Below, piece by piece: positions 1 through 38,186 of a stretch of DNA of 38,186 bases. Each line of letters begins with the position of its first letter. Position 1 is the stretch's first letter. The translations under genes and the position numbers were made by a program. The notes under the pieces are model-generated. The model did no database searches, had not been told where the DNA came from, and was given only the letters and a program-made list of their open reading frames with translations. The DNA is from Leptospiraceae bacterium (lineage in GTDB: Bacteria > Spirochaetota > Leptospiria > Leptospirales > Leptospiraceae). Where the stretch lies: contig JADKCW010000009.1 in assembly GCA_016718635.1 (NCBI GenBank), positions 1 through 38,186 on the forward strand. The letters are read 5' to 3'.

Positions 1-19
1 CTCACCATTAAACACTTAG

Positions 20-123
20 GTCCAAACAATCGGGGAAGCAGAATCAACTTTTATGGTCTATGGAATGCCGAAAGTCGCAAAAGAAATTGGCGCATTAGAT
101 ATTCAACTTCCGGTTGATAAATA
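20..123 (+). pseudogene. C-terminal tail of a CheB-like methylesterase (fragment at the window edge, ends at a stop)
   Basis: Translation reads ...TIGEAESTFMVYGMPKVAKEIGALDIQLPVDK*. This parallels the C-terminus of the intact CheB at 28966..30045 (...TIGESEQSALIYGMPKVAYEIGGVEEQLP...). An in-frame stop lies just upstream, so only the tail is present in the window. Confidence 0.45.
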
Positions 124-169
124 GCATCACTAATACTAGGATTGATTTAGAGATGCACACAATTGTTTT

Positions 170-480
170 TGGGAAGATAGTTCCGTGCAAGATTTAATGC
201 TCGGGCGTATCTTGGGCGAAGGCCTTACTGTGTTTTGGAAAGAATGGAGCAGAAGCCTATGCGTTAGTCGGAGAGAAAAACCTTCTTTCTCATCATAACA
301 GACGTTGAGATGCCGGAACGTGAATGGTTTTGAACTCTGTCGAAAATTAAAAATAACGATGCCTTAAGGACATACCCGTTGTTATCTGCTCTTCTCTTTC
401 TAGACCGGAAGATATTGTACAGGCATCGAATGCGGTGCAGATGATTACGTCACCAAACCCTATGACAAAAGTATTTAATG
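170..480 (+). pseudogene. CheY-like receiver-domain response regulator, disrupted by multiple frameshifts
   Basis: Receiver motifs can be pieced together across three frames: ...GAEAYALVGEK.., ..LIITDVEMPERNGFELCRKLK.., ..NNDAL.., ..PEDIVQASNA.. and GADDYVTKPYD (read directly from ggtgcagatgattacgtcaccaaaccctatgac). No single frame is open across the domain. Confidence 0.5.
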
Positions 481-879
481 TATCGGTGGAGACGCTTCCT
501 AAATAATCCAATTGCAACTAATGAAGATGTTACTCCGATTAATATAAAATTATGCGGGGAAAAACTTTGAGATAGTAGCAGACCGTTTACATATTTAATG
601 TAGCTGGCACCTACCTACGAAAATTCTCTCAAGCAATACAATGAACTCGTAAGATACTCAAATTGAATAAAGAAATTAAACAAATCTTCCAGATCTGGGT
701 AAAAAAGAAACAGAAGAAGTGTTGTTAAATATTTTACTGGCTTGAGTAGCAAAGGAATTAAGGAGACCGGCAAAGCAAAAGCCGGTATTTTATGAAAGTG
801 CAGTATTCTATTTACGGACTTTAAAGGATTCACCAAATTATCAGAGAAATTTACAACGAAGGTGATTCTCAACTAGACT

Positions 880-1230
880 TAGTTTTTGTTATTTCGATTC
901 TATCATGCAAATCATAAGATTGAAAAGATTAAAACAATTGGTGGCTTTTATCATATTGTGCGTAGCCGTATTCGGAGAAAGACCCAAATCATGCGGTTAA
1001 TATCATTAAGGCGGGACTTGAACTGAACTACATGAACATCGTAAATACAATCAATTCCCAACAAGGGAATTCCCACCATGGGAAATTCGGATTGCCCCCA
1101 CCTCGATCCACTCGTCGCAGGAGTTGTAGGGAACGCTAAGAAATTCTGCTACTGATGTCTGGGGAGATTCGGTAAACGTTGCCAGTCGAATGGAATCTTC
1201 TGACTTTCCGGGCAAAGTGAATATTTCAGG
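880..1230 (+). pseudogene. Class III adenylate/guanylate cyclase catalytic-domain remnant
   Basis: Fragments across frames: ..KIKTIGGFYHIV.. (compare KIKTIGDAYM), ..PLVAGVVGNAKKFCY.. then, after an inserted base, ..DVWGDSVNVASRMESSDFPGKVNISG. This is the hallmark cyclase motif. An in-frame TGA falls inside the FCYDVWG motif. Confidence 0.45.
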
Positions 1231-1499
1231 ATCTTTTTTTTTTTATGAATTGATTAAAGAAGATAATTTTATTTTTGAATACAGAGGCAAGGTCACTGAC
1301 CAAGAATAAAGCAGAAATCGTATGTATTTTGTAAATGCAGCTAAGAAGTAATTAGTCCCAGGAATAAAATTTTAATTTCTTCCGATTTGAGTGTTGTATT
1401 CTAGCTTCCATTTTATTCCAATGGGTTATGAATTTCTCTGAGTATAATTAAGTCCGAGTCCGTGATACAAATCAAAACCAATCTTAGAAAATAGACCTT

Positions 1500-2960
1500 A
1501 TGTTTTTATATTGGATGCAAGCCTATCAAAGATTTGAATCCAACAACCCTCTCGAATTATATGCAATATTTCTAGGAAAAGTTAAACCCAAAGAGTTAGT
1601 AGTCTACGAAGGACTGAGGCTGATTACAAAATGGAAATTCAGAGACTTCATAAGTCATATTAGAAGGAATATTACGATAACCACGCCGGAGCCGCAGAAA
1701 AGCTTGGCATAAATTACTGGAGCTTTGTGGAAACTCCTGATAATCCGGCAAAAGGAATTTTGAAAATCTCCGATAAAGCGTGTGTTGTGGTTACAGATGA
1801 TTTTCCCGCATTTATCATCCCGGAACAAATTTGATAAATTATCCATGAAAGTAGACTGCAAGCTTATCGTAGTAGACTCCAAACAGCATCATTCCAATTT
1901 CTCTTTACGAGAGAACGTGCCTCTGCCGCCCGCGTCCTTCGTCCTAGAATTCACCATTTTCGCAGAAGCCTATGTTCATAGAGCAAGGAAAAAGATTTCA
2001 AGAAAGGCTGATTCAAGATGAAAAAGATTTCAAAGCACCATTCAAAGAATTTAAAATAGAAAAGAAAGACATAGATAAATTTCTTTCTAAAGATAAGTTT
2101 ACTTGGTCCTATAAACCTGTTTAGATAGTTGGCGGATCTAAAATAGCATTAGAAAGAATTAAATTGCTTTATTAAGAATAATTTGAAACTTACTGGGATA
2201 ATAGATCGAATCCACATCTCCCGAAGCTAACACCCCGCTAGCGCGATGTCTCCCTATTTACATTTCGGACATATCAGCGTTGAGACAAGTATTGCCCTAC
2301 TAAGTGCAGACGAAAAAGAAACATGGGCGCTTATTCGACTAAATATTGACCCGAAAGGAGACAAAGATACTTTCTGCAGCAAGAATAAAATCTAAACTCC
2401 TATTTTGATGAACTTCTAACATGGAGAGATTATATTTTCTACTACTCTGGCCCTAAAAGAATTCAATAAAGACTAACTTAGAATACTACCTGATTGGATT
2501 CAAAAATCCTAGTCAAACATGCAACTGGATAAGCGGGATTATCTTTATACAAGAAAAGAGTTTGAAGCAGCAAATACCCATGATCCGCCCTGGAATGCTG
2601 CACAAAAGAATTAATTATCAAGGTAGAATGCACAATTATATGCGAATGCCCTAAGGAAAAAAGTCATTGAATGGTCTAAGACTTACCAAGAAGCATTTGA
2701 TAGACTAGAAGAGTTTAATAAAAGTATGCGTGTGATGGAAGAAATCCAAATTCTTATACAGGCATCCTCTGGTGTTTTGGACTATTTGATAGACCGTGAT
2801 TTCCCAAGAGGTGTTCACGAAATTTACGCTATATGTCTTCTGACTCACAAAGAAAAATTTAGGATGACTGAGTATTTAGAGTATATTGCAAAACTAGAAG
2901 GAAAAGAAGAAGTCTATTTTAAGTCTTCGAGAGCCAAAATAGGTGTTTTGCCCTATTGCT
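1500..2960 (+). pseudogene. Class II CPD photolyase-like gene, heavily frameshifted
   Basis: Fragments found: ..SPYLHFGHISV.., ..DPPWNAAQKEL.., ..GRMHNYMRMY..KKVIEWSKTYQEAFDRLEEFNK... These match conserved class II photolyase motifs (SPYLHFGQIS; WNAAQ; GKMHGFLRMYWAKKILEW). They are spread over at least three frames between 1500 and 2960. Confidence 0.4.
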
Positions 2961-4460
2961 GATCGTGAATGTGCTTCCTTCCAACTCTTCGCTTTCCAAC
3001 TGAATCGAAAACCATACAAAAATCTAAAAATGCTTTTCACAACCAGAAAGACTGAGCCCGGTTCCCTTCGTCTTGGCAGTAAACTCATTTCAGATTTGTT
3101 CAAACGGTTCAAAAGACTCGGACAATTTCAGATTTAGGAATACCTATACCAGCGTCCCCAGCACTTCAATATGGTGTTATCCGCATCTTGATATGAATTT
3201 AAAACCAATTCACGACCATTTTGAGTAAACTTGATCGCGTTGCTACTTAGATTGATCAAAACTTGCTTATTCTCGTTCCATCGGCAAATATAAAATAGTC
3301 TCTGCTGCTATCGACATCTAATTCTATTGTAATATTTTTTTAGCTTGCTATGCTTGTGAATTGACTTCTTTCACTAATGCATTGAGATCAGGTTAGTTTT
3401 ATCTATTAACACTCTGCCAGCATCTATCTTTGAAAATCTAATGGTGTTAACGAGGCTAACAAGTGGTTGCCGCTTTCGTAAATATAAGAAACAAACTTGC
3501 TTTGCTTTCATTTAGTTACCAATCTGCTTCCATCTCGAGTAATTGACAATATCCTAAATCGAATCTCAACGGTGTGTTAAATCCATGAGTAAGATTTGCT
3601 AAAACTCGGATTTTGATTATTTGCCTGCCTCTGCCTGGTCAATGCTTTTAGAAGTTTTTGATTAACTTTTCAATTTCTTCAGCATGTAACTTTAACCCAA
3701 CTTCAGCACGTTTACGATTTGTTATATCATTTCTTAATTCCCCAAATAGGAATGGTTGTCTATTCTATAAATTGAGGTATATCTTCCTCTAACCAAATCA
3801 TTTCATTGTCTTTTCGAAAACGATATCTCTATCAAAACTTTTAGAATTAAACGTACAGATTCAAACTTACCCAAAACCCTATTCTATCTTCAGGTAAATC
3901 CGACTTGAACACAATACATACGTAAACTCATCATCTATTAATGTGTTATCTTGAAATCTACGGACTGAAATGGAAATTGTCACTTAAATCAGCAGTCATT
4001 ATATAAATTCACCGGACATATGTTCGACTAGATTCTTGTATTTGATTTCTTCAAATAGAAGACTTTTCTAGCTCCAATGCTTTTCTTCCAAGAATCGGTC
4101 ATTGTAAAGGCACCGAGAGCCTCGTCGACAGAGGATAATAGCTCTTCGTTGCTCCATGGCTTAGAAATATATCTATAAAGGTTAGCATTATTAATAGCAT
4201 TACTAATACTCGTAGTAGAAGCTTGACCCTAAGTAATATTTTCTAGTATCAGGATTAGTCTTATGAATCTGAATTAGTAATTCATCTCCATTCATAAGAG
4301 GCATTAATCTATCACATATAACTACAGGCAAATCAGTGTTATCCTCATTGCATTTTTTTACAATATCCAACGCTAGCTCAGCAGTATCAACCGCTTGAAT
4401 AGAAAATTCCTGTCCATATTTGCGCATCAATTGTTGACTGAGAGAGGATAGAATAATCAA
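2960..4460 (-). pseudogene. Hybrid sensor histidine kinase (N-terminal receiver, PAS, HisKA, HATPase_c), heavily frameshifted
   Basis: On the minus strand: a receiver fragment (ORF 4203..4460, ..LPVVICDRLMPLMNGDELL..), the PAS/HisKA junction GELRNDITNRKRAEVGLKLHAEEIEKLI (reverse complement of about 3650..3735), an H-box-like THGFNTPLRFDLGYCQLLE, and an HATPase_c region ..KFTQNGRELVLNSYQDADNTIL.. then ..GIPKSEI..FEPFEQ..TAKTKGTGLSLS..LESEELEGSTFTISN. The pieces lie in different frames. Confidence 0.5.
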
Positions 4461-4633
4461 CTCATCGTCTACGCATAATATTACAGGCCTCGGTAACGTT
4501 ATTTATTTTCAGTTTATTGACTAAGTCAAGCTGGAACATAGAATAGTATACTTTTCCAATAATTGCCTAGATGAGAAAAGCACTTTTATTTCAATTCGAT
4601 TTTTTCCAGCTATAATTCGATAAAGAAAATATT

Positions 4634-6740
4634 TTAATTATCCGCGTCGCCATCTATGAAATTTTCCACATACGAAAGCAATTTCTCTGGCTTATTCGCC
4701 TTCTTCCAATTACCCGCAACGAACTTATTTGCTTCTGACATCGTTGGATATGTATGAATTGTTCCTAATATTTTATTTAGACCAAGTCCATGTTTCATAG
4801 CGAGAACATACTCCGCAAGCAAGTCTCCTGCATGTGCGGATACTATAGTTACTCCCAATATTTTATCGGTTCCTATTTTGGTCAGGACTTTTATGAATCC
4901 ATTTGCCTCACCATCGGCAATAGCTCGGTCGAGTTCTCCAATATCATATTGACTCAATTCTATTTCAATATTCTTTTCTTTTGCTTCGGCTTCCGTTAAG
5001 CCTACATGAGCAACTTCTGGGTCCGTGAATGTTGTCAAGGTATAACGCTGTAATCCGCTTTAAACTTTTAGCAAATCCAAAAGTGCATTGACCGAGGCAT
5101 ACCATGCTTGATGAGATGCGGTATGTAAATTGATAAGGTCCTGCCGCGTCTCCGCAAACAAATATATTTGGAAAATTCGTTCGTAAAAATTCATCTGTCT
5201 CAATCGTTCCATTCGGATTTAAGCGAATTCCCAATTCTTCGATTCCAAATCCTTTTGTTCTTGCCTTTCTCCCGATAGCAAGGATTACTTCATCAAATTT
5301 GATTTCTACTTTGTTGCCATTAGCCTCACAAATTACAGAATTCACTTTTCCTTTTTAAATTCTATGGCTTTATGTGATGTTAAAATTTTAGCCTCTTTTT
5401 TCCAGGCTTCCTTTATGAAGGCAGAAACATCAAATCTTCTTTGGGCATGATTCGCTCCCCCATTTCAACTAACGCTAGTCGGAACCAGTCTAGAAAATGC
5501 TTGCGATAATTCACACCAATCGGTCCCCAGGATAGAAGTTTCTGCATTTTTTAAATCCCAGAGCGTCTCGAGGTGAGATATTTTATTTCATTTAGTCCAG
5601 AATATTTGGAATATAAGGCTCCGCACCGAGCGATTACGATTGATTTTGCGCTATATTCTTTACCATTAATAGAAACAACGTAGGGCTAACAATCTTTGCA
5701 TCTCCCGAAAAACATTCTACGCCTAATTTCGTATAACGCTCCACAGAGTCATTTGGTTCAATTTTTTTAACTACACCGGCAACTCTTTTCATTACGGTAG
5801 CAAAATCAAATTCAATCTTTGCAGACTTAATTCCATACTCTGCAATTCTTTTCTCTGTGTGAATTTTCTTAGCAACTGCAATGAGTGCTTAGAGGGAACA
5901 CATCCATAGTTCAGACAATCGCCACCCATCTTATGTCTTTCGACTAACGCAACCTTAGCCTTAACTGTAGCCGCAATATAAGAAGTTACAAGTCCAGCGG
6001 CTCCTGCTCCAATTACAATTAGATTGTAATCAAATGAATTTGGCTTTTTATAGTTCTTGTAAATCTTTTGATTTTTTAAATATGCAATGATGGATTTACC
6101 AAATAAAGGAAGAATGCCAAGGGCAACAAATGAAAAAAGTAGATTTGGAGAAAGAATGTCCTTTAAGGAGCTAATGCTTGCTAGTTGCGTGCCGGCATTT
6201 ACATAAACGATAGTTCCCAAAAGCATTCCAATTTGGCTGACAAAAAAGAAAACAAACACTGAAATGTCTGTTAGCCCCATCAATACATTAATCAAGAAGA
6301 AAGGAAAAATAGGAATCATTCGCAGTGTAAAAAGATAAAAAGCACCGTCTTGACGCACACCTTTATCAATAGCAGTCAATTTATCAGAAAATTTTTCTCG
6401 TAGAGTATCTCGAAATAGATATCTAGAAATTAGAAACTGAGAGTAGCACCAATAGTGCTAGCGAAGGAAACAAGGATTACACCCTTCAGGAGACCAAATA
6501 AAGCACCACTACCAATGGTTAAAATCGTAGCACCTGGCAAAGCAACCGCTACAGAAATTATATAAAGCAAGATATAAGCAGAAATGAATAGAATTTCATT
6601 TTTTGCGCATAATAGCTATTTAACAGTTCTTTATTACTCTTCAAAGATTCAAAAGATAAATATTCTTGCAAACCATAATACCTTGCAAGCACAATGAGTG
6701 CAATCACGGAGAGGATAATCAAGAGTTTCTTTAGTTTCAT
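4634..6740 (-). pseudogene. DedA/TVP38-family membrane domain fused to a class I pyridine nucleotide-disulfide oxidoreductase (dihydrolipoamide-dehydrogenase or mercuric-reductase-like), multiply frameshifted
   Basis: The minus-strand ORFs 6558..6740, 5792..6379, 4965..5345 and 4634..5038 are collinear pieces. They give an N-terminal TM/DedA-like segment, then ..YNLIVIGAGAAGL.. (FAD-binding GxGxxG), ..GGDCLNYGCVPSK.. (redox-active CxxxxC) and a C-terminal dimerisation region (..HTYPTMSEA..). No open frame covers 5345..5792. Confidence 0.55.
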
Positions 6741-6770
6741 ACGGTTCCTTTATTAATATTTTCCATGTCA

Positions 6771-6832
6771 TTCCCGAAATTTTCTATCGGGAATCTCTAT
6801 TACTTGAGACCCCCTACAGAAAATTTAGGGGG
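6771..6832. promoter_or_regulatory. Two adjacent perfect 7-bp-stem hairpins in the divergent intergenic region
   Basis: TTCCCGA-aattttcta-TCGGGAA (6771..6793) and CCCCCTA-cagaaaatt-TAGGGGG (6810..6832). Both loops are 9 nt and contain aaatttt/gaaaattt. They sit between the start of the decayed DedA-oxidoreductase gene (minus strand, 6740) and the GAPDH-like gene. Confidence 0.3.
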
Positions 6833-6897
6833 TGACAAAGAGCGACAACGCTATTTTATTTCAAATTGCCACAGTGCAAGTATTTCGCAAGATGACT

Positions 6898-7961
6898 GGA
6901 ATGAAAGACAAAATTATTTATATCCGCGGAGTTGGAGTGATTGGCTGGCCTCTCGCTGGACTTTTTCTTTCGCTAAAGAATTTACTGCCTGAAATAAAAA
7001 TCGCAATAGAGCCATATAAAATAAATGCGGAAAACATCTATCACTTGGAGCACCTTTGCAAACTAGGCGCTCTGATGGTAGAATCAGATATGAATAGCTC
7101 GAATGAGGCTTCGAAATGGTTTGCGTTAAGATACGTATGCAATGCAGAAGAAATTCGCAATTCCTGTGAAATCGTTCTAGATTGCTCTCCATCTGGTGTT
7201 GCAGAAAAAAGAATAGGCGAATATACAAAAGAAAATTATCCAAACACAAAAGCATTTATCGCGCAGGGAAGTGAGCATACGTTTGGCAAACAGCTATTAT
7301 TTCCTGATAATACCGAAATCCTGGAAAATACAAAGGAATTTTTCTTTCATGTAAGCACGTGCAACACACATACATTATCCGCAATCGTAAGAATATTTAA
7401 CGCTATTCCAATAAAAATTTCAAATACAGATTTTGTAATTATCCGCCGCGACGCAGACATGGCTAAAAATGATCCGCATGTAACAGGACCACTCTTTCAA
7501 TTTCCAGAAGGCTCACACGGAACCCATCATGCAAGACTTTTAAATGAACTCTATAAAACGGTAAATCAATCTTATCCGGTGACATCGAGTGCAATGACAG
7601 TTAATTCTCCGTATATGCATATTACCCGCTTTAGAATAGAACTCGAAAAGAAATCTCACGTAAAGAAATTTTAGAATCCATTAATAACGATCCACTTCTT
7701 TCCTTAACAAGTCAGGTTTCCTCCAATATGATTTTCTCCTCCGGTCGAGAGCGTGGCGAGTTTGGAAGAATATTTTCTCACGCAGTCTTCGTCGAACCAA
7801 GCCTTGAGGTTAACGGTAATATTGTCCGTGGAATTGCCGCTACACCAGGAGATTCGAATGTGTTGATTTCTACGATTTATTCTACTCTTAAAATATTGGG
7901 TCATGAGCGGTTAAATGATATTATGCTTGCGTTGTATGGGAAGGTGTTGAAGAATATTTGA
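6898..7961 (+). CDS. Archaeal-type (type II) glyceraldehyde-3-phosphate dehydrogenase homologue, with one frameshift near 7665..7680
   Basis: N-terminal Rossmann motif IYIRGVGVIGWPLAG. The catalytic region ..FHVSTCNTHTLSAIVRIF..FVIIRRDADMAKNDPHVTGP..GSHGTHHARLLNE..SSAMTVNSPYMHITRFRIEL aligns with Sulfolobus GAPDH ..VVSCNTTALLRTI..ATIVRRAADQKEVKKGP..PSHHAKDVN..MAVIAPTTLMHMHFINITL. The C-terminal part continues in ORF 7728..7961 after a +1 shift. The annotated 6832 start is a GTG inside the upstream hairpin, so an ATG at 6898 or 6907 is more likely. Confidence 0.5.
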
Positions 7962-7968
7962 AGAATAC

Positions 7969-8021
7969 CATGCGAAGGCGCTGGTCGCGAATACTTGGAG
8001 CGAAGGGTGGAATGGACACAG
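7969..8021. repeat. GC-rich dispersed intergenic repeat, copy A
   Basis: catgcgaaggcgctggtcgcgaatacttggagcgaagggtggaatggacacag is shared with 9745..9785 (catgcgaaggcgttgggcgacctagcgcagggtggaaacag). Both copies lie immediately 3' of plus-strand genes. Confidence 0.4.
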
Positions 8022-8063
8022 ATGGACCACAGATAAAAGATTAGGAGATTTACCGCCGTAATC

Positions 8064-8091
8064 GTAGAGACGTAGCGCGCTACGTCTCTAC
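8064..8091. terminator. Perfect 28-bp palindrome (14-bp arms) followed by a direct repeat of gacgtctctac
   Basis: gtagagacgtagcgc|gctacgtctctac. It is GC-rich in an AT-rich setting and lies between the convergent GAPDH-like (plus) and Uma2 (minus) genes. It is a plausible bidirectional terminator, but there is no U-tract. Confidence 0.3.
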
Positions 8092-8097
8092 GACGTC

Positions 8098-8625
8098 TCT
8101 ACTTCACAAAAATCTTCTCAGGTAAAATATCCATACCTTCTATCAACTTTGACTCAATAGAATCAGGAGTATAATCAGTCGAAGCGTGTAATTTGTATTT
8201 GCCGTCAATGAGAGTAAAGACTTCAATCGATTCTATTTCAGGAAACACTAGCCAGAATTCTTTGACGCCGAAGGTTTCGTAGATTTCTTTTTCTCGACAC
8301 TGTCTCTTGTGAGCGTTCCTTTGGAAACTACTTCGATGACTAGATCAGGAGTTCCGTAAATCCATTCACGGAGTAGATGAAGATTTTCTTTTTTCAAATA
8401 AATCAAATCCGGTTGTAGACGAAACTTTCCTTCTTCTAAAATTACGTCTAGCGGAGAAAGAAATACTTCTCCTAAACCATTCTCTTCCACATACCTGCTC
8501 ATATATTTAAAAATATTTGCTACAATTCTTTGGTGATACCCAAAAGGACTAGGTGCCATTCTCTTTTCTCCCTGAATGATTTCAGTTAGATCAAAGTCTT
8601 GGATTGTATCAGTCGTTGTATTCAT
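8098..8625 (-). pseudogene. Uma2-family (DUF820) endonuclease with a single frameshift
   Basis: ORF 8248..8625 gives the N-terminal two thirds (..FGYHQRIVANIF..LQPDLIYL..PDLVIEVVS..). The C-terminus EIYETFGVKEFWLVFPEIESIEVFTLIDGKYKL...KIFVK* continues in another frame. The shift is within gagaaaaagaaatc at about 8290. Confidence 0.55.
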
Positions 8626-8628
8626 AGC

Positions 8629-8652
8629 AGGGGTTGAATATATTCAACCCCT
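8629..8652. promoter_or_regulatory. Perfect 24-bp palindrome 3 nt upstream of the Uma2 start codon
   Basis: aggggttgaata|tattcaacccct. The minus-strand ATG is at 8623..8625. Confidence 0.25.
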
Positions 8653-8835
8653 ACGAATGCAACCGTCAATCAAAAAAATGATAGAACCTAATTACATTGG
8701 GTTAATGAATTAAATCTTGTGCGGTCTATTTGAAATTTTATTCAAAGAATTACATAGTTGATGACAAAAAATTAATATTTTACTGGAATACATTAAGCTC
8801 ATGCAAATTACGAGCCTTACATTACATGAGGAACT

Positions 8836-9736
8836 ATGAATTATAAAAAATAGTATTAGCCGGTGGGACTGGTTTTGTGGGAAAATACCTAAAGACAAAG
8901 TTTAGTGAATTGGGTTACGAAGTAAAAATTATTTCGAGGCAAAATGATAGTATCCAGTGGGATGATATTTCTTCCATCGTTGATGCCCTTGACAATTCAG
9001 AAATGCTAATTAACCTCGCAGGAAAATCCGTCGATTGTCGTTATAACAAAAAAAATAAAGAAGAAATTTTGAAATCAAGAACAGAAACTACCAGAATACT
9101 CGGAGAAGCGATTTTGAAATGTAAGAATCCTCCCGAACTTTGGATCAATTCTAGCACGGCAACCATTTACCGTCATGCGCAAGATCGACCAATGACAGAA
9201 AGCGGTGGAGAAATAGGAAGTGGATTTTCAGTTGGTGTAGCAACTCAATGGGAAAAACATTTTTTGATTTTCAATTACCAAAGACTAGACAAGTTGCTTT
9301 ACGCATGGCAATCGTTTTAGGAAAAGAGGGGGGAGTCATGACACCCTTTAAAAATCTAGTTCGCTTTGGTTTAGGCGGCAAACAAGGCGATGGAAATCAA
9401 ATGTTCAGTTGGATTCATATTGAGGATTTATTTACTATTATCCGCTTCTTACAATCCAATAAAAATATGACAGGGGCTTACAACTGTTCATCTCCCAATC
9501 CAGTTTCCAATGCCACTTTAATGCAATCACTAAGAAAGGCAATGAATGTAAAATTTGGTTTACCATCTCCTAAATTTCTTCTAGAAATTGGGGCAATCAT
9601 GATAAGAACAGAAACGGAGCTAATCTTAAAAAGCCGCTGGGTCATTCCAGAAAGATTACTGAAAGCGGGATTTCAATTTCAATTTTCTAATATTGACAAG
9701 GCGCTAGAAAATATTTTAATAGAAAAAGGGAGATAG
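8836..9736 (+). CDS. YfcH-like (TIGR01777/DUF1731) NAD-dependent epimerase/dehydratase family protein, two frameshifts
   Basis: MNYKK then, after a missing base in an a6 run, IVLAGGTGFVGKYL (Rossmann GxxGxxG). This continues as ORF 8877..9320 and then ORF 9248..9736 (..RQVALRMAIVLGKEGGV..RFGLGGKQGDGNQMFSWIHIEDL..). The second shift is in aaaaaacattttttg. Confidence 0.55.
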
Positions 9737-9744
9737 ACCTCTCA

Positions 9745-9785
9745 CATGCGAAGGCGTTGGGCGACCTAGCGCAGGGTGGAAACAG
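9745..9785. repeat. GC-rich dispersed intergenic repeat, copy B
   Basis: See copy A at 7969..8021. This copy is directly 3' of the epimerase stop codon. Confidence 0.4.
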
Positions 9786-9791
9786 TTCGAG

Positions 9792-10100
9792 GTGACTGAA
9801 ATGAACAAAGAAAAACGAGATTTTATAGAAAAATTAAATGGAAGATTTGGATTATTTGCAATTCTAATTTTCATAGGAGCGGCTTATATTGGTATAACCC
9901 AGTCAGGTCCCGCGAAGGCAATCAATATCTGGCAGGCAAAAATGATGAATGGGCAGTATTATGTTTTACTTTCTACTTTTTTAATTGCACTCCTGTTATT
10001 CATTCCGCTTTTACTTGCCCGCACATTAGTCATTTATTTGCATAACAAAAAATACAAGTCTCAACCAGAAATGCAAATTCCTTATTTTAAAAAGCTGTAA
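9792..10100 (+). CDS. Small hypothetical membrane protein (two predicted TM helices)
   Basis: 102-aa ORF with two hydrophobic stretches (FGLFAILIFIGAAYIGI and LLSTFLIALLLFIPLLLA). No family recognised. Confidence 0.35.
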   Translation: MTEMNKEKRDFIEKLNGRFGLFAILIFIGAAYIGITQSGPAKAINIWQAKMMNGQYYVLLSTFLIALLLFIPLLLARTLVIYLHNKKYKSQPEMQIPYFKKL

Positions 10101-10128
10101 TAGCATAGTTTTTAAATAATTTTATTAG

Positions 10129-10156
10129 TTGACTTGGGTATTACCCAAGTTATACT
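10129..10156. promoter_or_regulatory. Sigma70-like promoter with a palindromic operator for the RHH-MazF ORF
   Basis: TTGACT (10129..10134), a 17-bp perfect palindrome cttgggta-t-tacccaag (10133..10149), and TATACT (10151..10156) 6 nt before the ATG at 10163. Confidence 0.4.
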
Positions 10157-10162
10157 TTTCCT

Positions 10163-10738
10163 ATGAAAACAGCTATTTCGATTCCTGATGATTTATTTAA
10201 GACAGCAGAAAAAACAGCAAAGAAAATGGGTATTCCCAGAAGCCAGTTGTTTGCTCGGGCACTCGAAGAATTTATTCAGACACACAGTAAAAATTCTGTA
10301 ACAGAAAAATTGAACAAAATATACAGCAAGAATTTACCAAAATCTAAAACAAGTATTGATAAAGTATCTGTTCAGGCACTTCGCAAGAGTTTAAAAATGA
10401 CACGTGGTGAGATTTGGTGGGTTGATTTAGGTATTCCATTTGGAAGTGAACCAGGATTTAAAAGACCTGTATTAATTATTCAAGACGACGCATTTAATGA
10501 AAGTAATATTAGCACAATCATTGTTGCTGCTATTTCCTCTAATCTTATTCTTGCCGAAGCTCCAGGCAATGTTCTTTTAAACAAGAAAGAATCAAATCTT
10601 TCAAAAGATTCCGTTGTAAATGTTTCACAAATTGTTACTTTAGATAGAGAGAGATTCACTGAACGCGTCGGAAAATTAAATCCGAAGCTAATGGCAAATG
10701 TTGAAAGGGGAATCAAATTAGTTGTAGGTATTAAATGA
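10163..10738 (+). CDS. Single ORF encoding an RHH/MazE-like antitoxin N-terminus fused in frame to a MazF/PemK-family endoribonuclease toxin domain
   Basis: N-terminus MKTAISIPDDLFKTAEKTAKKMGIPRSQLFARALEEFI is a ribbon-helix-helix. From internal Met 78, MTRGEIWWVDLGIPFGSEPGFKRPVLIIQDDAFN...VSQIVTLDRERF has MazF/PemK hallmarks. There is no stop codon between the two halves. Confidence 0.55.
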   Translation: MKTAISIPDDLFKTAEKTAKKMGIPRSQLFARALEEFIQTHSKNSVTEKLNKIYSKNLPKSKTSIDKVSVQALRKSLKMTRGEIWWVDLGIPFGSEPGFKRPVLIIQDDAFNESNISTIIVAAISSNLILAEAPGNVLLNKKESNLSKDSVVNVSQIVTLDRERFTERVGKLNPKLMANVERGIKLVVGIK

Positions 10739-11030
10739 CGGATAATATCTATAACCCCGAACAATTAAAAACCCTCGCCATAGAAACAAACCGTATTTTA
10801 AAGCCAGGTGGTAAATTTTCCTTTGTCGAAGTTTCTAAACCAGAAAGTTTTATTCTAAAATTCTTCTATGGATTTTATCTTGGAAATATTATTCCCATTC
10901 TAGGAAACTTTTTCAAGGTGATCCAACTGCTTACGAAATGTTATGGAAGTATACTGAAAAATTTGTAAATGCAAAGTCTGTGACTGAGACATTTCAAAGC
11001 GCGGGGCTAACGGCAAATTATAATTCCTAC
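10735..11030 (+). pseudogene. C-terminal remnant of a UbiE/MenG-type SAM-dependent methyltransferase (N-terminal half absent, one frameshift)
   Basis: ..LKPGGKFSFVEVSKPESFILKFFYGFYLGNIIPILGNFF then, after a shift, KGDPTAYEMLWKYTEKFVNAKSVTETFQSAGLTA. This matches the UbiE C-terminus pattern (LKPGG..V.E.S.P...L...Y..Y...IP..G....GD...Y.YL.ESI..FP). The SAM-binding N-terminal half is not present upstream. Confidence 0.4.
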
Positions 11031-11069
11031 TTTTTTGGCTGCGCTTCTGGATTTAGTGGGTATAAGTGA

Positions 11070-12157
11070 ATGCACTTTCATTTCAGAAAATTTCAATTTA
11101 GGAATCAACGAAGGCTATTTATATCATTGCAACGAATAAATTTTTATTTGATTCTACTTCTATTTTTACAACTCCTACTTTAATCCATGCAGAATCTAGA
11201 GTTGAAATCAAAACAGGAATTTCAGTTTCTGACTATCGGCCAGAATTTGAAAAGCGTTATTATAAAGATGACTTAGCGGCAGGTGGAAGCGATGGTTTAG
11301 GATTTGGAGCGATTAATAGATCGTATTCACAGAAATATTTTCCTGCGTTTTTAAATCCAATGGAATTTAAATTCTTTTACACTAAAAGTAATTTTGTCTT
11401 TTTAGCAGGACTTGAGACTCTCGGACTAAATGGATTCAATGCTTCCCAATTGCAGTCTAATTTCAATTATCCCGCAGTTGGTTTTTTTCAAGGACAAGGA
11501 AATATTTTGGCTAAGACTAGTAACGCAAATAGCAGATTATCCGTTGGAAATAAATTTTCTTCCATCGTAGTCAGCGGTTTAATAATAAAGAGAGATTTTC
11601 AGTCAGAGTATGAAAAAAATGTTACGCTTTACGCGCCAGGATTTTTAGGAGTAGTTCATGCAGAAAGTAATTACAAAACATCGAATATATTCGCAGGTTT
11701 TAGCATAACGAAAATATTCGAGAAAGGAAAAATTACCGGTGAAGTTTCCTTTCGTCCTAGAAGCCTTGGACTTATTTCTAGTTCTGGAAAAATCGAACAG
11801 GTAGGAGCAATTCGATTTCCCATTGATATTTTCACCGGCAATGTATCCAGCGATTTGCTAGTTACAAATTATCTTTACGGAGATAAAAAGCCAAATATTT
11901 ATGGAGTGCGGATACTCATGGATTACCAGTATCCAATCTTTGAAAATCTTTCTATTTCAGTTACACTTGATTATGATAGGTTATATGTTTACTATGAAAA
12001 TTATCAGCCTCCTGCTTTCTTTCGATTTGCCAATGCATCAGGAATTTCTAGACCCCAACTTGCACTCTCTGAAATGCTATCAAGTTATATCATTTATCGT
12101 GACCCAATATTAAACGAATTAAAATCTTTACGACTGGGTGCCGTTGTAAATTTTTAG
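11070..12157 (+). CDS. Hypothetical secreted or outer-membrane protein with an N-terminal signal peptide (frameshift near 11150)
   Basis: MHFHFRKFQFRNQRRLFISLQRINFYLILLLFLQLL.. is signal-peptide-like. After a shift it reads ..TPTLIHAESRVEIKTG..PAFLNPMEFKFFYTKSN.., continuous with ORF 11360..12157. Composition is beta-rich and aromatic-rich. No family recognised. Confidence 0.35.
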
Positions 12158-12266
12158 ATTAACTAATAAAACTATACCAAAAAAGAGAACTGATATAAAG
12201 GTAAAGTGTTAATGCGGCTACTTATGAATACCCGGTAAAATGAATAAATTTGAAACGCATAAGAGA

Positions 12267-12497
12267 CTAGAGATGTAAAAAAGGCTCAGAAATATTAGAA
12301 AACGAAAGAATGAGAAGAAAAACTTCAACTGTAAGCACGTTGGATTTTAACCATAAAATTACCGACGCGAGAAATATAAAACGCCAAACCCAAATTATTT
12401 TCTCTTTCACAAATCTATAATCCTTAAAATCGCCTTGGAATGTCAAGTAATCAACCTTCGCAATGGATTTACGTGTAAGTAATTCGGTGACTTCCAC
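12267..12497 (-). CDS. Small hypothetical protein with a C-terminal hydrophobic region
   Basis: 76-aa ORF only. No recognisable family. Confidence 0.2.
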   Translation of the reverse strand: MEVTELLTRKSIAKVDYLTFQGDFKDYRFVKEKIIWVWRFIFLASVILWLKSNVLTVEVFLLILSFSNISEPFLHL

Positions 12498-12543
12498 GCT
12501 CGGTCGAACAAAGAGAAATCCTTCGTGGTAATAAAAATTTCAT

Positions 12544-12590
12544 TGACAAAATAAATCAATTTAGTTTACTATCATTATATGATAGTAAAC
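12544..12590. promoter_or_regulatory. higBA promoter with a perfect palindromic operator overlapping the higB start codon
   Basis: TTGACA (12544..12549), 17 nt, then tactat. The palindrome is gtttactatcat-tat-atgatagtaaac (12564..12590), and its right arm contains the ATG at 12579. Confidence 0.5.
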
Positions 12591-12866
12591 TTCGCAGACA
12601 AAGAAACCGAGATGATCTGGGAAGGAGAATTTTCAAAGAGAATAAAACTATCACCTAATTTGTTTGAAGTAGCACGAAGAAAGTTACGTATGATTGCGTC
12701 TGCACCTAGTATTGACTCTTTGCGGATTCCTCCTAGTAACCGCTTGGAGCAATTATCAGGGAATAGAAAAGGTCAGTGGAGCATTCGAATCAACGAAAAG
12801 TATCGAATTTGCTTTATCTGGACTGATGGAAATGCAAGTGATGTAGAAATTGTAGATTATCATTAA
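12579..12866 (+). CDS. higB: HigB-like toxin (plasmid-maintenance killer protein, RelE/ParE superfamily)
   Basis: 95 aa. ..FSKRIKLSPNLFEVARRKLRMIASAPSIDSLRIPPSNRLEQLSGNRKGQWSIRINEKYRICFIWTDGNASDVEIVDYH is the canonical HigB signature (..NRLE.L.G.R.GQ.SIRIN...R.CF.W.....DVEIVDYH). It lies upstream of its antitoxin, which is the higBA gene order. Confidence 0.7.
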   Translation: MIVNFADKETEMIWEGEFSKRIKLSPNLFEVARRKLRMIASAPSIDSLRIPPSNRLEQLSGNRKGQWSIRINEKYRICFIWTDGNASDVEIVDYH

Positions 12867-12880
12867 ATAGGAATTATACT

Positions 12881-13192
12881 ATGACTAAAAAAATAAAAAA
12901 CATTCATCCCGGTGATGTGCTAAAAGAAGAATTTTTAATTCCAATGAGCATCTCTGTTTATAAATTAGCAAAGGAAACCGGACTTTCGCAAACAAGACTC
13001 TGGCAGATCATTCGCGGTGAACGATCAGTAACCGCAGAGACAGCTTTAAAGCTAGGTAAATTTTTTAGTATCGAGCCTGAGTTTTGGCTCAATCTTCAAA
13101 ACTATTTTGACTTAGAAGAATCTAGAAAGCATTTTGCTAAAGAGCTGAAATCAATTCAAAGCATTCAAGAATTAGGTTTGATTCAAGCTTAG
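12881..13192 (+). CDS. higA: HigA antitoxin (XRE-family HTH)
   Basis: 103 aa. ..IHPGDVLKEEFLIPMSISVYKLAKETGLSQTRLWQIIRGERSVTAETALKLGKFFSIEPEFWLNLQNYFDL.. is the typical HigA/VapI HTH. It starts 15 nt after higB. Confidence 0.7.
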   Translation: MTKKIKNIHPGDVLKEEFLIPMSISVYKLAKETGLSQTRLWQIIRGERSVTAETALKLGKFFSIEPEFWLNLQNYFDLEESRKHFAKELKSIQSIQELGLIQA

Positions 13193-13311
13193 AATTATTT
13201 ACAAAATCCAATTTAGCAAACTATTTTCTCTTCTGATGTTAAATGTTTAAATAGAAAGTAAACAGGATAGAACAGTAAATACTCGTTAGCCCCGTAAGTG
13301 GAGTCAAAAGG

Positions 13312-13869
13312 TCAAGTTCGGATTCGACTCAAAGTTTCTTTTGTGATTCCGAGATAGGATGCGATATGACCCAACTTAACCCGACGAAACAAGGTTGAAT
13401 TCTTTTCTAGGAAGTGTGCATAACGAGCTTTAGCCGATTGAAACTGAAACGAGTTGGCTCTTTCCTCTAACTCAACATAGTATTTTTCAATAAAGATTCG
13501 ACCGAGCATATTTAATTCTGCATACGTGGAATACAGTTCATTTAGATCTTTGTAAGAAATAAAATCAAGCTCTGAATCTTCTAAGGCTTCAATAGTTTCG
13601 AGAGAAGGATTTCGAGACACAAAAGAATACATAGAAGTTACAAATTCATTTTCTTTCGCAAACCAATTCGTAACATCTTTTCGTTTGTGCATAGAGAATC
13701 CCCGAAACAAACCCTTGCGAATAAAGTAGAGGTTATCGGCTATTTGCCCATGACTTAATAAGATTTCTTTTTTGGAGATGCTAATAAATGCGGTTTTAGA
13801 TTGAATTGCTTTTTTTGTTTTTTCTTTTACTTGAATAAATGAGTTAATCGCATCTAAAAGATTTTTCAT
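13312..13869 (-). CDS. Crp/Fnr-family transcriptional regulator (cNMP-binding domain plus C-terminal HTH)
   Basis: 185 aa. The effector domain has ..NLYFIRKGLFRG.. and the C-terminal HTH is ..RVKLGHIASYLGITKETLSRIRT. Confidence 0.65.
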   Translation of the reverse strand: MKNLLDAINSFIQVKEKTKKAIQSKTAFISISKKEILLSHGQIADNLYFIRKGLFRGFSMHKRKDVTNWFAKENEFVTSMYSFVSRNPSLETIEALEDSELDFISYKDLNELYSTYAELNMLGRIFIEKYYVELEERANSFQFQSAKARYAHFLEKNSTLFRRVKLGHIASYLGITKETLSRIRT

Positions 13870-14031
13870 TGCAAAACTCCTTCTAAACTAGAATTCTACT
13901 TTCCCGTTTGCCGACAAGGGAAAAAGAAAGTAGCCGATGCCAAATTATTCAAGTTTTCTTCTTCCAATAGCTTAACTCCCCATACCTAAGTAGTTTCCTT
14001 TTACCATCCTATAAGAAGACGATGCACATAA

Positions 14032-14129
14032 CATAGGGTAGGAATGGGTTCCCTTATACCTTAAATATGGGTTCAGGGGGCATAGGGAACCTATATTGAG
14101 TATAGCTTTGAACCTATCGCTACCCTATG
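14032..14129. repeat. 98-bp element bounded by perfect 10-bp terminal inverted repeats (catagggtag ... ctaccctatg), with internal ggttccc/gggaacc pairing
   Basis: Read directly from the sequence. A MITE-like element or a structured RNA are both possible. Confidence 0.35.
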
Positions 14130-14177
14130 TTTGATAAAACGTTATCTTATACAAAGCGTTTAAACAGCATTAGCCTC

Positions 14178-14310
14178 ATCATCCTGAGCCAGCCTGTCCT
14201 GAGCGAAGGAAAGGACATTTTTACTACAAGGCATAACTCTATTCTTTGCGCCTTCGCGGCTTTGCGTGGGAAAATCTTCTTTTTACACAGCCTCAGGACA
14301 AAGCAGGCAT
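14178..14310. other. Long GC-rich imperfect hairpin in the crp to MCP intergenic region
   Basis: cctgtcctgagcgaagg (14193..14209) pairs with ccttcgc (14251..14257) and with cctcaggacaaagcagg (14291..14307). tcctgagc is directly repeated at 14183 and 14198. It is GC-rich relative to its surroundings. Confidence 0.3.
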
Positions 14311-14683
14311 ATACCGCAACTTATATAAAATTGGGGTGAGATGAGTGAAGCAAGGAAATTATACGTATGAACTTATTAGCCAGTATCAAAACAAAGATTA
14401 TTCTATTTTTAAAAAAGCTCTATTGCGTAAAATTTACCAGTAAGCCCGAAAAAAAACTCTGTGCGCTTTTCCTCATTCCCATTTTTTTGCATAAGACTAT
14501 CTTATCTTTTATCCGTGTTCATACGTGTTCATCTCAAGTAATCTTTAAAAATCCAAATTTGCAAGGCAAGAACTATGATAAATATCACGAATTCAGAATA
14601 ATTTATTTATTTTCTTTCATTTATAATCTGATATTTTAAATTTCTACATATATATAAAAATTAGCAAACAAGAGGATTTCAAA

Positions 14684-17600
14684 ATGTTAGAGGATTTAAA
14701 AATTTCAACGAAGCTTAGGCTGGGATATGGATTAGTTATATTTTTCCTCGTCATACTAAGCACTATTGTGTTCTATTTGATGAGTCATTTGGGAGGAAGT
14801 TTGGAGAAAATTACCAAAGTGTATTCACCTAAAGTTGTCCGAAGCAATAATATTATTGACCGCGTCAATGAAAATACAATTTACCTACTCAGCGCAACAC
14901 TAAAAGAATCGAGAGAAGAAGTATTGCTTGCAAAAGATAGAATTCTGCAAAACCGTTCAGGCAATGTGCAAGATATTCAGTTTCTCCGTGAAAATGCAAA
15001 TACGGAAAAGGAAAGATTTGGCATACAGGAATTAGCCGATGCAAGAACAAAATTCATTCCCTATCAGGACAAATACATTTCGCAATTAGAAGTAGGCGAC
15101 TACAAAGGAGCAAAAGATACTTTACCTCAATTCTCAGTTACTCAGCAGCAATATTTGAAAGCGGTAAAAGATTTAATCGTATATGAAACAGAGCTGTCTA
15201 CTACTGCCAATCAAGAGTCACTCAATGATTCTCAAAAAAGCGAGTTCCTATGTGCTAGTTATATCGTCTATCGCTATTCTTTTTTCTATCTTCTTCAGTT
15301 ACATGACTTCAAATTCTATTACGAAACCGTTAGCCGCTCTACTCCTTGCTATTCGCAAAGTGGAAAAAGAAGGAGAATTTTCTATTAAAGTAGATTCAAC
15401 CTCCAAGGATGAAGTAGCAGAGGTCGCTAACTCACTCAGTAGTTTGTTAGCAATGCTAGAGAATATGAAAAAGATACTATGTTACTTACAGAATCTGCCA
15501 TTCAGGGAAAACTTTCTACTCGTGCAGATATTTCTCGTTATCCCGGTGACTTTAGAAAGGTTGTAGAAGGGGTTAATAAGACATTAGACGCTGTGATTGG
15601 ACCTTTAAATGTTGCCGCAGATTATGTAGATAAAATATCCAAAGGAAATATCCCTTCCAAAATCACCGATACCTACAACGGAGATTTTAACACTATCAAA
15701 AATAATCTCAACACTTGCATTGGCTCCCTTTTGGGTATTATTGAATCCATGAATGATATGTCCAAACAGCATGAACTGGGAGACATTGATGTAAAAATTG
15801 ACGTTTCAAAATTCCAAGGTGCATACCAAGAAATGGTTACTGGTATCAATAAAATGGTATTTGACCATATTAGCGTTAAAAAAAGAGCAATGGGAATTTT
15901 TAAAGAATTTGGAGAAGGAAATTTTGAGGCAAATATTGATAAGCTACCTGGCAAAAAAGCTTTCATCAATGAAATAATTGATCAAGTCCGATTGAACCTA
16001 AAAGCGTTGATTAGTGATGCTGGAAAATTGGCAGATGCTGCTGTCAAAGGTCAATTAGCTACGCGTGCCGATGCAACCAAACACAAAGGAGACTTCCGTA
16101 AAATTGTCGAAGGGGTTAACGCTACATTAGACGCAGTTATTACACCTTTAAACGTTGCCGCTGATTATGTAGACAAAATCTCTAAAGGAATTATTCCTCC
16201 CAAAATTACAGAGAGTTATAATGGAGATTTTAATACTATTAAGAATAACTTAAACCTACTCATTGACTCTGAAAGTCTGCTTACCAATGTAGCCTCTTCT
16301 CTATCTATTGGAAATACAGAAGTCAGAATTGAAATGAGATCACAAGGAGACTCCCTATTCAAGAATATCCAAAGTATGATTGCAAATACCCAACATGATG
16401 CCGCCGTTGTTCAAAGTTTAGCGGAGGGAAATCTAGATGTCGAAATAAAAGTCATGTCAGATAAAGACATCATGGCAAAGAGTAACGTTGCCATTCGAAA
16501 TGCACTGAAAGAACTAGTTGCCGATGCTAATATGCTTTCCCGCGCGGCTATTGAAGGTAAGCTTTCAACAAGAGCAGATGCATCAAAACACAAAGGCGAT
16601 TTCCGAAAAGTAGTCGAAGGGGTTAATCAGACATTAGACGCTGTAATCAGTCCAATGCAGGAATCCTCCAACGTATTATTGGAATTAGCCAAAGGAAATC
16701 TAAGTGCAAGAGTCAACGGTGATTACAAAGGCGATCATGCCATCATCAAGAATGCTTTAAATTCCAGTCTCGAAACTTTAAACGAATATGTGGGAGAAAT
16801 TTCCAGAGTCCTGTCTTCCATGTCTTCGGGCGACTTAACTATCGAGATTAAGAAAGCGTTTAATGGTGATTTTGCGGAAATCAAAGAAGCTTTAAAGCTT
16901 ATCATTGAATCGTTCAATGATTTGATCGGGGAAATCATCGATGCATCGGAGCAAATCTTTATTAGCTCTAGGCAAGTTGCCGACTCCAGCCAATCTCTCT
17001 CACAAGGCTCTAACGAACAAGCAAGCAGTGTAGAAGAAATAACTGCTACTCTTGCTGTCATAGAACTCAAAGCTAAGGATAATGCCAATAATGCGAAGAA
17101 TGCTAGTGATCGCGCTCTCAATGTAAAAGACCAAGCAGTATCAAGCAATAACGAAATGAAAGGGATGCTCAAAGCAATGGAAGAAATTAGCGAAACATCC
17201 GAAAACATTGCTAAGATTATCAAAGAAATTGATGCAATTGCATTCCAAACAAACATACTCGCATTAAACGCTGCTGTAGAAGCAGCACGTGCAGGACAAC
17301 ATGGAAAAGGATTTAACGTAGTTGCAGAAGAAGTCCGTAACCTCGCATCTCGTAGTGCCAATGCTGCAAAAGAAACTACTAAGATGATTGAAGGTTCGAT
17401 TAAAACTGTTCGTTCTGGTATGGACATTGCGGGAAGAACTGCAGGCGAATTAAACAAGATGACTGCAGGTGTTGTAGAAGTGACAGACCTGGTGAAAGAC
17501 ATTGCAGCGGCATCTATGGAGCAATCTTCTTCTGTTGTAGAGACGACCTCTGGCATCAATCAGATTTCGCAGGTGACTATGAGTGCAGCCGCAACAGCAG

Positions 17601-17749
17601 AAGAAAGTTCTGCGGCTAGTCTTGAGTTGTCGAGCCAAGCAGAAGCATTTCAAAATATGGTAAAACGTTTCAATATTAAAAGGGGAAAAGAGGAAAAAAA
17701 GAAAGAAGCACCGCTAACAACGGGGAAAAGAAAGATTAACCTCAAATAA
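14684..17749 (+). CDS. Methyl-accepting chemotaxis protein 1: TM1, four-helix-bundle periplasmic sensor, TM2, HAMP repeats, MCP signalling domain; two frameshifts
   Basis: ORFs 14684..15388, 15183..15566 and 15479..17749 are collinear pieces. They give TM1 ([16 protein letters not shown]), a helical periplasmic domain, TM2 plus HAMP (..[42 protein letters not shown]..), repeated ..[58 protein letters not shown].. units, and a highly conserved MCP signalling domain (..[46 protein letters not shown]..). A Shine-Dalgarno site aagagga precedes the ATG. Confidence 0.75.
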
Positions 17750-17773
17750 TGAAAACGGGAATATAAAAAGTTG

Positions 17774-17799
17774 TAGAGGATAAGTTAATTTATCCTCTA
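17774..17799. other. Perfect hairpin (10-bp arms, 6-nt loop) between MCP1 and MCP2, abutting the MCP2 ribosome-binding site
   Basis: tagaggataa-gttaat-ttatcctcta starts 25 nt after the MCP1 stop. The 3' arm runs into aaggag, 8 nt before the MCP2 ATG at 17812. There is no U-tract. Confidence 0.3.
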
Positions 17800-17811
17800 A
17801 GGAGTTTAAAA

Positions 17812-20520
17812 ATGTTTCAAAATTATCAATTAAATCTAAGCTTATTTTTAGTTTTATAGGAGTGCTTTTCTTATTCTTGGGAACAGCAATATATAATTTA
17901 TTTGGATTAAACGAAATTCAGCATTCGGTCAATGATATTGTCAATGATAGAATTCCAAAGATTCTAACTTTGCATGAAATGAATAATAATATTAATCAGA
18001 CAGCCCGTTCCACTAGAAGTATACTTTTACTGGAAGATATAAAAGAAATTCAGAAGGAAAGAGATATTATTATTAATATCAGAGACGAAAAGAATCCAAG
18101 GATCATTGAATATTTAAAGACTGTAGTTAGACGCGAAAGAGGAAAAGAATTATTAGCCGATGTAATGAAGACGAGAAGTGCATATGTAGAGACTTTAAAT
18201 CAGTATTTAGATTTATTCGATAGTGGCAAAAAGAAGAGGCAAAGAAATTACTTCTATCAGAACTAAGACCAAGACAGCATGATCTTTCAAAAGCAGTAGC
18301 AAGTTTCAGTGATTACCAAAAGATATTATTACTTCAGAAGGCGCAAAGACAGATGCAAGTGTAAAGAAAATATTTTTAGCCTTTTCTATCATTTCCATTC
18401 TTGCGACAATCATCATCATACTCGTTACGATTTTTACCACGAAGAGCATCAATCGCATTACTTCAAGAATGGATCAATTTATTTCTGATATAAATATTTT
18501 TGTTGTTGGTTTAGAATCAAAAGGCGATTTTTCTTCTAGATTACAAGTTACTCATAATGATGAGATGGGCAAAACATCAGAAGCCTTGAATCGATTGATG
18601 AATATGTTTCAGACAATGCTTACAGAAACTAATATGCTTTCTAAAGCAGCTATAGAAGGAAGACTAAGCACAAGAGCCAAGATCGATTCTTATATTGGTG
18701 ATTTTAAGAGTATTCTAGAAGGGGTTAATAAGACGATTGATTCATTAGTTGGATTTCTAGATCAAATGCCAATTCCAGCAATGATTATTGACAAGGAATA
18801 CAATGTTCTTTATATGAATTCCGCCGGTGCAAAATTAAATGGACGAACAGGTAAAGAATTAACAGGAACAAAATGCTTTGATCATTTTAAGACGAATGAC
18901 TGTAAAACGGAAAATTGTGCCTGTTATTTGACAATGCGGGATAATCGAAATATTGCGCGAGATAACGTAGCAAGACCTGGAAATTTAGTCTTAGATATTA
19001 ATTATTCTGCCGTTCCTATCAAGAACGAAAAGGGAGAAGTTGTTGCTGCCTTTGAAGTTGTAATGGATCAAACCCAAATTAAAAATGCGATGGGAGTTTC
19101 CAAAAAGATTGGAGAATACCAAATCAAAGAAGTTACAAAATTAGTTGACGCATTAGGGAAATTGGAGAATGGAAATACAAGTATTGCCATCAAACCAGAA
19201 GAATCAGATCAAGATACTAAATTGGTTAAAGAGCAATATGAAAAAATTTATGTATCACTTGAGCAAACCGTTCAAGCACTTACACTTTTAGTGACAGATG
19301 CTAATATGCTTTCCCGCGCAGGCATTGAAGGTAAACTTTCAACAAGAGCAGATGCATCAAAGCACAAAGGCGATTTCCGAAAAGTAGTCGAAGGAATTAA
19401 TCAAACGTTAGACGCTCTAATTCTTCCGACTCAGGAAGCGACTAACGTATTAGTGGAGTTGTCTAAAGGAAATTTAAAATCCAAAGTTACCGGAGACTAT
19501 AAAGGTGACCATGCAATTCTTAAGAATGCGCTCAACTCAAGCCTCGGAACACTCAATGAGTATGTAGGAGAAATTTCTAGAGTTCTTTCTTCTATGTCGG
19601 CGGGCGACTTAACTGTTGAAATAAAAAAAGAGTTTAATGGTGATTTTGCGGAAATCAAAGAAGCCTTAAAACTTATCATTGAATCTTTCAATGACTTGAT
19701 CGGAGAGATCATGGATGCATCGGAGCAAATCTTTGTTAGCTCCAGACAAGTTGCTGATTCGAGTCAATCTCTTTCACAAGGATCAAATGAGCAAGCGAGT
19801 AGTATAGAAGAAATTACTGCTACTCTCTCTCTCATAGAACTCAAAGCTAAGGATAATGCCAATAATGCGAAGAATGCAAGTTATCGTGCTCTCAATGTAA
19901 AAGACCAAGCAGTATCAAGCAATAACGAAATGAAAGGGATGCTCAAAGCAATGGAAGAAATCAGTGAAACTTCTGAAAACATTGCTAAGATTATCAAAGA
20001 AATTGATGCAATTGCATTCCAAACAAACATACTCGCATTAAACGCCGCTGTAGAAGCAGCACGTGCAGGACAACATGGAAAAGGATTTAACGTAGTTGCA
20101 GAAGAAGTCCGTAACCTCGCATCTCGTAGTGCCAATGCTGCAAAAGAAACCACTAAGATGATTGAAGGTTCAATTAAAACGGTTCGTTCAGGTATGGACA
20201 TTGCGGGAAGAACTGCGGGCGAATTAAACAAGATGACTGCGGGTGTTGTAGAAGTTACTGATCTTGTAAAAGACATTGCAACAGCATCTGTCGAACAATC
20301 TTCTTCCGTTGTAGAGACCACTGCTGGCATCAATCAGATTTCGCAGGTGACTATGAGTGCAGCCGCAACAGCAGAAGAAAGTTCTGCGGCTAGTCTTGAG
20401 TTGTCGAGCCAAGCAGAAGCATTTCAAAATATGGTAAAAAGATTTAATATCAAAAAAACAAGAGATGATAAGAAAAGAGACGCGCAGACAACCGCAAAAA
20501 GAAGAATTGAACTGAAATAA
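17812..20520 (+). CDS. Methyl-accepting chemotaxis protein 2, with a Cys-rich PAS-like insert; at least three frameshifts in the N-terminal third
   Basis: MFQNYQLN.. then ..FIGVLFLFLGTAIYNLFGLNEIQHSVNDIVNDRIPKILTLHEMNNNINQTAR.. parallels the MCP3 N-terminus ([56 protein letters not shown]). TM2 and HAMP follow (..FLAFSIISILATIIIILVTIF..). There is a PAS-like insert FLDQMPIPAMIIDKEYNVLYMNSAGAKLNGRTGKELTGTKCFDHFKTNDCKTENCACYLTMRDN...VVAAFEVVMDQT. Then come HAMP repeats and a signalling domain about 97% identical in nucleotide sequence to that of MCP1. Confidence 0.75.
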
Positions 20521-20530
20521 GGAGAAGTTT

Positions 20531-21028
20531 ATGGTAACAGCAACAGTAGATGAAGAAATAGAGGAAGACTCACAGGATACGATGGAAGATTTATATATTA
20601 TCTTTTTCATTGATGGAAGAGAATATGGAATAGAGATTCGTTACTTGATTGAAATCATTGCATTTCAACCCGTTACATTTGTTCCAAATCTTCCTAAGTA
20701 TGTAAAGGGAGTCCTTAACTTACGAGGAAAAATTATTCCTGTTCTAGATGTGCGAACCCGATTTGGAATGCCGTCGATCGACTATACCGAGAATACTTGC
20801 ATATTAATTCTAAACTTTAACAACTTAAGTGCCAGTCTGATTGTCGATGGAGTCAAAGAAGTATTAAAAATTCCAAAAGATAATATTGAGCCTTCGCCTG
20901 GATTCGAAGAAGCTAATGTAGAACGATTCGTAGATTCCATCGGTAAGTCCGGTGACACCTTGAAAATATTGATCAATGTTGAAAAATTCATTCATGAGAA
21001 AGATATAAAGGAAATTATTGCTCCTTAA
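20531..21028 (+). CDS. cheW: CheW coupling protein (copy 1)
   Basis: 165 aa. ..YIIFFIDGREYGIEIRYLIEIIAFQPVTFVPNLPKYVKGVLNLRGKIIPVLDVRTRFGMP..ILILNFNNLSASLIVDGVKEVLKIPKDNIEPSP.. is a canonical CheW. A Shine-Dalgarno site aaggag is 11 nt after the MCP2 stop. Confidence 0.85.
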   Translation: MVTATVDEEIEEDSQDTMEDLYIIFFIDGREYGIEIRYLIEIIAFQPVTFVPNLPKYVKGVLNLRGKIIPVLDVRTRFGMPSIDYTENTCILILNFNNLSASLIVDGVKEVLKIPKDNIEPSPGFEEANVERFVDSIGKSGDTLKILINVEKFIHEKDIKEIIAP

Positions 21029-21334
21029 AAAAGTTTGCACTCTCATGAATGATAAATATCAGAAGAGAGAATTAATTTATTTCTATCAAATTAATTCACT
21101 CTTCTATATTGTGATATTTATCACTGAGTAGTATTATTTCTTTCCTACTGAGTTGATAATTTGAAAAATAGTTTGCCAACTTAAAGAGTGTTCTTTAGTG
21201 TGTTTATGCTACGTATTTAATTCGGGTTTTTTACAGAGAATCCACTTGCTTGTCAAAAATCGGACTTAAATTTAGCAACAAAAAATTTGAAAATACGCGC
21301 AAGCAAATCAAATTAATTAAATAGAGGAATTTTT

Positions 21335-24300
21335 ATGTTTAAAAACCTAAGTATTAAAAACAAATTATTATCACTGTTTATAGGAATCATTCTTTTTTTT
21401 GCAGGTTTGATTTTCTATTCTATAAAACAGATGGATTCTGTCGCAGCAGTTGCAGACAAATTGGCAAATGATAGAATTCCCAAAGTAATGGCTTTAGCGG
21501 AGATTTCGAAGAATGTCAATATCATTGCAAGAGCCGCTCGGAACATGTATATCTTCAGAGAAAAATCAATGGTTGATGAAGAAAAAAATACCATTCTCAA
21601 ATCCAGAGAAATCATCGGACAAAAATTTGACTATTTAAAGCCCATTATCAAAAATCCAAAAGGACAGGAGATTTTGACAGAGGCAATGCAGACTCGCTCC
21701 GAGTTTATCAAAGCGCAAGACTCTTTTATTTCCGCAATCGAAAGGGATGACAAAGACGAAGCTTACAATATATTAATCAAAGACTTCCGTCCTATTCAAT
21801 TAAAATACATCGGTCACTTAGATAAATTATTAGAATTTCAAGCCACCTTTGCTCAAAATGAAGCAAACCTGTCTGTAGGAAATATAATCGAAGTTACCAA
21901 TAGAATATCATGGATTTCTATTCTATTTGGAATACTCGTAGCTTATCTTGGTTATACAATCGTAACCTCCATTCTTAATTCCATTCGTAATCTGGAAAAA
22001 AATGTCAATGAAATCGGGAAAGAAGGTAACTTTGATACAAAAATAGAAACCGATTCTACAGATGAAATCGGGGTATTTGCCGGAAGCTTTAAAGAGATGA
22101 TGAAAGGTATGAAGGACATGCTCGCTGATGCCAACATGCTTTCCCGCGCTGCCGTTGAAGGAAGACTTGCTACAAGAGCGGACGCAACGAAATACAAAGG
22201 TGATATGCGCAAAATTGTAGAAGGGGTTAATCAGACATTAGACTCTGTAATCAATCCTCTCAACGTTGCTGCTGATTACGTAGAGAAAATCTCTCGTGGT
22301 GCTATCCCTGCTAAAATTACTGACACTTACAACGGTGATTTCAATGTTCTTAAAAACAACATAAACAATGCTATTGATAATGTAAACGCACTTGTGGCTG
22401 ATGCCGGTATGCTTGCGAAAGCAGCAGTAGAAGGTAAACTTGCAACTCGCGCTGATGCTACTAAGCACCAAGGCGATTATCGCAAGATTGTAGAAGGGGT
22501 TAACCAGACATTAGACTCTGTAATCAATCCTCTCAACGTTGCCGCTGATTATGTAGATAAAATCTCCCGTGGTGCAATACCTGCTAAGATTACAGATCAA
22601 TACAACGGTGACTTTAACGTTCTAAAGAACAACTTAAACAATGCAATTGATAATGTAAACGCACTTGTGGCTGATGCCAGTATGCTTGCGAAAGCAGCAG
22701 TAGAAGGTAAGCTTGCAACACGTGCTGATGCTACTAAACACCAAGGCGACTATCGTAAGATTGTAGAAGGGGTTAACCAGACATTAGACTCTGTTATCAA
22801 TCCTCTCAATGTTGCAGCAGATTACGTTGATAAAATATCCCGTGGCGCAATCCCTGCAAAGATTACTGACACTTACAATGGTGACTTTAACACAATTAAG
22901 AACAACTTGAACAACGCTATCGACAATGTAAATTCACTTGTGGCTGATGCCGGTATGCTTGCGAAAGCAGCTATCGAAGGTAAGCTTGCAACTCGTGCTG
23001 ATGCTACTAAACACCAAGGCGACTATCGTAAGATTGTGGAAGGAGTTAATCAGACGTTAGACTCGGTGATTGGACCTCTCAATGTTGCAGCGGATTATGT
23101 AGATAAAATTTCCCGTGGTGCTATTCCTGCTAAGATTACCGACACTTACAACGGTGACTTCAACGTTCTAAAGAACAACTTAAACAATGCAATTGATAAT
23201 GTAAACGCACTTGTGGCTGATGCCGGTATGCTTGCGAAAGCAGCCGTAGAAGGTAAACTTGCAACTCGTGCTGATGCTACTAAACACCAAGGCGATTATC
23301 GCAAGATTGTAGAAGGGGTTAATCAGACGTTAGACTCTGTTATCAATCCTCTCAACGTTGCCGCTGATTATGTAGACAAAATTTCTCGTGGTGCAATACC
23401 TGAAAAAATCACTGCTACTTACAATGGTGACTTTAATACAATTAAGAATAACTTAAACAATGCGATTGATAATGTAAACGCACTTGTAGCTGATGCCGGT
23501 ATGCTTGCGAAAGCAGCAGTAGAAGGTAAACTTGCAACTCGTGCTGATGCTACTAAACACCAAGGCGACTATCGTAAGATTGTGGAAGGGGTTAATCAGA
23601 CATTAGACTCTGTTATTGGTCCTCTTAACGTTGCCGCGGATTATGTAGATCGTATTGCGAAAGGAAACACACCTCCAATTATTACTGATACGTATAATGG
23701 CGATTTCAACACTCTAAAGAATAACCTCAATTTGGCGATCAATGCGATTAACCAACAAGCAGAGGCAGCAGTTGCCATTTCTGAAGGAAATCTCTCCGTC
23801 AAAGTAAATGTTCGCTCTGAAAATGATTTACTCTCAAAGAGTTTAATCACTGTTATGCAAGTCTTGCAAGCCTTACAAAAAGAATTACTTCGTCTTACAG
23901 AAGCCTCTAAAGCAGGTATGTTAGATGAAAGAGGAAAACCAGAACAATTCAAAGGTGCCTATGCAGATGTTTTAATTGGCGTAAACACAATGCTCGATGC
24001 GATTCTAATTCCAATAGGGGAAGGAAATAGAGTATTAAGACTTATTAGAGGCGGAAATTTACGGGAACGAGTAGAGATTGAATGTCGTGGTGATCATCAA
24101 AAAATGAAAGATGCCGTCAACGGAGTCATTTGTGGCTTACTGATCTTGTAGCCTATGTAAATAAGATATCTAACGGTGATTTGACTGCAACAATGAACAA
24201 AGCTTCCGAACAAGATCAAATTCATGAGTGGTTGATGCTAATGAAAAATAATATCGGCAACCTCGTCTCTGATGCCGGTATGCTTTCAAAAGCGGCTATC

Positions 24301-26586
24301 GAAGGTAAGCTTGCAACACGTGCTGATGCTACTAAACACCAAGGTGACTATCGTAGAATTGTAGAAGGGGTTAATCAGACGTTAGACTCGGTAATCGGTC
24401 CTCTTAACGTTGCTGCTGATTATGTTGATAAAATCTCTCGTGGTGCTATCCCTGAAAAGATCAGCGATACTTATAACGGTGACTTTAATGTTATCAAGAA
24501 CAACTTAAACAATGCGATTGATAATGTAAACGCACTTGTGGCTGATGCCGGTATGCTCGCGAAAGCAGCTATTGAAGGTAAGCTCGCAACACGTGCGGAT
24601 GCAACTAAACACCAAGGCGACTATCGTAAAATTGTAGAAGGGGTTAATCAGACGTTAGACTCTGTGATCGGTCCTCTCAATGTAGCCGCTGATTATGTTG
24701 ATAAAATCTCTCGTGGTGCTATTCCTGCTAAGATTACTGACACTTACAACGGTGACTTCAACGTTATCAAGAACAACTTAAACAATGCGATTGATAATGT
24801 AAACGCACTTGTGGCTGATGCCGGTATGCTTGCGAAAGCAGCAGTAGAAGGTAAGCTTGCAACTCGCGCTGATGCGACTAAACACCAAGGCGATTATCGT
24901 AAAATTGTAGAAGGAGTTAACCAGACGTTAGACTCTGTGATAGGTCCTCTTAATGTTGCCGCGGATTATGTAGATAAAATTTCCCGCGGGGCTATTCCGA
25001 CTAAGATTACGGATACTTACAATGGAGACTTTAACACAATTAAAAACAACTTAAACAACGCAATTGATAATGTAAATGCTCTCGTGGCTGATGCCGGTAT
25101 GCTTGCGAAAGCAGCTATTGACGGTAAGCTTGCAACACGTGCAGATGCTACTAAACACCAGGGCGACTATCGTAGAATTGTGGAAGGAGTTAATCAGACA
25201 TTAGACTCGGTGATCGGTCCACTTAACGTTGCTGCTGATTATGTAGATAGAATTTCTCGCGGTGCAATTCCAAATCAAATTACGGATACTTATAATGGGG
25301 ATTTTAACACTCTAAAGAACAACCTTAATCGTTGTATTGAAAACGTAAACGCACTTGTGGCTGATGCAGGTATGCTTGCGAAAGCGGCTATTGATGGTAA
25401 GCTTGCAACTCGTGCAGATGCGACCAAACACCAAGGTGACTTCCGTAAGATTGTGGATGGGGTAAACAACACATTAGACGCTGTTATCCTTCCAGTGCAA
25501 GAAGCTTCCGCAGTGTTGCTAGAATTGTCTAAAGGAAACTTAAAAGCTAGAATGCTCGGTGATTACAAGGGAGATCATGCTACTATTAAGACTGCTCTTA
25601 ATACAAGTCTGGTAACGTTAAACGATTATGTGGGGGAAATTTCGCGTATCCTCTCTTCTATGTCAGCAGGTGACTTAACTGTTGAAGTAACAAAAGACTT
25701 TATGGGAGATTTCGCTGAGATTAAAAAAGCACTCACTCTCATCGTTGATTCCTTCAATGAGCTCATTGGTGAAATCATCAATGCTTCGGATCAAATCCTC
25801 ATTAGCTCTAGACAAGTGGCTGACTCCAGCCAATCTCTCTCGCAAGGATCAAACGAACAAGCTAGTAGCGTAGAAGAGATTACTTCAACGCTGGCAGTAA
25901 TCGAACTCAAAGCTAAGGATAACGCGAAGAATGCGAAGGACGCAAGTGACCAAGCTATGAACGTGAAAGACCAAGCAGTTTCTAGTAATAACGAAATGAA
26001 GGGAATGCTCAAAGCGATGGAAGAAATCAGTGAAACTTCCGAAAACATTGCGAAGATTATCAAAGAAATTGATGCAATCGCATTCCAAACAAATATACTC
26101 GCATTAAACGCTGCGGTGGAAGCTGCCCGTGCAGGTCAACATGGAAAAGGATTTAACGTGGTGGCGGAAGAAGTTCGTAATCTCGCTTCTCGTAGCGCGA
26201 ATGCTGCGAAAGAAACCACTAAGATGATTGAAGGCTCGATTAAAACAGTTCGCTCTGGTATGGACATTGCGGGAAGAACTGCAAACGAATTGAATAAGAT
26301 GACAGCTGGTGTTGTAGATGTTACAGAGCTAGTGAAAGACATCGCGAGTGCTTCGATTGAGCAGTCTTCGTCGGTAGTAGAGACTACAACTGGTATCAAT
26401 CAGATTTCACAGGTGACAATGAGTGCTGCTGCTACAGCAGAAGAAAGCTCAGCAGCTAGTCTTGAGTTGTCTAGCCAAGCAGAAGCATTCCAAACAATGG
26501 TAAAAAGATTTCAAATTAAGAAATCAAAAGATGATAAAAGAAGAGACCAACAATCTGGCGGAAAGAAAAAAATTGATTTGAAGTAA
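21335..26586 (+). CDS. Giant poly-HAMP methyl-accepting chemotaxis protein 3 (about 1750 aa if read through one frameshift at about 24125)
   Basis: ORF 21335..24151 plus ORF 24130..26586. A +1 shift in ggagtcatttgtggcttactga restores ..[27 protein letters not shown]... Architecture: TM1, 4HB-type periplasmic domain, TM2, HAMP, 6 tandem di-HAMP units, a divergent HAMP-like linker of about 170 aa, 5 more di-HAMP units, 2 HAMP, then the MCP signalling domain and a KR-rich tail. Confidence 0.8.
22127..23765 (+). repeat. Tandem array of six near-identical 273-nt (91-aa) coding repeats, each a di-HAMP unit, within MCP3
   Basis: Unit starts (gatgcc...) at 22127, 22400, 22673, 22946, 23219 and 23492. 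The period is exactly 273 nt. The unit is [91 protein letters not shown]. Each unit holds two HAMP-like helix-connector-helix segments of alternating type. Confidence 0.85.
24271..25635 (+). repeat. Second tandem array of five 273-nt di-HAMP coding repeats within MCP3
   Basis: Unit starts at 24271, 24544, 24817, 25090 and 25363. The last unit diverges (..[24 protein letters not shown]..). Confidence 0.85.
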
Positions 26587-26598
26587 GGAGTAAAGTGT

Positions 26599-27087
26599 AT
26601 GGTAACGACATTTGAAGAAGAACAATTAGAAGAATCTGAAGATACTATGGAGGATCTCTATATCATCTTTTTCATCGATGGAAGAGAGTATGGTATAGAG
26701 ATTCGTTACTTGATTGAAATCATTGCGTTTCAACCTGTGACTTTTGTTCCAAACTTACCAGAATATGTTAAGGGAGTAATCAACCTTCGAGGGAAGATTA
26801 TTCCCGTAATTGATGTGCGGCTAAGATTCGGTTTACCCAAGATAGACTATACCGAATTCACCTGCATATTGATTATGAATTTTAACAATCTAAGTGCAGG
26901 GCTTATCGTCGATGGAGTCAAAGAAGTTTTAAAAATTCCAAAAGATTGTATTGAGCCCTCACCAGGATTTGAAGAAGCAAATATGGAGCGATTCGTCGAT
27001 TCCATTGGAAAGTCAGGCGATACATTGAAAATATTGATCGACCTGAATAAGTTTATTCATGAGAAAGATGTAAAAGGAATTGCTTAG
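26599..27087 (+). CDS. cheW: CheW coupling protein (copy 2, paralogue of 20531..21028)
   Basis: 162 aa, roughly 85% identical to copy 1 (..YIIFFIDGREYGIEIRYLIEIIAFQPVTFVPNLPEYVKGVINLRGKIIPVIDVRLRFGLP..). Confidence 0.85.
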   Translation: MVTTFEEEQLEESEDTMEDLYIIFFIDGREYGIEIRYLIEIIAFQPVTFVPNLPEYVKGVINLRGKIIPVIDVRLRFGLPKIDYTEFTCILIMNFNNLSAGLIVDGVKEVLKIPKDCIEPSPGFEEANMERFVDSIGKSGDTLKILIDLNKFIHEKDVKGIA

Positions 27088-27095
27088 GTTCTACA

Positions 27096-28976
27096 ATGCT
27101 TGGAGAAAATGAACTTTCAGACCTTGTGCTTGATTCACAAGAGATATTGGATAAAGCAGAAGCAATTCTGATCCAATTGGAAAAAAGTTTAACTGAGTCA
27201 ACGGTTGACGCAGATAAGGTAAATTCATTATTCCGCTATTTCCATACACTCAAAGGAAATGCGGGATTTTTCAATTTCAATGTGATAGTAAACCTATCGC
27301 ATTCAGCAGAATCATTATTAGAGATTGTAAGAAATGACAATTCTCTTCTTGATCAAAAAATGATTCAGCTCTTCATGGAAGCAAGAGATACTCTATACGA
27401 AATATTCACAAATTTAAACGAAAACAAAACAGATACAATGTATAAAGAGAAGGCGGATACTTTAATTCCCCGACTCTTCTATATAAAAGAAAATCTAAAA
27501 GCAGAGTCTTCAGAGCCAAAGAAAGAAGAGCCTAGGTTTGGAATCTTCAAAAAGAAAATTGTGCTTTCTGATACTCCAATAACAGAAGAGGATAATAAGG
27601 AGTTGCCAGTTTCGAATGAACCTGCCCCTACTCCGGAAAATTCAGAATCTGATAAGTTAGATAAACATATTACAGAGAGAGCCACGCAAGAAAATCCTGT
27701 TTTAGAAAAAAAGATTCAAAATACTATAGAGGCAAATAACGGTAATTCGAATGGACAAGCTACAGTAAAAAGAGACATTCGAATCGAAACAGAGAAATTA
27801 GATTACCTACTAGACATGATTGGTGAGCTAGTGATAGCTGAATCTCTTGTAACTCAAAATCCAGACATCAAAGAACTAGATCTTCCGAACTTTTCTATTC
27901 AATCTTCCTATTTACGTAAAGTAGTCCGTAATCTACAAGAAGTATCCTTGCAGCTAAGGATGATTACCCTCGAAGGTTTGTTTAATAAAATGGAACGACT
28001 TGTTCGAGACTTAGCACAAAAAACAGGAAAGAAAGTGGGTCTTCAAGTTACGGGAAAAGAAACAGAAATTGATAAGAATGCCCTTGAAATATTAACAGAT
28101 CCACTAGTTCATATTATCCGCAACTGTATCGATCATGGATTGGAAACAGGCAAAGAGAGATTAGCCAAAGGCAAAGTAGAATCCGGTCATATCAAGATTG
28201 AAGCAATGCATTCAGGAAATGAAGTATGGATTATTATTTCTGATGATGGTGCAGGCTTAGATAGAGATAGAATTTTGAAAAAAGCAATGGCTCGCGGATT
28301 AATCAAAGAAGGAGAAGACGAAAATCTAAAAGACGAAAGAATTTGGGATTTTATTTTTCAACCTGGATTCTCGACTAGTGATAGAGTAACTGATATTTCA
28401 GGACGCGGAGTAGGACTTGATATAGTTCGCAGAAATATAGCAAAGATCAACGGCGATGTTGAAATCAAGACGAAAAAAGACCAGGGAGCATCGTTCATTC
28501 TAAAGCTACCTCTTACAATTGCTATCATTGAAGGTATGGTGGTAATCTACAACGGGGTATTCTATATTATCCCCACAATAGACGTAAAAGAAACACTGAA
28601 TTTGGCAGAATCGAAAATCGACTATATCGATCAGGACAAAAAAGTAATTCGCTTCCGAGAGCAGCTAATACCCGTTGTCTCCGTAGAGAGATTACTCAAT
28701 CACGATTCAAGTGACAAGGACTCTAACTACGAAAATTCTTTATATGTAATTATTGTGGAGTATAAGAATAATTCGCTAGCCCTAGTATTTGATGGAATTG
28801 TAGGAAATCAATCGGTTGTAATTAAACCAATTCCAGATTATTTAAAAGGAACAAAGGGCTTTTCAGGTTGCACAATCCTGGGAAGTGGGAATATTGGAAT
28901 GATTCTAGACATTAGATTCTTTATTAATAATTACTACAAGGAAAACAAAGAATCCGAAGCAGCACATGGACAATAA
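27096..28976 (+). CDS. cheA: CheA histidine kinase (P1 HPt, P3 dimerisation, P4 HATPase, P5 CheW-like; no obvious P2)
   Basis: 626 aa. The HPt region is ..FRYFHTLKGNAGFFNF... P3 is ..IRIETEKLDYLLDMIGELVIAESLV... P4 has ..HIIRNCIDHGLE.. and ..GRGVGLDIVRRNI... P5 is ..LPLTIAIIEGMVV..SLALVFDGIVGNQSVVIKPI... Confidence 0.9.
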   Translation: MLGENELSDLVLDSQEILDKAEAILIQLEKSLTESTVDADKVNSLFRYFHTLKGNAGFFNFNVIVNLSHSAESLLEIVRNDNSLLDQKMIQLFMEARDTLYEIFTNLNENKTDTMYKEKADTLIPRLFYIKENLKAESSEPKKEEPRFGIFKKKIVLSDTPITEEDNKELPVSNEPAPTPENSESDKLDKHITERATQENPVLEKKIQNTIEANNGNSNGQATVKRDIRIETEKLDYLLDMIGELVIAESLVTQNPDIKELDLPNFSIQSSYLRKVVRNLQEVSLQLRMITLEGLFNKMERLVRDLAQKTGKKVGLQVTGKETEIDKNALEILTDPLVHIIRNCIDHGLETGKERLAKGKVESGHIKIEAMHSGNEVWIIISDDGAGLDRDRILKKAMARGLIKEGEDENLKDERIWDFIFQPGFSTSDRVTDISGRGVGLDIVRRNIAKINGDVEIKTKKDQGASFILKLPLTIAIIEGMVVIYNGVFYIIPTIDVKETLNLAESKIDYIDQDKKVIRFREQLIPVVSVERLLNHDSSDKDSNYENSLYVIIVEYKNNSLALVFDGIVGNQSVVIKPIPDYLKGTKGFSGCTILGSGNIGMILDIRFFINNYYKENKESEAAHGQ

Positions 28977-37980: not shown

Positions 37981-38186
37981 AGAAGAGCATATTGTTGTTG
38001 TGCTATTGGGAATGATAAAAAAATCAAGCTAGAGCCAATTCAAAAAGATTGGATGAGAGATCGATTCAATGATGGTCTGATTTTCAAACGTTTTGACCAG
38101 AGAGGAAAGATCTTCATTGAATACATACCAATTGAAAAGTATGGAAGCCAATTGTTGGCAAAACTTTTATGGTTATCAATTGTCTT
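37981..38186 (+). CDS. Partial ORF running off the window end (product unknown)
   Basis: Open frame ..YCCCAIGNDKKIKLEPIQKDWMRDRFNDGLIFKRFDQRGKIFIEYIPIEKYGSQLLAKLLWLSIV.. with no stop before the window end. The start is unresolved and may lie in another frame upstream. Confidence 0.2.

Follow-up and report, generated by a model that had tools for sequence, protein, structure and literature searches.

A Leptospiraceae gene predicted to belong to a widespread bacterial sister family of archaeal class II glyceraldehyde-3-phosphate dehydrogenase

The stretch of DNA analysed here (the window, 38,186 nt in full) carries a protein-coding gene on its forward strand, at 6892-7961, which codes for a protein of 356 amino acids once a single A is restored. 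Judged from its sequence, this gene is a member of a widespread bacterial sister family of the archaeal class II (type II) glyceraldehyde-3-phosphate dehydrogenases (GAPDHs). On balance we favour the reading that the product is a phosphorylating GAPDH-type enzyme, probably an NAD-using one in Leptospiraceae, its reaction, substrate and cofactor being what we infer from the residues described below.

Class II GAPDH is regarded as an archaeal enzyme. The family to which the window gene points is a large sister group of that enzyme, catalytically intact as far as its residues go and spread over bacterial phyla, with hosts that include the abundant marine Marinimicrobia, Planctomycetota and the agents of leptospirosis. 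Should its members be true GAPDHs, metabolic reconstructions of these hosts lack an isoenzyme, whose cofactor may be a different one; should the true substrate be another, the family would represent a new enzyme activity. Either outcome is of modest scope. Automated annotation already hints at the identity of the family, nothing about it is mechanistically strange, and the window gene taken alone is one more family member, with a probable assembly error.

Similarity to archaeal class II GAPDH

The sole significant NCBIfam family matches of the window protein are two type II GAPDH models, NF003251 (69.2 bits, E 3e-19) and TIGR01546 (54.5 bits, E 1e-14), and a phmmer search of the PDB returned archaeal GAPDHs only (2yyy, 1b7g and 1cf2; E-values between 2e-7 and 2e-5). 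With the family profile, four archaeal structures are matched from end to end with E-values of 1e-33 to 8e-41, while type I GAPDH and erythrose-4-phosphate dehydrogenase (E4PDH) reach only about 1e-6. Structure gives the same ranking: the four best distinct PDB entries found by Foldseek with an AlphaFold2 model made from the family alignment (pLDDT 88.3, pTM 0.90) are the archaeal 2yyy, 1b7g, 2czc and 1cf2, with TM-scores of 0.75-0.82 at 16-20% identity, and type I GAPDH and E4PDH rank after these at about 0.6. The similarity to archaeal type II GAPDH is well past chance.

The first-pass annotation of this DNA had reported three motif matches to archaeal GAPDH, and all three are borne out, each against the Sulfolobus solfataricus enzyme (PDB 1b7g): VSTCNTHTL of the window protein pairs with VVSCNTTAL, IIRRDAD with IVRRAAD, and GTHHARL and SPYMH with PSHHAKD and TLMH. 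It had also stated that the protein does not align with bacterial type I Gap, and this holds in the type I models of Pfam, where Gp_dh_N has no match and Gp_dh_C scores 13.4 bits, under its cut-off of 24.4; in the structural comparison, type I reaches a TM-score of only about 0.6. The best HMM matches are thus the type II GAPDH models and not Gp_dh_N/C, no other Rossmann family gives a best match, and the catalytic Cys motif is conserved.

That annotation had further called the gene a type II GAPDH homologue. This stands in so far as the nearest characterised relatives are the archaeal type II enzymes, but it does not extend to equivalog membership by the curated models. The type II equivalog cut-offs are 185 bits for NF003251 and 232.9 bits for TIGR01546, and the window protein falls under both, its 69.2 and 54.5 bits being about one third or less of what is asked. 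With scores so far below the equivalog cut-offs, orthology with the characterised GAPDHs is not established.

What the protein shares with archaeal class II GAPDH (NF003251 and TIGR01546; 1cf2, 1b7g, 2yyy and 2czc) is the two-domain fold, at the TM-scores given above, a collinear full length, a catalytic-type Cys within S/T-C-N-T, a base equivalent to His219, the Arg-Arg and His-His phosphate sites, and the motifs QG.E and GRD. It differs in its 16-20% identity, its extra insertions and its divergent N-terminal domain; the bacterial family has SCNTH for SCNTT and TPxDGN for HQES; the Leptospiraceae have Glu-Pro instead of Lys33; and the hosts are bacteria. With bacterial type I GAPDH (for example that of L. 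interrogans, PDB 8oha) it has in common the superfamily, the overall chemistry and a Cys in S-C-x-T, whereas its catalytic His and its phosphate-binding residues lie at class II positions (PMC12041015).

Aspartate-semialdehyde dehydrogenase (ASADH), or another Rossmann dehydrogenase, was also considered as the true family and was rejected: no ASADH match was found for the window protein in Pfam or NCBIfam, and among 76 family members a single one gave such a match, a marginal one at E 7e-4.

Distribution of the bacterial family

A protein search recovered intact Leptospiraceae homologues in L. noguchii, L. weilii and L. licerasiae, at 47-51% identity, and homologues from environmental Leptospiraceae at 66-96%. 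The L. interrogans orthologue (AAN48914.1 / AAS70655.1) is a "hypothetical protein" at NCBI, and some UniRef entries for it carry the name "Glyceraldehyde-3-phosphate dehydrogenase". Both pathogenic and intermediate Leptospira have the family, which within this genus may be restricted to those two clades.

The family as a whole is large. When 1.84 billion representative proteins were searched with a profile, there were 610 matches at E <= 1e-3, with 117 at E <= 1e-30, and in GTDB species genomes 192 loci were confirmed in many bacterial phyla, among them Planctomycetota, Neomarinimicrobiota, Krumholzibacteriia, Lentisphaeria, Deltaproteobacteria and Actinomarina besides Leptospira. A profile search of a 5.8-billion-protein collection found 1,193 clusters and added Acidobacteria, Tectomicrobia, Myxococcota, Bdellovibrionota and Acidimicrobiia. 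The names borne by members in that collection differ with their source, being "GAPDH (NAD(P))" or "type II" where JGI assigned them by KO, and "hypothetical protein" at NCBI. The type II GAPDH models are the top match for 71 of 76 diverse family members, and the type II equivalog cut-off is reached by none of these 76 full-length sequences (best E 4.9e-38). A search of the literature found no description of this bacterial class II-like family and no assay of one of its members.

Active site and cofactor position

In the class II GAPDH of M. fervidus (1CF2), Cys140 is flanked by Ser139, Asn141 and Thr142, and His219 is the base; inorganic phosphate is liganded by Ser139, Asn141, Arg167, His193 and His194, and the phosphate of the substrate by Arg167 and Arg168 (PMC12041015, a 2025 review). 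We followed these positions through two alignments, one of 25 close sequences and one of 76 distant and diverse family members. All nine active-site residues have counterparts in the window protein, the sole change being Ser139 to Thr, and the nine positions are invariant in 25 of the 25 close sequences.

The predicted catalytic motif, Thr156-Cys157-Asn158-Thr159 (7357..7368, + strand), corresponds to Ser139-Cys140-Asn141-Thr142 of M. fervidus. Its Cys, Asn and Thr, coded by tgc-aac-aca at 7360-7368, are invariant in the close alignment, and the Cys is kept in 69 of the 76 distant members; most of the wider family reads S-C-N-T here. Arg185-Arg186 (7444..7449, + strand; codons cgc cgc) are the equivalents of Arg167/Arg168 and the predicted sites for both substrate and inorganic phosphate. 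They align with archaeal VRRAAD and are invariant among the close sequences, with 69/76 and 74/76 respectively in the distant set. The predicted inorganic-phosphate site is completed by His212-His213 (7525..7530, + strand; codons cat cat), which match His193/His194 and align with archaeal PSHH; both are invariant in the close alignment, and in the distant one position 212 is His in 66 of 76 and position 213 is His in 44 and Gln in 27. Finally, His243 (7618..7620, + strand; codon cat) is the counterpart of His219 and the predicted base that activates the catalytic Cys. It aligns with archaeal LMH, is invariant among the close sequences and present in 73 of the 76 others, and sits at the class II position, not at that of type I His176. 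By these residues, the protein appears to have the full apparatus that a phosphorylating GAPDH needs for catalysis and for binding phosphate.

Such an apparatus would work as follows. Cys157, activated by His243, would attack the substrate to form a thiohemiacetal, which would pass a hydride to NAD(P)+ and become a thioester; inorganic phosphate, held by Thr156, Asn158, Arg185, His212 and His213, would then attack the thioester, while the phosphate group of the substrate would be held by Arg185 and Arg186. The most likely pair of substrates would be glyceraldehyde-3-phosphate and 1,3-bisphosphoglycerate.

For the cofactor, the dinucleotide-binding motif G13-x-G15-x-x-G18 (GVGVIG; 6928..6945, + strand) is present in 25/25 close and 73-75/76 distant sequences and aligns with archaeal NGYGTIG. 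Lys33 has been found to correlate with NADP use in class II GAPDH (PMC12041015). Its position reads AKTSP in the archaeal enzymes and HKxTP in the wider bacterial family (Lys in 63/76), and IEPY in the Leptospiraceae, where Glu40-Pro41 (7009..7014, + strand) lie at the end of strand beta-2 in the alignment. In the close set the residue is E or D in 23 of 25, and no Leptospiraceae member has Lys. NAD preference is classically marked by an acidic residue where strand beta-2 ends. Glu-Pro in place of the NADP-determining Lys suggests NAD(H) over NADP(H) in Leptospiraceae, and the members from this family of bacteria are probably NAD-preferring, as read from the residue at the cofactor position.

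Genomic context and choice of substrate

Neighbouring ORFs were clustered from 85 loci, and three further phyla were inspected. Neighbours vary by lineage and are housekeeping genes, and the gene itself usually stands alone. Leptospira loci have cysK together with a gamma-carbonic-anhydrase-like gene, and the intergenic gaps there measure about 165 bp; those of Marinimicrobia have tilS-hpt-ftsH-folP; Planctomycetota have a 1,347-aa protein without assigned function, a HEAT-repeat protein and NagZ; and the other phyla have miaB, RNase G and tsaD, in the vicinity of ribosomal protein clusters. Across the 85 loci and the three phyla, no conserved neighbour points to a pathway in any lineage, and none of the neighbours found was a pdx gene. 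A lone position among housekeeping genes fits a core enzyme and not an enzyme dedicated to one pathway.

A canonical type I gap gene was looked for as well. There is none within the 38,186-nt window, but in Leptospira a type I gap-pgk pair lies 3-6 kb away on the opposite strand in all 17 of the 17 loci with enough flanking sequence. With type I gap-pgk so near, the family protein in Leptospira is a second GAPDH-like enzyme and not a replacement.

This arrangement bears on an alternative that we consider possible though doubtful, namely that the protein has the same fold and chemistry and acts on some other small phosphorylated aldehyde or acyl-phosphate, outside glycolysis and gluconeogenesis. 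Since Leptospira already has the canonical gap-pgk at all 17 of these loci, a second GAPDH is not obviously needed. The model scores lean the same way, with 69 and 54.5 bits set against cut-offs of 185 and 233 and the whole family falling below, and so does the placing of the family outside the archaeal clade in the tree described below; the family also has features of its own that are absent from the archaeal enzymes, namely SCNTH (for SCNTT), AQGSEHxFG and TPxDGN (for HQES). Against this, at the two phosphate sites and at the Cys/His pair the family agrees exactly with the enzymes that use glyceraldehyde-3-phosphate, and in the lineages examined no conserved neighbour indicates another pathway.

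There is a precedent for such a protein in erythrose-4-phosphate dehydrogenase (Epd or E4PDH, PDB 2xf8 / 2x5j), a paralogue that arose from type I GAPDH, is found alongside GAPDH and has a different sugar phosphate as its substrate. Epd gives the next-best structural matches to the window model after the archaeal GAPDHs, but it is of type I origin, its TM-score to the model is about 0.6, and the family profile matches it at an E of about 1e-6.

A negative assay also favours another substrate to some degree. The one bacterial 'type II GAPDH' for which the literature searched gives an assay, CDQ83_07070 of P. thermosuccinogenes, is a different protein and a closer homologue. Neither NAD+ nor NADP+ supported GAPDH activity, and the authors of that study noted that functional evidence for class II GAPDH in bacteria is lacking and that no more than a handful of bacterial genomes carry the gene (PMC6543838). 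Like the Leptospira proteins, it is a class-II-related homologue whose bacterial host has type I enzymes besides (PMC6543838). It is unlike them in that PGAP names it type II GAPDH and that it is rare in bacteria, whereas the present family is widespread and annotated as 'hypothetical protein'. The PGAP name implies that CDQ83_07070 passes a curated model, and it is presumably a true archaeal-type copy. As it passes the model and the present family fails, its negative assay serves as a caution and not as a direct test.

While we prefer a phosphorylating GAPDH-type enzyme acting on glyceraldehyde-3-phosphate, a broader alternative may be put forward tentatively: that this is an undescribed enzyme family, either with a physiological substrate other than glyceraldehyde-3-phosphate or forming a dedicated second GAPDH with a distinct role. 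On such a reading, the cofactor site of the Leptospiraceae members would have switched from an NADP-type to an NAD-type.

Phylogeny and lateral transfer

A neighbour-joining tree (100 bootstraps) was generated from 82 bacterial sequences and the sequences of four archaeal structures, these last taken from their alignments with the family profile, with the Leptospira type I Gap as outgroup. All four archaeal references group together with 100% bootstrap support in a clade that has no bacterial sequence inside it, so that the window protein, too, is not within the archaeal clade as these four references define it. The Leptospiraceae, together with two relatives, form a group with 100% support that is placed among the bacterial sequences. 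Monophyly of all bacterial sequences receives 35% support only, and archaeal sampling is confined to the four sequences.

The first-pass annotation had argued that a bacterial copy of an archaeal-type gene suggests lateral acquisition, and had proposed a phylogeny as a check. The tree speaks against this proposal in placing the family outside the fully supported clade of the four archaeal references, and other lines of evidence contradict it: the gene is conserved throughout the Leptospiraceae, its synteny is common to Leptospiraceae relatives that are 85% identical, its G+C content of 0.39 is ordinary for a window that ranges from 0.31 to 0.42, and the family spans multiple phyla. That an archaeal type II gap gene was recently transferred to this bacterium is therefore highly improbable. 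This reading has in its favour that the nearest characterised relatives are archaeal, but identity to the archaeal enzymes is a mere 16-20%, and the archaeal clade excludes all 82 bacterial sequences. An archaeal clade that stands apart, conserved synteny and ordinary G+C all argue against recent transfer from archaea; an ancient relationship between the domains is possible.

Gene model and reading frame

As it stands in the window, the gene is read in two frames. The ORF in frame 1 runs from a GTG at 6832 to a TAG at 7672-7674, and the other frame goes on from 7650 to a TGA at 7959-7961. The 5' part of the coding sequence (6892..7649, + strand, frame 1) gives residues 1-253, which take in the Rossmann fold and the greater part of the catalytic domain; the 3' part (7650..7961, + strand, in the different frame) gives residues 254-356 and the TGA stop, and contains the conserved motifs GRERGxFGRI and TPGDSN. 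Its translation is identical to that of a 96%-identical homologue, P0001, over this stretch. The joined protein of 356 amino acids aligns end to end with 24 homologues, and no further repair is needed.

The start codon is likely to be the ATG at 6892 (MTGMKDK...) or that at 6901. The GTG at 6832 is probably not used: most family members start 4-8 residues ahead of the IYIRG strand in the alignment, and the equivalent of this GTG serves as the start in only one gene call, that of P0001. A scan for a promoter and a terminator gave no signal above background.

The apparent frameshift had previously been put near 7670, with roughly 90 residues detached. The shift itself is real in the sequence as given, but its site is the run of four A's at 7646-7649 (+ strand), and 103 residues are cut off. 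DNA alignments show a run of five A's in three independent relatives, L086/L087 (96% identical to the window), L001 (85%) and L006 (85%), GAAAAAG against GAAAAG in the window, so one A is missing at 7646-7649. This run is the sole indel over 1,194 aligned bases against L086. The premature TAG at 7672-7674 results from the shift; 7670 or so is where that stop falls and not where the frameshift lies.

The repaired gene is under purifying selection, with dN/dS values of 0.158 (compared with L086) and 0.154 (compared with L001). For the part downstream of the break the ratio is 0.10 against L001, and there are no nonsynonymous changes against L086. Low values there indicate that the 3' part has not undergone the drift expected of untranslated sequence. 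The reading frame is intact in P0001 and in all other aligned homologues. Taken as a whole, the comparisons make an assembly or sequencing error the most likely cause of the frameshift, which would at most be a very recent real mutation.

The surrounding genes bear on the same question. The syntenic neighbours in L001 are a 710-aa VTT-domain/pyridine-nucleotide-disulfide oxidoreductase, a 176-aa Uma2 protein and a 298-aa epimerase with DUF1731, and the window counterparts of all three (VTT-Pyr_redox, Uma2 and DUF1731 epimerase) are each split relative to L001. Against L001, window positions 4657-6750, the VTT-Pyr_redox gene, show 26 gap openings, and positions 1428-4547, which correspond to two sensor genes, show 97, with no surviving ORF of at least 90 aa. 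One-base indels near the gene, counted against syntenic relatives, comprise 24 deletions and 3 insertions. Sixteen of the 24 deletions fall in runs of at least two identical bases, against a background of 55% (p = 0.17 in the homopolymer test). So many one-base deletions in the neighbouring genes fit an error-prone stretch of assembly.

The same region could instead be decaying, over roughly 1-11 kb, and the gene could be a genuine pseudogene in this genome that yields no functional protein. We hold this to be unlikely. In favour of decay, the given sequence has an interrupted frame, the flanking genes are broken too when compared with L001, and the excess of deletions (24 to 3) has no significant tie to homopolymers. 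However, a single lesion in 1,071 bases, a dN/dS of 0.15 overall and 0.10 past the break, the lack of any nonsynonymous change there against a 96%-identical relative, and an intact frame in that relative and in every other homologue weigh against decay. Whether the window copy is a pseudogene is, in any case, a question separate from the function of the family.

Elsewhere in the window, same-strand pairs of overlapping ORFs that may be split genes occur at 14.7-17.7 kb, 21.3-26.6 kb and 31.8-34.5 kb. Possible split genes at such a distance from the gene suggest that errors are spread over the assembly, which again weighs against a local pseudogene.

Distribution in genus Leptospira and loss of catalytic residues in a subgroup of the wider family

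Within genus Leptospira, the class-II-like GAPDH gene is flanked by a gamma-carbonic-anhydrase-like hexapeptide gene and cysK, with the type I gap-pgk pair 3-6 kb from it (loci L004, L005, L014-L016, L018-L020 and L022-L030). Two independent searches recovered the gene from pathogenic and intermediate (P1/P2) species only, with no saprophytic Leptospira among the species found by either. In the wider bacterial family, alignment reveals a subgroup, exemplified by P0118, in which the catalytic Cys has been lost (IPDVGTH versus VSCNTH), as has the Arg-Arg pair, and the members of this subgroup are probably non-catalytic or repurposed.

Disrupted reading frames and uneven divergence

No ORF of at least 90 aa is present in the first 4.6 kb of the window (1-4600), for which the counterpart in the syntenic relative L001 carries sensor-kinase genes of 502 aa and 550 aa; identity between the two is 70.7%, with 97 gap openings. 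The adjoining VTT-domain/Pyr_redox gene (4634-6740, minus strand; 710 aa) is in at least five pieces through 1-bp deletions. Indel density declines away from the window start, and the pattern across 1-6740 could reflect either a low-coverage assembly or local gene decay. Small indels also disrupt two genes 3' of the GAPDH-like gene: a Uma2-family gene (8248-8625, minus strand) codes for 125 aa, versus 176 aa in L001, and an epimerase/DUF1731 gene (8877-9736, plus strand) is present as two ORFs, 147 aa and 162 aa long, that overlap, versus a single 298 aa product in L001.

Comparison of the GAPDH-like gene (6892-7961) with L086, a 96% identical Logan contig, shows that differences are very unevenly distributed: the 754 nt before the frameshift contain 45, the 318 nt after it only one. 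This skew may be the result of recombination, or of a chimeric short-read contig.

Repeats and a palindrome

A short G+C-rich repeat, CATGCGAAGGCGYTGG ... AGCGMAGGGTGGAA, occurs at 7969-8012 and 9745-9781, in both cases immediately 3' of a gene's stop codon; no match turned up in shuffled sequence. Between the GAPDH-like gene and the Uma2 gene, which are convergent, is a 32-nt perfect palindrome (8062-8093) that is found in L001 too.

Chemotaxis and vault-like genes

Further along the plus strand (14684-17749 and 21335-26586) lies a chemotaxis cluster with poly-HAMP methyl-accepting proteins (MCPs), where two overlapping same-strand ORF pairs each resemble one gene interrupted by a frameshift. 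One MCP-like ORF (21335-24151, plus strand) has 4HB_MCP and seven HAMP_2 domains without a signalling domain, while another (24130-26586, plus strand) has five HAMP_2 domains and MCPsignal; if joined, these would yield one MCP of ~1,750 aa with 12 HAMP_2 domains. CheA (27096-28976) and then CheB (28966-30045) come next. The window also codes for a bacterial MVP-like protein of 830 aa (31759-34251, plus strand), in which the shoulder domain of the eukaryotic Major Vault Protein (E 6e-24) is accompanied by a Vault_3 repeat as well as an SPFH/Band-7 region. The end of its gene is overlapped by a short ORF in another frame (34199-34489).

Follow-up and report, generated by a model that had tools for sequence, protein, structure and literature searches.

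The cytoplasmic insert of the chemoreceptor MCP2 is a PAS domain; its sequence assigns it to a large and so far unnamed subfamily, defined here by a cysteine motif. The window (the whole 38,186-nucleotide stretch of Leptospiraceae DNA that was analysed) encodes MCP2, a membrane-spanning chemoreceptor that has two inputs, one from a four-helix bundle in the periplasm and one from the PAS domain in the cytoplasm. Our analysis establishes that the fold is PAS, that the family exists and conserves its cysteines, that it is restricted to chemoreceptors, and that MCP2 sits in a che cluster; that a metal is bound, which metal it is, what the stimulus is and in which direction the receptor responds are inferences. 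We consider the chances evenly balanced that the MCP2 PAS domain serves as an iron-sulfur (or other thiolate-bound metal) sensor of redox state or O2 that drives chemotaxis. Metal, Fe-S or redox sensing upstream of chemotaxis had been suggested in the preliminary description and is the best-supported reading, both by analogy to OrpR and NreB, whose three-cysteine PAS domains hold Fe-S clusters, and because the association of the family with chemoreceptors is nearly exclusive.

The complete MCP2 gene occupies positions 17812..20520 of the forward strand and yields a 903-aa product once three single-base deletions (after nucleotides 17821, 18233 and 18321) have been repaired. These deletions separate the start of the gene at 17812, which the preliminary description had missed, from the PAS-bearing ORF at 18469..20520 (+). 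A tblastn search with the 96%-identical orthologue P0008 as query found the region split over three reading frames; inserting three bases restored an ORF of 903 residues, of which 865 are identical to the Leptospiraceae MAG protein HRG48085.1. The deletions are probably assembly errors. The periplasmic ligand-binding domain, a 4HB_MCP_1 four-helix bundle (17862..18263, +; Pfam PF12729, E 1e-11), lies in a different frame from the remainder of the gene. Within the PAS-bearing ORF, Pfam gives the order HAMP, PAS, HAMP_2/HAMP and MCPsignal. The membrane-proximal HAMP domain (18517..18603, +; ORF residues 17-45; PF00672, 33.3 bits against a cut-off of 25) is followed by half of a HAMP_2-like helical element, EGRLSTRAKIDSYIGDFKSILEGVNKTIDSLVGFLD (18634..18756, +), which runs straight into the PAS domain. 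In an alignment, this element matches the N-terminal half of the HAMP_2 units in MCP1, and its junction, G.L..R.D...G...G.N.T...LVG.LD..P.P, is common to MCP2 and the consensus of the cysteine-motif PAS family. Downstream of the PAS domain, a helical linker leads into HAMP_2 and HAMP units up to the signalling domain (19120..19893, +). Pfam HAMP_2 matches the ORF in three stretches, the best at residues 298-363, and from residue 270 on the ORF is 90% identical to MCP1; residues ~218-270 are HAMP-like by eye only. The kinase-control domain MCPsignal (PF00015, E 8e-45) covers ORF residues 476-628 (19894..20352, +). The earlier placement of the insert between the first HAMP domain and the HAMP repeats is thus borne out, the PAS match at residues 97-203 falling between them. 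A CheW gene lies directly downstream (20531..21028, +; Pfam CheW, E 1e-31), and the same cluster encodes CheW, CheA and CheB at 26599..30045 (+), assigned by Pfam matches to CheW, to Hpt/H-kinase_dim/HATPase_c/CheW and to CheB_methylest plus Response_reg, respectively. These three proteins are the pathway fed by MCP2.

The PAS domain as modelled comprises 123 aa (18751..19119, +). Its position and sequence (MPIPAMIIDKEY...VVMDQT) had been given correctly in the preliminary description, and the PAS-like fold proposed there is upheld by profiles and by the structure model alike. Pfam PAS_4 matches ORF residues 97-203 (nt 18757-19077) with an E-value of 3.8e-8 in the whole protein and of 9.9e-10 on the domain alone (39.1 bits, cut-off 23.1), and PAS_9 (34.3 bits, cut-off 27) and TIGR00229 (27.1 bits, cut-off 22.9) also score above their cut-offs. 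The structure model has a five-stranded antiparallel sheet with flanking helices and resembles solved PAS domains; its nearest structural neighbours are the flavin- or haem-binding PAS domains of NifL, LOV, FixL and DosP. An AlphaFold model from the single sequence reached a pLDDT of 34 and was set aside, and phmmer with the single MCP2 PAS sequence returned no match among PDB sequences. The domain is cytoplasmic, as proposed earlier, because it is placed after TM2 and the HAMP domain. In the model, the strand at residues 97-106 is directly followed by a helix at 108-122. The D-Q-T motif at the end of this last strand (19066..19074, +), where the C-terminal helix begins, presumably corresponds to the 'DIT' motif, through which PAS cores are coupled to a following coiled coil, and it is conserved in the family (D106 in 239 and T108 in 208 of 263 domain instances).

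The domain carries the cysteine cluster CFDHFKTNDCKTENCAC (18874..18924, +), read from the sequence as C-x8-C-x4-C-x-C. The four cysteines had been recognised before, with the first spacing given as x7 and hence off by one. They are C136, C145, C150 and C152 of the ORF, or C356, C365, C370 and C372 of the repaired protein, and correspond to C42, C51, C56 and C58 of the domain. Neither the ORF, nor the repaired 903-aa MCP2, nor the orthologue P0008 contains any further cysteine. The motif of MCP2 includes no CxxC element. In the model, the cluster extends from a short helix after the fourth PAS element to the first turn of helix F, and the 12-residue loop that bears C51 and C56 has a pLDDT of 98 and no regular secondary structure. 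In a profile alignment to a LOV domain, C42 coincides with the cysteine that forms the flavin adduct, in the cofactor pocket.

Far from being the one-off insert that it had been taken for, the MCP2 PAS domain has relatives in large numbers. An exhaustive HMMER scan of cluster representatives (50% identity) retrieved 3,328 at E<1e-3, 1,202 at E<1e-10 and 185 at E<1e-30; a word-indexed homologue search had found one protein with the single sequence and two with a profile. Many family proteins hold two to six tandem copies of the domain, six being the maximum. Among 263 domain instances, C42 is present in 262, C51 in 256 and C56 in all 263, and the 8-4 spacing is kept in 236. C58 is found in 169 (64%) and lost in 36%; at position 50, His and Asp prevail, and 248 instances have either C58 or one of H, D and E at that position. 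An Asp, Asn or Glu occupies position 44 in 223. The family motif reads K-C-[YF]-[DNE]-x-F-K-T-x-[HD]-C-x-T-x-x-C-x-[C/x], its counterpart in MCP2 being KCFDHFKTNDCKTENCAC, and MCP2 shares the family placement within an MCP, after a half HAMP_2 element and before HAMP units. Cysteine makes up 3.5% of residues inside the family domains and 0.38% outside, a ninefold difference. Conservation of this kind indicates that the cluster is not a chance pattern, and it is clearly functional, as judged from the invariance of three cysteines across a family of more than 1,200 representative clusters. We also considered that a His might always be present and merely shift between positions 45 and 50. This was rejected, since 61 canonical instances have Asp50 and no His45; the His pattern therefore mostly reflects two subfamilies. 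No curated family or solved structure was found that covers the motif, and literature searches for the cysteine motif, written in several ways, gave no match.

What are these domains connected to? The MCP hairpin motif is present in 116 of 150 family representatives, and Pfam outputs for 50 family proteins comprise MCPsignal in 40, HAMP_2 in 33 and a histidine kinase in one. The cysteine-motif PAS domain is thus almost exclusive to chemoreceptors and usually wired into HAMP_2 arrays. CheW or CheA is encoded within 6 kb at 22 of 45 related loci (loci of at least 12 kb). Anaerobes and gradient organisms supply most of the relatives (Geobacter, Geomonas, Desulfurivibrio, Desulfobulbia, Sulfuricella, Imhoffiella and Thorarchaeota), with Desulfobacterota as the phylum in which most were found. 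This taxonomic picture is biased, because the genome scan used a pattern from the Asp-type sub-alignment, and the prevalence of anaerobes may reflect phylogeny.

How might the cysteines turn a chemical stimulus into a chemotactic signal? Most likely, C42, C51 and C56 would bind an iron-sulfur cluster, either [4Fe-4S] or [2Fe-2S], in the canonical PAS cofactor pocket, with C58, a His or Asp at residue 50, or the acidic side chain of residue 44 as candidates for the fourth ligand. The pocket position of C42, the confidently modelled loop, the concentration of cysteines in the domain and the prevalence of relatives in anaerobes and gradient organisms also speak for this reading. We envision that O2, redox potential, NO or sulfide would cause oxidation, loss or ligation of the cluster and thereby change the conformation of the PAS domain. 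This change would be passed on through the D-Q-T motif and the C-terminal helix to the downstream HAMP and HAMP_2 units, which would set CheA activity via the signalling domain and CheW.

Two characterised systems provide precedents for such an arrangement. OrpR of Desulfovibrio vulgaris Hildenborough, a sigma54 activator of anaerobic Desulfobacterota, binds a redox- and O2-sensitive [4Fe-4S] cluster on C52, D/E54, C61 and C65 of its PAS domain (PMC8359166). As in MCP2, the PAS sensor is cytoplasmic and has three conserved cysteines with a conserved acidic residue close by, and, in a comparison by published motif only, the C52-x-D/E54-x6-C61 of OrpR matches C42-x-D/N/E44-x6-C51 of the family. 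The third cysteine, however, follows after x3 in OrpR and after x4 in the MCP2 family, OrpR has no C-x-C, and its output is a sigma54 AAA+ activator rather than a chemoreceptor. In NreB, the motif CX2CX11C serves a [2Fe-2S] cluster, as in Bacillus licheniformis, and CX2CX11CX2C a [4Fe-4S] cluster, as in Staphylococcus carnosus (PMC13478379). The Fe-S cluster of NreB sits in the PAS pocket, held by three or four cysteines around helices E and F; where there are three, one coordination site stays free for a small-molecule signal. NreB differs in its histidine kinase output and in its spacing, CX2CX11C(X2C) as against CX8CX4C(XC) with MCP output; the NreB-type motif is absent from MCP2, and NreB was not found among the sequence or fold neighbours of its PAS domain. 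Against an iron-sulfur cluster stands the observation that the spacing in MCP2 is unlike that of every characterised Fe-S PAS domain.

Alternatively, the site might hold zinc, or else a thiophilic ion such as Cu(I), Cd or As(III), on three cysteines plus a Cys, His or Asp, a ligand set that would suit zinc equally well. Such a site could serve structure alone, by making the loop that joins helices E and F more rigid, or it could act as a zinc-thiolate redox switch. The chemoreceptor zinc-binding (CZB) domain is a switch of the latter type and responds to oxidants such as HOCl or H2O2. Zinc would account for three invariant cysteines that are joined, in 248 of 263 instances, by a candidate for the fourth ligand, and a loop that is devoid of secondary structure and yet modelled with great confidence is typical of metal-stapled loops. 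There are precedents in zinc-binding cytoplasmic PAS domains (WalK) and in the zinc-based chemoreceptor sensors of the CZB type, and two proteins of the cysteine-motif family contain a CZB domain. The host lineage also has to be considered: Leptospiraceae are generally aerobic, and an O2-labile cluster would therefore be harder to maintain there, whereas zinc sites are stable under such conditions. Structural zinc sites, however, usually retain four ligands, and the fourth cysteine is absent in 36% of the instances; a CxxC knuckle is missing; and C42 aligns with a pocket-facing cofactor residue rather than with a peripheral position. Moreover, a purely structural zinc would leave the restriction to chemoreceptors, the tandem multiplication and the anaerobe bias unexplained. 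On balance, we regard zinc or a similar ion as unlikely, if by no means negligible. CZB domains (TlpD, DgcZ) do resemble the proposed MCP2 sensor in being metal-thiolate oxidant or redox sensors on chemoreceptors, but they are four-helix bundles with a zinc site of three His and one Cys and not PAS domains, and Pfam finds no CZB match in MCP2. The copper chemoreceptor McpR of Caulobacter, which uses one Cys and one His in another sensor domain, was dismissed as unrelated.

A metal may also be dispensable, if the cysteines formed a reversible thiol/disulfide or persulfide switch that tells the chemotaxis pathway about the redox state of the cytoplasm or about reactive species of sulfur or oxygen. 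Redox sensors based on thiols are widespread; the cysteines are conserved and closely spaced in an otherwise cysteine-free protein, and relatives occur in sulfur-cycling organisms. A disulfide, however, needs two cysteines, and here three are invariant, in fixed spacing and next to Lys, Thr and His/Asp residues that are conserved as well. An i,i+2 pair together with constant x8/x4 distances resembles a coordination shell, and we consider a metal-free switch improbable.

Even less probable, in our estimate, is an organic cofactor or ligand (thiolate-ligated haem, flavin or a small metabolite) with the cysteines being secondary: it would suit the flavin- and haem-binding structural neighbours, the Aer2-like architecture and the likeness of the N-terminal third of the domain to the Aer2 PAS domain (E 5e-5), but CxxCH is absent, the similarity to Aer2 ends ahead of the cofactor region, the NCBIfam Aer2 model reaches 260 bits against a cut-off of 1200 and does so over the signalling domain only, and one thiolate would be enough for haem or a flavin adduct, which leaves three invariant cysteines unexplained.

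The comparison with Aer2, the PAS-haem O2 chemoreceptor of Pseudomonas aeruginosa and Vibrio, is instructive for signalling all the same. As in MCP2, its PAS domain stands in line between HAMP domains and upstream of MCPsignal, some members have tandem PAS copies, as in the cysteine-motif family, and a route from PAS to HAMP to kinase control is likely common to both. Aer2 is soluble and binds haem b via a histidine, whereas MCP2 is a transmembrane protein with a periplasmic 4HB domain. The family profile matches the Aer2 PAS domain at positions 2-37 and leaves the cofactor region unaligned, and the cysteine cluster of MCP2 stands where this likeness stops. The match to the Aer2 model in question (NF041847) covers residues 361-671, in the signalling region; homology to the haem pocket (proximal His, O2-stabilising Trp) was not found. 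The c-type haem PAS domains of Geobacter GSU0582/GSU0935 and Desulfovibrio DcrA are likewise chemoreceptor redox sensors with a PAS fold, from the same bacterial groups, but they are periplasmic and bind haem covalently via CxxCH. The MCP2 PAS domain is cytoplasmic, and a search of MCP2 for CxxCH found none, as the preliminary description had noted.

The cofactors known from aerotaxis and energy taxis are FAD (Aer), haem (Aer2, HemAT, DcrA), di-iron (DcrH, ODP) and zinc (CZB). A 2026 review of aerotaxis receptors includes no iron-sulfur receptor among those covered, and broader literature searches turned up no publication on a chemoreceptor with an Fe-S PAS domain. It is conceivable, at odds that we put just short of even, that the family represents the first iron-sulfur-cluster chemoreceptors, with a three-cysteine Fe-S PAS domain and a variable or open fourth site set in HAMP arrays, often in tandem. 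If so, anaerobes, gradient organisms and some archaea would possess a direct sensor for redox, O2, NO or sulfide taxis. Binding of an Fe-S cluster would add a new cofactor class to chemoreceptors and extend the precedents of OrpR and NreB to a much larger family. The domain is abundant in anaerobes of the Geobacter and Desulfobulbia type, whose steering along redox gradients is poorly understood, and at ~120 residues it is small and expressible.

The PAS domain of the chemoreceptor gene MCP2 belongs to a large and conserved family of chemoreceptor-specific cysteine-cluster PAS sensors that apparently has not been described before. The ORF encoding the PAS-bearing part of MCP2 (18469..20520, + strand, 683 aa) matches in Pfam HAMP (ORF residues 17-45), PAS_4 (residues 97-203, nt 18757-19077), PAS_9, HAMP_2 in three stretches (best at residues 298-363) and MCPsignal (residues 476-628). 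The PAS_4 match has an E-value of 3.8e-8 in the whole protein and of 9.9e-10 for the domain alone (39.1 bits against a cut-off of 23.1). NCBIfam recognized the PAS domain by the generic PAS S-box model only and gave sub-threshold matches to named chemoreceptors for the signalling domain. The stretch quoted in the preliminary description is present in this ORF, and the observation is real apart from the spacing, given there as C-x7 and thus one residue off: the cysteines are ORF residues 136, 145, 150 and 152 (C42, C51, C56 and C58 in domain numbering), that is, C-x8-C-x4-C-x-C. A motif check confirmed that CxxCH is absent from the ORF.

The gene itself is longer. In a tblastn search of the window, the 903-aa protein HRG48085.1, which is encoded by a metagenome-assembled genome of the Leptospiraceae and is 94% identical to MCP2 over the PAS domain, matched in three reading frames from 17820 on. 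Adding one base after each of nt 17821, 18233 and 18321, two of which sites are runs of A, yields a 903-aa ORF starting at 17812 and identical to HRG48085.1 at 865/903 positions; each of these two proteins contains exactly four cysteines, all within the cluster. At the repaired N-terminus, two hydrophobic segments flank a periplasmic 4HB_MCP_1 domain. Since it follows TM2 and HAMP, the PAS domain is cytoplasmic, as had been proposed. We infer that the frameshifts are assembly errors rather than pseudogenisation, because MCP2 (17812-20520) shares its split into overlapping ORFs with other genes in the window, among them the neighbouring MCP1 (14684-17749) and MCP3 (21335-26586) and an epimerase-family gene (8877-9736). 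Indel errors of the long-read kind are probably present in the assembly, which calls for caution with the remaining ORF boundaries of the window.

AlphaFold reached a pLDDT of 34 on the single sequence, and of 95 (pTM 0.84) with an alignment of 57 homologous domains. The predicted strands (residues 10-14, 18-22, 68-74, 81-91 and 97-106) and helices (24-28, 34-37, 57-64 and 108-122) follow one another in PAS order, so that model and Pfam agree on the fold suspected initially. The model puts C42 at the short helix that follows residue 41, while C51 and C56 reside in a 12-residue loop that has no regular secondary structure yet a pLDDT of 98, and C58 occupies the first turn of helix F. A profile-to-PDB alignment with a LOV domain places C42 exactly at the flavin-adduct cysteine of the NCRFL motif, a pocket-facing position.

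How widespread is this domain? A word-indexed homologue search returned almost no matches; when 1.84 billion cluster representatives were scanned exhaustively with HMMER, 3,328 proteins had E-values below 1e-3, 1,202 of them below 1e-10 and 185 below 1e-30, and 88 of the best 150 carry 2-6 tandem copies. For comparison, 263 near-full-length domain instances were extracted and aligned. Cysteine occupies position 42 in 262/263, position 51 in 256/263 and position 56 in 263/263 instances, and position 58 in 169/263, where Val, Thr or Leu is found otherwise. Lys41 (239/263), Thr48 and Thr53 (234/263 each), Phe46 (223/263) and Asp, Asn or Glu at position 44 (223/263) accompany them; N23, D14, Y85, E102 and D106 are likewise close to invariant. 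Position 50 is His in 118/263 and Asp in 117/263 instances, and the two main subfamilies read CYDLFKTxHC (His-type) and CYDHFKTSDC..CAC (Asp-type, including the MCP2 copy). A histidine merely moving between positions 45 and 50 was rejected, given 61 canonical copies with neither H45 nor H50. The cysteine content is 3.5% within the family domains versus 0.38% outside them. The spacing is 8-4-1 in 165/263 and 8-4 in 71/263 instances, whereas a few distant copies with 7-4 or 4-4 spacing keep a C-x-T-x-x-C core. Among multi-PAS members, the representatives P0002, P0004 and P0021 also have divergent copies with other spacings such as C-x4-C-x4-C (ACEHNLCGTKDCP) or C-x7-C-x4-C (CQQWGADICGTEKC); C-x-T-x-x-C is kept in them and might thus represent the smallest conserved unit.

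Of the best 150 representatives, 116 contain the chemoreceptor hairpin motif and one is a histidine kinase; the other 33 mostly lack any output-domain motif searched for. Pfam found MCPsignal in 40/50, HAMP_2 in 33/50, HAMP in 27/50, 4HB_MCP in 12/50 and HisKA and HATPase in 1/50 of a sample of every third representative. The family consensus and MCP2 share a junction, G.L..R.D...G...G.N.T...LVG.LD..P.P, in which half a HAMP_2 unit runs into the PAS N-terminus. A genome scan with a sub-alignment of the Asp type confirmed 240 relatives. Their best 80 are mainly Desulfobacterota (Geobacter, Geomonas, Trichlorobacter, Desulfurivibrio, Desulfobulbia, Desulfuromonadaceae), others being Kapabacteria, Bacteroidota, Chloroflexota, Nitrospirota, Imhoffiella, Sulfuricella, Thiobacillaceae, Methylovulum and more; one family representative stems from a Thorarchaeota genome. 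CheW or CheA lies at most 6 kb away in 22/45 related loci (at least 12 kb long), and the cluster in the window runs MCP1, MCP2, CheW, MCP3, CheW, CheA, CheB and a CheY-like receiver. Over its C-terminal 415 residues, MCP2 shares 90% identity with MCP1 (19276-20517 versus 16502-17746), which makes it look like a paralogue of recent origin with the PAS module replacing part of the HAMP array. The identity points to a recent duplication or to gene conversion, the sensor and HAMP part alone being exchanged.

What might the cysteines bind? Metal, Fe-S or redox sensing, as suggested at the outset, is the best available interpretation, albeit unproven, and we give an Fe-S cofactor an even chance. In OrpR, C52, C61, C65 and a conserved D/E54 of the PAS domain bind a redox-sensitive [4Fe-4S] cluster (PMC8359166). 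By published pattern, its C-x-acidic-x6-C equals C42-x-D44-x6-C51 of MCP2, whereas the third cysteine lies one residue further along in the MCP2 family. NreB binds [2Fe-2S] through CX2CX11C and [4Fe-4S] through CX2CX11CX2C (PMC13478379), and NreB-type motifs are the sole Fe-S motifs mentioned in a 2023 PAS census. No Fe-S or cysteine-based receptor appears in a 2026 review on aerotaxis receptors, neither the motif nor an Fe-S PAS chemoreceptor turned up in our search of 8 million open-access papers and preprints, and Pfam and NCBIfam hold only generic PAS models for the domain. Starting from the fold, conservation, architecture and genomic context documented here, we consider most likely a scenario whereby C42, C51 and C56 would bind an Fe-S cluster inside the PAS pocket, with C58, H/D50 or D44 as fourth ligand; C58, or H/D/E at position 50, occurs in 248/263 instances. 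Oxygen, redox potential, NO or sulfide would change the cluster state and alter the PAS core, and the change would reach the HAMP and HAMP_2 units downstream by way of the D-Q-T motif, which ends the last strand, and of the next helix; CheA activity would then be set by the signalling domain. The D-Q-T motif is conserved across the family, and the model places a helix directly after it. Metal binding, metal identity, stimulus and sign of response are what we infer in this scheme. Alternatively, the cysteines may hold zinc or another thiophilic metal, as a structural element or a redox switch, which we rate about half as probable as an Fe-S cluster; a metal-free thiol switch seems improbable. 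In architecture, with a PAS domain placed between HAMP domains, MCP2 resembles the PAS-haem O2 chemoreceptor Aer2. None of the solved structures is closely related: among PDB sequences the family profile matches the Aer2 PAS best, and there over the first 36 residues only (E 5e-5). MCP2 failed both Aer2 sequence tests (NCBIfam model and profile-to-PDB match), and an organic cofactor in the PAS domain strikes us as very improbable.

Other features of the window are as follows. Joining the two overlapping ORFs of MCP3 would make it a giant chemoreceptor of ~1,750 aa, with an unusually long poly-HAMP array: tandem repeats at 22208-23650 and 24269-25488 contain 5.3 and 4.5 copies of a 273-bp (91-aa) di-HAMP unit at 86-87% identity. 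A PemK/MazF-type toxin ORF (10163-10738) has an N-terminal extension of ~80 residues ahead of the toxin domain; it may represent a toxin-antitoxin gene that is fused or has its start misplaced. For the ORF at 30038-31102, only a partial match to HATPase_c was obtained. Directly after the che genes, 31759-34251 encodes a vault-like bacterial protein of 830 aa matching the shoulder domain of the eukaryotic major vault protein (E 6e-24), the vault repeat and SPFH/Band 7. A MASE1-PAS-HisKA protein (34970-36043) stops before the ATPase domain, probably truncated by a frameshift, and is followed by a receiver-domain protein (36484-37014).

Follow-up and report, generated by a model that had tools for sequence, protein, structure and literature searches.

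We identified, in a 38,186-nucleotide window (the whole stretch of DNA analyzed, from a Leptospiraceae bacterium), what is probably a single gene for a 1750-residue transmembrane methyl-accepting chemotaxis protein (MCP) of the chemoreceptor-type poly-HAMP class, located at 21335..26586 on the + strand. Our best explanation joins this class assignment with an intact gene, an old repeat array, a unit number that changes over evolutionary time through gain and loss of di-HAMP units and linker modules, and relay of a signal along the array; taken jointly, we give it a probability of about 0.8. The poly-HAMP class has been described before, but its function is unexplained. This receptor exemplifies it cleanly, running from a periplasmic sensor to a kinase-control domain, and the differing unit numbers of its syntenic relatives could make it a useful test case. 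The one result of more than cataloguing value concerns how old the repeats are: though near-identical as protein, they conceal deep synonymous divergence, so that selection, rather than recency, keeps the modules alike.

Two + strand open reading frames, 21335..24151 (938 aa) and 24130..26586 (818 aa), meet at a frameshift. Repair of a 1-nt deletion joins them into a product of 1750 aa, the approximate length given by the first-pass annotation, and the orthologues P0005 and P0007 are uninterrupted over the junction. Within this protein, Pfam recognized 4HB_MCP_1, HAMP, HAMP_2 (13 matches; E values of 3e-204 and 6e-163), and MCPsignal, the output domain; it returned no match to PAS and none to HisKA, HATPase, or receiver domains. 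All of the features described here lie on the + strand. A periplasmic four-helix-bundle sensor (4HB_MCP_1, PF12729, E = 3e-15; aa 4-177, 21344..21865) is bracketed by two hydrophobic segments predicted to span the membrane on the Kyte-Doolittle scale, TM1 (aa 5-23, 21347-21403) and TM2 (aa 196-214, 21920-21976). The membrane-proximal canonical HAMP, H1 (aa 211-257, 21965..22105), matches PF00672 with an E value of 1.9e-22 in the whole protein and 1.6e-7 as an isolated segment. It is followed by array 1 (22127..23764), which consists of six 273-nt di-HAMP units, each an A-type non-canonical HAMP plus a B-type canonical HAMP, the second half of unit 6 being divergent. A non-repetitive linker of four HAMPs (23765..24270; canonical L1, A-type L2, B-type L3, and canonical-like L4) then leads to array 2 (24271..25635), with five further 273-nt di-HAMP units, of which the B half of the fifth (T1) is divergent. 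The terminal canonical-type HAMP, T2 (25630..25779; Pfam HAMP_2 E = 9e-8 on the segment, hhalign to B-type 99.8%), lies just ahead of the kinase-control domain. This MCP signaling domain (PF00015, E = 6.8e-44; 25945..26418, aa 606-763 of the second ORF) comes after the last HAMP, which places the array directly upstream of it.

The first-pass annotation had described a giant poly-HAMP MCP made of di-HAMP units of two alternating subtypes, with roughly 28 HAMP-like modules, and had expected 25 to 30 matches of alternating subtype from a HAMP HMM. Both Pfam and custom A/B HMMs bore out this description. We counted 28 HAMP segments, 26 of them recognized by Pfam HAMP or HAMP_2 on the whole protein or on segments. 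The remaining two, L1 and L4, are backed by profile-profile comparison, in which hhalign gave the linker HAMPs probabilities of 95% (L1 to H1), 99.7% (L2 to A), 98% (L3 to B), and 91% (L4 to B). The Pfam HAMP_2 model itself spans the A-type AS2 plus the entire B-type HAMP. Inside the arrays the custom HMMs alternate strictly, at 11 A and 10 B positions. Outside the repeats, alternation is broken at three canonical-to-canonical junctions (unit 6 B to L1, L3 to L4, and T1 to T2), which simple toggling between alternating types does not account for on its own. An L3-like module also lies between the arrays of other public poly-HAMP MCPs, with 37 matches in a search that catches T1-like segments as well.

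The two arrays have the unit starts and the exact 273-nt period first reported for them. Units begin in frame, exactly 273 nt apart, at 22127, 22400, 22673, 22946, 23219, and 23492 in array 1 and at 24271, 24544, 24817, 25090, and 25363 in array 2, and the two peptide motifs quoted in the first-pass annotation are found in each unit. Tandem Repeats Finder (TRF) recovered the same period with 0% indels in both (22208-23650, 5.3 copies, score 2170; 24269-25488, 4.5 copies, score 1640). The description of eleven near-identical units holds for the protein, where core units are 90 to 99% identical across the 91-aa repeats, but not for the DNA, where identity among units is 74 to 92% (stated for units 1 to 10) and each array ends in a degenerate unit (unit 6, 66 to 78% identical to the others; unit 11, 56 to 64%). 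Between core units, dN is 0.033 and dS is 0.71 (range, 0.41 to 1.22), for a dN/dS of 0.047; differences fall 76:58:605 by codon position, so that third positions account for 605 of 739. The longest in-register exact run common to units is 59 nt. Given DNA identities of 74 to 92%, a dS of ∼0.7, a dN/dS of ∼0.05, and so short an exact run, the array is old and under purifying selection, not the product of recent amplification. These same values run counter to the earlier suggestion that identity is high enough to make the array unstable or prone to misassembly. The units of relatives display the same divergence pattern.

Tandem repeats classically cause assembly error, and the contigs of two short-read relatives do break in the gene (L003 starts and L004 ends inside it), so we weighed whether units had been wrongly expanded or collapsed, leaving a gene whose length is far too great or far too small. 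This is highly improbable. No two units share more than 92% identity, and the differences private to each are mostly synonymous, whereas spurious copies would be identical; the exact period and reading frame are kept over all 11 units. In addition, the pattern of homopolymer deletions suggests a long-read assembly, whose reads would span the 3.6 kb, and arrays of comparable or greater length are common in public data. The array is thus, as far as its sequence can tell, probably real and not an assembly expansion. A sensor-domain search of the genome contigs found one 2.6-kb contig, which ends within the gene and is of no use for a unit count. The frameshift, placed by the first-pass annotation at about 24125 in the non-repetitive linker between the arrays, was located at 24126 (deletion site 24125..24126), where the gene is split into two ORFs. 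Here the window reads GGAG-TCATTTG against GGAGTTCATTTG in orthologues; L001 and L002 read GGAGTTCAT (GTT CAT versus GT- CAT in the window), and their protein continues uninterrupted across the site as DAVNGVHLWLTDL. Set against these two orthologues, the window lacks one T. Compared with L003, the window carries at least seven further 1-nt deletions, all in runs of 4 to 6 identical bases and all private to the window, which break kinase genes at 31091 and 34848-36336; two additional upstream genes are also split into pieces. Because the orthologues read through and because of these other private homopolymer deletions, the frameshift most likely stems from a T lost in base calling, in a gene that would be intact in the organism, and is not a notable feature of its biology. 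The 938-aa ORF product had no match in an exact-sequence look-up, as it should if no other assembly carries the truncation. Programmed frameshifting was rejected, since the orthologues are simply in frame at the site.

A real frameshift, leaving a pseudogene or a split gene, is quite unlikely. Its product would be a 938-aa membrane protein with the sensor and ∼16 HAMPs, lacking the kinase-control domain; a soluble poly-HAMP MCP of ∼800 aa might also be made from an internal start and would resemble sensor-less poly-HAMP receptors in the literature. The deletion is, after all, present in the sequence as given, and it sits in a TT dinucleotide, atypical for a long-homopolymer error and unlike the seven others, which lie in longer homopolymers; moreover, soluble sensor-less poly-HAMP chemoreceptors exist, and P0004, P0001, and P0021 have no TM segments. 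However, both orthologues are in frame at the site, and the frame downstream is fully conserved and under purifying selection (signaling-domain dN of 0.016 relative to L001 and L003). The indel error rate in the window is high, the private deletions falling in genes that are intact in a genome whose flanks are 100% identical, and the sole in-frame start listed for the second ORF is a TTG at 24130. We conclude that the frameshift and the several broken neighboring genes are best treated as assembly errors rather than biology.

Array length differs among relatives at syntenic loci, a comparison that the first-pass annotation had proposed. Against 11 units in the window, there are 7 in L001 and L002, which carry a different insert, and also 7 in L003, which lacks a linker; L005 has ∼10 to 11 and likewise no linker. 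The flanking genes of L003 are 99 to 100% identical to those of the window, and its CheA, CheB, and CheY genes are identical (dS, 0.000 to 0.002). Its receptor allele, in turn, has a signaling-domain dS of 0.59 relative to the window, with 7 units versus 11 and ∼16 HAMPs versus 28. Two origins for this allele were rejected: recombinational deletion of the window allele, because L003 units are 8 to 15% different from every window unit, and conversion of the signaling domain from a window paralogue, because identity to the paralogues is only ∼79%. It is possible, though we advance it tentatively, that the receptor gene is a strain-variable locus and that in every allele selection, not recent amplification, holds the units >90% identical in protein. 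If true, sensor-coupled poly-HAMP receptors of graded length would occur naturally within one species and could be used to ask if a signal passes along dozens of HAMPs, by what means, and if stalk length itself is the trait on which selection acts. Among public receptors, the protein is long but not extreme: as counted over the 120 best public matches by narrow HMMs that score 21 array-type HAMPs for it, 40 of 120 exceed it, 10 reach 28 or more, and the longest has 42. It had initially been placed near the upper extreme of poly-HAMP arrays, where it does not belong.

The receptor lies in a chemotaxis gene cluster. A CheW gene precedes it (20531..21028; Pfam E = 1e-31, synteny conserved), and genes for CheW (26599-27087; Pfam), CheA (27096-28976; Pfam and NCBIfam), and CheB (28966-30045; Pfam) follow on the same strand, with synteny in L001, L002, L003, and L005. 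The gene order CheW-MCP-CheW-CheA-CheB-histidine kinase-receiver is kept in these four related loci, and the downstream CheW, CheA, and CheB (26599..30045) are presumed to be the signaling partners of the receptor. We have some reservation about the output pathway, as we saw no CheR gene anywhere in the window and a soluble histidine kinase is additionally encoded in the operon. Neither the Rfam scan nor the tRNA scan of the window gave a match.

To consider how the array might work, we used an alignment-based AF2 monomer model (pLDDT 92.6), having discarded a single-sequence model (pLDDT 50). In it, helices of 31 to 32 residues alternate with connectors of 13 to 14 residues, lengths that suit the helix-connector-helix unit of a HAMP. 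By hand count, the helices at the junctions around L1 and L4 are shorter by 4 and 2 residues, and the T1-to-T2 junction is inconsistent with this pattern. The best Foldseek matches in the PDB were the Aer2 poly-HAMP structures 4i44, 4i3m, and 3lnr (probability 1.0), with E values (0.008 to 0.05) that are weak and serve as ranking evidence only; the Af1503 HAMP matches the model at a TM score of 0.7 to 0.8. From the model we infer a stiff rod with a rise of ∼2.4 nm per HAMP. By analogy with published HAMP work, a ligand-induced change at TM2/H1 would travel down this rod, in which the AS2-AS1 helices run on without a break and canonical HAMPs would be packed in the opposite state to non-canonical ones. 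Judging from domain content and the conserved operon context, the MCP hairpin would presumably couple to the CheW and CheA of the adjoining downstream genes. We know of no receptor in which signal transmission through 28 HAMPs has been experimentally shown.

An unlikely alternative, if less so than a real frameshift, is that the HAMP stack is mainly a rigid spacer rather than a signal relay, setting the distance from the membrane to the CheA/CheW baseplate (an estimated ∼65 nm of HAMPs plus ∼18 nm of hairpin) and so keeping this pathway's array apart from other chemoreceptor arrays, or that it is itself a sensor or modulator. The contiguous helices of the model would suit a spacer, as would a cluster that has its own CheW and CheA and other receptors with HAMP_2 arrays, and lineages that differ in length yet keep the gene; the literature also raises modulator and intrinsic-sensing roles for poly-HAMP arrays. 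However, a dN/dS of ∼0.05 on every unit, including type-defining residues, exceeds what a passive spacer needs, and the dedicated sensor domain and canonical TM-proximal HAMP argue for N-terminal input. Receptors of the same cluster also differ greatly in length (4 and 2 HAMP_2 matches versus 13 here), a poor fit to a fixed baseplate distance.

Poly-HAMP arrays of chemoreceptors have already been described (PMC13446029, PMC10731501), and the receptor belongs to this known class, whose HAMP groups A and B are those of Coles et al. 2026 (PMC13446029) and whose G1/F6 families appear in Dunin-Horkawicz and Lupas 2010 and Winski et al. 2024 (PMC10731501). The ideas of a long stalk and of modular length variation are likewise already in the literature (PMC13446029). 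Like those arrays, ours has repeated non-canonical plus canonical di-HAMP modules upstream of a methyl-accepting domain, middle units >90% identical in protein with divergent first and last units, and a module number that varies among related arrays. Five glycines (G15, G28, G36, G61, and G73) do not vary across 41 aligned sequences, and the GDF motif is nearly invariant at D74/F75. Published chemoreceptor arrays are described as soluble, with an upstream sensor typically, though not by strict definition, absent (PMC13446029); here, in contrast, a 4HB sensor in the periplasm is joined by two TM segments and by a canonical HAMP next to the membrane, a combination that is itself common (at least two predicted TM segments in 58 of 121 proteins examined). 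Alternation also differs from the published arrays in being broken at the three junctions. High protein identity among units has been read as recent amplification (PMC13446029, PMC10731501), whereas here it goes with a dS of ∼0.7, which argues against that reading, at least for this clade. Pseudomonas aeruginosa Aer2 (3LNR, 4I3M, 4I44), the best structural match to the AF2 model despite weak sequence similarity (E = 0.03), shares concatenated HAMPs, contiguous AS2-AS1 helices, and alternating packing types. Unlike our receptor, Aer2 has only five diverse HAMPs, a PAS-heme domain between them, and no repeated near-identical di-HAMP units; an Aer2-like assignment was rejected, given the lack of a PAS match and HAMPs that are repeated units. 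Kinase-type arrays (Myxococcus AskA, 9TRJ/9TRK, and fungal group III hybrid histidine kinases) have long di-HAMP arrays with the same inter-HAMP spacing, and the AskA 6-HAMP crystal structure 9trk is the top PDB sequence match (E = 8.5e-12 over ∼210 residues). Their HAMPs belong to other groups (C/D), their output is GAF-histidine-kinase-receiver where ours is an MCP domain, and they are regarded as having an independent origin; with MCPsignal as its output, our receptor was not assigned to them.

The poly-HAMP methyl-accepting chemotaxis protein (MCP) gene at 21335..26586 (+) is read in the window as two abutting open reading frames (ORFs) on the forward strand, one of 938 aa (21335..24151) and one of 818 aa (24130..26586). 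Tandem Repeats Finder detected two arrays with a period of 273 and no indels, at 22208-23650 (5.3 copies, 87% matches, score 2170) and at 24269-25488 (4.5 copies, 86% matches, score 1640). Units start at 22127 + n x 273 (six units) and at 24271 + n x 273 (five units) and are in frame throughout, and translation from each start gave a 91-residue unit that is alike in all eleven. Duplicating one base at 24126 fused the ORFs into a single 1750-residue protein. Together, these results bear out the first-pass annotation on coordinates, period, number of units and protein length.

That annotation also placed a frameshift at about 24125, in the linker between the arrays, and comparison with two receptor orthologues bore this out. 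P0005 and P0007, from the related che loci L001 and L002, share the window's sensor domain, and their protein sequence, DAVNGVHLWLTDL, is uninterrupted across the site. The corresponding DNA of both loci reads GGAGTTCATTTG, compared to GGAG-TCATTTG in the window, which therefore lacks a single T at 24126. The site is a TT dinucleotide with no long run, a point in favor of a genuine mutation; we nonetheless consider a real lesion unlikely, given what the rest of the window reveals about its assembly. When we compared the window to L003, a Leptospiraceae metagenome-assembled genome (MAG; GCA_018057905.1) in which the flanking genes match those of the window at 99-100% identity, we found seven more single-base differences (31091, 34848, 35058, 35997, 36151, 36287 and 36336). 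Each is a deletion in the window, within a run of 4 to 6 identical bases, and most are also visible against L001. These deletions shorten a histidine-kinase gene (30038-31102 as read) to 354 aa, compared to 415 aa in relatives, and break a MASE1 kinase gene into fragments. Further upstream, a VTT-domain/pyridine-nucleotide-disulphide oxidoreductase gene (4634-6379, -) is spread over three or more ORFs, an epimerase/DUF1731 gene (8877-9736, +) is spread over two, and no ORF longer than 280 aa occurs in the first 14.6 kb of the window, consistent with many indel errors. The deletion pattern across the window is that of an indel-prone assembly, presumably a long-read one, and thus the MCP frameshift is most likely an artefact. 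Occasional homopolymer errors also occur in relatives: in L002, a run near the MCP 5' end (at about locus position 1230, equivalent to window 21393) is T7, one base shorter than the T8 of the window and L001, which probably accounts for the annotated start of P0007 lying 24 residues later.

Pfam searches identified a four-helix-bundle (4HB) MCP sensor (aa 4-177), a canonical membrane-proximal HAMP (H1, aa 211-257), seven and six HAMP_2 matches in the two ORFs (E 3e-204 and 6e-163), and an MCP signalling domain (E 7e-44), all encoded on the forward strand. Hydrophobic segments at aa 5-23 and 196-214 lie one on each side of the sensor. A scan of isolated segments revealed that the 67-residue HAMP_2 model reaches from the second helix of one HAMP type through to the end of the HAMP that follows it, so that one match represents one di-HAMP unit. 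HMMs made from the two halves of the unit matched the non-canonical type (A) at 11 positions and the canonical-like type (B) at 10, and the remaining segments were assigned by profile-profile comparison. Among the four HAMPs of the linker, L1 resembled the membrane-proximal HAMP (95% probability), L2 the A type (99.7%), and L3 and L4 the B type (98% and 91%), as did the last two HAMPs of the stack, T1 and T2 (99.8% each). By these three approaches the receptor contains 28 HAMPs, arranged as H1, (A B) x 6, L1 L2 L3 L4, (A B) x 5, T2, in agreement with the roughly 28 HAMP-like modules originally proposed. The expected alternation of subtypes is strict inside each array and breaks down in three places: between unit 6 B and L1, between L3 and L4, and between T1 and T2. 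Hand counts on the translated repaired protein put the AS2-AS1 helix that joins successive HAMPs at 32 residues for regular junctions. Around the linker (window 23680-24290) it has 28 residues between unit 6 B and L1 and between L3 and L4, and 30 between L1 and L2 and between L4 and unit 7 A; given these shorter helices, L1 and L4 seem to belong to a shorter HAMP subtype.

An AlphaFold2 model of three units, built from a 41-sequence alignment, reached a mean pLDDT of 92.6. Its predicted helices of 31-32 residues, separated by connectors of 13-14 residues, follow the pattern that concatenated HAMPs should show. The closest PDB folds to this model were the Aer2 poly-HAMP structures; Af1503 HAMP chains ranked next, and the weak E-values serve for ranking only. 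The nearest solved relative by sequence was 9TRK, the AskA 6-HAMP crystal structure (E 8.5e-12).

The repeats had been described as near-identical and, on that account, as probably unstable in number and easy to misassemble. Near identity holds for the protein, at 90-99% among the seven core units, and not for the DNA, at 74-92% between units 1 to 10; the final unit of each array is degenerate (u6 and u11 are 66-78% and 56-64% identical to other units, respectively). Differences among the core units fall at the three codon positions in the ratio 76:58:605, with a mean dN of 0.033, a mean dS of 0.71 (range, 0.41-1.22) and a dN/dS of 0.047. With this level of nucleotide divergence, and a longest exact in-register match of 59 nt between any two units, extreme recombinational instability is unsupported. 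Nor can the array be an assembly expansion, since copies created by misassembly would carry no differences. The pattern is the same in the arrays of relatives, where middle-unit dS is 0.83 (L005) and 0.89 (L003), and more recent-looking units are limited to three in L005 (93-95% identical, dS 0.21). Flanking che genes have a dS of 0.11-0.43 between the window and L001 and of 1.0-2.6 between the window and L005; judged against the former, most units date back at least to the split between the window and L001.

The receptor belongs to a cluster of conserved order: CheW, poly-HAMP MCP, CheW, CheA, CheB, a soluble histidine kinase, a single-domain receiver, an 830-aa protein and the MASE1 kinase. 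The 830-aa protein (31759-34251, +) has major-vault-protein shoulder, vault repeat and weak Band_7 matches and no NCBIfam match, and in each of the four related che clusters its gene directly follows that of the receiver. Upstream of the receptor, MCP-CheW cassettes in tandem carry more MCP genes that encode HAMP_2 arrays. One (14684-17749, +) has four HAMP_2 matches plus HAMP_N3 and is scrambled around 15260-15480; another (17862-20520, +) has a 4HB fragment plus PAS and two HAMP_2 matches and is directly followed by a CheW gene (20531-21028). Both MCP genes look interrupted. A MazF/PemK-type toxin domain (10163-10738, +), an HTH_3 regulator (12881-13192, +) and a cNMP-binding protein (13312-13869, -), the last syntenic with the related locus L006, lie upstream of the che cluster.

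Array length, for which a comparison among relatives had been proposed, varies at this syntenic position. The window has 6 + 5 di-HAMP units around the linker; L001 and L002 have seven units and a linker, including a HAMP_N3-containing insert; L003, the same species as the window by its flanking genes, has seven units and no linker; and L005 and L006 have about 10-11 units, no linker and a different 4HB sensor. On the evidence of these sequences, array length and composition do change between lineages. Between the window and L003 (22127-26586 versus L003:1-3368), dS is 0.000-0.002 for CheA, CheB and CheY, compared to 0.59 for the MCP signalling domain, the array units are only 85-92% identical, and sensor identity drops from 98% at the 5' end to 87%. 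The receptor gene is thus a strongly diverged allele, set among genes that are otherwise identical, which could reflect recombination import or a strain chimera in the MAG.

The analysis establishes the order of the domains, the pattern of helices and connectors, and the partners encoded in the operon; the proposed relay along the stack is drawn from published HAMP work. The sensor signal would enter at TM2/H1, travel along the stack through the opposite packing preferences of adjacent HAMP types, and reach the kinase-control tip, which would regulate CheA through CheW. That the stack acts as a spacer or modulator is a live alternative. At a rise of about 2.4 nm per HAMP, estimated from 16 helix residues per HAMP, the stalk would measure about 65 nm and the hairpin about 18 nm. 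Membrane-to-baseplate distance is usually 20-30 nm, so the predicted distance would be several times the usual and would span much of the width of a thin spirochaete-like cell.

The first-pass annotation correctly recognized a real, long poly-HAMP chemoreceptor; its claim that the array lies near the upper extreme of those described does not hold. Querying with the repaired protein gave 2999 proteins at E <= 1e-20, the longest of them 2368 aa. By a narrow A/B HMM count, which gives 21 for the window protein, 40 of the 120 best matches score higher, 10 of them at 28 or above, with a maximum of 42 (P0004, a public poly-HAMP MCP of 2255 aa). A single unit, searched against 1.84 billion cluster representatives, yielded 8261 relatives at E <= 0.001, the best of which had 16 matched di-HAMP stretches. 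By these counts the receptor sits in the upper tail of a large family without setting its limit. The two-array layout is not unusual either: an L3-like match separating arrays, flanked on each side by two or more A-type HAMPs, occurred in 37 cases among the proteins examined, an approximate count that also includes T1-like segments near the C-terminus. This receptor class has already been described, including its alternating subtypes, di-HAMP repeats and length variation. High protein identity between units has been taken as a sign of recent amplification (PMC13446029; PMC10731501), a reading that the unit dS values qualify, at least for this clade.
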